A stretch of DNA of 42,860 nucleotides, taken from assembly GCA_964474495.1 (NCBI GenBank), contig CAYYTN010000002.1, positions 1 to 42,860 on the forward strand. Reading direction: 5' to 3'. The translations under genes and the position numbers were made by a program. The number at the start of each line of letters is the position of its first letter. Position 1 is the first letter of the stretch. The notes beneath the pieces are model-generated. The model worked only from the letters and a program-made list of their open reading frames with translations. It ran no database searches and was not told the DNA's origin. Positions 1 through 42,860 of the stretch are shown here, piece after piece. The DNA comes from an uncultured Chloroflexota bacterium. Its GTDB lineage: Bacteria; Chloroflexota; UBA11872; VXNJ01.

Positions 1-171
1 GTCGAGGACAACGAGAAAGGTGTCGCGGGGATCGAATCCGGGGTCGAGTTCCAGGAGGCGGCGCTCCTCCTTCGGATCCTTGCCTAGGACCCGGCCCACG
101 AGGTCGAGGCCGCTGAGCAGCAGTTGCTCGCTTTCAGCCCGCACGACCCGACGGTTGCGATCAGTCTTCAT
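1..171 (-). CDS. hypothetical protein, N-terminal fragment (gene runs off the left edge)
   Basis: ATG at 169-171 (minus) opens a 57-codon frame to the window edge (MKTDRNRRVVRAESEQLLLSGLDLVGRVLGKDPKEERRLLELDPGFDPRDTFLVVLD). Third positions are mostly G/C. No obvious SD and no family recognised. Too short for the ORF track. Confidence 0.3.
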   Translation of the reverse strand, partial: MKTDRNRRVVRAESEQLLLSGLDLVGRVLGKDPKEERRLLELDPGFDPRDTFLVVLD

Positions 172-390
172 GGGTAGCTGCGCCCGGAGAGAGGCCGCCC
201 GATATGTCGCCCGGCAGACCCGATTTACGGCCGCCGAACAGGCTGCGCCGACGAACGGCGGAGGCGGCCGCGAATGATAGCGCGCGGGCCGACGGGGTTC
301 AGTACGAGCGGCGCCGGGGGCGCAGACCCATGATCGGGCTCAGCCTTAGATCTCGCCCGCCGCTCCGCCCGGCAGAATCGGACCTGCCGT

Positions 391-1971
391 CTAGACGATG
401 GTCGGGGTGACCAGGCGGTAGCCGTCGGGATAGCGGTACATGGTGGTGCCGCCGCCGATGGAGTAGATCTTCTTGCCCCAGGCCTCCAGGTGAGCGGAGG
501 CGCCGGCGAAGCCGAAGGTCTGGAAGCCGGGCTGGAGCTGCTGCTCATCGCCCTCGGTCCCGACTTTGTAGATGCCGGGGACAGTATTTTCGCTGACGGT
601 CTGGAAGTCGGCCGGGATGAACTGTGCGTCGGGGCTGAGGTTGTAGATGACCGTGGTGATGAATCCGGGACCGGGAATATCGATGCGCACCATCCGGCGC
701 GAGGTTTGCATGTAGGGCCCGTAGCGGTCGGGCGTCTTGGTGGCCTGCCGGGAGTAGGTGTTCTTGAGGTACTTCATGCAGAGCCGCAGGACCGGGTAGG
801 CGATATCTTCGCGGAGGAAGCTGCGCATGTTGTAGATGGCGATTCGGTCGGCGCCGGCGGCCAGGGCGTTGGCGTAGCCCTGAATCAGAAAATGAATGCG
901 CTCGATCGGGGAAGCGGTGAGGTTCCAATTCGTGGTCGGGTCGATCGGGTCGGTGGAGACCGGAACGCCCATTTCGGTGAGCCAGAGTTCCTTGTCTTCC
1001 ATGCCGGCGGCGTCGAGTTCCTCCCGATAGGCCTTGATGAACTCGCCGATCCGCTCGGGCTCCTTGTGGAGGTTGAGCCCCATGTGGTTGAAGTAGAACT
1101 GGTTGTCGGCGGCGGCCGGGTCTTGATCCATCGCTTCGAGGAAGCGGTGCCAGAACGTCCGCAGGTCGCCTTCGACGTTGCAGATGTCATCGACGATGCC
1201 GAGGCTGGCCATGATGACGTCGAGATCGGGACTGGCGTTCTTGATCGCAAGCCAGGCGTTCCGCAACAGGGCCAGGTAGGTCGCGGGGTCGGAGTTCCAC
1301 GAGTAGCCGGGGTGGGCGGGATTGCAGATGTCGGGCTCGTTGCCGATGATCCACTTCGAGATCGGGTTTCGGCCGTCGGCGGCGCGGGGAATGCCGTCCG
1401 GATCGTCGTAGGCGGGAAGGCGGCTCTTGGCCAGGTGATGGGCCATCCAGCCCCAGTGGTTGTTGCCGTTATACCAGGGAAGGTCCATCCCGTTAGGCGG
1501 GATGCGTTTGTCCTGGCCGCCGTTGGCATAGCCGGCGACCCATTGCAGCAGGCCGTTGACTTCGATGCCGGTGGGGTAGTTCTGGTCGGTGGACATCGCG
1601 GGGAAGAGATTCGGGTCGTAGTGGGACATGGTGTCCCAGAGGAACTGCTCGCGGGTCCAGGCGACGTTGAGCTGGGTGACGTTCTCGGGCTGGTTGATGT
1701 GGGGGAGTACGAGGTCGCTACAGAGCACCCCGCCGAAACGGCGGTCGGCGCCGAGATGTCCGCCGGGGAATTCGCCGGGAACCGGAACTCGCGGGGCGGG
1801 GGTGGGCGCCGGGGCGGGCTGATCGGCGGGCGGCGTTTCTTCGGCCAGGGTGGTCGCCGGCACGGCGGCGGCGGCGAGCAGAGAGGCTCCGGCGGTCAGC
1901 CGCAGGGCGGTTCGGCGACTGAGTGCGAACCGCTCCGGGGTCGGAGAGACTTCGGCGTTGCTGTTTGTCAT
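391..1971 (-). CDS. secreted clan GH-A-like glycoside hydrolase with Tat signal
   Basis: Track ORF 391..2166 trimmed to the internal ATG at 1971, which follows AAGGAAG. The N-terminus MTNSNAEVSPTPERFALSRRTALRLTAGASLLAAAAVPATTLA looks like a twin-arginine signal. IIGNEPD (acid/base NEP) and LWLTEMG (nucleophile-type TE) motifs are typical of (beta/alpha)8 clan A glycosidases. The exact GH family was not determined. Confidence 0.7.
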   Translation of the reverse strand: MTNSNAEVSPTPERFALSRRTALRLTAGASLLAAAAVPATTLAEETPPADQPAPAPTPAPRVPVPGEFPGGHLGADRRFGGVLCSDLVLPHINQPENVTQLNVAWTREQFLWDTMSHYDPNLFPAMSTDQNYPTGIEVNGLLQWVAGYANGGQDKRIPPNGMDLPWYNGNNHWGWMAHHLAKSRLPAYDDPDGIPRAADGRNPISKWIIGNEPDICNPAHPGYSWNSDPATYLALLRNAWLAIKNASPDLDVIMASLGIVDDICNVEGDLRTFWHRFLEAMDQDPAAADNQFYFNHMGLNLHKEPERIGEFIKAYREELDAAGMEDKELWLTEMGVPVSTDPIDPTTNWNLTASPIERIHFLIQGYANALAAGADRIAIYNMRSFLREDIAYPVLRLCMKYLKNTYSRQATKTPDRYGPYMQTSRRMVRIDIPGPGFITTVIYNLSPDAQFIPADFQTVSENTVPGIYKVGTEGDEQQLQPGFQTFGFAGASAHLEAWGKKIYSIGGGTTMYRYPDGYRLVTPTIV

Positions 1972-2471
1972 TTCGGCTTCCTTGCGTTTAGCGGGCGGCA
2001 ATATTGGATGAGGAACGCAGGGAGCACAAGCGAATCGTCCCCCCGGAATCCGGCGATGTGATCTGGCCGGCAGCCCGGCGGACTCAGTGAGTCCCGTGGC
2101 TTTGCGTCCCCATCTCACGATGGGTTTGCCCTTTACGACTTTGCCGTCTAGAAGAATGATCGGCATTCCATCTAGCCGGAATCAAGACTTTGCCATCGTA
2201 GTCCTCTTCGCTACCCGAGAATGTTCAGTCGCTAACACTTTCGGCGAGATTTCCTTCGCGGCGGCTGTGGTGAATCGGGCCTCCGCCTGGCCTGAAGGGG
2301 AGCCGATCATGGGGCCGGGGGCGGCGATCCACCGGAGGAGTCTCGTCGGATATCGCGAGGCGACGAAAGATTGTTCGTCTGTTTGGAGCGCCCGGCGGTT
2401 GCCTGGGCTAGAATCTACCGGATTTTTCGGGGGGTTGGCGAGGAAGGCTACTCACCCTGCAAATCGAATAC

Positions 2472-2825
2472 TTGGCGAGCTACCTGCCACTGTTGGTGGC
2501 AACGGTGGCGGCAATCGGGTTCGTTGGCATAACCATCGGTCTCGGTTTTGTTCTTGCTCCCCAGCAATTTTCCCGACTCAAGCGCACTATCTACGAGTGC
2601 GGGATGGAGTCGACCGGCGGCGGCTGGCGGCAGGTCCACATCCGCTACTACCTGATGGCGATCCTTTTTGTGGTTTTCGCGGTCGAGGGCGTCTTCCTGT
2701 TCCCCTGGGCGGCGGTCCTGGGTGAAATCGGCACGTTCGCCTTCGTCGAGATGCTGGTATTCATGGGCATCCTGTTTTTCGGCCTGATCTATGCCTGGCG
2801 GAAGGGTGCGTTCGAGTGGCGCTAG
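2472..2825 (+). CDS. nuoA: NADH-quinone oxidoreductase subunit A
   Basis: TTG start, 117 aa, three hydrophobic segments. The YECG motif and operon position ahead of nuoB fit NuoA. Confidence 0.9.
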
Positions 2826-3406
2826 ATGTGAACCCCGACCAGCCGCTGTTCATGCCCGGTGATGACCAACCGTTGATTCACGAGGAAGCCCGACCACCCC
2901 TCGGCGACGCGCCGATCGGTGGCCTTTACCAGAGCCTGGGTCCCAGTATCGTGACCCTGAAGCTGGACGAGCTGTTTGCCCTGGGCCGCAAGAACTCCTT
3001 GTGGCCGGCGATGTTTGGAATCGCCTGCTGCGCGATCGAGATGATCGGCAGCTACATGGCCAACTACGACCTGGACCGGATGGGCATTCTGCCGTTCGCG
3101 TCGCCGCGGCAGGCGGACGTGATGCTGGTGGCAGGCACCGTGAACCGCAAGATGGCCCGGGTGGTCACCCGACTGTGGGAGCAAATGCCGATGCCGAAGT
3201 GGGCGATCGCGATGGGATCGTGCGCGGTCTGTGGCGGCCCCTTCTACTCCTACAAGAACGTGGTCGAAGGCGTGGACAAGATCATCCCGGTGGACGTTTA
3301 CGTTCCGGGGTGCCCGCCGCGCCCGGAGGCGCTGATCGACGGATTTGTGCAGTTGCAGGCGAAGGTGATGGCGGACGCGAAGGCCGGTGCATGGCGCAAG
3401 AAGTAG
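2816..3406 (+). CDS. nuoB: NADH-quinone oxidoreductase subunit B
   Basis: [19 protein letters not shown] and [11 protein letters not shown] cluster-N2 cysteine motifs. The start is uncertain: GTG 2816, GTG 2828 or ATG 2852. It overlaps the nuoA end. Confidence 0.9.
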
Positions 3407-3960
3407 CGCCCTCGAACCCGGCCCCCGACCGCGCGGCGATCGCGGTGTGGGCGAAGGCCAGTTTCGAGCCGCTCGGCGGAACGGTGGCGGAGGATCGCCA
3501 GTTTGTGGAAGTCGAGTTGCCGGCGGCCAACATCCGCAAGGCCGCCCGGATCATCCGCGAGAACCCCGAGATCGAATTCAGCCTGCTGTACGACATCTGC
3601 GGCCTGCACTGGCCGGATGACGAGGAACTCGAGGCCGTCTATCACTTTTTCGGCGGCTGGCACGCCGAGGGATTGGTGCTGAGAACGCGAGTGCCAGAGG
3701 CGGACCCGGTCATTCCGTCGATCAGCGAGGACTGGCCGACGGCCAACTGGCACGAACGCGAAACCACGGACATGTTCTTGATTCAGTTCGAGGGCCACCC
3801 CTACCCAGAACCGCTGCTGCTGGAGACGGACATGCAGGGCGCGCTGCTGAAGCACTACCCGCAGCGGGAGGCGCCCGACGTCGTGGAGCGGTTCAAGGCC
3901 CGCGGAGAGACCCCATTCCAGGTCTGGAAGCCGGTTCGTCCCGAGATCGCCGATGACTGA
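3391..3960 (+). CDS. nuoC: NADH-quinone oxidoreductase subunit C
   Basis: ATG at 3391, in frame within track ORF 3001..3960. The upstream part of that ORF is out-of-frame read-through of nuoB. The sequence ...[19 protein letters not shown]... resembles the 30-kDa subunit. It overlaps the nuoB stop. Confidence 0.88.
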
Positions 3961-5089
3961 GGCTCAGCTTCCGAACCCCGGCGTCCCGGATCTTGAGACC
4001 CAGGCGATGGAAATCAACATGGGGCCCCAACACCCCAGCACCCACGGCGTCTGCCGGCTGGATATCGTCGTCGATGGCGAAGTGATTCAACGATGTCGTC
4101 CGGATATCGGGTTTCTGCACCGCGGCATCGAGAAGATCGCTGAGGACTTGAGCATCGGCCAGGTAGCGGTGATAACGGATCGCGCCGACTATCTATGCGC
4201 GCTGAATACGGAGTTCGGGCTGATGCTGGCGGCGGAGCAGCTGTACGGCGTGGAGGTCCCCGAACGAGCGGAGTACATCCGGGTGATCCTGGCGGAGTTG
4301 AACCGGATCGCCAACCACATGATGTTTTACGGCGCCATCGGCACCGATTCCGGATTCAGTTCCCCCTACATCTTCGCCTGGTGGAATCGTGAAGTCATCC
4401 AGGATGTCCTGGAAGAGGTGAGCGGTGCCCGCCTGTTGCACAACTACTTTTCGCTGGGCGGGCTGCGACAGGATGTGCCATCGGGCTTCAAGGATTCGGT
4501 CGCGGCCATCCTGCCCCGGTTGTCACAGGGAATCGATGAGTGTGATGGGCTGCTGTCCGGCAGCGAGATCTTCCGGGTCCGAACGCGCGGCCTGAACTCG
4601 ACTACTCCTGAAGAAGCGATGAGCCTGGGTCTCACCGGTCCGGTGCTACGGGCTACCGGGATAGAACGAGACCTGCGGAAGCTCCTGGGCTATTCGATCT
4701 ACGACAAGTTCGACTTCGAGGTCCCGGTTGGCACCGTCGGCGATGTCTACGAACGCTACCTGATGCGGGTTTTGGAAATGCGCCAGTCGATCCGAATTAT
4801 CGAGCAGGCGCTGGAGGGGATGCCGGCCACGGGCGAGTTCCTTGGTGAGGTTCCGCGGCGGCTGCGCTTCCCCGAGGGCGAGGCCTACTCGCGTACCGAG
4901 AGCCCCCGTGGCGAGCTGGGAATCTACCTGGTGGGCAACGGCCAGAACACCCCCTACCGGCTCAAGATCCGGGCGCCGGCATTCGTGCACGCCGGGGCGA
5001 TGGAGCAGATGCTGGTGGGCGGGTACATCCCGGACGCGGTGGTCATCTTCGCTTCGGTGGACATCGTGCTGGGCGAGGCCGACCGATGA
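3953..5089 (+). CDS. nuoD: NADH-quinone oxidoreductase subunit D
   Basis: MGPQHPSTHGV and ELNRIANHMMF motifs, 378 aa. It overlaps the nuoC stop by 8 nt. Confidence 0.95.
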   Translation: MTEAQLPNPGVPDLETQAMEINMGPQHPSTHGVCRLDIVVDGEVIQRCRPDIGFLHRGIEKIAEDLSIGQVAVITDRADYLCALNTEFGLMLAAEQLYGVEVPERAEYIRVILAELNRIANHMMFYGAIGTDSGFSSPYIFAWWNREVIQDVLEEVSGARLLHNYFSLGGLRQDVPSGFKDSVAAILPRLSQGIDECDGLLSGSEIFRVRTRGLNSTTPEEAMSLGLTGPVLRATGIERDLRKLLGYSIYDKFDFEVPVGTVGDVYERYLMRVLEMRQSIRIIEQALEGMPATGEFLGEVPRRLRFPEGEAYSRTESPRGELGIYLVGNGQNTPYRLKIRAPAFVHAGAMEQMLVGGYIPDAVVIFASVDIVLGEADR

Positions 5090-6198
5090 CGCTGGTCGAC
5101 GTAATGACGATCATAGTGAAGGTGGCCATCTGCCTGGCGATCACGCCGCTGCTGGCGCTGGTGCTGGTCTACGGTGAACGCAAGACGCTGGGTCGCCTGC
5201 AGCGCCGGATGGGGCCGTGGCACGTGGGCCCGATGGGTACGCTGCAGACGGTGGCCGACGCGGTGAAGTTGTTGATGAAAGAAATCCTGATGCCGGCGGG
5301 CGCCGAACCCTGGGCCTACTTCATCGCCCCGATCGTCGTTTTCGCTCCGTCGGTCCTGGTGATCGTGGCGATCCCGTTCACGCGGGAACTGGTGGCCGCA
5401 AACCTGGACCTGAGTCTGCTCTACGTCTTCGCTGTACCCGCCCTGGGCACGATCGGCTTCATCATGGCCGGCTGGGCGTCGGGCAACAAATGGGCCCTGC
5501 TGGGCGGCATTCGCTACGTGGCGCAGGCCGTCAGCTATGAGATTCCGTTGGTCTTCTCGGTGCTGGGCGTGGCGCTGTTCGCCGGATCACTCTCATTGAT
5601 GGACATCGTGGACGCGCAGGCGGACAGCGTGTGGTTTGTGGTCGTTCAACCGACGGCGGTGGTGATCTTCTTCATGGCGGCGCTGGCGGAGCACTCGCGT
5701 ACGCCGTTTGACATGGCGGTGGGGGAGTCGGAGGTCATAGGCGGGCCGTCGATCGAGTATTCGGGAATCGCCTGGGCGATGTTCTTCCTGGCGGAGTACG
5801 TGAACGTGTTCATTATGGCGTCGCTGACGACGGTTCTGTTCCTGGGGGGTTGGGCGGGGCCTTTCCTGCCGGGATGGATCTGGTTCCTCATCAAGGCCGT
5901 GCCGCTGATGATCTTCACCTTCTACTTGCGCGGGACGGTACCAAGGCTGCGGATCGACCAGTTGATGGGGCTGTGCTGGAAGGTGTTGATCCCGTTGTCG
6001 CTGCTGAACCTGATCGTTGCGGCCACGTTTGTGGTCTACGGGTGGGCGCCGACGATCCCGCTGGCGATCGTGTCGCTGGCGGGAGCGTACTGGTTCTACC
6101 GGCGCGAATGGCTCAAGGTATTCGAGCTTCCCGAGCGCCCGCCGGTGCGCAAGCCGGTGCCGTCACGCGCCCTGGCCCAGACGGCGGACCCGGCATGA
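5086..6198 (+). CDS. nuoH: NADH-quinone oxidoreductase subunit H
   Basis: ATGA overlap with the nuoD stop. Polytopic membrane protein with ERK..G..Q.R.GP (GERKTLGRLQRRMGPWHVGP) and EYSG motifs. Confidence 0.95.
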   Translation: MTLVDVMTIIVKVAICLAITPLLALVLVYGERKTLGRLQRRMGPWHVGPMGTLQTVADAVKLLMKEILMPAGAEPWAYFIAPIVVFAPSVLVIVAIPFTRELVAANLDLSLLYVFAVPALGTIGFIMAGWASGNKWALLGGIRYVAQAVSYEIPLVFSVLGVALFAGSLSLMDIVDAQADSVWFVVVQPTAVVIFFMAALAEHSRTPFDMAVGESEVIGGPSIEYSGIAWAMFFLAEYVNVFIMASLTTVLFLGGWAGPFLPGWIWFLIKAVPLMIFTFYLRGTVPRLRIDQLMGLCWKVLIPLSLLNLIVAATFVVYGWAPTIPLAIVSLAGAYWFYRREWLKVFELPERPPVRKPVPSRALAQTADPA

Positions 6199-6223
6199 GC
6201 AAGACTATTCGCGGAGCGGGCGT

Positions 6224-6751
6224 ATGCGCGGGATTCTGAAGGCGTTCAAAGAGACGCTGAGCTCCGCCGGGCGGGCTCCGGTGACGGAAATGTACCCGTA
6301 CGAGCCGGCCCGCATGACCCCGCGGTCACGTGGGGCGCCGGGTCTGCTCTGGAACGACGAAGTGGATGAGATTGTCTGCACCGGTTGCCGAGCGTGCGCC
6401 CGGGAGTGCCCGGACAAGTGCATCTTCGTGAGCCTGGAGCGCTACGAAGGCGACAAGACCGAGCGCAAGACGATTGTCGACGAGTTCTACCTGGACCTGG
6501 CCCTCTGCTCGTACTGCGGTATCTGCGTCTACGTCTGCCCCTACGAGGCAATCGAAATGACGCCGGAGTTCGCGTACTCGTCCTACAACGTCCGCTCGAT
6601 GGTCCTGGACAAGGGGGAACTGGTGCAGATCGCCCGCGGGATGGAGCGCACGACGAAGAACCCGCCGAACGCCTCGGGGGCGCCGCAGCCGATGGTGGCC
6701 GAAGCGGAATCGCCGGAGGCGACGGCGGCCGAACCCGAGGGCGAGACCTGA
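6224..6751 (+). CDS. nuoI: NADH-quinone oxidoreductase subunit I (2x[4Fe-4S]) with a Pro/Ala/Glu-rich C-terminal tail
   Basis: ATG 6224 within track ORF 6017..6751. Contains CTGCRACARECP and CSYCGICVYVCP ferredoxin motifs. Confidence 0.9.
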   Translation: MRGILKAFKETLSSAGRAPVTEMYPYEPARMTPRSRGAPGLLWNDEVDEIVCTGCRACARECPDKCIFVSLERYEGDKTERKTIVDEFYLDLALCSYCGICVYVCPYEAIEMTPEFAYSSYNVRSMVLDKGELVQIARGMERTTKNPPNASGAPQPMVAEAESPEATAAEPEGET

Positions 6752-6785
6752 TGCAGGGTCAGCAAAGGGTCGGGGGATCAACAGC

Positions 6786-7292
6786 ATGAACTTCGCCGCC
6801 GTCCTTTTCTATGTCTTTTCGGGGATCGCGATCGTGGCGGCGCTCGGCACGGTGCTGGCCCGCAACATCGTGTACGCGGCGCTGTCGCTGGTGGGCGCAA
6901 TGGTGATGATCGCGGGCATCTTCTTCATCCTGCACGCGGATTTCCTGGCGCTAGTGCAATTGCTGATCTACGCCGGGGCGGTGGGAGTTCTCCTGATTTT
7001 CGGTCTCATGCTGACCAACACCGGCCAACCGGCGACCGGCCCCAAGGACCGCTGGCAGCGCCCGATGGCGTTTGTGGCGGCGGTGGCGTTCATCCTGGTG
7101 GCGGGCTACGCGGCGGTTTCGACGGACTGGATGCGGGGCGTGGTTCCGCAGTTGGAGCGAGTCCCGCCGGCGGTGCTGGCGAACTCGCTGTTCCGTAACT
7201 GGGCGCTGCCTTTTGAAATCGCTTCGCTGGTGTTGCTGGTGGCGATGATCGGGGCGATCGTGATCTCGCGCCGGGAGCCGTCGAATGATTGA
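6786..7292 (+). CDS. nuoJ: NADH-quinone oxidoreductase subunit J
   Basis: 168 aa hydrophobic protein. VQLLIYAGAVGVLLIFGLML is typical of NuoJ. Operon position fits. Confidence 0.9.
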   Translation: MNFAAVLFYVFSGIAIVAALGTVLARNIVYAALSLVGAMVMIAGIFFILHADFLALVQLLIYAGAVGVLLIFGLMLTNTGQPATGPKDRWQRPMAFVAAVAFILVAGYAAVSTDWMRGVVPQLERVPPAVLANSLFRNWALPFEIASLVLLVAMIGAIVISRREPSND

Positions 7293-7602
7293 GGCGATTC
7301 CTCTGGATCACGTGGTGCTGGTGGCCACAACGCTGTTCGGGATCGGCCTGTACGGGGTGCTTTCGCGCCGGAACGCGGTGGCGATCTTGATGGCGATCGA
7401 GTTGATGCTGAACGCCGTGAACATCAATTTCATCGCGTTCAGCATGTATCTCTCGCCGGACCCGACCGTCGGCCAGATCGTCGCGGTGTTCGTGATCACG
7501 ATCGCGGCGGCGGAGGTGGCGCTGGGATTGGCGATCGTGCTGCAGATCTTCCGCAACAAATCGAATATCAACGTCGACGACCTGGACCTGCTGCGATGGT
7601 AG
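7285..7602 (+). CDS. nuoK: NADH-quinone oxidoreductase subunit K
   Basis: 105 aa with three TM segments and the MAIELMLNAVNINF motif. It overlaps the nuoJ stop. Confidence 0.92.
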   Translation: MIEAIPLDHVVLVATTLFGIGLYGVLSRRNAVAILMAIELMLNAVNINFIAFSMYLSPDPTVGQIVAVFVITIAAAEVALGLAIVLQIFRNKSNINVDDLDLLRW

Positions 7603-7624
7603 GCATGACAGGGATGGCTCGATA

Positions 7625-9499
7625 ATGTCGATCGCCTGGTTGATCCCGCTTGCTTCGGTGGCGGCATTCGTGCTGTTGGCCTTCGCGGGAAGACGCCTGC
7701 CCGGTGGCGGGGCGATCGTCTCGCTGGTGGCGGTGGCGGCCGGGTTCGGCCTGGCGGTGTACGGCTTCTTCGATCTGCGGGCGGCCGATGTGGCGGTGAA
7801 CGAAGGGCCGGGCCCGTTTGCGGTGGATTTCGTTTCGGCCGGCAATCTGTCGATTCACCTGGGCATGGTGATCGACTCGCTTTCAATCACGATGCTGCTG
7901 GTGGTGACGTTCCTGTCGTTCATCATCCAGCTCTACTCGGTCGGGTACATGCGCGGCGATCCGCGGATTCACTGGTTCTTCGCGGTGGTGGCGCTGTTCA
8001 CGGCGGCAATGCTGGGGCTGGTGCTGGCGAACAACCTGATCATCCTCTACGTGTCCTGGGAGCTTGTGGGACTCTGCTCGTACCTGTTGATCGGGTACTG
8101 GTGGGAACGGCCCTCGGCCCGGGAGGCGGCGAAGAAGGCATTCGTAACGACCCGGATCGGCGATGTGGGGCTGCTGATCGGCATCCTGGTGCTGTTCAAG
8201 GCGACGGGCAGCTTCGAGATCGACCAGATCTTTGAAATGTTGACCGCGGGCGAGATTCCAGCGGGCTCGATCACCCTGGCGGCGGTGCTGATGTTCCTGG
8301 GGGCGATGGGGAAATCGGGGCAGTTCCCGCTGCACGTCTGGCTGCCGGACGCGATGGAGGGGCCGACGCCGGTGAGCGCGCTGATCCACGCGGCGACGAT
8401 GGTGACGGCCGGGGTGTACCTGGTGGCGCGGATGTTCCCGCTGTTCGCGGCCAGCGAGGCGGCGATGCTGGTGGTGCTGACGATCGGCACCATTACGGCG
8501 ATCTTCGCGGCGGTGTTGGCGCTGGTGGAGACGGATATGAAACGGGTGCTGGCATATTCCACGATCAGCCAGCTGGGCTACATGATGTTTGCCCTGGGGG
8601 CGGGGAGCGTGACGGCGGCAATGCTGCACCTGGCGGGCCATGCGTTCTTCAAGGCACTGCTGTTCCTGGGCGCGGGCGCGGTGATGCACGGGACGCACGG
8701 AATCGTGGATATCGACAAATTGGGTGGGCTGCGCAAGAAGATGCCGGTGACGACCTGGACGTTCATCATCGGCGCGCTGTCGCTGGCCGGATTTCCGCTG
8801 CTGAGCGGGTTCTGGAGCAAGGACATGATCCTGAGCACGGCGTTCGACGGCGGGTACTGGGTCACTTTCGTGGTCGGCGTGGTCACGGCGGCACTGACGG
8901 CGTTCTACATGTTCCGGGTGATCTTCCGCGCGTTCTTCGGCGAGGCGCGCTCGGATGAGGCGCGTAATGTCCACCGGGCGGAGCCGATTGTGACTATTCC
9001 GCTGATGGTGCTGGCGTTCTTTGCGATCATCTTCGGCTGGCTGGGCTCACCGTTGGTAGGCGCCCCGTTTGGCGACTTCGTCTTTGCCGGCCACCACGCG
9101 GCCGAGCACGGTGAATCGATCTGGGTGGTGCTGATCTCGTCGGCGGCGGCGATATTCGGAATCCTGGCGGCGTACTCGGTGTACCAGGCCCGAAAACCAG
9201 GGGCGGCCTCGATCCGTTCGGCGGCCGGCGGATTCCACACGTTCCTGGCGAAGCGCGGCTACATGGATATCGCCTATCAGTGGCTGATCGACAATGTCAG
9301 CATGGGCCTGGCGCGGTTCGCGGCGGTGTTTGACCGCAAGGTGGTGAACGACGCCGGCGTCGACGGCGTCGGCGCGGCCGTGCGCCTATCCGGGAAGGGC
9401 CTGCGCCGTGGGGTCACCGGACTGCTGTACAACTACGCGGCGCTGATGGTGGTCGGAGTGGTTGTCCTGGCCGTGGCGGCCCTGTTGGGATCGGCGTAG
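7625..9499 (+). CDS. nuoL: NADH-quinone oxidoreductase subunit L
   Basis: 624 aa antiporter-like subunit with WELVGLCSYLLIGYW and GKSGQFPLHVWLPDAMEGPTPVSALIHAATMVTAGVYL. Confidence 0.95.
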   Translation: MSIAWLIPLASVAAFVLLAFAGRRLPGGGAIVSLVAVAAGFGLAVYGFFDLRAADVAVNEGPGPFAVDFVSAGNLSIHLGMVIDSLSITMLLVVTFLSFIIQLYSVGYMRGDPRIHWFFAVVALFTAAMLGLVLANNLIILYVSWELVGLCSYLLIGYWWERPSAREAAKKAFVTTRIGDVGLLIGILVLFKATGSFEIDQIFEMLTAGEIPAGSITLAAVLMFLGAMGKSGQFPLHVWLPDAMEGPTPVSALIHAATMVTAGVYLVARMFPLFAASEAAMLVVLTIGTITAIFAAVLALVETDMKRVLAYSTISQLGYMMFALGAGSVTAAMLHLAGHAFFKALLFLGAGAVMHGTHGIVDIDKLGGLRKKMPVTTWTFIIGALSLAGFPLLSGFWSKDMILSTAFDGGYWVTFVVGVVTAALTAFYMFRVIFRAFFGEARSDEARNVHRAEPIVTIPLMVLAFFAIIFGWLGSPLVGAPFGDFVFAGHHAAEHGESIWVVLISSAAAIFGILAAYSVYQARKPGAASIRSAAGGFHTFLAKRGYMDIAYQWLIDNVSMGLARFAAVFDRKVVNDAGVDGVGAAVRLSGKGLRRGVTGLLYNYAALMVVGVVVLAVAALLGSA

Positions 9500-9503
9500 G
9501 GCT

Positions 9504-10955
9504 GTGCTGTACGCCTTTATCCTGCTGAATCTGGTGGCCGGCGCGGCGATATTCGCGCTGCCGGGCGACTGGAAGAAGGCGCCGCGCTGGGTCGCGCTGG
9601 CGGCCGCGACGGTTTCGCTGATCCTGTCGGTGATTGTGTTCGCCAGCTATGACCGCGACGCCGGCGGCTACCAATTGCAGGAATCGTTTGCGTGGTTGCC
9701 GTCGATCGGGGTCAGCCTGCACGTGGGCGTGGATGGAATCTCGTCGCCGATGGTGCTGCTGACCGGGATAGTGATCTTCACCGGGGTGCTGATCTCGTGG
9801 CGGATCGATGAGCGGCCGCGCGAGTACTTTGCGCTGCTGATGCTGCTGGTCGCGGGGACCTTCGGGGTCTTCGTCGTGCTGGATCTGTTTTCGCTGTTTT
9901 TCTTCTACGAGGTGGCGGTGCTGCCGATGTTCCTGCTGATCGGGGTCTGGGGCAGCACGCGCAAGGCGTATTCGTCAATGAAACTGGTGATGTTCCTGCT
10001 GGCCGGGAGCATCCTGATCTGGGCGGCCATGCTGGTGCTCTACTTCAACGCCGGCATCAACAGCTTCGACATTCTTGAACTGGAGCAGGCGGGCGTGGAC
10101 ACCACGGTCGCCCGGGTACTGTTCCCGATCTTCTATGTCGGATTCGGGGTGCTGGCCGGCATGTGGCCGTTCCACACCTGGTCGCCGGACGGGCATGTGG
10201 CGGCGCCGACGGCAGTCAGCATGCTGCACGCCGGGGTGCTGATGAAACTGGGGGCGTACGGCATCATCCGGGTTGGGATCCAGTTGCTGCCCGAGGGCGC
10301 GACCTACTGGCTGGGGGTGTTCCTGGCGCTGGCGGTGGTGAACGTGGTGTACGGCGCGTTTTCGGCGATGGCGCAGCGCGATTTGAAATTCGTTATCGGC
10401 TACTCGAGCGTCAGCCACATGGGCTATGTGCTGATGGGAATCGGCAGCATGACCGTGGTCGGCATGAACGGCGCGGTGCTGCAGATGTTCTCGCACGGGG
10501 TCATGACGGCCCTCTTCTTTGCGATGGTCGGAGTGATCTACGAACGAGCGCATACTCGCGAGATTTCGGCCTTCAGTGGCATGGCCAAGGTGATGCCCCG
10601 GTTCAGCATCATCTTCATCATCGCCGGCCTGGCTTCGCTGGGACTGCCCGGACTTTCGGGATTCGCGGCGGAGTTCCTGGTGTTCGCTGGAACCTTCCAG
10701 ACAGCCCCCTGGCTGGCGGTGCTTGGCATTATCGGGGTGGCCATCACCGCGACGTACATCCTGCGCCTGGTGGCGGGGATGTTCTTCGGGCCGGTAACCG
10801 AGAAGTGGCAGAACCTTGCGGACGCAAATCGACGCGAGACGGCGGTCGGCGTGATGCTGGTCGCAATGCTCCTGCTGTTTGGCCTGTATCCGCAGCTGAT
10901 GGTCGGATCGATCGACGTTTCGGTTCTACCGCTGCTGGCGAACTTGGGTGGCTAG
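9504..10955 (+). CDS. nuoM: NADH-quinone oxidoreductase subunit M
   Basis: Antiporter-like subunit (FPFHTWSPDGHVAAPTAVSMLHAGVLMKLGAYG). GTG 9504, just after the nuoL stop, is preferred over the track start 9462, which overlaps nuoL. Confidence 0.9.
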   Translation: MLYAFILLNLVAGAAIFALPGDWKKAPRWVALAAATVSLILSVIVFASYDRDAGGYQLQESFAWLPSIGVSLHVGVDGISSPMVLLTGIVIFTGVLISWRIDERPREYFALLMLLVAGTFGVFVVLDLFSLFFFYEVAVLPMFLLIGVWGSTRKAYSSMKLVMFLLAGSILIWAAMLVLYFNAGINSFDILELEQAGVDTTVARVLFPIFYVGFGVLAGMWPFHTWSPDGHVAAPTAVSMLHAGVLMKLGAYGIIRVGIQLLPEGATYWLGVFLALAVVNVVYGAFSAMAQRDLKFVIGYSSVSHMGYVLMGIGSMTVVGMNGAVLQMFSHGVMTALFFAMVGVIYERAHTREISAFSGMAKVMPRFSIIFIIAGLASLGLPGLSGFAAEFLVFAGTFQTAPWLAVLGIIGVAITATYILRLVAGMFFGPVTEKWQNLADANRRETAVGVMLVAMLLLFGLYPQLMVGSIDVSVLPLLANLGG

Positions 10956-12407
10956 ATGAACGGCACCGACTTTGCCTTTCTGCTCCCTGAAATCGTGCTG
11001 GTGGCGACGGCAATCACGGTGTGGACGGTGGATTTCTTCACTCCCCGGGACAGAAAGCCCGACATGGCCTGGCCGGCGGCCGCCGGAGCGCTGGTGGCGA
11101 TGGCGTTCCTGGCGATCTCCTGGGGCGAGCATCGGGAGATGTTCCTCGGCACGCTGCGGCTCGACAACTTCTCGCTGTTCTTCAGGTTCCTTTTCCTGGC
11201 GGTTGCGTTTTTCGTAATCGTCGGCTCGCCCGGCTACGTCCGCCGGAACCTGAAGAATGCCAGCGAGTTCTACGGGCTGATATTGATGTCCGCGGTGGGC
11301 GCGATGGGAATCGCGTCTTCAAGAGAATTCCTGACCGCGTACATCTCGCTCGAACTGGTTACGTTTGGCTTCTATGTGCTGGCTTCGCACGCCCGCCACG
11401 AGGCGCGATCCAACGAGGCCGGCGCCAAGTACCTGATTCTCGGGGCGTTTTCATCCGGACTCCTGCTATTCGGCATCAGCCTGATCTTTGGCGCGACCGG
11501 CAGCACCAGCTACGCCGAAATCGCCGCGGCGCTGGAGACGACGTCTGACTTCGGCATGGTGTGGACGCTGGGGGTGGCGCTGGTGCTGGCGGGACTCGGG
11601 TTCAAGGTGGCGGCCTTCCCGTTCCATTCATGGGCCCCGGATGTGTACGAGGGCGCGCCGCTGCCGATCACGGCGTTCTTGTCGGTCGGGTCAAAGGCGG
11701 CCGGTTTCGCCTTTCTAATCCGGCTCTTCGCCGAGGGGCTGCACCCGGTTCTGGATGACTGGCGGGTCGCTATCGGGGTAGTGGCGGTGCTGACGATGAC
11801 GTTCGGCAACCTGGTGGCGATTCAGCAATCAAACCTCAAGCGCCTGCTCGCGTATTCCAGTATTGCCCAGGCGGGCTACATCCTGGTCGGCGTGGCGACG
11901 CTCAGCGCGGATACGACGTCGGGGATGCTGCTGCACCTGGCCGGCTACACGGCTACGAATCTGGGGGCGTTCCTGGTTGTGATCTACTTCCACAATCTGA
12001 CCGGGAAGGAGGAGATCAACGATCTCCGCGGCCTCTACCGCCGGTCGCTGCTGATGACCCTGGTACTGGCGGTCTCGCTGCTGTCGCTGGCCGGGATGCC
12101 GCTGTTTGCCGGTTTCATGACGAAGTTCTACCTGTTCACAGCGGCCGCGGCCAGCCAGATGTGGTGGCTGATCGCACTGGCGGTCGCGAATAGCATCCTG
12201 TCGGTGTACTACTACCTGCTGGTCCTGCGGCAGGCTTTCGTTAACCCGGAGACGGAAGAGGAAGAGCAGCGGCCGGCGTTTCGGCTGCCTTCGCACGCAC
12301 GGGCGACGCTGTCGTTGCTGATGGTACTGGTGCTGTGGATCGGCATCTACCCGTCGGTGTTCGTGGACGCCGCCGAGGCCGGGTCGCGCGCCCTGTTCGG
12401 CGGCTAA
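10956..12407 (+). CDS. nuoN: NADH-quinone oxidoreductase subunit N
   Basis: The ATG directly abuts the nuoM stop. 483 aa with FKVAAFPFHSWAPDVYEGAPLPITAFLSVGSKAAGF. Confidence 0.93.
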   Translation: MNGTDFAFLLPEIVLVATAITVWTVDFFTPRDRKPDMAWPAAAGALVAMAFLAISWGEHREMFLGTLRLDNFSLFFRFLFLAVAFFVIVGSPGYVRRNLKNASEFYGLILMSAVGAMGIASSREFLTAYISLELVTFGFYVLASHARHEARSNEAGAKYLILGAFSSGLLLFGISLIFGATGSTSYAEIAAALETTSDFGMVWTLGVALVLAGLGFKVAAFPFHSWAPDVYEGAPLPITAFLSVGSKAAGFAFLIRLFAEGLHPVLDDWRVAIGVVAVLTMTFGNLVAIQQSNLKRLLAYSSIAQAGYILVGVATLSADTTSGMLLHLAGYTATNLGAFLVVIYFHNLTGKEEINDLRGLYRRSLLMTLVLAVSLLSLAGMPLFAGFMTKFYLFTAAAASQMWWLIALAVANSILSVYYYLLVLRQAFVNPETEEEEQRPAFRLPSHARATLSLLMVLVLWIGIYPSVFVDAAEAGSRALFGG

Positions 12408-12437
12408 CGATCGCGAGGCGCCACGGGGAGCGAGCCG

Positions 12438-12806
12438 ATGCGTCAGTCTGAGTTTGAGACCCTGGTAGGAGAGGTAATCGACGAGCTTCCGGCTGACCTG
12501 CTGCGCGCCCTTGAGAACGTCGTCGTCACCGTTGAGGACTCGCCTGACCCCGAGGACCTCCGCGAGGCAGGATTGCCGGCTGACGAGGATCTCTATGGCC
12601 TCTACATCGGCGTGCCCTTCACGGAGCGCGACGCCGGCTACGGGATGATGTTGCCGGACCGCATCGTGATCTACAAAGCCGTGTTGGAGCGCGATTTTCC
12701 GGATCCCAGGCACCTTCGCGCCGAGGTCAGGCGGACTGTGCTCCACGAGATCGGGCATGTCTACGGAATGGACGAAGAGGGCCTGGAAGACCACGGGGTG
12801 GGCTAG
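12438..12806 (+). CDS. zincin-like metallopeptidase family protein (DUF1025/Zincin_1 type)
   Basis: 122 aa, acidic, with an HEIGH zinc-binding motif near the C-terminus (VLHEIGHVYGMDEEGLE). Confidence 0.75.
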   Translation: MRQSEFETLVGEVIDELPADLLRALENVVVTVEDSPDPEDLREAGLPADEDLYGLYIGVPFTERDAGYGMMLPDRIVIYKAVLERDFPDPRHLRAEVRRTVLHEIGHVYGMDEEGLEDHGVG

Positions 12807-12829
12807 GCGCGGGCGTAGGATCGGCCGGG

Positions 12830-13210
12830 TCAGCCGCCGCGGAATCTGTCCAGCACGCCGCGCGCCGGGGGGGGGAAATAGCCGTATTGACGTTCGAGAA
12901 CCGCGTTGATGCGTGTGTCCTCGCGCCTGGCCCACTCCCTGGTAACTCCGGCGCCTCTGCCGATGAAGATTGCGGCGATGCCGACCCATGAGATTGGATG
13001 CGTCTCCAGCTTGCTCCGGTTGGCGGTGATCACGGCGTCGGACAGGATTGCGACCCGTTCCAGTGGTTCCGACGGCTGCTTGGCGACGTATATGAAGATG
13101 GCCGGACCGGCGATCACGGACACAACCATCACGGCGGTGACAAAGAGGCGCAGGGCGCCGAGCCAGGGCTTGCGCAGGGTGTCGATCTCTTTGCGGATTT
13201 GTGCGCTCAC
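12830..13210 (-). CDS. hypothetical membrane protein
   Basis: 126 aa with strong G/C third-position bias. One or two hydrophobic segments (LRLFVTAVMVVSVIAGPAIFIYV; ISWVGIAAIFIG). Convergent with the zincin gene. No family recognised. Confidence 0.55.
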   Translation of the reverse strand: MSAQIRKEIDTLRKPWLGALRLFVTAVMVVSVIAGPAIFIYVAKQPSEPLERVAILSDAVITANRSKLETHPISWVGIAAIFIGRGAGVTREWARREDTRINAVLERQYGYFPPPARGVLDRFRGG

Positions 13211-13834
13211 TGGACTCCGGGCCGGTACGTGACGAATACAACCACCACTGTCAATTCAGCATACACCGGCGGCGATCCCCGGCTGCCGCGGGATGGCGCT
13301 CCGGTTACATCCGGTCACCAGGGGCTCCACAATCGTGGCTCTATGGCGAACTCCCGGCGGGCTCGAATGCCGCCCATGCCGGAAATGTGGCGGCCCGGAT
13401 TGGCGCGTTCGGACGAACGCGCGAAGACCGTCGGACCGTTCATTCCGCGCTCCCGGCCCGCTCCTTTTGCTCGGAACCGGTCCCGTCGGGCGGCTCCTAC
13501 GGCTATCACACCGCCCTTCCGGGACGCCGGAAAGCGAGGGTTGCGGGCGGCTGATGTAGCTACATTCGTCGATCCGCCACGGCTCCTTGGATTCCCTGGG
13601 GCGATTGTCCGTTACCTTTGTAATGCCGCTCCTTACTCGTTCGGCGCACGCCGTCGACTTCTGACGCGCCCGGCGTCGATCACTGTCGCGGACGTCCGGC
13701 AACGCACCCCTCCGCTTCCCGCGAGAAGGTCCTGACCGTTGTCTTCACCGTCAGTCCGTCGCGGCCCGTACCGGGCTCCAAAGTGCTTCGGGCGACGGTT
13801 GCGCAGGTCGGGTGGTCAGTTCTGGCCGTGTCCG

Positions 13835-13865
13835 GTATCCACAGCCCGTCGTCATTTGTGGAAAA
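13835..13865. promoter_or_regulatory. pair of inverted DnaA-box-like 9-mers upstream of dnaA
   Basis: GTATCCACA (13835-13843) and TGTGGAAAA (13857-13865) each differ at one position from TTATCCACA/TGTGGATAA. They lie about 135-165 nt upstream of the dnaA start. Confidence 0.5.
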
Positions 13866-13998
13866 GGTGCGGTTGGAAGAAAAAAGTGGCGCGTACAGGT
13901 TCGGGGCGGGTTGGAAGGTGGGTGCCGACTGGCGTATCATTGCCGACACGCGGCGCTGGGCCGGGCCGGATAGACACCCCTGATGGAGTTTTCAACCG

Positions 13999-15351
13999 TT
14001 GATCGATCGTTCGACTTGGGATGCCGCACTGGGGACCCTGGAAGTACAAATGAGCAGTGGCCAGTTCGCCGCGTGGCTGAAGGATAGCCACTTTGTCGAA
14101 GGGGGTTCAGACCGCCTGGTGGTGGGTGTGCCGAACGCGTTCGCAAGAGAGACTATCGAGCGCAACTACCGTCCACTGGTGGCTGAGGCGATTCGTGATA
14201 TTGCCGGTCGCGACGTAGGCGTGACGTTTGTAATTGCCGGAAGATCGGAGGCTGATGCCTCCGGTGCGGCTCGCCACCCGGCGCCAGCGCCGGCGGTGGC
14301 CAGGCAGGCGCCGGCTGCTTTCACGGATACGCTGGAGGCCCGGTTCACTTTCGATCGGTTTATCGTCGGTCGGGGAAACCAACTGGCCCATGCCGCTGCC
14401 CGCCGGGTGAGCGAGCATCCGGGCGGGGCGTACAACCCGCTGTTTATTTACGGCGGGGTTGGACTGGGCAAGACGCACCTGCTGCGGGCAATCGCCGCCG
14501 CCGTCGCCGAGTCGCGACCGGGAGCCGAGATACTGTATGCGACCTCGGAAGATTTCACTAATGACTTGATCGCCGCCATTCGTGGCGGCAGCACCCCGCG
14601 CTTCCGGGCCCGGTACCGTTCGGCCGATGTGTTCCTGCTGGATGACGTTCAGTTCATCGCTGGTCGGGAGTCGACCCAGGAGGAGCTTTTCCATACCTTT
14701 GATGCCCTGCATTCGCAGGGGAAACAGATCGTGTTCACGAGCGACCGGACTCCCCACGACATCGAGCCGTTGTCGGACCGCCTCACAACCAGGTTCGCCT
14801 GCGGACTGGTGGCCGACATCCAACGCCCGGACGTTGAAACTCGAGTCGCGGTGCTAGAGGCGCGCGCGAGGACGGTCGGCGTGACGGTCCCCGCAGCAGT
14901 GACCACGTATCTTGCCAACTCGATAACCCGGAATGTCCGTGATCTGGAGGGCGCCCTCACGCGGGTGCTGGCCTACGCGGACCTCAATGGTGTGGGTCTG
15001 AACGTCGCTGCGGCCGAATCTGCTCTGCAAGGGTTGGCGTACGGGCCGAGCCGACGAGTCGTGGTGCTTGAGGACGTGCTGGAGGCCGTTGCGCGACACT
15101 ATCGCGTGGCAGCGGTCGATCTGGTCGGTCCGAGCCGCAGGAAGGGATTCAGTTTCCCGCGGCAGGTTGCCATGTACCTGATGCGCCAGCTAACTTCCCA
15201 GTCGTACCCGACAATCGGGGCTGCCCTGGGCAATCGCGATCATTCAACAATCCTTCATGGCTACCAGAAGATCACTGACATACTGGGGTCGGACGCCGGG
15301 CTGGCGTCCGAGATCGAGACCATTCGGGCGGCCGTCCTCGGCGGCAACTAG
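13999..15351 (+). CDS. dnaA: chromosomal replication initiator protein DnaA
   Basis: TTG start. Contains an N-terminal W..AL..L......F..WL pattern, Walker A GGVGLGKTHLL, LLDDVQFIAG, and C-terminal DNA-binding NRDHSTILHGYQKI. Confidence 0.95.
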   Translation: MIDRSTWDAALGTLEVQMSSGQFAAWLKDSHFVEGGSDRLVVGVPNAFARETIERNYRPLVAEAIRDIAGRDVGVTFVIAGRSEADASGAARHPAPAPAVARQAPAAFTDTLEARFTFDRFIVGRGNQLAHAAARRVSEHPGGAYNPLFIYGGVGLGKTHLLRAIAAAVAESRPGAEILYATSEDFTNDLIAAIRGGSTPRFRARYRSADVFLLDDVQFIAGRESTQEELFHTFDALHSQGKQIVFTSDRTPHDIEPLSDRLTTRFACGLVADIQRPDVETRVAVLEARARTVGVTVPAAVTTYLANSITRNVRDLEGALTRVLAYADLNGVGLNVAAAESALQGLAYGPSRRVVVLEDVLEAVARHYRVAAVDLVGPSRRKGFSFPRQVAMYLMRQLTSQSYPTIGAALGNRDHSTILHGYQKITDILGSDAGLASEIETIRAAVLGGN

Positions 15352-15707
15352 TCTGACCGCGGTGCCGCCCACTTGCATCTCCGACTTGCATCCGCGCATT
15401 CCGGTGCCCTCTGAGTGGACGGTCGTAAATCGGTCGCGGATGGGCAGTGGACAATCGCGGGGATACCAACTGCTTACAGATCATCATGGCAAGTTCTCCA
15501 TCGCTGTCCACGGCAATTGTCGATTTGTCCCTCACCCCCAAACAACGCAATGAAGCGCCGCCACTCCTTCAGATCTGTAGTTATCAACGTTCCCACGGGT
15601 ACTACTGCTACAACTGCTATTTCACAGCAATTTCGAAGAGATGCGGAAGCTGTTGAAGGACCCTGCTTGTTTGCGCGGCAGCGCCCAGCGATCGGGGATC
15701 GACAGCG
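15352..15707. other. candidate oriC segment (DnaA-box-like motifs plus an AT-richer stretch) between dnaA and parA
   Basis: AGTGGACAA (15446-15454) has reverse complement TTGTCCACT, an 8/9 match to the high-GC DnaA box TTGTCCACA. CTGTCCACG lies at 15504-15512. By hand count, 15541-15650 has 53 G+C out of 110, clearly below the flanking genes. It also contains the short direct repeat ACTGCTA-CA-ACTGCTA. Confidence 0.45.
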
Positions 15708-16475
15708 ATGACTGATCGCGGGTTCGTGTGGACCGTGGCAAACCAGAAGGGTGGGGTGGGGAAGACGGCGACGACGGTGAATCTCGGAGCGGCTCTAGCC
15801 GCGCTGGGATACAGAGTCTTGCTGGTTGATATCGATCCGCAAGGGAGTGCGACGAGCAACCTGCTCGCGGAGGATGCGTCCGCCGCCGACGTGTACCGGG
15901 TTATGACCGGGGCGGTGGGGATGGAGGCAGTGATTCGGCCGACCAGGGTAGCGAACCTGTCGGTGGCGGCGGCGAACGAGGATCTGGCGGCGGTCGAGGT
16001 GGAACTGGTCAGTGTGGCGGGACGCGAGGGGATCCTGCGGGACCGACTTGCCTCAGTGAGAGGGCAGTATGACTATGTGTTGGTGGACTCGCCGCCGACC
16101 TTGGGGATACTGACGATCAACTCGCTGGTGGCGGCGGACCGGGTGGTTGTACCGGTGCAGTGCGAGTACCTGGCACTGGAGGGCCTTACGAGGCTTCTAG
16201 GGACGCTTGAGAAGGTGGCGGCGTTGCGGGGAGTGGCGAGAATAGACAGACTGTATGTGCTTACCATGTATGACCAGCGGAACAATCTTGCCAGGGATGT
16301 GGTTAGAGAGGTAAGAGAGCATTTTGGCGGAGATGTGGCGCGGACCGTGATACCGCGAACTGTAAAGGTGGCGGAGGCTCCGGGATTCGGTCGGACGGTG
16401 TTGGAGCACGATCCGGGTGGACCGGCAAGTCTTGCCTACCGGGTTCTGGCCGAGGAGGTTACGGATGACGCCTGA
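15708..16475 (+). CDS. parA: chromosome partitioning ATPase ParA/Soj
   Basis: Deviant Walker A NQKGGVGKTATTVNLGAALA and LLVDIDPQGSAT, 255 aa. Confidence 0.95.
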   Translation: MTDRGFVWTVANQKGGVGKTATTVNLGAALAALGYRVLLVDIDPQGSATSNLLAEDASAADVYRVMTGAVGMEAVIRPTRVANLSVAAANEDLAAVEVELVSVAGREGILRDRLASVRGQYDYVLVDSPPTLGILTINSLVAADRVVVPVQCEYLALEGLTRLLGTLEKVAALRGVARIDRLYVLTMYDQRNNLARDVVREVREHFGGDVARTVIPRTVKVAEAPGFGRTVLEHDPGGPASLAYRVLAEEVTDDA

Positions 16476-17358
16476 GCGCAGTACCGGATTGGGGCGAGGG
16501 ATCGATGCGCTATTGCCGTCGGGCGTGAGGCAGGTCCTGGAGTTGCCGTGGAACGACATCAAGCCGAACCGGATGCAGCCGCGGCAGCGGGCCGAACAGG
16601 AACAACTGCAAGAGTTGGCGGGATCGATTGAGCGGTACGGGATGCTCCAGCCGGTGGTGGTGGCCGAGCGCGACGCCGACGGGATGTATGAGCTGATCGC
16701 GGGGGAGCGGCGGTGGAGGGCGGCGGGATTGGCGGGCAAGGAGACGGTGCCGGCGCTGGTCCGTTCGGTTGGAGAACAGGAGCGACTGGAGCTGGCGTTG
16801 GTGGAGAACGTGCAGCGGGTCGACTTGTCCCCACTGGAGCAGGCGCAGGCGTACCGGCAATTGCAGGCGGAGTTTGGGCTGAGCCAGGAGAGTATCGCGG
16901 GGGCGGTGGGCAAAAGCCGATCGACGGTGGCGAACACGATCAGGTTGTTGGATCTTCCCGGGGAGGCGTTGCGAGCGATCGCAGAGGGAAGCATAACCGA
17001 GGGGCACGCGCGGGCGATCCTGGCGGTGCGAGATCCGGCCGGGCGAGTGCGCCTGCTGAGGCGGATTCTTGAGGAGGGGATGACGGTGCGGGTGGCGGAA
17101 GGGACGGCGAGGACGAGCCGTGCCCAGGGAGAGACGCAGAAAGTGGACACCGAGGCGGACGCCCTCGCTGAGGCCTTCGGCGATGCTCTGCAGACCCGGG
17201 TGGAGATTCGCCGCAGTGGCAAAGGCGGCAGGGTCATTGTCCACTTCTACGGGGACGAAGATTTACAGGCGCTGTTTGAGCGAATTGTGCCAGCGCCGGA
17301 TGTTTCACGTGAAACATCTGATAATCCGCCGAAATACCGGGAGGAAGGGGACAGGTGA
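16465..17358 (+). CDS. parB: chromosome partitioning protein ParB/Spo0J
   Basis: ATG 16465 is preceded by GAGGAGG and overlaps the parA stop. Contains GLGRGIDALLP, LVENVQRVDLSPLEQAQAY and the HTH SQESIAGAVGKSRSTVANTIRLL. Confidence 0.95.
   Translation: MTPERSTGLGRGIDALLPSGVRQVLELPWNDIKPNRMQPRQRAEQEQLQELAGSIERYGMLQPVVVAERDADGMYELIAGERRWRAAGLAGKETVPALVRSVGEQERLELALVENVQRVDLSPLEQAQAYRQLQAEFGLSQESIAGAVGKSRSTVANTIRLLDLPGEALRAIAEGSITEGHARAILAVRDPAGRVRLLRRILEEGMTVRVAEGTARTSRAQGETQKVDTEADALAEAFGDALQTRVEIRRSGKGGRVIVHFYGDEDLQALFERIVPAPDVSRETSDNPPKYREEGDR
17301..17316. promoter_or_regulatory. parS centromere site
   Basis: TGTTTCACGTGAAACA is a perfect match to the canonical 16-bp palindromic parS. It lies inside the 3' end of parB. 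Confidence 0.9.
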
Positions 17359-17420
17359 GCCCGCGCACGGAGACGAGGTCCGGTCCGGGATCTAGCGCGC
17401 AATTGATGGAGTAGGTTCCA

Positions 17421-17738
17421 GTGTCAGATCGAAAACGGAAGAAGCAATCGCGGCGCTCCAGGCGATCGAACTCGGGTTCCGGCGGGCAGCGACGACCTCC
17501 GCCCCGACCGGTTGACACAACTCTATCGGGCGGCCAGGCGGATGCCCGAAGAGTTCGGAACCGAGCGGGTGAACTCTCCGGAGAGACCACTACCGGGGCA
17601 AATGCCGGCGCGGTTGAGGCCACTCCGGGACTGGCGCTGGGTGATCTGAGTCACGTATCCCGGGACCTGGTGCGTATCCTGGCGCTGGCGGCGATCATGC
17701 TGGTTCTCCTGGCGGCGGCCACCGTCGCGCTCGGCTGA
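17421..17738 (+). CDS. hypothetical small tail-anchored protein with a polybasic N-terminus
   Basis: GTG start after GGAG. The N-terminus SDRKRKKQSRRSRRSNSGSGGQRRPPPRP is followed by a single C-terminal TM segment, LVRILALAAIMLVLLAAATVALG. It sits between parB and the next gene with short gaps. Confidence 0.45.
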   Translation: MSDRKRKKQSRRSRRSNSGSGGQRRPPPRPVDTTLSGGQADARRVRNRAGELSGETTTGANAGAVEATPGLALGDLSHVSRDLVRILALAAIMLVLLAAATVALG

Positions 17739-17749
17739 AACCAGCGCCG

Positions 17750-18565
17750 GTGGCGCCCCGGGGACGGTTGACACCGCCGGCTGTGCGGTCACTGGTAGCC
17801 GCGAACTACGGCAGGCGGACGGCTGAGTTCCGCCGAGTTGGGGGTGACGATTTTCCCGGGCTCTCCTGGGAGATTTCGCCGCGCGACAGGGTACTGGACC
17901 TCGGTTGTGGGGCAGGAGGGTCGCTGGTCCGCTTCGCCGCCAACCAGAGTTCGGCCGGGTGGCGGTGCGGCCTGGACATTTCGGAAACGATGCTACGCGC
18001 GGGCAGGGAGACCTTTGAAGGACGGGGGGAGGCGGCGGCGTGGGTACTGGGTGACGCCGTGGATCTGCCCTTTGGAACGGGTAGCTTCGACTTCGTGATC
18101 AGTGCCAATGCCCTGAGTCATCGGGAGCGGGTGGAACGTTCCTATCGCGAAATCCGACGGGTCCTGAGGCCCGGAGGCGGTGCTGCCCTGAAGTTTCGCG
18201 ATGCGAGGTTGTTGGATCGCCCGGTCGAGGCCGCGTTCAGGGCGGCTCTCAGGGCAACTACGCCCAATTCGGAGGGCGCACTCGAGGGGGTGTACCGGCC
18301 GGCGCGCCTGGACCAGGGTATCGCGGCCTCCCGCGCGGCTGGATTCCGGGTCGAGCACGTGTCCAGTCTGCGGATCGATCGCGAAACCACTATGGATGCC
18401 GCAGTTCGACGGTTTCAGGTCGTTGCTGGATACATGCTTGACGCGATTGATGATGCGGATCGGGCTGAATTGGTCCGGCGGCTAGGAGAATTGCTGGAAT
18501 CGTCCGCTCGTGGCGGTTTCATCCTCAACTACGAAGCCCAGGGGACGCTGTTCCTGAGGGCCTAG
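17750..18565 (+). CDS. class I SAM-dependent methyltransferase
   Basis: VLDLGCGAGGSL (motif I), LPFGTGSFDFVISANAL and RVLRPGGGAAL match the Methyltransf_11/25-type pattern. The substrate is unknown. Confidence 0.8.
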   Translation: MAPRGRLTPPAVRSLVAANYGRRTAEFRRVGGDDFPGLSWEISPRDRVLDLGCGAGGSLVRFAANQSSAGWRCGLDISETMLRAGRETFEGRGEAAAWVLGDAVDLPFGTGSFDFVISANALSHRERVERSYREIRRVLRPGGGAALKFRDARLLDRPVEAAFRAALRATTPNSEGALEGVYRPARLDQGIAASRAAGFRVEHVSSLRIDRETTMDAAVRRFQVVAGYMLDAIDDADRAELVRRLGELLESSARGGFILNYEAQGTLFLRA

Positions 18566-19752
18566 CCGGTCGCGCAACCGGTGGAAACCGGGTCAGCGCC
18601 CGGCGCGGGACCGGAAACCGCCGAGATCGTGGCCCTGATTTCTCGCTCGGTACCGGAAATGAGGTATGAACCGTCGACGCCGCGCACGATCGCTCCGGGG
18701 ACGGCATCTGCCTGGACTACGCCCTGCTGGACGGAGCTGATTGAGCCGGAGGCGGCCAGCCGGCCAAGTTCAATGATTCGGCCCATGGGCAGATCGGTCT
18801 CGACCGCGTGGCCGAGCTCAACCAGCAGCGACGGAAGGACCAGCAGGGTCTGCGGCCGTGAGAGTGCGTCAAACAGGCCGACGACGATCTGCTGCTGGCG
18901 GCAGATGCGGGCGAAATCTCCGGACGGGTCGTACCTTCGGGTTCTGGCGAACATCAATGCTTCCCGCCCGTTGAGCAGGTTCGGACCGCTCGACAACTGC
19001 AACAAGGAGGAACTGCCGTCGGGATGGGGGACAACATCATTGAACTCGCGATCGGCGAAGACGGATACTCCCCCGAGCCTGTCAATGACGGTGGCGAAAC
19101 TGATGGCGACGTAGTGCTCGATGCTCTGTCCGGTGAGTTCGGATACGACCTGGAGCATTGCGTCGGCGCCGTAGCGTGGATATACGGAGTTCAGGCGGTC
19201 GGTCCAGCGGGCGCAGTCGCCGATGCAAAGGTCCCGCGGAAATGACACCAGGGCAGCTGTTTGCCGGTCGAAGTCGACGCTGAGGAGCATGATGACGTCG
19301 GTGTTACCCCCCAATCCATCGAGCTGGTCTACCCCGAGGATCAGGATGTTGAACCGGCCTTCCGGGACCGTGCCGGCGACTGCGGCCGGCTGATCGAGGA
19401 AGATCGGGCCGGAGAGCACGCTTGGGGCAGCCGAGTCGCCCTGGATCGGAGGAGAGAAGGGCGCGATGAAGCTCGAATCCGTCTCGGATGCGCCGATCCC
19501 GGGTGACCGTCCGGCGACCACCGCTAGGGGGAAATCGGTTTGCCCGGCGGCAACGTGGCGTCGCTCGATCATCTCCTGGAAACCCCGCGGGTCAGCCGGC
19601 ACGGCCGGAGACCGCATGGAAAGGAGGGCAAAGGCGGCGGCGCCCAGTAGCACCCCGGCCGCGATTCCCCCGAGGGCGGCCGTGGCGACAAGCGAAAGGC
19701 GCAGCCAGCGCCAGAAGGACGGCTGCAAGAACGGTCGGGCGTCAGACGACAT
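18562..19752 (-). CDS. LytR-CpsA-Psr (LCP) family cell-envelope protein
   Basis: Track ORF trimmed to ATG 19752 (MSSDARPF...). It has an N-terminal TM segment, then FNILILGVDQ...NTDVIMLLSVD...SFPRDL...LNGREALMFARTR, the LCP domain signature. Confidence 0.85.
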   Translation of the reverse strand: MSSDARPFLQPSFWRWLRLSLVATAALGGIAAGVLLGAAAFALLSMRSPAVPADPRGFQEMIERRHVAAGQTDFPLAVVAGRSPGIGASETDSSFIAPFSPPIQGDSAAPSVLSGPIFLDQPAAVAGTVPEGRFNILILGVDQLDGLGGNTDVIMLLSVDFDRQTAALVSFPRDLCIGDCARWTDRLNSVYPRYGADAMLQVVSELTGQSIEHYVAISFATVIDRLGGVSVFADREFNDVVPHPDGSSSLLQLSSGPNLLNGREALMFARTRRYDPSGDFARICRQQQIVVGLFDALSRPQTLLVLPSLLVELGHAVETDLPMGRIIELGRLAASGSISSVQQGVVQADAVPGAIVRGVDGSYLISGTEREIRATISAVSGPAPGADPVSTGCATG

Positions 19753-19916
19753 TGTATTCCATGAGGTGGTTGATCGGACCCTCGGGCCTATTCTCGTCAC
19801 GGTCCGGGGTCGGCACCAGCGTGGGCGCCGCACTTTGTCATATCCTCTGTACTCCAGAACCCCGGATGGGGCCGTTTCGTCACGGCGAATCCGAAGGTGG
19901 AGCCCTGAAGAGGAAC

Positions 19917-20810
19917 GTGGCAAGGAGCGGGATTGGCGGTTTCGGGCGGATTCTGGCCAGATTCACGGCGGGGGCGATAGGCAGGATACCGGCCGGGGCC
20001 CGGCAGTGGCTGGCGCTGGGGATAGGCAGGCTGCTGTTTGTCGTCTGGCGATCGCGACGCCGGTTGGCGATCTACTGGGCGGCCCGGGCGCTGGGAGTGC
20101 CCGGCGGGGATCGGGAGGCGCGCCGGGTCGGTCGCCGGAGTTTCGTGAATTTCGCCCGCTTTTCCATGGATTTCGTGGCCAGTTCGCGGCTGGCGGCCCA
20201 CGAGCATGTTGAAAACCTGGTAGCGGTCGAAAATGGGGCGGCGATCGACCAGATCGCTGGCGGCGAGGGTGGATGCCTGTTCTTGACCGGCCACATCGGC
20301 AACTGGGAGATCCTGGGTTCGTGGCTGGCGACCCGGGCCGGGCCGACGCGTCGCTTTCGCGTCGTGGCGCTCCCGCTCGAAGTGGACTGCTTCGATGACA
20401 TCGCGCACGGCATTCGACAGCGGCACGGCTTTGACGCGGTTTCGACGGTGGGGGGCGCGCGGGATGTGCTACGGAGCCTGCGGGGGGGTGATTGGGTGGC
20501 GGCGCTTGTGGACCGGCCGGTGCCGGCGATCAACGAGCGGGTCGAGTTCCTCGGTAAGGTCGGGCCCCATCCGGTTGGGATCGCGCGCCTGGCGGGTAGG
20601 GCCGGGGTACCGATCGTAATGGGCGCCTGCTGGGAGAGCGGCCGAGGCGTCTACGAGGCGGAACTCTGGCCGCCATTCGAGGCGACGCACAATACCGCTG
20701 GGGAAGACATTGGTAGAAGGGTCGCCGCGAACCTTGAAGCCATGGTGCGGCGTCATCCGGACCAGTGGTACATCGCGTTCACCTCCGGGCAGACAATTGA
20801 CCTCCCCTGA
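19917..20810 (+). CDS. lysophospholipid/LpxL-PatA family acyltransferase
   Basis: GTG 19917 follows GAAGAGGAA, within track ORF 19488..20810. Contains CLFLTGHIGNWEILG (HX4E acyltransferase motif) and GPHPVGIARLA. Confidence 0.75.
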   Translation: MARSGIGGFGRILARFTAGAIGRIPAGARQWLALGIGRLLFVVWRSRRRLAIYWAARALGVPGGDREARRVGRRSFVNFARFSMDFVASSRLAAHEHVENLVAVENGAAIDQIAGGEGGCLFLTGHIGNWEILGSWLATRAGPTRRFRVVALPLEVDCFDDIAHGIRQRHGFDAVSTVGGARDVLRSLRGGDWVAALVDRPVPAINERVEFLGKVGPHPVGIARLAGRAGVPIVMGACWESGRGVYEAELWPPFEATHNTAGEDIGRRVAANLEAMVRRHPDQWYIAFTSGQTIDLP

Positions 20811-20843
20811 AGAAGAGATCGCGGGGCTGAACGGGGCAATGCG

Positions 20844-22238
20844 GTGACTGGTGCGGAGCTGGTGACCGCCGCCGAGCAGGACCTGTTCGCGCTGATTCAG
20901 GGCGAGGCCGCGCCTGTGGTCGCATTCGGGCGCGGGACCGCGGTTGCTCGTGGGGAGGCTCGCTTGAAGCGGATCCGGGCCCTCCTGGAGGCCGGCGGCC
21001 ACCCGGATCGATCCTACCCGGTGGTCCACATCGCCGGGACCTCGGGGAAGGGTTCGGTATCCACGTTCGTGGATGCCATCTGCCGAGAAGCCGGGATCGC
21101 TTCCGGCCTGCACACGACCCCCTACCTGCAAACTCCGCTGGAGAAGCTAGTCTCGCAGGGAAGAATGGCGACACCGCGGGAGTTTCGGGACCTGGTCGAT
21201 TGGGTTCTCCGCCTACAAAGCGAGCTGACGGCGCTGGATCCGGCCCACGAGGCCCGCTACGGAAGCAGTTGGGTGGCGCTGACCCTGGAGTACTTTCGCC
21301 GAGCGGGGGTGGATCTGGCGATCCTGGAGGCGGGGGCCGGGGGTCGGTTCGATCTGACGAACGCGGTTGAGCCGCTGGTCGCGGCGGTCACCTCGGTGGG
21401 CCACGACCACGAGAAGACGCTGGGGCCGACGATCCGCGACATCGCCTGGCACAAGGCCGGCATTTTCAAGGCCGGCGCGCCGGCGATCATGCTGGAGACC
21501 CGGGCCGATGTTCTCGAGGTGCTGCTCCGGGAGGCGCAGGGTGCGGGAGCCCGCACCCGCATCCTGCGCCCGGGTGCGGACTTCTCCGGCGACGACGGCC
21601 GGCTGACGTTTCGGGGCGACAGGATCGGGTTCGAGGCGTGCAAACCGGGCTTGGCCGGGCGGTATCAATTGGAGAACGCCGCGGTAGCGGCCGCGATCGT
21701 CGACGAAGTGGCCGGGGCCGGCTTCTCGATTTCATCGCGGGACGCGGTCCGCGGCCTGAGCGGAGCCCGAATGCCGGGCCGCCTCGAGAAAGTGGCGGAC
21801 GGGCCGGCCGTCTACCTGGACGGTGCCCACAACCGGGACAAGGCGGCGGCGCTGGCGGGGGCGCTGTCCGATCTGCTGGAGGGCCGGCGACTGGTGCTGG
21901 TGCTGGGCGTGCTGGGCTACAAGGCGATGGCGGAGGTGGCCGCTCCGCTGGCGGCGATCGCGGCGAAGGTCGTGGCGACCGAGCCGGTGGTGCATATGAA
22001 ACGGGCGTTCCCGGCGAGCGATTTGCAGGAGATCGTGGGGCGCTACTGTGCCCTGGTCGAGGTTGAGCCCGACCCGTCGGCGGCCGTGCGGATGGCCCTG
22101 GCGGAAGCGGATGACGACGATGTCGTCTGTGTCGCCGGGTCCATGTACCTGGTCGGCAATGTGCGCTCGCAGTGGTACCCGACGGAGCGGATCATCGCGG
22201 CGGGAACATCGTGGCCGCCGCCCGGAGCCGGCGACTGA
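20844..22238 (+). CDS. folC: bifunctional folylpolyglutamate synthase/dihydrofolate synthase
   Basis: Mur-ligase fold with a FolC-type P-loop (HIAGTSGKGS), then SVGHDHEKTLG, IAWHKAGIFK and YLDGAHN. Confidence 0.85.
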   Translation: MTGAELVTAAEQDLFALIQGEAAPVVAFGRGTAVARGEARLKRIRALLEAGGHPDRSYPVVHIAGTSGKGSVSTFVDAICREAGIASGLHTTPYLQTPLEKLVSQGRMATPREFRDLVDWVLRLQSELTALDPAHEARYGSSWVALTLEYFRRAGVDLAILEAGAGGRFDLTNAVEPLVAAVTSVGHDHEKTLGPTIRDIAWHKAGIFKAGAPAIMLETRADVLEVLLREAQGAGARTRILRPGADFSGDDGRLTFRGDRIGFEACKPGLAGRYQLENAAVAAAIVDEVAGAGFSISSRDAVRGLSGARMPGRLEKVADGPAVYLDGAHNRDKAAALAGALSDLLEGRRLVLVLGVLGYKAMAEVAAPLAAIAAKVVATEPVVHMKRAFPASDLQEIVGRYCALVEVEPDPSAAVRMALAEADDDDVVCVAGSMYLVGNVRSQWYPTERIIAAGTSWPPPGAGD

Positions 22239-22389
22239 GTTGGCGATTGTTTTCCGTAAGGCGGAGGTGAGGGGAGTGATGGTGATTTGATCCTGCCGGG
22301 GTCGCCGGCTCTCTGGAAGTACACCGCCACGCCTACTCCAACCCGAGAGGGACTGTTCGGTCCGCCGCATTACCGGGTGCTCATCGGAG

Positions 22390-22419
22390 TTACCATGGAG
22401 ACAACCGATTCGCTACAAT
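22390..22419 (+). promoter_or_regulatory. candidate sigma70-like promoter for the XRE regulator
   Basis: TTACCA (22390-22395), an 18-nt spacer, then TACAAT (22414-22419), about 30 nt upstream of the ATG at 22451. Pattern match only. Confidence 0.3.
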
Positions 22420-22450
22420 CAGGTCCTTCTCGAAATCCAGGCTGGGGCAA

Positions 22451-23125
22451 ATGGGATTTGCGGACGTGGTAAAAGTGATGCGCGAGCAGCGGCACCTGAC
22501 GAAGGCTGAGCTCGCTGAACGGAGTGGCCTGGCGCCGTCGTACCTGTCGCGGCTGGAGTCGGGCGACTACAAGAGCCCGTCCATCGAGACGCTGGTTTCG
22601 ATCGCCCGTGGAATGGAGATGGACCCCCGCGATCTGCTAGTTCTGTCCGGGTATGTCCCGGAGGACTATGTGTCGGCGGCGCGAGTGGTTTCCGAGGAAC
22701 AGGTGGTCCGGATCACGCAGGAGGCGATTCGCCGAATCTCGGAAGTGGCGCGGGACTCGCTGAATGCGTCGGCGGATATGGAGTCGATCTCGCAATCGGG
22801 TGGGTTCGATCCGGAATCGCTGGCCGACAAGCTGACGCAACGTCGCCAGTTGGTGGGGCTGACAATCAATCAGGTGGCGCGGCGGGCACGGGTGCCGCAA
22901 CGCCAGATCGCCGACCTGGAGGACGGCTCGGTCGAGTACGAGCCTCCCGAACTGCGCCATATTCTGGTCGGCGGGTACGGCCTTTCGGACCAGGAGGTCG
23001 GGCGGTTGATCATCGAGATGTCGCTGCACAGCCTTTTGCGGCGCCAGCCCGAGGTCAGCGAGTCGCAGCGGACGATGATCGTTGACGTTGCCATCGCCGC
23101 GATGCGTCGCGAGGACACCGACTAG
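22451..23125 (+). CDS. XRE-family transcriptional regulator with two HTH domains
   Basis: The first HTH is HLTKAELAERSGLAPSYLSRLESG. The second is GLTINQVARRARVPQRQIADLEDG. The start may instead be ATG 22478 (MREQRHL...). Confidence 0.8.
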   Translation: MGFADVVKVMREQRHLTKAELAERSGLAPSYLSRLESGDYKSPSIETLVSIARGMEMDPRDLLVLSGYVPEDYVSAARVVSEEQVVRITQEAIRRISEVARDSLNASADMESISQSGGFDPESLADKLTQRRQLVGLTINQVARRARVPQRQIADLEDGSVEYEPPELRHILVGGYGLSDQEVGRLIIEMSLHSLLRRQPEVSESQRTMIVDVAIAAMRREDTD

Positions 23126-23171
23126 CCAGAATCCGCAGCGGTCCCGGACCCTGCCCGGGAATGAACTCCCG

Positions 23172-25055
23172 CTACTGGGCCGGGACCACCGCTATCGCGG
23201 TGGTGTCATCGCTCGCGAGGCCTTCGCCGGTCTGGTACTTGGTCCACCCGGTCCCAGAGGGAGCGCTGGGGTCGTAGCGGCTGATGCCGTTGGCGGTGGC
23301 GATCCAGAGAATGCCCGCGGCGTCTTCGGCGATCGCCCTGACGTTGGCGTCGATGAGGCCGGAATTGCCGGTGTTGAAGTTGTTGAATGTGAGACTCCAT
23401 CGGGTGAGTCCGCCGGCGGTTGCCAGCCAGACGGTACCGTCGGAAGCGATGAAGATCTCGTTGATTGTGTCGCTGCCTAGCCCGTTGGCGGTCGTGTTGG
23501 TGGTGAAGGTGCCGGCGGTACCACTCGGCGACTGGGCGACACCAGCGCCGTTTGTGCCGATCCAGACGGTGCCCGCCGACGGAGACACCGACACGGCGTT
23601 GATATCGACACTGGGCAGGTTGGTGGCGTCGACCGTCTGGAGCACCGACCAGGAGTCGTTGGCGCCGTCAAAGAAGGCCACACCGTTCCCGGTGGCTATC
23701 CAAACCCGGTTGAGGCTGGAATCCACCAGGTAGAGATCGCGGACCGCGTTACTGGGCAGGCTGCTGCTGTCGGTTCGATAGCGGTGGTACTGATCCTGGG
23801 TGGCGGCGAGCAACTGGCTGGGGTCGTAGGCGCTGACCCCGGCGTCGGGATGGCCGATAAACATCACCCCGCCGGGACTGGTGCCCGCGAGAGCGCTCAC
23901 ATTGTTGCTGCCCATTCCCGAGCTGAAGGTGGCGTCCAGCGTGAGATCGCGATTGAAGCGGTAGAGCCGGTCATCGGTGCCAACCCAGATGCGGTTGTCA
24001 CCATCGACGAACAGCGCGTTGATCGAGTCGCTGCCCAGATCGGAGTTGTCGACGTTGACGGTCCGCCATGTGGTCCCGTCGAAGACAGAGAAACCGTTGC
24101 CGGCGGTGCCGATGACGAGCAACTCCTTGGTCGTATCGACAGAGGGGACCGGGGTGGCGGTGGGGACTGCTGTTGGCGTCGCCGCCGGGGTCGCCTCGAC
24201 CCGGAGGACGGTGTAGGACTGACCGGCCAAGAGAGCGGTGGCGCCCTGGAACGGCACCAGCGCCACCCAGGTGTTGTTGGGGTAGGTCTGGTCGCGAAGT
24301 TGGTCGCCCAGCAGGGTCAGTGTGACCCGGTAGCCCGGCGCGTTGTTCGGGAAACTCTCCAGCACGGCCGCCTGGAAATACTGGCGGGTGATGCCGGGCG
24401 TGGAGCCGGGAGCCAGCAGGGTGCCGACATTGCCGGTGTCCTCGCGGGCGTCAGTCTTGGGAAAGCCGAAGCTGTTAACGCCGCCGAGCCGGTCGAAGAA
24501 GTCGCGGAAGCCGGTGGTCTTGCCGGTGACGTCGACGTTGGAGATCTTGTGGCCCCAGGGACCCAGCGCGGTGCCGGTGTTGGGATTGGTGATGCCGGGC
24601 TCGACGCCCTGATCGGTGCTGCCGCCGAGGCCGCCCCCCATGTAGTCCCAGGTGAGCCGGCGCTCGAGCACCCAGATGCCGCCGAGGTCGTTGCGCTTGT
24701 GGAAATCGACGGTCCCGCGCTGGTAGTACTGGGTTAGCGCGCCGCTCTCCTCTTCGAAAACTTCAGAAGTGGGCAGGCCCCAGCGATCGGCGGCGCCGGT
24801 GCTGTCGTAGTGGTCCTTGAAATTGGCGTCCTGGAAAGTGCCGTCGATGCTCACCCGCAGGTTGGGGATGTTGTGCCGCAGGCTGGTGTTGGCGCCGGTG
24901 GGATCGGTGACGAAGTCGTTGGCGAGCACCGTGACCGACGTGAACGTCGTGGCGGCCGCCCCTGCGGGGACCGCGAGGGAGGTAGCCACGAGGAGCAGTC
25001 CGGCAAACGCCGCAATCAGGACGATCGCCGGCGTCCGGCGCCACTGTTTGGCCAT
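23172..25055 (-). CDS. secreted protein: LGFP-like repeats, PT-rich linker, Reg_prop-type beta-propeller
   Basis: ATG 25055 lies 8 nt after GGAGG. Signal/TM segment MAKQWRRTPAIVLIAAFAGLLLVATSLAVPAGAAA. Repeats of the form WGLPTSE...QYYQRGTVDF and FGFPKTDAR...RQYFQAAVLE. Linker ATPAATPTAVPTATPVP. C-terminal repeated ...VWIGT/IWVGT/VWLAT/LWIAT... blades resemble two-component-regulator propeller repeats. Confidence 0.7.
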   Translation of the reverse strand: MAKQWRRTPAIVLIAAFAGLLLVATSLAVPAGAAATTFTSVTVLANDFVTDPTGANTSLRHNIPNLRVSIDGTFQDANFKDHYDSTGAADRWGLPTSEVFEEESGALTQYYQRGTVDFHKRNDLGGIWVLERRLTWDYMGGGLGGSTDQGVEPGITNPNTGTALGPWGHKISNVDVTGKTTGFRDFFDRLGGVNSFGFPKTDAREDTGNVGTLLAPGSTPGITRQYFQAAVLESFPNNAPGYRVTLTLLGDQLRDQTYPNNTWVALVPFQGATALLAGQSYTVLRVEATPAATPTAVPTATPVPSVDTTKELLVIGTAGNGFSVFDGTTWRTVNVDNSDLGSDSINALFVDGDNRIWVGTDDRLYRFNRDLTLDATFSSGMGSNNVSALAGTSPGGVMFIGHPDAGVSAYDPSQLLAATQDQYHRYRTDSSSLPSNAVRDLYLVDSSLNRVWIATGNGVAFFDGANDSWSVLQTVDATNLPSVDINAVSVSPSAGTVWIGTNGAGVAQSPSGTAGTFTTNTTANGLGSDTINEIFIASDGTVWLATAGGLTRWSLTFNNFNTGNSGLIDANVRAIAEDAAGILWIATANGISRYDPSAPSGTGWTKYQTGEGLASDDTTAIAVVPAQ

Positions 25056-25244
25056 CTTCCAAACCTCCATAACCCGGCGCCGGGGCATCGGCGCGACGGG
25101 TGGCACGGTCGTGGGGCGCCCGGCTTTTCGGGGCCCGGTCAGATCGAGCCGATTATAGACCTACCAGTTCCGCTGAAGGCACGTTGTGCACAACCCATGG
25201 GATACAGGGTGGGTCTGGCCTCCGAGAAGCACCAGATATTGTGG

Positions 25245-25451
25245 CTATTCGCGCGGCCGCGACCAGAAGGTGATGATGGCCTCTTCGGCCTCGCCGCGAG
25301 CGTCCCAGGCGGCCCGCAGGCGGGCATGGTCGAACGCGCCCTCGCCGTAGGCCTGCCCGGCCAGCAGCTCGCGGACGGCCTCGGACGTGGTTTTCCACCG
25401 GCGCAGCAGGCTGGCCAGCTCGCTGCGCTCGCGGCGGGATATGTTGATCAT
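25245..25451 (-). CDS. hypothetical small protein co-oriented with the DNA methyltransferase
   Basis: 68 aa with very strong G/C third-position bias. It starts 27 nt after the methyltransferase stop, behind GAGGGGG. Predicted helical and charged. No family recognised. Confidence 0.55.
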   Translation of the reverse strand: MINISRRERSELASLLRRWKTTSEAVRELLAGQAYGEGAFDHARLRAAWDARGEAEEAIITFWSRPRE

Positions 25452-25478
25452 GGCTTCGGCGCCCCCTCGACTTCTCGG

Positions 25479-27089
25479 CTAGCGACGTTTCAAGACGAGC
25501 AGGGGATGGCGCTGCTCGGCGCCGCGGCTGGTGCGCTGGACGTAGGTATTTTGCGACATCTCGATGCGGGCGGTGTTGTCCACCAACCCGAACCCGGCCG
25601 ATTGGAAGGCGTGGACCAGCAGCTCAGAGGTGCCCCGGTAGGAATCAGTGTAGGTGATGACCGCATGCGCCCCGGGCTTCATGACCCGGCGGGTCTCCGC
25701 GGCCAGCCGCTCGATCTTGATTTCCCAGTCCGCCGCCGATTTGCCGCGCGCCCGGTTGAGAACGAGTTCGTCCTCCCCCCAAATCTCTGTGAAGCCGAGC
25801 CAGGCCTCCCAGACGAGGTTCAATTCCGAGAACTGGATCTTGTCCGAGTAGGGCGGGTCCAGGAACGCGAAATCGATCGATTCGTCGGGAATTGGGGACA
25901 GGTCAGTGGCGTCGCCGATGCCGGCCCAGGCGCTGGCGGGACCTTCGCGGGCTTGGGAAAGGGCATCGGCGCCGCGGGCGATATTGCCGACGATGCGCGG
26001 TAATGACACCAGCGGGTTGCGTTCTTTGCGGACGGGCGGCACGTAATACATGCCGGGCAGGTAGCCGCCTCCGCCCTCGAGGTGCTGGGCCTTGAGGCTC
26101 AGGCTCATCAGGCCGGCGGTCAGGATGAACAGCAGCGTCTCCTGGTCGGCGCCGGCATATTGGTCGATACCGGAACGGAGGGCGGCAAGGGAGCGCAGGT
26201 TGCGAGGCGTGAAAAGTCGATCGACGCTCGTGATACCGCGACCGATGAGTTCGGCGGTCTTCATACCCGGGGGAAAGGCCGTGGTGGGGAACCATCCCGA
26301 GATTGGCGCGGCGGCGGCGCGCTCGATGCCGGCGAGATCGAGTTCGTGAAATGCCGCCCGGGATTTTGGGTGGGGGTCGTCGTGGCGACGCCGGAATCGG
26401 GCCGGCCGGCAACTGCCGCGACAGCGGCCGGCCATCTCGACAACCTCCTGGCCTTCGCGGGGTCGCGGCCGGGGGAGGTCGTGCCGGCAATTCGGGCACA
26501 GCTTCCGGCGACCTTCGCGAAGGGCTTTCTCGGCCAGGAAGAGCTGATTGCAGTCAGGGCAGCGGTAGCGGTCGCTGATGACGGTGAATCCAGTGGCGGC
26601 GGGGCCGCCGCAGCGGTGACAGCGCGTCGTGTAGAGGTCTTCGATCTGCTGGCCGACGCGATCCAGCAGGGAGGCGAAGAGTTGCTTGATGGTGGCGCCG
26701 TCAGGCAAGGCCAGCGCCACTCTGGAGATGAAGGCCGCGGCCGGGGAGCGGTCGATGCCGATTCCGTTCCGGCCGGCCACGCTAGCCATCAGCAGCGTGC
26801 CGCCGGATCCGCAGAACGGGTCCAGGACCAGGTCGCCGGGTCGGGAGAAGGCCGCGATGCAGGCAGAGACGACCTCGTGCGGCTTCTTGGACCAGTAGCC
26901 GTGCAGGCGATAGGTGCGAGCGGTCCGGGTACCGGGCTCAAGCCGAAGGCGGCCGGGGGTGGCCGGGGTTGAGTTGGAATGGCGGTGCCGCTGCACGAAG
27001 GTCCGCAGCGACCCATCGCCGGCCCTGGGGGCGAGGGGGCCCCGGGGAACATCAGCCGAGCGTTGTACGGCTGACGGAATGGCGGCCAT
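25479..27089 (-). CDS. DNA methyltransferase (N4/N6 amino-MTase), motif I first and DPPY last, with Zn-ribbon insert
   Basis: ATG 27089 follows GGAGG. HGYWSKKPHEV and LVLDPFCGSGGTLL (AdoMet motif I) lie near the N-terminus. The middle has CHRCGG..(x)..CPDC and CPNC cysteine pairs. FAFLDPPY (catalytic motif IV) lies near the C-terminus. The layout resembles COG1743-type adenine methylases with a Zn ribbon. Confidence 0.8.
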   Translation of the reverse strand: MAAIPSAVQRSADVPRGPLAPRAGDGSLRTFVQRHRHSNSTPATPGRLRLEPGTRTARTYRLHGYWSKKPHEVVSACIAAFSRPGDLVLDPFCGSGGTLLMASVAGRNGIGIDRSPAAAFISRVALALPDGATIKQLFASLLDRVGQQIEDLYTTRCHRCGGPAATGFTVISDRYRCPDCNQLFLAEKALREGRRKLCPNCRHDLPRPRPREGQEVVEMAGRCRGSCRPARFRRRHDDPHPKSRAAFHELDLAGIERAAAAPISGWFPTTAFPPGMKTAELIGRGITSVDRLFTPRNLRSLAALRSGIDQYAGADQETLLFILTAGLMSLSLKAQHLEGGGGYLPGMYYVPPVRKERNPLVSLPRIVGNIARGADALSQAREGPASAWAGIGDATDLSPIPDESIDFAFLDPPYSDKIQFSELNLVWEAWLGFTEIWGEDELVLNRARGKSAADWEIKIERLAAETRRVMKPGAHAVITYTDSYRGTSELLVHAFQSAGFGLVDNTARIEMSQNTYVQRTSRGAEQRHPLLVLKRR

Positions 27090-27276
27090 CTGACCTCCGG
27101 CGACTAGAAATATCTCGGGGGCAAGGATAGGCCAGCGGGGGGAGGCGGGCTCGGCGGATGAAGCGGCGGGGGGCCGGGCCGAAAGAACGCGGCGGAATTG
27201 TAAGCTGGTTAACAGACCGCCCATCCCGCCAGGCGCATAGTACGCTGGTCCGAGCTAGTATCGGGCAGCCGTCAAA

Positions 27277-27368
27277 ACTGAATAGCGAACTGAAAAGGGC
27301 AAACCCGTCGCGAGGCGGGGACGCAAAGCTAAGGGGCTCACGAAGCCGGCCGAGCTGCCAGTAGGACG
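27277..27368 (+). promoter_or_regulatory. c-di-GMP-I (GEMM-I)-like riboswitch aptamer, unit 1
   Basis: GGGCAAACC (27297-27305). GNRA hairpin CCGUC-GCGA-GGCGG (27305-27318). GGACGCAAAGC (27319-27329), then UAAGGGGCUC...GAGCUGCC. ACUG (27289-92) can pair with CAGU (27359-62) as P1. This closely parallels the Vc2/Cd1 aptamer cores as recalled (GGGCAAACC...GAAA...GGGACGCAAAGCC). Confidence 0.8.
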
Positions 27369-27371
27369 GAA

Positions 27372-27414
27372 ACCCGTCGGAACGGCAGCAGGCCGAACCG
27401 GACGGGTTTTTTTT
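27372..27414 (+). terminator. intrinsic terminator of riboswitch unit 1
   Basis: CCCGUC (27373-78) pairs with GACGGG (27401-06), with flanking extra pairs, and is followed by U8 (27407-27414). Confidence 0.75.
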
Positions 27415-27459
27415 GCTTGCCGGCCCGGAACAGTCGAAGCTCTTCAGCCAGGCGGGACA

Positions 27460-27550
27460 ACTGAATAGATTCCCGAAAAAGGCAAAACCGTCGCGAGGCG
27501 GTGGCGCAAAGCCACGGGGCTCATGAGAGTCAGCCGGGCTGCCGCGGACA
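27460..27550 (+). promoter_or_regulatory. c-di-GMP-I (GEMM-I)-like riboswitch aptamer, unit 2 (variant core)
   Basis: It shares the ACUGAAUAG leader with unit 1, 183 nt downstream. GGCAAAACC (27481-89). Identical GNRA hairpin CCGUCGCGAGGCGG (27488-27501). UGGCGCAAAGC (27502-12), then CACGGGGCUC...GGGCUGCC. Confidence 0.7.
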
Positions 27551-27555
27551 CAGGC

Positions 27556-27594
27556 ACTCGCTCGCGGCTATCGAAGTCAGAGCGAGTTTTTTTT
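27556..27594 (+). terminator. intrinsic terminator of riboswitch unit 2
   Basis: Perfect 8-bp stem ACUCGCUC (27556-63) / GAGCGAGU (27580-87) with a 16-nt loop. The U8 run is 27587-27594, and its first U closes the stem. Confidence 0.8.
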
Positions 27595-27695
27595 CTGGGA
27601 ATAGCCCGGGACAGATGGTCAGGCCCGGGACGGAGGAGGCAGACGGAAAACTGGCCGGTTGATGATGTTGTATCAGAGGAAGGGACATTCCCAGA

Positions 27696-27869
27696 ATGAT
27701 GTTTTGGAAGACCATTGAATCGATCGAGCGCGAGGACGAAGGCCAGGCCCTGGTCGAGTACGGCTTGATCTTGTTTCTCGTCAGCGTTGCCATCGTTGCG
27801 GTTCTCGGACTACTGACTGGCCAGTTGCAGGTCGTTTTCCAGGCCGTTATCGCGGCGCTCGGCGGGTAA
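27696..27869 (+). CDS. flp: Flp family type IVb pilin (prepilin, 57 aa)
   Basis: Absent from the ORF track because it is under 60 aa. GAGGAAGGGA lies 10 nt upstream of the ATG. Sequence: MMFWKTIESIEREDEG/QALVEYGLILFLVSVAIVAVLGLLTGQLQVVFQAVIAALGG. It carries the Flp G/xxxxEY processing motif and a hydrophobic helix. It lies directly upstream of tadV-cpaB-tadZABC. Confidence 0.85.
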   Translation: MMFWKTIESIEREDEGQALVEYGLILFLVSVAIVAVLGLLTGQLQVVFQAVIAALGG

Positions 27870-28029
27870 GGGACCGGGGTACCGGAGAGGAAGCGAACAC
27901 GGGCGGCCCGGGATGACCAGAAGTCACCCGGAAACCGTGACGCGACCGCAGAGTGCTTTGACTGGAGCAACGGCCCGGACGGGCCGGAGTCGCGAACAAC
28001 AGATCAAATAACCCACTTCCTCTCCGGGC

Positions 28030-28056
28030 GGGGCGCCTCAGCCGCCGAGGCGCCCC
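28030..28056 (+). other. strong GC hairpin between flp and tadV (possible attenuator or mRNA-stabilising stem)
   Basis: GGGGCGCCUC (28030-39), loop AGCCGCC, GAGGCGCCCC (28047-56). This is a perfect 10-bp stem with no U-tract after it. Confidence 0.4.
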
Positions 28057-28079
28057 GCCATCCCCGCCTTCACCTACCA

Positions 28080-28547
28080 GTGGTGAGCATGCTTTACGCA
28101 GCAGCGATAGTTCTGGCGGCCGCGGCCGTTGCGACCGATCTCAGGTCCCGGAGGATACCTAACTGGTTGACCCTGCCGGCCCTGGGAACCGGCGTGACGC
28201 TTGGCCTTGTCGATGGCGGAATCGGCGGACTTGCCACCAGCCTGGTCGGCATCCTCGTCGGCGGCGGACTCCTGCTGGGCCCCACCCTGATCGGGGCCAT
28301 GGGCGCTGGAGATCTGAAGTTCCAGGCGGCGATGGGGGCCCTGCTGGGTCCCTGGTTTGCGGCCATATCGCTCGCCGCGGCGGCAATGTTTGGTGGCCTG
28401 CTGGCAGCCGGGTACGTCGTCTGGGCGATTCTCCGGCGGCGGCAGACGCTGCGGGCCGCACTGGCCGGACGCGTGCCCTACGGGCCGGCGCTGGCGCTCG
28501 GAGTCGTGGCGGCAATTCTGTTGCAGGCCCTGCCCCGCGGGGCATGA
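28080..28547 (+). CDS. tadV: A24-family prepilin peptidase, short TadV/CpaA type
   Basis: 155 aa polytopic protein with the two aspartate motifs ATDLRSRRIPN and GAGDLKF. It has no N-methyltransferase domain. Confidence 0.85.
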   Translation: MVSMLYAAAIVLAAAAVATDLRSRRIPNWLTLPALGTGVTLGLVDGGIGGLATSLVGILVGGGLLLGPTLIGAMGAGDLKFQAAMGALLGPWFAAISLAAAAMFGGLLAAGYVVWAILRRRQTLRAALAGRVPYGPALALGVVAAILLQALPRGA

Positions 28548-28578
28548 CTGCGCTTGTTGACGTAGAGGAGGGGACCAA

Positions 28579-29415
28579 ATGTTTAGAAACAGCGGAACAA
28601 GACGGATAGCGATCGCCGCTTTTGTGGCGCTCTTCGCAGTGTGGGTAGTCGTGGCGGTGTCGGCGATGCGCTTCATCCGCGAGCAGAACGAGGAAGCCGG
28701 CCGCACCGAGCCCTTCGTGGAGGTGGTGTACGTCACGACCCTGATCGAGGCCCGGGCGGTGGTGCCGGCGGACAGCCTGGAGGTGAAGTCGATACCGATC
28801 AGCCACGCGCACATCGACGCGGCCGTTTCGGTCGCCGAGGTGGCGGGGCAGATCGCGATCCAGTCGATGTTCGCCGGCGAGCAGGTGCTGCGCGGGAAAC
28901 TCACCGCCATCCGCGCCGACGCCGGCCTGGCGCTGCAGATCGATGCCGGACAGCGGGGCATCTCGGTCTCGTTCAGCGAGGTCATCGGCGCCGGCGGCCA
29001 CATCGTCCCCGGCGATATCGTGGACGTGATCGCGGTCTTTGACGACAACGTGCTCGAGGCGCGGTCGGCCGGCTACATCCTGGAGGGTGTGCAGGTGCTG
29101 GCGGTGGCGCGAGAACTGCAACGCCCGCAAGTCCTGCCCGAGACCGGGGCCGAGACCGAGGGCGGCGGATTTGGCTCGACGCAGAAGGAGACCATCGCGC
29201 AGTCGGTGACGCTGGCGGTATCCCCGGCCGAGGCCCAGCGACTGGCGCTGGCGGAGCGGTTTGGGGACCTGCGCCTGGCGCTGCGACCGCTGAATGAGGA
29301 GATGGGGGCCGCCCCGGAGATCGTGGATATCGAACACGTGTTCCTGGGCGACCCGGTTGAAGTGGCCACACTGGGACCGACGTCCCTGGCCACCGCCGAT
29401 GCGGCGGGGAGGTAG
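28579..29415 (+). CDS. cpaB: Flp pilus assembly protein CpaB/RcpC
   Basis: N-terminal TM segment. SAF-like segment (VPADSLEVKSIPISH...GEQVLRGKL). RcpC/CpaB C-terminal segment (GQRGISVSF...GGHIVPGDIVDVIAVF...VTLAVSPAEAQRLALAE). Confidence 0.85.
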   Translation: MFRNSGTRRIAIAAFVALFAVWVVVAVSAMRFIREQNEEAGRTEPFVEVVYVTTLIEARAVVPADSLEVKSIPISHAHIDAAVSVAEVAGQIAIQSMFAGEQVLRGKLTAIRADAGLALQIDAGQRGISVSFSEVIGAGGHIVPGDIVDVIAVFDDNVLEARSAGYILEGVQVLAVARELQRPQVLPETGAETEGGGFGSTQKETIAQSVTLAVSPAEAQRLALAERFGDLRLALRPLNEEMGAAPEIVDIEHVFLGDPVEVATLGPTSLATADAAGR

Positions 29416-29418
29416 TGG

Positions 29419-30678
29419 GTGATGGAGTACAGCGGAAACGTTTTTGTGGTCGCCCCTGCTCCGGCGGATGAGTTCGACGACGCGCTGGATGCGGCCGGGG
29501 TTGAGGTAGTCGGACGCTCGGAGCCGGATCCGATTCAGTCGGTGGCGGCGATCAGCGCGGCGAAGCCGGATGCGGTGCTGGTGGATCTCGACTGGCCGAT
29601 GCAGGACTCTCTGGAGGTGATTGCCGGTCTGCTGGAAGCCGAGCCGGCGCTGCCGGTGGTCGCGGCGACATCGATGCCGCGGTCGGCTGAGATCACACAG
29701 CTCCTGGAATCCAGCCTGGTGTCGGTGGTGGAGAAGCCGCTGCAATGGGTCGAGTTCAAGCAGGCCAGCAACCGCCGGCTGAACGGGTCGGCGCACCCAA
29801 CGGCGGTGGACGCGGAGCCGGTGGTCGCTGAAGGGGCCGGCCGAGTGATCGCCGTGGCCGGAGCCAAGGGTGGGAGCGGCCGGACGGCCATCGCCACCAA
29901 CCTGGCGGTGAGCCTGGCGATGACCCGGAAGGCATCGGTGGCGCTGGTGGACTTCGATCTGGAATTCGGCGATGTCGCGCTGGCGCTCGACATGGTCCCG
30001 GATTTCAGCCTGGTGGACCTCCCCCAGCAGATGGAGCGGCTGGATCCGCTGTTGCTGGGGCAGTACATGACGTTGCACCAGAGCGGTCTTCGGCTGCTGG
30101 CGGCGCCGATGCGGCCCGGGCAGGAGCGGCGTTTCACCGCTCGCCATGCGGTGGTGATCCTGAACCTGTTGCGGCAGATGTTCGATCTGGTGGTCGTCGA
30201 TCTTCCCCGGGGGCTGGGACCGATTCCGGCGACGACGCTGGGGCTGGCCGAAGAAGTGGTCTTCGTGGCCGAGCCGCAACTGGCCGGGATCAAGAACAGC
30301 CGCCTGGCCCTGCACGTGCTGGATTCCTGGGGGAACAAGGAGCGTGGCCTGCGGGTGGTGCTGAATCGAAACACACCCAAGGCGCAGGCCGTCAGGGCCG
30401 AGGTGGAAGCGGCCCTGGGTACGGAGATCGCGGCCGAGTTCCCGTTCGAGAAGAAGCTGGCGAAGGCGATGCTGGCCGGGCGGTCTCTGCGGGAAATGGC
30501 TCCCAAATCTCGCCTGGTGAAAGCAATCGATCGACTGGCGAATGAACTGGCTCCGCAGGGAGCGGTTGAGGCTCCGAGTCGGTCGGTGCTGGGTTTCTTC
30601 CGCAAGACCCGTCGCGAGGAGCTGCGCAGCCTCGAACGAGCGGTCCTACAGGCGAGTGGAGGTGACAGCGGTGGCTAG
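29419..30678 (+). CDS. tadZ: TadZ/CpaE: receiver-like domain fused to a ParA/MinD-type ATPase
   Basis: The N-terminus resembles a CheY-like domain (DAVLVDLDWPMQDSLEVI). The ATPase part has VIAVAGAKGGSGRTAIATNLAVSLA. The start is GTG 29419 or ATG 29422. Confidence 0.85.
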   Translation: MMEYSGNVFVVAPAPADEFDDALDAAGVEVVGRSEPDPIQSVAAISAAKPDAVLVDLDWPMQDSLEVIAGLLEAEPALPVVAATSMPRSAEITQLLESSLVSVVEKPLQWVEFKQASNRRLNGSAHPTAVDAEPVVAEGAGRVIAVAGAKGGSGRTAIATNLAVSLAMTRKASVALVDFDLEFGDVALALDMVPDFSLVDLPQQMERLDPLLLGQYMTLHQSGLRLLAAPMRPGQERRFTARHAVVILNLLRQMFDLVVVDLPRGLGPIPATTLGLAEEVVFVAEPQLAGIKNSRLALHVLDSWGNKERGLRVVLNRNTPKAQAVRAEVEAALGTEIAAEFPFEKKLAKAMLAGRSLREMAPKSRLVKAIDRLANELAPQGAVEAPSRSVLGFFRKTRREELRSLERAVLQASGGDSGG

Positions 30679-32191
30679 TCGCGAAGGTGACCTGGCGGCG
30701 AAGGCTGCCCTGGAGCGAATCGTACGTTCGTATCGACCGCGCAATCCGGAAGCCGAGGGCGCCCCGGATGCGGCCAGCGAGGCGGCGCTGCACCGGATCC
30801 TCCGATTCGGCGCGACGGCGGATGTCGACGGCGACCCGGGCAGCGCGGCCGGCCCGCCGGTCGACCGGCCGGAGGAGCTTGTGGAACCCGCCGGCAACCC
30901 CGGTGGCAGCTCGGACGCCGCCATGGAGGTCAAGGCCCGCATCCACGAACGGGTGATCGCCGAGATCGACATCGGGCAGGCCTCGGATGCCGATGCCAAG
31001 CGGGTGCGGTCGATGGTGAAGCAACTCGCCATGGACCTGATGAAGGAAGATGCCGACCTGGTCCTTTCGGAGGCGCGGATGCAGGAACTCGGCGGCGAGA
31101 TCGTCGATGACGTTCTGGGGCTGGGGCCACTGGAGCCGCTGCTGGATGATCCTTCGGTCAGTGAAGTGATGGTCAATACGCACCGGCAGGTCTATTTCGA
31201 GCGCGACGGAAAGCTGCTGCTGAGCGACCGGACCTTTCGCGATGAAGGCCAGGTGATGCAGGTGGCGGACCGCATCCTGACCCCGTTGGGGCGGCGCATC
31301 GACGAGCAGTCGCCGATGGCGGACGCCCGGCTGCCAGACGGCTCACGGGTGAACATCATCATCCCGCCGCTGGCGGTGGACGGCCCAGTCATCACGATCC
31401 GGAAGTTCTCGAAGGACCCGCTGACTATTGAGAAACTGATCGAATACGGCTCGGTCACCGGGGAAATCGCCGAGTTCCTGGACGCCTGCGTGACGGCCCG
31501 GCTCAACGTGCTGGTGTCGGGCGGGACGGGTACCGGCAAGACGACCATGCTGAACGCGCTGTCGTCGTTCGTCTCGGGAACCGAGCGGATCGTAACCATC
31601 GAAGACCCGGCTGAAATGCAGCTTCAGCAACCGCACGTTGTCCGGCTGGAGACCCGACCGCCGAGTGTGCTCGGGACGGGGGCGATCACCCAGCGGGAAC
31701 TGGTGAAGAACGCCCTGCGGATGCGGCCTGACCGGATCCTGGTCGGGGAGGTGCGCGGAGGCGAGGCGTTTGACATGCTGCAGGCGATGAACACGGGCCA
31801 TGAGGGATCGATGACCACGGTCCACGCCAATACCCCGCGGGACGCCCTGGCGCGGATACAGAACATGGTGATGATGGCGGGGCTTGATCTGCCGGAGCGG
31901 GCGATCAAGGAGCAGGTCGTGTCGGCGATTGACATCGTGGTCCAGCTCGTCCGGCTTTCGGATGGAACCCGCAAGGTCACCCACGTGACCGAAATCGCCG
32001 GGCTTGAAGGGGAAACCGTTTCGCTGCAGGACATCTTTGTGTTCGAGCGACGCGGGATTGCCGAGGACGGGGCCGTGGAAGGGGAACTGGCGCCCACCGG
32101 GCTGGTTCCGACCTTCTCGGAGCGGCTGCAGCGCAGTGGCGTTCAGCTGCCACCGACCCTGTTCCAGCGCCGGAACGGGTTCCTGGTATGA
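30671..32191 (+). CDS. tadA: TadA/CpaF secretion ATPase
   Basis: Walker [30 protein letters not shown] and [41 protein letters not shown] 30671 lies 8 nt after GGAGG. The track start 30542 overlaps tadZ heavily. GTG 30656 and 30662 are also possible. Confidence 0.9.
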
Positions 32192-33147
32192 GCGCCGCGC
32201 TCCTGGCCATGGTGGCGGCCTACCTCGCCGCGGGTGGGCTGCTGCTGTTCCTGACATTGCGGGTGTTCAAGTTCGACCCGTCCGCGCAGATGCGTCGCCG
32301 CCTTGAGGGTTTTGGGATCGAGGAAGAGGCCATCGAAGTGGCGCCCTCCGACGGGATTGGCCGGAGGTCGTCTTCGTTGGCCGGGGACGGGCCCTGGCAG
32401 CGCTTCAACGGGAACATCAACCGGGTTCTGGCCAGCGCCGACCTGCAGGGCAAGGCCGGCCTGTACATGACGGCCACGCTGCTCGTGCCGGCGCTGCTGG
32501 CGCTGATCGTGGTCGCCCGCACGGGGACGACCCTGGCGGCGCTGCCGGCGGTGTTTGTGGGCGGGATGATCCCGCGGGTCTACGTGAAGGTGATGGCCGG
32601 GCGGCGGCAGAGCGCGCTCCAGAGCCAGCTTGCGGACGCGCTCGGGATGATCGCCGAGGCGGTGCGGGCCGGGCATACCTTCTTGCAGGGCGTGAAGATG
32701 GTCGCTCGGGAGATGCGGGCGCCGATTTCGGTGGAAATGCAGCAGATTCTCGATTCAATTCAGCTGGGGCGGACCGTGGAGGCGGCGCTTGAGGAATTCG
32801 CCGATCGGAATTCGAGCTACGACATCGGAATCGCGGTCACGGCCATCGGGGTGCAGCGGGAGGTCGGCGGGAACCTGACCGAGACCCTGGATCGGATTGC
32901 GGAGACGGTGCGCGAGCGGGAACGGGTCCGCGGCGAGGTCAGCGCGCTTACGGCCCAGGGGAAGCTCTCCGGGCTGGTGATCAGCCTGATCCCGGTTGCG
33001 CTGCTGCTTTTGATGTCGATGCTGAACCCCGATTACATGGGCGCATTAACCGGGACGGGCCCGGGACGTATCTTGCTGGGCGTGGCGAGTGGGGGCTGGC
33101 TGCTCGGGTTCTTGATGATTGGGAAGATCACGAATGTCCGGTATTGA
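32188..33147 (+). CDS. tadB: TadB (T2SS-F domain inner-membrane platform protein)
   Basis: ATGA overlap with the tadA stop. T2SSF-type segment LADALGMIAEAVRAGHTFLQGV...LGRTVEAALEEFADR.... Confidence 0.85.
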   Translation: MSAALLAMVAAYLAAGGLLLFLTLRVFKFDPSAQMRRRLEGFGIEEEAIEVAPSDGIGRRSSSLAGDGPWQRFNGNINRVLASADLQGKAGLYMTATLLVPALLALIVVARTGTTLAALPAVFVGGMIPRVYVKVMAGRRQSALQSQLADALGMIAEAVRAGHTFLQGVKMVAREMRAPISVEMQQILDSIQLGRTVEAALEEFADRNSSYDIGIAVTAIGVQREVGGNLTETLDRIAETVRERERVRGEVSALTAQGKLSGLVISLIPVALLLLMSMLNPDYMGALTGTGPGRILLGVASGGWLLGFLMIGKITNVRY

Positions 33148-34078
33148 GCTATCTACGTTAAGCACCGAAGTCGGCCTGGCGCTGCTGGCGATACCGGTGG
33201 TGCTGGCGCTGGCGGCGCTTGCCGGATTGATCTGGACGGGCTCGCGGTCTTCGGGCGTCGAAGACCGACTGCGGGCGTACCTGGGCGAGCCCGAGGATTC
33301 GGCTGAGGAATCGGCCGCTCCCGGTGAAGTCGCGGCCACGCGGCGCCGCTCGGGGCTGCTGACGGGGCTCGGCGGGGCCTTCGCCGGCAAGTCGATCCGG
33401 GAGCTCGACAGCCGGCTGGCGATGGCCGGACGGCCGGGGGACTTCAGCGCCCAGGCGTTCGTTGGCCTGAAGGTGCTGATCGCGCTACTCGGCGCGACGC
33501 TGGGCATCGCGCTGGCGGTGGCGACGGCCGGCGGCGCGGCAACTGTGTTGCTGGGCGCCGCGGTCACGCTGCTCGGGTTCCGGCTTCCCAACATCTGGCT
33601 GCTTCGCCGAATCTCGGCCCGGCAGGCGGAAATCCGCGCTTCACTCCCTGATGCGCTCGATCTGATCACGGTGAGCGCCGAGGCAGGCCTGGCGTTTGAA
33701 GCCGCGCTGGCCCGGCTCAGCACCAGGATGACCGGCGCGCTCGCCGAGGAATTTGAACTGATGTTGCGCGAAATCGGACTGGGCAAGACCCGGCGGCAGG
33801 CGCTGCGCGATCTGGCCGAGCGGTCGGATGTGGAGGAACTGCGGACGTTTGTGGCGATGATCGTGCAGACCGACGAACTGGGCGGGGACATCGGCGGGGT
33901 GCTCCGGGCCCAGGCGCTGGCCTCGCGGACCCGGCGACGGCAGGCGGCGCAGAAGAAGGCCCTGCAGGCGCCGGTGAAGATGGTGTTTCCGCTGGTGCTC
34001 TTCATCCTGCCGGCCACGTTTGTGGTGATTCTCGGGCCGGCCGCCCTGCAGATCATCCCGATGGTGCTTGGTGGCTGA
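33134..34078 (+). CDS. tadC: TadC (T2SS-F domain inner-membrane platform protein)
   Basis: ATG 33134 overlaps the tadB stop. Contains LPDALDLITVSAEAGLAFEAALARL...GKTRRQALRDLAERS and C-terminal TM helices. Confidence 0.85.
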   Translation: MSGIELSTLSTEVGLALLAIPVVLALAALAGLIWTGSRSSGVEDRLRAYLGEPEDSAEESAAPGEVAATRRRSGLLTGLGGAFAGKSIRELDSRLAMAGRPGDFSAQAFVGLKVLIALLGATLGIALAVATAGGAATVLLGAAVTLLGFRLPNIWLLRRISARQAEIRASLPDALDLITVSAEAGLAFEAALARLSTRMTGALAEEFELMLREIGLGKTRRQALRDLAERSDVEELRTFVAMIVQTDELGGDIGGVLRAQALASRTRRRQAAQKKALQAPVKMVFPLVLFILPATFVVILGPAALQIIPMVLGG

Positions 34079-34082
34079 GTTG

Positions 34083-34433
34083 ATGGAGATCCGCCGCACT
34101 GACGGGAACGTCGTGGCCCGCCGCGCGAAGGTTGCGGACACGTTCGGAACGCGGCTGCGCGGCCTGATGGGGCGGCGGAACTTCGACCCGGTGGACGGCC
34201 TGGCGCTGGCCCGGGTGACGAGCGTGCACACCTTCTTCATGCGGATGGCGATCGACGTCCTCTTCGTGGATGAAGAGGGGCGCGTCCTGGAGACCCGCCG
34301 AGCGCTGCCGCCCTGGCGCCTGGCGGCCGGTGGGAAGGCGGTTCGCCAGACGCTGGAACTGCCCGACGGAACCATCGACCGGCTCGATTTGCAGCCCGGC
34401 GACCGGCTTATCTTCGGCCCGACCGCGGTCTGA
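34083..34433 (+). CDS. DUF192 family protein
   Basis: RLRGLMGRR...GLALARVTSVHTFFMRMAIDVLFVDEEGRVL...TLELPDGT...LQPGDRL fits the DUF192/COG1430 pattern. ATG 34083 lies just after the tadC stop. The track TTG 34068 start overlaps tadC. Confidence 0.75.
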   Translation: MEIRRTDGNVVARRAKVADTFGTRLRGLMGRRNFDPVDGLALARVTSVHTFFMRMAIDVLFVDEEGRVLETRRALPPWRLAAGGKAVRQTLELPDGTIDRLDLQPGDRLIFGPTAV

Positions 34434-34455
34434 GGCGGCGACCCGCGGGCAATAG

Positions 34456-34464
34456 TGCTATAAA
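34456..34464 (+). promoter_or_regulatory. candidate extended -10 promoter element for nuoEF
   Basis: TGCTATAAA follows the TGnTATAAT pattern, about 58 nt upstream of the nuoE ATG at 34522. Pattern match only. Confidence 0.35.
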
Positions 34465-34521
34465 TGCTCGCTTCGTGGTGGGAACCTGCGGAAAATGGCT
34501 CCCCGGCGACAGGAGTGGTTG

Positions 34522-35007
34522 ATGAGCGAAACGGCGATCCCGGCGGCGGCGATCGACGACCTGCGGGCACGGGTGCAGCCGTTGAAGGACGATCCCGGCT
34601 CGGTGCTGGAGGCGTTGCACGCCGCCCAGGATGTCTTTGGCTATGTGCCGCCGGAGGCGGTGGAACTGATTGCCGAGGAACTGGGATACCCCGAGGCCCA
34701 CGTCTACGGCGTGGTCACGTTCTACACGATGTTCTATACCGAGCCGCAGGCGACTCACATCCTGCGCGTATGCCGTGATCTCTCCTGTCATGTGAACGGC
34801 GCCCCCGGAGTGGTGACCGCCATCGAGAAGAAGCTGGGCGTCCACGCCGGTCAATCGACCGCGGATGGTCGTTTCAAGCTGGAACTGGTCTCCTGCCTGG
34901 GGCAGTGTGACCGGCAGCCGGCGCTGCTGGACAACCTGGAGCCGCACGGTCATTTGACCCCGGAGCGGGTGGAGAAGTTGATCGAGGAACTGGGGGACGG
35001 GGCCTAG
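34522..35007 (+). CDS. nuoE: NADH-quinone oxidoreductase subunit E-type [2Fe-2S] protein
   Basis: ATG 34522 lies 6 nt after AGGAG; ATG 34495 is an alternative. Contains VCRDLSCHVNG and SCLGQCDRQP cysteine motifs and YGVVTFYTMF. Confidence 0.85.
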   Translation: MSETAIPAAAIDDLRARVQPLKDDPGSVLEALHAAQDVFGYVPPEAVELIAEELGYPEAHVYGVVTFYTMFYTEPQATHILRVCRDLSCHVNGAPGVVTAIEKKLGVHAGQSTADGRFKLELVSCLGQCDRQPALLDNLEPHGHLTPERVEKLIEELGDGA

Positions 35008-35009
35008 AC

Positions 35010-36275
35010 ATGCCGGAAGTCCTGGTCGTCAACCGGAATCTGCAGAAAGAGAACTCGTGGCTGCTGGATACGTACCGGCGTGACGGCGGCTACCGGCAGG
35101 CCGAGCGGGCGGTGCGGGAGAGCACCCCGGAAGAGGTCATCGAGACGGTCACCGCTGCCGATCTCAAGGGGCGCGGTGGGGCGTTCTTTCCTACGGGGAT
35201 GAAATGGAAGTTTGTTCGCGCTGACCCGAATACGCCGCGCTACGTGGTGGCCAACGGCGACGAAAGCGAACCGGGCACCTACTGCAACCGCTTCCTCCTC
35301 GAAGAGGACCCGCACGGGTTTATCGAGGGGATGATCATCGCCGCGTTCGCCATCGACGCGCACACCGGCTACATCTACATTCGAGGCGAATACGGGTTCG
35401 CCGCTGAACGGGTCCGCGAGGCGCTGCGTGAGTGCTACGAAGCCGGGATTCTCGGCGAAGGGATCTTCGGCTCGGAGTACAAGCTGGACATCATCCTGCG
35501 ACGCGGCGCGGGCGCCTACATCTGTGGCGAGGAGACGGCGCTGTTCAACTCGCTGGAGGGCAAGCGGGGCAATCCGCGGTTCAAGCCGCCATTTCCCACG
35601 AATTCCGGGGTCTGGAGCAAACCGACGGCGATCAACAACATCGAGACCTTCGCCTGCGTGGCGCCGATCCTGGAACACGGCGCCGAATGGTTCAAGGATC
35701 TGGCGGTCGGCGAGGGCAACGCGGGGACGAAGGTTTATTGCCTGTCGGGCACCGTGCAGCGGACGGGGCTGTTCGAGTTGCCGCTCGGGACGACCGCGCG
35801 GGAATTGATCTTCGAGTACGGCGGCGGGTTGCCGGAGGGCCGGACGCTGAAGGCGTTCAAACCGGGCGGCGCGTCGGCAGCGGTGCTTACTCCGGACCTG
35901 CTGGACGTACGGCTGGACCCGAGCATCATGCAGCACGACACGATCATGGGGACCGGCGGCTGCATCGTGCTGGACGACACGGTCTCGATTGTGGAATCGG
36001 CCTACCGGGACGCGCTCTTCTTCGAGGAAGAGAGCTGCGGCTTCTGCATTCCCTGCCGCGAGGGCACCCCGAACCTGGTGCAGATCCTGGAGCGGATCCT
36101 GCACGGCGACGGCTCAATGGCCGACCTGGACCTGCTGGAGTCGATCGGCGAGTCGATGGCGTCGTCGTTCTGCGGTCTCGGGCAGTTCGCCTACCGGCCG
36201 GTAGTCGGGGCGCTGCACCGCTTCCGCGCCGAGTTCGAGGGCTATATCCGCGGGGAACTGCCGGTTTCGGCGTAG
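35010..36275 (+). CDS. nuoF: NADH-quinone oxidoreductase subunit F-type (FMN/NADH-binding, [4Fe-4S])
   Basis: GRGGAFFPTGMKW, ANGDESEPGTYCNRFLLE, YICGEETALFNSLEGKRGNPRFKPPFP, ESCGFCIPCREG and SFCGLGQ. Confidence 0.92.
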   Translation: MPEVLVVNRNLQKENSWLLDTYRRDGGYRQAERAVRESTPEEVIETVTAADLKGRGGAFFPTGMKWKFVRADPNTPRYVVANGDESEPGTYCNRFLLEEDPHGFIEGMIIAAFAIDAHTGYIYIRGEYGFAAERVREALRECYEAGILGEGIFGSEYKLDIILRRGAGAYICGEETALFNSLEGKRGNPRFKPPFPTNSGVWSKPTAINNIETFACVAPILEHGAEWFKDLAVGEGNAGTKVYCLSGTVQRTGLFELPLGTTARELIFEYGGGLPEGRTLKAFKPGGASAAVLTPDLLDVRLDPSIMQHDTIMGTGGCIVLDDTVSIVESAYRDALFFEEESCGFCIPCREGTPNLVQILERILHGDGSMADLDLLESIGESMASSFCGLGQFAYRPVVGALHRFRAEFEGYIRGELPVSA

Positions 36276-36303
36276 GGACTTGGGTTGATGCTGGTCGGCC
36301 GGC

Positions 36304-37635
36304 TCAAGAGATCAGCAGGACGCCGGCGAGACCCAGGTAGATGACGAGGCTGAGGGCGTCGTTGACGGTGGTGATGAGGGGTCCCGAAGCGATGGTGGGG
36401 TCGACCCGGAGGCGGCCGAGCACCAGCGGCACCGCGGACCCCAGGGCGGCCGCCAGCATCAACGACAGAGTCATGCTGAGGCCGATATGCAGGCCGAGCC
36501 AGGGGTCCCACTGCCAGACGAAGGCCAGGAAGCCGGCGATCACCCCGCTGGCGAGGCCCAGCATCAACCCGTAGTGAGCCTCCCGGAATACAGTGCGCGC
36601 CGGGTGGGCGGGGGCGCGGCCTTCCTGGAGCGATCCCAGCGCGGCGGCCAGCGACTGCACGCCGACGCTGCCGGCGGTGGCGGTGACGATCGGGATGAAA
36701 AGGGCCAGGACGATCAGCCGCTGGATCTCGTCGATGAACTCGTTCATTAGCAACGCCACCGCCAGTTCACCGATCACAGTGACGAGCAGCCAGGGAAGCC
36801 GATAGAAGACCGGCCCGAAGAAGCGTGGTTGACGGCTGGTGGAGTCCTCGAAACTCCCGGAGACGCGGAGCAGGTCTTCCAGCGCCTCCTCGGTGAGCAC
36901 GTCCACGGCATCGTCAATCGTGATCATGCCTACCAGGTGACCGTCGTCATCGACCACCGGCACCGCGAGGAGGTCGTATTTCGCCATGGTCTGAGCTACC
37001 AGCTCCTGGTCGGTGCGGACGCTAATGCGGACGACGTCCGGATCGCAGAGCAGCCCCACATCGATATCCGGCGGCGCGCCGACCAGAGCGCGCAGGGAGA
37101 CGACGCCGACCAGGGTGTCGGCGGCGTCCACGACATAGACGTAGTAGATGTCGTCGGCGCGCTGGATTTGCTCGCGGACGCCGTCCAGCGCCTCGCGGAC
37201 CGGGCGGTCGGACCGGGCGGCGGCGTAGGTTGTGGTCATCAGGCGCCCGGCGGAGTCCTCAGCGTAGGCGAGGGCGCTCTCCACCTCGCGGACGGCGTCG
37301 TCGGGCATCGAGCGCAGAAGTTGCTCGGCCTGCTCGCCGCTGAGGTCGGCGATCAGTTCGGCGGCGTCATCCGATTCCAGTTCTTCGACGACGCGGGAAA
37401 GCCGGCCCCACTCGGTACCCTCGACCAGGGCTTCGGTGGTTTCCTCGCCGGCTTCGTCGAGCACTTCGGCGGCGACCGGATTGGAAAGCAGGGAGAAGAT
37501 CAGCAGCCGCTGCTCATCCTCCAGTTCATCGACGAAGTCGGCGACGTCGGCCGGGTGCATGTCGAGGAGGCGGGCGCGCAGAGCGCCGCGATCGCCGGCT
37601 GCGACGAGTGCGTTGAGGTCGGCTTCAGGAGTCAT
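36304..37635 (-). CDS. mgtE: magnesium transporter MgtE
   Basis: Acidic MgtE_N region, a CBS pair (...VGVVSLRALV... / ...LLAVPVVDDDGHLVGMITIDD...), and a C-terminal 5-TM MgtE domain. Confidence 0.9.
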   Translation of the reverse strand: MTPEADLNALVAAGDRGALRARLLDMHPADVADFVDELEDEQRLLIFSLLSNPVAAEVLDEAGEETTEALVEGTEWGRLSRVVEELESDDAAELIADLSGEQAEQLLRSMPDDAVREVESALAYAEDSAGRLMTTTYAAARSDRPVREALDGVREQIQRADDIYYVYVVDAADTLVGVVSLRALVGAPPDIDVGLLCDPDVVRISVRTDQELVAQTMAKYDLLAVPVVDDDGHLVGMITIDDAVDVLTEEALEDLLRVSGSFEDSTSRQPRFFGPVFYRLPWLLVTVIGELAVALLMNEFIDEIQRLIVLALFIPIVTATAGSVGVQSLAAALGSLQEGRAPAHPARTVFREAHYGLMLGLASGVIAGFLAFVWQWDPWLGLHIGLSMTLSLMLAAALGSAVPLVLGRLRVDPTIASGPLITTVNDALSLVIYLGLAGVLLIS

Positions 37636-37863
37636 TGATGAAAGCCCGTCGGCTGCGGCGAAGGGTATCGAGCCCTTCTTGCGGTTCGTTGGGAGCCGTG
37701 GTTCCGGCGGCGGCTTCGCCGATGTGCCGCGAGGGCACCTGGCCGAGGAATCGAGGGGACCGCCGGTCCCGCCCGAAGGGGGAGGATGTTAGCACGGAGA
37801 TGGCGGCGTCCTGCTGGTTTGGACCCGGGCCGCGGGGGCGGACCGGGCCCGGGAGCGCCCGGC

Positions 37864-38655
37864 CTAACCGGGGGCCGGGGACGACTTCTGGCGGAACTCG
37901 CAACGCTCGGCAAAGTCGCAGTATTCGCAGCGCTCGCCGGGATCGGGCGGAAAGTCGGCGGCGGCGATCCGGCCGCCGGTCGCGACGATTTCCGCGCGAG
38001 TGGTGTCGATCCGCGCGGGGTCCAGTTCGGCCGTTGATTTGGTGTTGTCGGTCAGGTAGTAGAGGCTGACGCGGCGCGGATGCAGGCCCCAGTGATCCCG
38101 GCACGCCAGGGCGTAGATGGAAAGCTGCAGGCTGTCGCGGGCCGGGTCGCCGGCGGGGGCGGAGCCGGATTTGTAGTCGATCACTTCAACGTCGCCGGAC
38201 CCGAGATCTTCTATCCGGTCCACGATCCCCTCGATGCTATCGGCGCCGATCTGGAGCCGGAAGCGCTCTTCCAGCATCAGCGGCCGCCCGAAATCGGCGC
38301 TGTTCTTCTCCCAAAAACCGTTGACCAACCCCTGCGCCCGGCGCCGCTGGTCGCCGGTTCCGTCCCGGTCGAGAATTCGGGCGCTTCGCCAGCGGCCGTC
38401 AAAGATGGTCTCCATGTCCTTGATACCGAGGGAAAGACCGTCCCGGACGCGTTCGAGGAAGTCGGAAATCACGTTGTGGACCACGGCGCCCGCCAGCAAT
38501 CGTGGCTGAAACGGCACCCGAACTTTTTCGACGTAGCGAAGCTGGTAGGCCCACGGGCAGAAGTGGTACAGGCTGAGCTTGGTGTAGCTGAGTCGCAGGG
38601 GAGATCCTCGATCGGGAGATTGATGTTGTCGGGGCGCGGCCCGACCGATAATCAA
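37864..38655 (-). CDS. PD-(D/E)XK nuclease, Cas4/AddB-like with Fe-S cysteines
   Basis: SYTKLSLYHFCPWAY (N-terminal Cys), GIVDRIEDL...VEVIDYKSG (D...E-x-K), QLSIYALA (QxxxY), and C-terminal CEYCDFAERC. TTG is the only canonical start. Confidence 0.75.
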   Translation of the reverse strand: MIIGRAAPRQHQSPDRGSPLRLSYTKLSLYHFCPWAYQLRYVEKVRVPFQPRLLAGAVVHNVISDFLERVRDGLSLGIKDMETIFDGRWRSARILDRDGTGDQRRRAQGLVNGFWEKNSADFGRPLMLEERFRLQIGADSIEGIVDRIEDLGSGDVEVIDYKSGSAPAGDPARDSLQLSIYALACRDHWGLHPRRVSLYYLTDNTKSTAELDPARIDTTRAEIVATGGRIAAADFPPDPGERCEYCDFAERCEFRQKSSPAPG

Positions 38656-38658
38656 ATC

Positions 38659-38874
38659 ATGGCGAGGTTAGCAGGCATAGAGCGGACGACCGTGAACGAA
38701 ACGATGCTCGCCCGGCTCCGGCGCCTGAAGTCGGAGCAGGACGGCGGGCAGCGGCTATTGGTCCACCGACTCGACGATCAACTAACCGGGCCGCGTGACC
38801 GCGACGGCAGCCAGCACTTCGATGTCAACGAGCTAATCCCCGGCCACTTTCAGTTCGTGAACATCCTGATCTAG
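38659..38874 (+). CDS. candidate small ORF (71 aa), hypothetical
   Basis: These are the last 72 codons of track ORF 38080..38874, starting at ATG 38659. Third positions are mostly G/C. It ends 17 nt before the AnmK-like gene. It is only 3 nt from the divergent nuclease start, which leaves no promoter room, so it is doubtful. Confidence 0.3.
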   Translation: MARLAGIERTTVNETMLARLRRLKSEQDGGQRLLVHRLDDQLTGPRDRDGSQHFDVNELIPGHFQFVNILI

Positions 38875-38891
38875 CCCGGGCCCCCGGTATC

Positions 38892-40100
38892 ATGGCGGGC
38901 ATGGCACACGTGGCGCTAACGGGGGTTGGTATCGCACCCACCGGATACGCGCGGGGCGCCCACGCGGTGGTGGTGGAGATTGTGGCGAGGAAGGGCGTCC
39001 TGGGGGTGCAGCCGCTGTGGACCCACGCCATCGATTTCCCGCTCGATCTGACCAGCCGGCTCCACGACCTGACCCGGCGCCATGTCGAGCGGGCGGAGTT
39101 GCTGTCGCTCGATAACGAAATCGGCGGCCACTACGCCGAGCTGGTGGAGGACCTGCTGGTGGGGGCGCGGATCGGCGATCGCCAGATCCAGTTCGTGGCG
39201 ATGCAGGGGGTGGCGATCGGCGCGGTGGATGAGCATCCCGGGGCGAATCTGCCGGCGGAGCTGAAGGTGGCGCACCTGGGGATCACCGTAGTCTCGGATT
39301 TCGCGGCGGCCGATATGACCGCGGGGGGGTGCGGATTGCCGGTCGACACCCTGGTCGATCATCAGATGTTCGAGGAAGAGAGACTCGGGACGCTGGTCGT
39401 GTCACTCGGGGCGCTGGCCGGGATCGCAGTCCTGCCGCCGGCCGGTTCGGATCTGGCCCCGTTTGGGTTCACTACCGGCCCGGGGATGGTGCTCAACGAG
39501 ATCCTCGCGCTTGCCGGAACAGATGTGGGGCCGGAGACTGCCGGCGCGGATCGACCGAACGTCATCGCTGAACCGCGGGAGGCTTTGCTGGCCCGATTGA
39601 TGCGCCATCCGTACCTGGAGATCCCGCCACCAAAATCGACCGGGGTCGGACCTTTTGGCGCTCGGTTGATCGATGCGGTGCGCAAGTGGCCGGAGGCGGA
39701 GGGGATCGAGCCGGCGGAGCTGGCGGCGACATTCCGCGCCTTCACGGCCCGCTCGATCGCCGACGCGGTCAAACGATTCGTGCCCGGCGAATACTCGATC
39801 GAGCGGACGATCGTGGGCGGAACCGGGGCGAGTGATCCGGAGCTGGTGGCGCAACTGAAGCTCGCGCTGCCGGATTGCCCGGTCCTACGCTACGAAATGT
39901 TTGGCCTGCCCGGAGGCTCGCGCGATGCCATCACTGCGGCGATGCTGGGAGCGACGGCGCTCGCTGGGATACCGAATAATGTGCCGGGTAGTACCGGGGC
40001 GGCGGAGCCGGTTGTGATGGGCAAGATCGCCCACGGGAAGAACTACAACGCGTTGCGCGGTGAGGCGCTGTCGCTGAGGAGCGAATGGCTGGGGCGCTAG
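38892..40100 (+). CDS. anhydro-N-acetylmuramic acid kinase (AnmK/UPF0075)-like protein, divergent motifs
   Basis: Collinear with AnmK landmarks: ITVVSDFAAADMTAGGCGLPV (cf. DFR.RD.A.GGQGAPL), TTGPGMVL (cf. DTGPGN), PPKSTGVGPF (cf. PKSTGRE.F), VGGTGASDPELV (cf. GGG..N..L), and NVPGSTGAAEPVVMGKI (cf. LP.VTGA....G.I). Confidence 0.65.
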   Translation: MAGMAHVALTGVGIAPTGYARGAHAVVVEIVARKGVLGVQPLWTHAIDFPLDLTSRLHDLTRRHVERAELLSLDNEIGGHYAELVEDLLVGARIGDRQIQFVAMQGVAIGAVDEHPGANLPAELKVAHLGITVVSDFAAADMTAGGCGLPVDTLVDHQMFEEERLGTLVVSLGALAGIAVLPPAGSDLAPFGFTTGPGMVLNEILALAGTDVGPETAGADRPNVIAEPREALLARLMRHPYLEIPPPKSTGVGPFGARLIDAVRKWPEAEGIEPAELAATFRAFTARSIADAVKRFVPGEYSIERTIVGGTGASDPELVAQLKLALPDCPVLRYEMFGLPGGSRDAITAAMLGATALAGIPNNVPGSTGAAEPVVMGKIAHGKNYNALRGEALSLRSEWLGR

Positions 40101-40109
40101 CCCCGCTGC

Positions 40110-40742
40110 CTAGCTCCGTTCCTCGATCGTCACCTTGATGATGCGGACATCTTCCGCCGGGGATGACTTCTCGCCGCTCGGGCCGACGTTGGTCTCCACA
40201 TCGTTGATCTTGTCGACGGTGTCCAGACCCTCGTCTAGCACACCAAACAGCGCGTACTGCTTCGGGAGCCGGCCGGTGAGGTCGTCCAGGGTGATGAAGA
40301 ACTGGCTACCGCCGGAGCCGGGGGTGCCCTTGTTGGCCATGGCGAAGGTGCCCTTGACGTAGTTCAGGTCGGAGGGAATGGGGTCCTCTTCGATGGTGTA
40401 GCCGGGGCCGCCGGTGCCGGTGCCGGTGGGGTCGCCGCTCTGCAGGACGAAGCCTTTGACGATGCGGTGGACGATGAGTCCGTCGAAGTACCCCTGCTTG
40501 GCCAGAAAGACGAAGTTGTTTACCGCGTGCGGCGCGGCGTCGGGGAAGAGCCGGCCGCTCATCGTCCCGTGGGTGGTTTCAACCGTCACCAGGTACTCGG
40601 TGTCGGCGTCGATCGTCATCTCCGGGGGCGCGTCCCACTGCATGGTCCCTCCATCGGGTTTCGAGCTGCTTGACTCTTCTTCACCGCAGGCGGACAGCGT
40701 GGCCACGAGCAACAGGATCGCCGCAACGATTTTGAGCGTCAT
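40110..40742 (-). CDS. cyclophilin-type peptidyl-prolyl cis-trans isomerase, lipoprotein
   Basis: Lipobox LVATLSAC. GYFDGLIVHRIVKGFVLQSGDPTGTGTGGPGY and FAMANKGTPGSGGSQFFIT. ATG 40742 lies 7 nt after GGGGAG. ATG 40748 and GTG 40757 are alternative starts. Confidence 0.88.
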   Translation of the reverse strand: MTLKIVAAILLLVATLSACGEEESSSSKPDGGTMQWDAPPEMTIDADTEYLVTVETTHGTMSGRLFPDAAPHAVNNFVFLAKQGYFDGLIVHRIVKGFVLQSGDPTGTGTGGPGYTIEEDPIPSDLNYVKGTFAMANKGTPGSGGSQFFITLDDLTGRLPKQYALFGVLDEGLDTVDKINDVETNVGPSGEKSSPAEDVRIIKVTIEERS

Positions 40743-40973
40743 CAGCATGCTCCCCACTGCCTGTACGAGGTGTCCGGCCGCGATTTCAATTCATTCGCCG
40801 CCTAGTATGCCGCATCGGGGCGGGATGCGGACCGCTGAAGAGGCGCGGGAGTTCGGAGCGACCGGCGCTGCCCGGGTGGCCGACTTGCGCGATGGCGGCC
40901 GCTCGTCAAGACTGGCCGGGGCCGGCTCTGCCGGCCTCCGAGCCGCGATTCGAATCCCGCGGGAGCGACGCAG

Positions 40974-42290
40974 ATGAACGAGATCAAGGACCTGGCCCGC
41001 GGCGCGATTGAACGCCGCCGCCAGGCCGTCATCGATGTGGGCGATCGCATCCTGCACATGCCGGAGTTGGGGTTCAAGGAGTACCGGACCGCGGGAGTGG
41101 CGAAGGAGTTCCTGGAAAGCCTGGGCCTGGCGGTCCGGGATCGAATTGCGTTGACCGGCCTGAAGGCGATCCTGGACACGGGACGACCCGGCCCGACGGT
41201 GGCGGTGATGGGGGAATTGGACGCGCTGGTAGTGGCCGGGCATCCGCTGGCCGACCCGGAAACCGGCGCCGCCCACGCCTGCGGGCACAACGGTCAGATA
41301 GCCGGGATGCTGGCGGCCGCGATCGGCCTGAGCGACCCGGCGGTGCTGGCCGGGCTCTGCGGGCGGATTGTCTTCATCGCCGTCCCGGCGGAGGAATACG
41401 TTGAGGTCGAATACCGACACGAGCTGGTCCGCAACGGGAGATTGCACTTTCTGGGCGGGAAACCGGAACTGGTGGCGCTGGACGAGCTGGCCGATGTCGA
41501 CATCGGCATGATGGTCCACCTGGCGCCGATGGAGCACCGGGCCGGAGTGGCCGAGTCCAACAACGGCTGCGTGGTGAAGATGATCCGGTATCTGGGCAAG
41601 GCATCGCACGCCGGCGGCGCTCCGCACGACGGCGTCAACGCCCTGAACGCCGCCAATCTCGGGATGCAGGCGATCCACGCGCAGCGGGAGACCTTTCGTG
41701 ATGAAGACGCGATCCGGGTCCACCCGATCATCACCCGTGGCGGCGACATCGTGAATGTGGTCCCGGCGGAAGTCACGATGGAAACGTACGTACGCGGAAA
41801 GACCCTGGAGGCCATCTTCGACGCGGAGAGAAAGGTCGACCGGGCGCTGAAGGCCGGCGCGATGGCGGTGGGCGCGACGGTCGAGATCGAGACCCTGCCG
41901 GGTTACATGCCCCTCCAGAATCATGCCGAGCTGGGCGATCTTTTCATGGCGAACGTGGCCGGCATGTTCGGCCCCGAGAGCGTGAAAAGGGACGGACATC
42001 GGGCCGGCTCGACGGATATGGGCGATCTAAGTCACCTGATGCCGACGATCCACCCTTACATGAATGGAATCACCGGTGCGGGGCACTCGGTCGATTGGAC
42101 GGTCACCGATCAGGGCGCCGCCTACGTTGATCCCGGTATCGCCATGGCAATGACCACCATCGACCTGCTCGGAAACGGTGGCAAGCAGGGGGAACGGATA
42201 GTCAATGAGTTTCGAGCCCCGCTGAGCCGCGACGAGTACCTGGAAGTCCAGCGGGCAGTGTTCCGGAAGGACGTTTTCGGACCGGAATAG
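40974..42290 (+). CDS. M20-family metallo-amidohydrolase/peptidase
   Basis: MGELDAL...AHACGHNGQIAGML metal-binding pattern, 438 aa. GGGAG lies upstream of the ATG. The substrate is unknown. Confidence 0.8.
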   Translation: MNEIKDLARGAIERRRQAVIDVGDRILHMPELGFKEYRTAGVAKEFLESLGLAVRDRIALTGLKAILDTGRPGPTVAVMGELDALVVAGHPLADPETGAAHACGHNGQIAGMLAAAIGLSDPAVLAGLCGRIVFIAVPAEEYVEVEYRHELVRNGRLHFLGGKPELVALDELADVDIGMMVHLAPMEHRAGVAESNNGCVVKMIRYLGKASHAGGAPHDGVNALNAANLGMQAIHAQRETFRDEDAIRVHPIITRGGDIVNVVPAEVTMETYVRGKTLEAIFDAERKVDRALKAGAMAVGATVEIETLPGYMPLQNHAELGDLFMANVAGMFGPESVKRDGHRAGSTDMGDLSHLMPTIHPYMNGITGAGHSVDWTVTDQGAAYVDPGIAMAMTTIDLLGNGGKQGERIVNEFRAPLSRDEYLEVQRAVFRKDVFGPE

Positions 42291-42387
42291 CCCGGGGGCG
42301 CCCCGCCGGTGAGCGGCGCGCGCGAGATCGTCGTACCATTCTGAATTGTCTTCCCGCCGGGCGGACGAGATTTGAGAGCGAAACCGG

Positions 42388-42860
42388 GTGGCCACCCCAG
42401 AGCGAAACAGCGAGCAGGCGGTCGAAGGGTCAAAGAAGACCGGGTCGACAGCTGCGGTCGTGACTGACGGCGGATCCGGTTCACGCAGGGTCCTCGGGCT
42501 GGCGTGGCCGGTGTTCGTGGAGAACCTTCTGCAGACGATGGTGGGGGCCGTCGATACGTTGATGGTCTCGGTGCTTGGGACGGCGGCGCTGGCCGGCGTG
42601 GGTACGTCGGTGATCCTGATCTGGGTGATTCAGTCTTCCATCATGGCGGTTGCGATGGGGGGCAACGTGCTGGTGGCGCACGCGGTGGGCGCCCGAGATC
42701 AGGCGCTGATCGGCCGGTCGGCCAAACAGACGATTGTGCTGGGTCTTGTATTGAGTCTCGTGCTGACGATCGTCGGGTCGCTCTTCGCGGAGCAGTCGGT
42801 GGGGCTGCTGGGCCCGGAGGACGAAGTGCTCAAGATCGGCGCCGACTACATGCTGGTGAC
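42388..42860 (+). CDS. MATE family efflux transporter, N-terminal part (runs off the right edge)
   Basis: The open frame runs from the stop at 42373-75 to the window end, so it is not in the track. VLGLAWPVFVENLLQTMVGAVDTLMVSVLGTAALAGVG is a typical MATE N-terminus. The start is GTG 42388 or GTG 42460. Confidence 0.75.
   Translation, partial: MATPERNSEQAVEGSKKTGSTAAVVTDGGSGSRRVLGLAWPVFVENLLQTMVGAVDTLMVSVLGTAALAGVGTSVILIWVIQSSIMAVAMGGNVLVAHAVGARDQALIGRSAKQTIVLGLVLSLVLTIVGSLFAEQSVGLLGPEDEVLKIGADYMLV

Follow-up and report, generated by a model that had tools for sequence, protein, structure and literature searches.

Does the leader of the flp-tad pilus operon in this uncultured Chloroflexota bacterium carry two cyclic di-GMP riboswitches, and, if so, does the second messenger turn pilus transcription on or off? 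The question was raised by a preliminary description of the window, i.e. the whole 42,860-nt stretch of DNA analysed here, in which two c-di-GMP-I (GEMM-I)-like units, each followed by its own terminator, had been noticed between a divergent DNA methyltransferase gene and flp. Direct reading recovered every sequence element listed in that description at its position, and Pfam supported both flanks of the leader. The divergent gene upstream encodes an N6_N4 DNA methylase, and the operon downstream has the order flp-tadV-cpaB-tadZ-cpaF-tadB-tadC, with both aptamers lying within its leader. The flp product matches Flp_Fap at 28.3 bits, slightly below the cut-off of 32.2, and the other downstream matches are Peptidase_A24, RcpC/CpaB, a ParA-like TadZ, T2SSE and two T2SSF proteins. 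In agreement with the earlier observation that no GGDEF gene is visible in the window, the motif GG[DE]EF is absent from all window ORFs of at least 100 aa.

Our preferred reading, to which we assign a probability of about 0.6, is that the flp leader contains two independent transcriptional c-di-GMP-I riboswitches in series, both of the OFF type, with predicted transcript 3' ends near 27414 and 27594. The features on which this reading draws are collected in Table 1.

Table 1. Features of the flp leader, the downstream operon and the third aptamer, numbered from the first nucleotide of the window
Feature	Position	Strand	Details	Basis
ACTGAATAG	27278-86 and 27461-69	+		Read directly
Conserved ACUGAAUAG motif 5' of aptamer 1	27278..27286	+	Within duplicated module	Read directly
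ACUGAAUAG motif, second copy, 5' of aptamer 2	27461..27469	+		Read directly
Aptamer 1, c-di-GMP-I class	27289..27363	+	Model 1-80 of 80	cmscan, 63.5 bits, E 7.6e-13
Aptamer 1 helices	P1 27289-92/27359-62; P2 27304-09/27314-19	+	GCGA loop on P2	
Aptamer 1 contact equivalents	G20 = 27298; A47 = 27325; C92 = 27358	+		
Predicted antiterminator, unit 1	27348..27394	+	Aptamer 3' strand GGCCGAGCUGCC (27348-59) with GGCAGCAGGCC (27384-94)	
Predicted intrinsic terminator 1	27368..27414	+	Stem AAACCCGUCGG (27370-80) / CCGGACGGGUUU (27398-27409); U8 27407-14	
Aptamer 2, c-di-GMP-I class	27472..27547	+	Model 1-80 of 80	cmscan, 70.4 bits, E 7.9e-15
Aptamer 2 contact equivalents	G20 = 27481; A47 = 27508; C92 = 27542	+		
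Candidate antiterminator strand, unit 2	27490..27497	+	P2 5' strand and loop GUCGCGAG with CUCGCGGC (27561-68)	
Predicted intrinsic terminator 2	27556..27594	+	Outer stem ACUCGCUC (27556-63) / GAGCGAGU (27580-87); U8 27587-94	
Terminator 2 inner stem	27566-69 / 27575-78	+		
Segment directly 3' of terminator 2	27592..27608	+	Complementary to flp Shine-Dalgarno/start region 27681-27697 (inverted repeat I1)	
flp pilin gene	27696..27869	+	First gene of regulated operon	Pfam, ORF list
tadV	28080-28547	+	3' of flp	Pfam, ORF list
cpaB	28579-29415	+	3' of flp	Pfam, ORF list
tadZ	29419-30678	+	3' of flp	Pfam, ORF list
cpaF	to 32191	+	3' of flp	Pfam, ORF list
tadB and tadC	to about 34075	+	3' of flp	Pfam, ORF list
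Third aptamer of the same type	2065..2139	-	Separate regulon member	cmscan, 70.7 bits

Aptamer class and ligand of the two units

The leader module is duplicated, as had been described: 27261-27343 and 27444-27526 are 78% identical at a spacing of 183 nt. Both copies contain the GGCAAA(A)CC and CGCAAAGC blocks and an identical CCGTC-GCGA-GGCGG hairpin, and in relatives each unit is preceded by the ACUGAAUAG motif, with variants. Scanning with cmscan at Rfam gathering thresholds yielded a full-length covariance-model match for each unit far beyond chance, which bears out the claim that two GEMM-I-type aptamers follow one another. The matches displayed are those to RF03167 (c-di-GMP-I-GGC), whose cut-off of 59 bits both units pass; three further matches from the same clan (CL00126), each above its own gathering threshold, are lower-scoring overlaps with these. 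RF01051 scores were read for orthologs: in the relatives L003 (near-identical to window aptamer 2) and L029, RF01051 is the best model for the unit-2 ortholog, scoring 55.5 and 56.8 bits, respectively (cut-off 35).

Comparison with related sequences supported the aptamer helices. When 21 base pairs were compared in nine related aptamers, pairing held in 94% of cells, compared with at most 40% in slid controls; nine pairs are changed on both sides, and the observed value was reached in none of 500 shuffles. A compensated change gives A-U in place of C-G as the outer P2 pair of aptamer 2. The two units resemble Vc2 of Vibrio cholerae (RF01051) in having a three-helix junction, the GGCAAACC and GACGCAAAGC blocks, a GNRA loop (GCGA) on P2 and the contacts G20, A47 and C92. 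They differ from the RF01051 consensus in P3, which in both units is a short hairpin that lacks the 11-nt tetraloop receptor (CUAAG...UAUG) of the consensus. Since receptor-less GEMM forms reportedly exist, as Weinberg is said to have described in 2007, the missing receptor is no bar to membership, and both units are almost certainly tandem riboswitches of the c-di-GMP-I class. The third aptamer in the window lies 94 nt upstream of an ATG at 1971, and that gene encodes a protein of 526 aa whose signal peptide is twin-arginine-like and for which no Pfam family was matched.

Which ligand do these aptamers bind? The roles of G20, A47 and C92 as ligand contacts have been described (PMC5888326), and the G-to-A spacing is 27 nt in both Vc2 (G20/A47) and Bc1 (G11/A38) (PMC11218506). 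The same spacing of 27 nt in the window provides a check on our mapping of the contacts. All three columns are invariant in nine aligned aptamers, with both window units having G/A/C, and G at position 20 together with A at position 47 is found in 20 of 20 Chloroflexota-type aptamers; the 3' strand of the C92 region is conserved in those compared. Judging from these contact nucleotides, c-di-GMP is very probably the ligand of both units.

One could argue that one or both units sense another ligand, be it the unknown ligand of the RF03167 GGC variant or 3'3'-cGAMP, which would make the leader a two-input device. RF03167 is the top-scoring Rfam model, two conserved blocks differ between unit 1 and unit 2, and a Clostridia MAG (L002) has a doublet before flp in which the first unit carries A20, the cGAMP signature. 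We deduced the GGC signature by comparing the RF03167 and RF01051 consensus lines, and the 'GGC' of the RF03167 name is one that we take, from these lines, to denote positions 20, 47 and 92. The defining model column, 37 (Vc2 position 47), is G in the RF03167 consensus (GGGACGC-G-AAgCc) but A in that of RF01051. Both window units (GACGC-A-AAGC and GGCGC-A-AAGCC) and 20 of 20 relatives have A there, so that by the binding-site criterion neither unit is a GGC variant. What the units do have in common with RF03167 is the short-P3 architecture, and RF03167 probably outscores RF01051 because P3 is short and without the 11-nt receptor.

As for 3'3'-cGAMP, the GEMM-Ib riboswitches that sense it, such as that of Geobacter pilM, have the same fold and often precede pilus genes, but they are recognised by A at position 20 (PMC9481103) and have an ON layout in which terminator and aptamer overlap (PMC9481103, PMC9262584). 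In the window, position 20 is G in both units and each terminator is separate from its aptamer. The preliminary description had pointed to differences between the units (AGGC versus GGGC and GGC versus GAC) and had suggested that unit 2 may bind a different ligand, e.g. 3'3'-cGAMP. In a set of 20 related aptamers the positions concerned vary freely, the unit-2 changes being either ortholog-variable or compensated pairs, and with G20, A47 and C92 kept in both units the suggestion found no support. We regard a ligand other than c-di-GMP for either unit as highly improbable.

Conservation of the doublet in relatives

Close relatives were found by protein search and contig look-ups. The same ordered doublet is present in four other Chloroflexota assemblies (L001, L027, L028 and L029), and a fifth, near-identical relative (L003) has a degraded copy. 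Across genomes, the mean identity is 86% between copies of unit 1 and 90% between copies of unit 2, whereas the two units within any one genome share only 72-79%. Copies of each unit thus group with their counterparts from other genomes and not with their neighbour, which marks the duplication as old and retained. A CpaB metagenome scan returned mostly distant relatives, of about 38% identity, with zero or one aptamer.

That more distant relatives manage with one aptamer is compatible with the view that one unit is decaying or redundant, leaving a single functional riboswitch, or that the terminators are constitutive attenuators. Signs of decay do exist: in L003 aptamer 1 has lost its core through deletion and the two U-tracts are eroded, and the unit-2 orthologs of L027, L029 and L003 carry single changes at conserved positions. 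However, the whole locus appears to be inactivated in L003, where flp contains a stop and cpaB is in fragments, whereas both window aptamers pass the strict RF03167 cut-off and neither unit has lost its contacts, helices or U8 tract. Furthermore, the two units persist in the same order in genomes whose CpaB proteins are only 52-77% identical. We therefore consider decay or constitutive attenuation very unlikely, and retain the reading of two working riboswitches.

Other elements of the leader were less well conserved. The hexamer TAGTAT at 27256-61 had been put forward as a possible -10 element; its sequence is not conserved and no sigma-70-like promoter scored there, nor could a conserved sigma-70 promoter be assigned by consensus scan or by comparison with relatives. 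A possible pairing of 27223-27270 with the spacer that separates the units (27415-27458) was marginal (0.045), confined to the window and L003 and not conserved, and was set aside. The segment directly 3' of terminator 2 that is complementary to the flp Shine-Dalgarno/start region has a duplex energy of -22.0, compared with -10.6 +/- 3.2 in shuffles. Among relatives, this complementarity is also significant in L001 (-25 versus -15), weaker in L003 and L029 and absent from L028.

Terminators, alternative pairings and polarity

The claim that each unit has a terminator of its own was supported by folding: both post-aptamer segments are predicted to form a hairpin that directly abuts a U8 tract, with energies of -24.7 kcal/mol for terminator 1 and -16.9 kcal/mol for terminator 2. 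The resulting order (aptamer 1, terminator 1, aptamer 2, terminator 2) is the same in L001, L028 and L029. The stem of terminator 1 is 94.5% paired in five genomes, which reflects sequence conservation and not covariation, and terminator 2 shows compensatory changes in relatives (U-A to C-G and G-U to A-U). A consensus terminator scan listed neither terminator because its loop limit is 8 nt and both loops are longer.

The position of the terminators constrains how a ligand could act on them. Both hairpins begin 5-9 nt or more 3' of P1 and have no nucleotide in common with the aptamer, and when the aptamer pairs were enforced in folding the terminator still formed in four of four units tested. 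With each terminator entirely 3' of its aptamer, bound ligand cannot block it directly. We propose that the aptamer without ligand would instead donate a strand to an antiterminator, and that binding of c-di-GMP would lock the aptamer, free the terminator arm and thereby stop transcription.

In unit 1, the 3' strand of the aptamer would pair with the terminator loop, and the 5' arm of the terminator would be locked in a small hairpin (GACGG 27365-69 / CCGUC 27374-78) enclosed by the predicted antiterminator. Two switching pairs had been proposed in the preliminary description, of which the unit-1 pair, GCUGCC (27354-59) with GGCAGC (27384-89), is kept in relatives and forms part of a 10-bp helix. 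Before the 3' arm of the terminator is included, the antiterminator is the minimum free energy (MFE) fold, at -40.1 kcal/mol; enforcing the aptamer gives -32.9 kcal/mol, and the shuffle fraction is 0.043. Pairing in the alternative helix amounts to 94.7% over five genomes, and within the terminator loop GGCAGCAGG is invariant, whereas the nucleotides next to it vary. A change on both sides is seen in only one antiterminator pair, and shuffles do equally well; neither antiterminator 1 nor terminator 1 shows covariation because the sequences are too similar. In the full-length transcript, aptamer and terminator together reach -49.8 kcal/mol, a lower energy than that of the pre-3'-arm antiterminator fold, and the antiterminator must therefore act kinetically. 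Another pairing, between the 3' arm of terminator 1 and the 5' strand of P2, appears in the full-length MFE fold; the P2 strand involved carries the exact 10-mer AAACCCGTCG, which occurs at 27301-10 and again at 27370-79. This pairing was rejected as the mechanism because it requires melting of P2 and because the identity of the 10-mer is lost in L001 (two mismatches). The 10-mer repeat mediated a deletion in L003.

The other proposed switching pair, GCCGCG (27541-46) with CGCGGC (27563-68) in unit 2, fared differently: outside the window, only the nearest relative retains all six pairs, and 5/6, 5/6 and 4/6 form in three other doublets. Here the donor is probably the P2 5' strand with its loop, the partner being the end of the terminator 5' arm and the inner stem (Table 1). 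This pairing is complete (8/8) in four of five close relatives, is 7/8 in the degraded L003 and is present in the fold that precedes the terminator 3' arm. As it does no better than shuffles (shuffle fraction 0.30), the unit-2 antiterminator is tentative.

More generally, the MFE fold preceding the terminator 3' arm pairs the 5' arm or loop of the terminator with the aptamer in both window units, in both L001 units and in unit 1 of L002. In the shuffle test, this aptamer-platform competition was significant in window unit 1 and in L001 unit 2 (0.003), and in window unit 2 and L001 unit 1 (0.37) it was no better than with shuffled platforms. With two of the four units significant, thermodynamics leaves the polarity unsettled.

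The layout of the leader bears on the same question. In the OFF switch Cd1, which precedes the flgB operon of Clostridioides difficile, aptamer and terminator are separate and a transient antiterminator uses an aptamer strand (PMC9262584). Both window units likewise have a separate downstream terminator ahead of a surface-appendage operon, and for each an antiterminator that uses an aptamer strand is predicted, tentatively so in unit 2; they differ from Cd1, a single unit with a long spacer that controls flagella, in forming a pair with short spacers in front of a Tad pilus operon, and in that their polarity is predicted. Taken together, the separate downstream terminators and the conserved unit-1 alternative helix amount to the Cd1 layout and predict two OFF switches. 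On this basis we moderately favour OFF polarity, whereby c-di-GMP would lower pilus transcription.

OFF is the less expected polarity, given that c-di-GMP more often induces adhesive pili, as with the c-di-GMP-II ON switch before C. difficile pilA1. If both c-di-GMP-I units were ON switches, c-di-GMP would induce the Tad pilus through a two-step, AND-like checkpoint, in line with its general role in promoting surface attachment. Many GEMM terminators overlap the aptamer, an ON layout in which ligand raises expression (Weinberg 2007, PMC1950547), and the terminator of the pilM ON switch does so as well (PMC9262584); moreover, the antiterminator evidence is significant in part only. Against this, the terminator hairpins of the window are self-contained and form in spite of an enforced aptamer, no extended P1 or other liganded-state structure holding a terminator arm was found, and ON switching would leave the invariant GGCAGCAGG loop without a role. 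We hold the ON alternative to be unlikely, while giving it real weight. With two OFF units in series, as we prefer, read-through would be the product of two escape probabilities, resulting in tighter and steeper shut-off of flp-tad as c-di-GMP rises; the steeper response of the doublet would be expected by analogy with the published behaviour of tandem riboswitches.

Relation to known tandems and significance

Among known tandem riboswitches, those of the c-di-GMP-I class are the most frequent, and 347 doublets and 12 triplets of them have been catalogued; the Bc3-5 triplet of Bacillus thuringiensis has been tested, and a sharper, more digital response is expected of tandems (PMC9481103). Tandem GEMM copies were already noted in 2007, and the GEMM gene list of that study includes cpaA (PMC1950547), which corresponds to tadV. 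Like the catalogued tandems, the flp leader repeats one class in one leader with an expression platform for each copy; it differs from them in its host phylum, Chloroflexota, and in its target, the flp-tad operon. We found no specific description in the literature of an association between c-di-GMP riboswitches and Flp/Tad in Chloroflexota. The locus adds no new principle: this aptamer class, its use in tandem and its association with pilus genes were all known before. As a clean and conserved case of tandem c-di-GMP-I riboswitches, it comes from a phylum, Chloroflexota, in which both c-di-GMP signalling and Tad pili have been little studied, and it yields a testable OFF prediction.

The locus also carries a warning for annotation. 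All the short-P3 aptamers that we found are labelled c-di-GMP-I-GGC or fall between the two Rfam models, yet all have A47; the best-match Rfam label is no statement on ligand specificity.

Finally, we give even odds to a broader picture, in which c-di-GMP would repress the Tad/Flp pilus via an ancient, receptor-less OFF-OFF pair of GEMM-I riboswitches, as part of a small regulon that includes a TadG-like gene and a secreted protein. If this is true, the RF03167 model gathers canonical A47 sensors under a variant label, and the pilus would belong to the low-c-di-GMP (motile or exploratory) programme of these filamentous bacteria.

Two aptamer-terminator units in the flp-tad leader

Between flp and the divergent methylase gene, the sequence agrees exactly with the preliminary description. 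It contains an 83-nt direct repeat (78% identical, spacing 183 nt), each copy being followed by a T8 run. Scanning the whole 42.8-kb window against Rfam 15 at curated thresholds (cmscan) yielded three full-length matches, in every case to clan CL00126, two of them in the leader; three more matches to this clan exceed their own thresholds but are overlapping, lower-scoring and hence hidden. A permissive scan of 27100-27750 returned nothing further of credibility. Folding of the post-aptamer segments gave terminator hairpins of -24.7 kcal/mol (unit 1) and -16.9 kcal/mol (unit 2) abutting the U-tracts; a consensus terminator scan missed both because their loops exceed its 8-nt limit. Downstream of the leader, Pfam identifies Flp_Fap, Peptidase_A24 (TadV) and RcpC/CpaB, then a ParA-like TadZ with a receiver-like N-terminus and T2SSE (CpaF), as well as two T2SSF proteins, TadB and TadC. 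Sequence, cmscan, folding and Pfam context thus confirm that two GEMM-I-type aptamer-terminator units lie in series in the flp leader, and support the core of the initial interpretation. No GG[DE]EF motif occurs in any window ORF of at least 100 aa.

Coordinates of aptamers and associated features in the window and in relatives
Sequence	Feature	Position	Strand	Remark
Window	Third aptamer	2065-2139	-	cmscan 70.7 bits
Window	N6_N4 DNA methylase gene	25479-27224	-	Pfam; divergent, upstream of leader
Window	Direct repeat, two copies	27261-27343; 27444-27526
Window	Aptamer 1	27289-27363	+	cmscan 63.5 bits, E 7.6e-13
Window	T8 run after copy 1	27407-14	+
Window	Aptamer 2	27472-27547	+	cmscan 70.4 bits, E 7.9e-15
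Window	T8 run after copy 2	27587-94	+
L001	Aptamer doublet	4744-4818; 4946-5020		before flp
L002	RF01051 doublet	3415-3499; 3621-3705		Clostridia MAG JARLHS010000112; before flp gene
L030	Aptamers	1726-1803; 2067-2144	-; +
L031	Aptamers	1631-1708; 1979-2053	-; +
L032	Aptamers	1649-1723; 1972-2047	-; +

Aptamer subtype and ligand

The displayed best model for both window units was RF03167 ("c-di-GMP-I-GGC"), the consensus of which differs from that of RF01051 (c-di-GMP-I) at one binding-site position, model position 37 (gggGACGC-A-AAgCc in RF01051 vs GGGACGC-G-AAgCc in RF03167). This position lies 27 nt after the unpaired G preceding the GC of the first inner helix, the spacing that separates G20 from A47 in Vc2 and G11 from A38 in Bc1 (PMC11218506). 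In Vc2 the two ligand guanines are read by G20 and C92, and A47 sits at the ligand (PMC5888326). Both window units carry A in the A47 column (27325, 27508), G in the G20 column (27298, 27481) and C in the C92 column (27358, 27542); all three columns are invariant among nine aligned aptamers, and G20 and A47 are kept in 20/20 Chloroflexota-type aptamers collected. From these columns, the "GGC" signature is absent, as is A20, the signature of cGAMP sensors (PMC9481103). What the window units have in common with RF03167 is a short P3 hairpin, which does not have the CUAAG...UAUG tetraloop receptor modelled by RF01051. Consistent with this, near-identical unit-2 orthologs in L003, a near relative of the window, and in L029 have RF01051 as their best model (55.5 and 56.8 bits, cut-off 35).

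The aptamer helices are supported by covariation: 94% of cells are paired, compared with at most 40% when the partners are slid, nine pairs have changed on both sides, and the observed value was reached by 0/500 shuffles. The earlier suggestion that unit 2 may differ in ligand found no support, since its block differences amount to one compensated pair (outer P2 pair A-U instead of C-G) and naturally variable positions (the base preceding G20, and the A/G of the GAC junction). Judged by their sequences, the window units are best classed with the canonical c-di-GMP-I aptamers, within a subtype that lacks the receptor, and we predict c-di-GMP as the ligand of both.

The third aptamer is of the same receptor-less type and lies 94 nt upstream of an ORF starting at 1971, which encodes a 526-aa protein that belongs to no Pfam family and begins with a twin-arginine-like signal peptide (RRTALRLTAGASLLAAAAVPATTLA). 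Since this aptamer is not followed by a U-tract, it may act on translation or through Rho.

The doublet and its surroundings in relatives

In a CpaB-based scan using one genome per species, the Chloroflexota MAG L001 (CpaB 52% identical) was found to carry the same ordered doublet, with its own terminator after each aptamer. A protein search with contig look-ups added three further assemblies (L027, L028 and L029; CpaB 72-75% identical), the doublet spacing being 183 nt in L028 and L029 and 188 nt in L027. Mean cross-genome identity is 86% for unit 1 vs unit 1 and 90% for unit 2 vs unit 2, and is lower, 72-79%, between the two units of one genome. This pattern argues that the module was duplicated before these organisms diverged and that both copies have been kept since. 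The divergent methylase gene (N6_N4_Mtase, ~536-581 aa), common to L027, L028 and L029, adjoins the flp leader in every close relative (also in the window and the P0002 contig); a functional link is not obvious.

In more distant relatives (CpaB 38-44% identical), flp is preceded by one aptamer of this subtype. In L030-L032 (CpaB 42-44% identical) two single aptamers stand back to back; the flp operon follows one of them, and a divergent Tad-domain gene (PF13400, TadG-like) follows the other. From the single-aptamer relatives and the canonical RF01051 doublet of L002, the link of c-di-GMP-I aptamers with flp-tad loci is broad, and the doublet studied here is a feature of one Chloroflexota clade. 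The L002 doublet has A at the G20 position in its first unit (the 3'3'-cGAMP-sensor signature) and G in its second, and may represent, in a different organism, the mixed-ligand tandem first imagined for the window.

In L003 (JASLPR010000028; 4840-4920, 5190-5215) a deletion running precisely from one copy of AAACCCGTCG to the other (window 27301-10, 27370-79) has removed the aptamer 1 core, so that the 5' end of the aptamer adjoins terminator 1. Both U-tracts have decayed (TTTTATTA and TTTCTTCT), codon 5 of flp is TAG, and cpaB is fragmented. Either this locus has apparently been inactivated or the assembly contains errors. In L027 an insertion element (780-1930; rve integrase and HTH transposase genes, minus strand) directly follows the terminator 2 stem, replacing the U-tract and placing the doublet ~1.3 kb from flp.

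Upstream of the leader (~27197-27240), the blocks ATGTAA, AACAG and GCATAGT are invariant in five genomes and may serve the transcription of flp or of the methylase gene as promoter or operator elements; ATTGTA reads TACAAT on the minus strand. TAGTAT (27256-61), previously proposed as a -10 element, falls in a variable stretch. An A-rich motif, AACUGAAUAG (27278-86 and 27461-69), has equivalents in L001, L003 and L027-L029 (variants AACUGAAGAG, ACCGAAUAG, ACUAAAUAG and AAUUGAAUAU), ~3-10 nt before each doublet aptamer; neither a partner for pairing nor a known role was found for it. The segment upstream of aptamer 1 (27223-27270) shows extended complementarity to the inter-unit spacer (27415-27458; -43 kcal/mol, shuffle fraction 0.045). 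L003 shares this feature, with one mismatch converted to a pair, whereas L001 and L027-L029 lack it. Finally, 27592-27608, starting in the terminator 2 U-tract, is complementary to the flp Shine-Dalgarno-to-start region (27681-27697; -22.0 kcal/mol vs -10.6 +/- 3.2 in shuffles). An equivalent helix of different sequence exists in L001 (-25 vs -15); it is weak in L003 and L029 and absent in L028. In transcripts that read through, such a helix could mask the site where the ribosome binds.

Predicted switching mechanism and polarity

Both terminator hairpins lie wholly 3' of their aptamers, and folding constrained to keep the Rfam aptamer pairs still yields the terminator in 4/4 units tested (both of the window, both of L001), which argues that a liganded aptamer cannot prevent termination. 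Only an unliganded aptamer could do so, by lending a strand to an antiterminator. In the MFE fold of unit 1 before the terminator 3' arm, GGCCGAGCUGCC (27348-59) of the aptamer 3' strand pairs with GGCAGCAGGCC (27384-94) of the terminator loop, and the enclosed GACGG/CCGUC hairpin (27365-69 with 27374-78) takes up the terminator 5' arm. Relative to the aptamer fold, this alternative gains 7.2 kcal/mol, an advantage equalled by only 4.3% of shuffled platforms. Across five genomes, the two antiterminator helices are 94.7% paired. Within the terminator loop, the nonamer GGCAGCAGG does not vary, in contrast to the loop bases beside it; such invariance, unusual in a terminator loop, would fit a second pairing duty. 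The gap between the antiterminator helix and the terminator 3' arm is only 3 nt, probably too short for a pseudoknot, so the two structures would be mutually exclusive.

For unit 2, the suggested pair GCCGCG:CGCGGC is not conserved (6/6, 6/6, 5/6, 5/6 and 4/6). An alternative pairing of the P2 5' strand and loop (27490-97) with 27561-68 is 8/8 in 4/5 close relatives; aptamer-platform competition in the window unit is no better than in shuffles (fraction 0.30). Unit 2 of L001 has an 11-bp pairing between the P2 3' strand and the terminator 5' arm, and this outperforms 99.7% of shuffles. Compensatory changes in relatives support terminator 2 itself.

In the published Cd1 OFF switch, the aptamer precedes the terminator and the antiterminator is kinetically trapped; in the pilM ON switch, by contrast, the terminator overlaps the aptamer (PMC9262584). 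From the separate terminators of the window, a Cd1-like layout, and the candidate antiterminators we predict two OFF switches in series, with a probability of about 0.65 for OFF polarity. The figure is no higher because the antiterminators are supported by conservation and not by covariation, because two of the four shuffle tests are not significant, and because the expected biology points the opposite way, c-di-GMP generally favouring adhesion.

GEMM RNAs were described in 2007, when tandem copies were already noted and cpaA and other pilus and flagellar genes were listed among the associated genes (PMC1950547), and c-di-GMP-I led all classes in a 2022 survey, with 347 doublets and 12 triplets (PMC9481103). 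Our literature search found no paper on an association of c-di-GMP-I riboswitches with flp-tad in Chloroflexota. Three aspects are mildly new: the occurrence in this phylum, a pilus operon predicted to be under OFF control, and the capture of canonical A47 aptamers by the Rfam GGC model.

In a serial OFF arrangement of this kind, the polymerase would reach flp only if neither aptamer had bound ligand by the time it passed. An increase in c-di-GMP would then shut off the operon more tightly and steeply than one unit could, which is the general behaviour of same-ligand tandems (PMC9481103).
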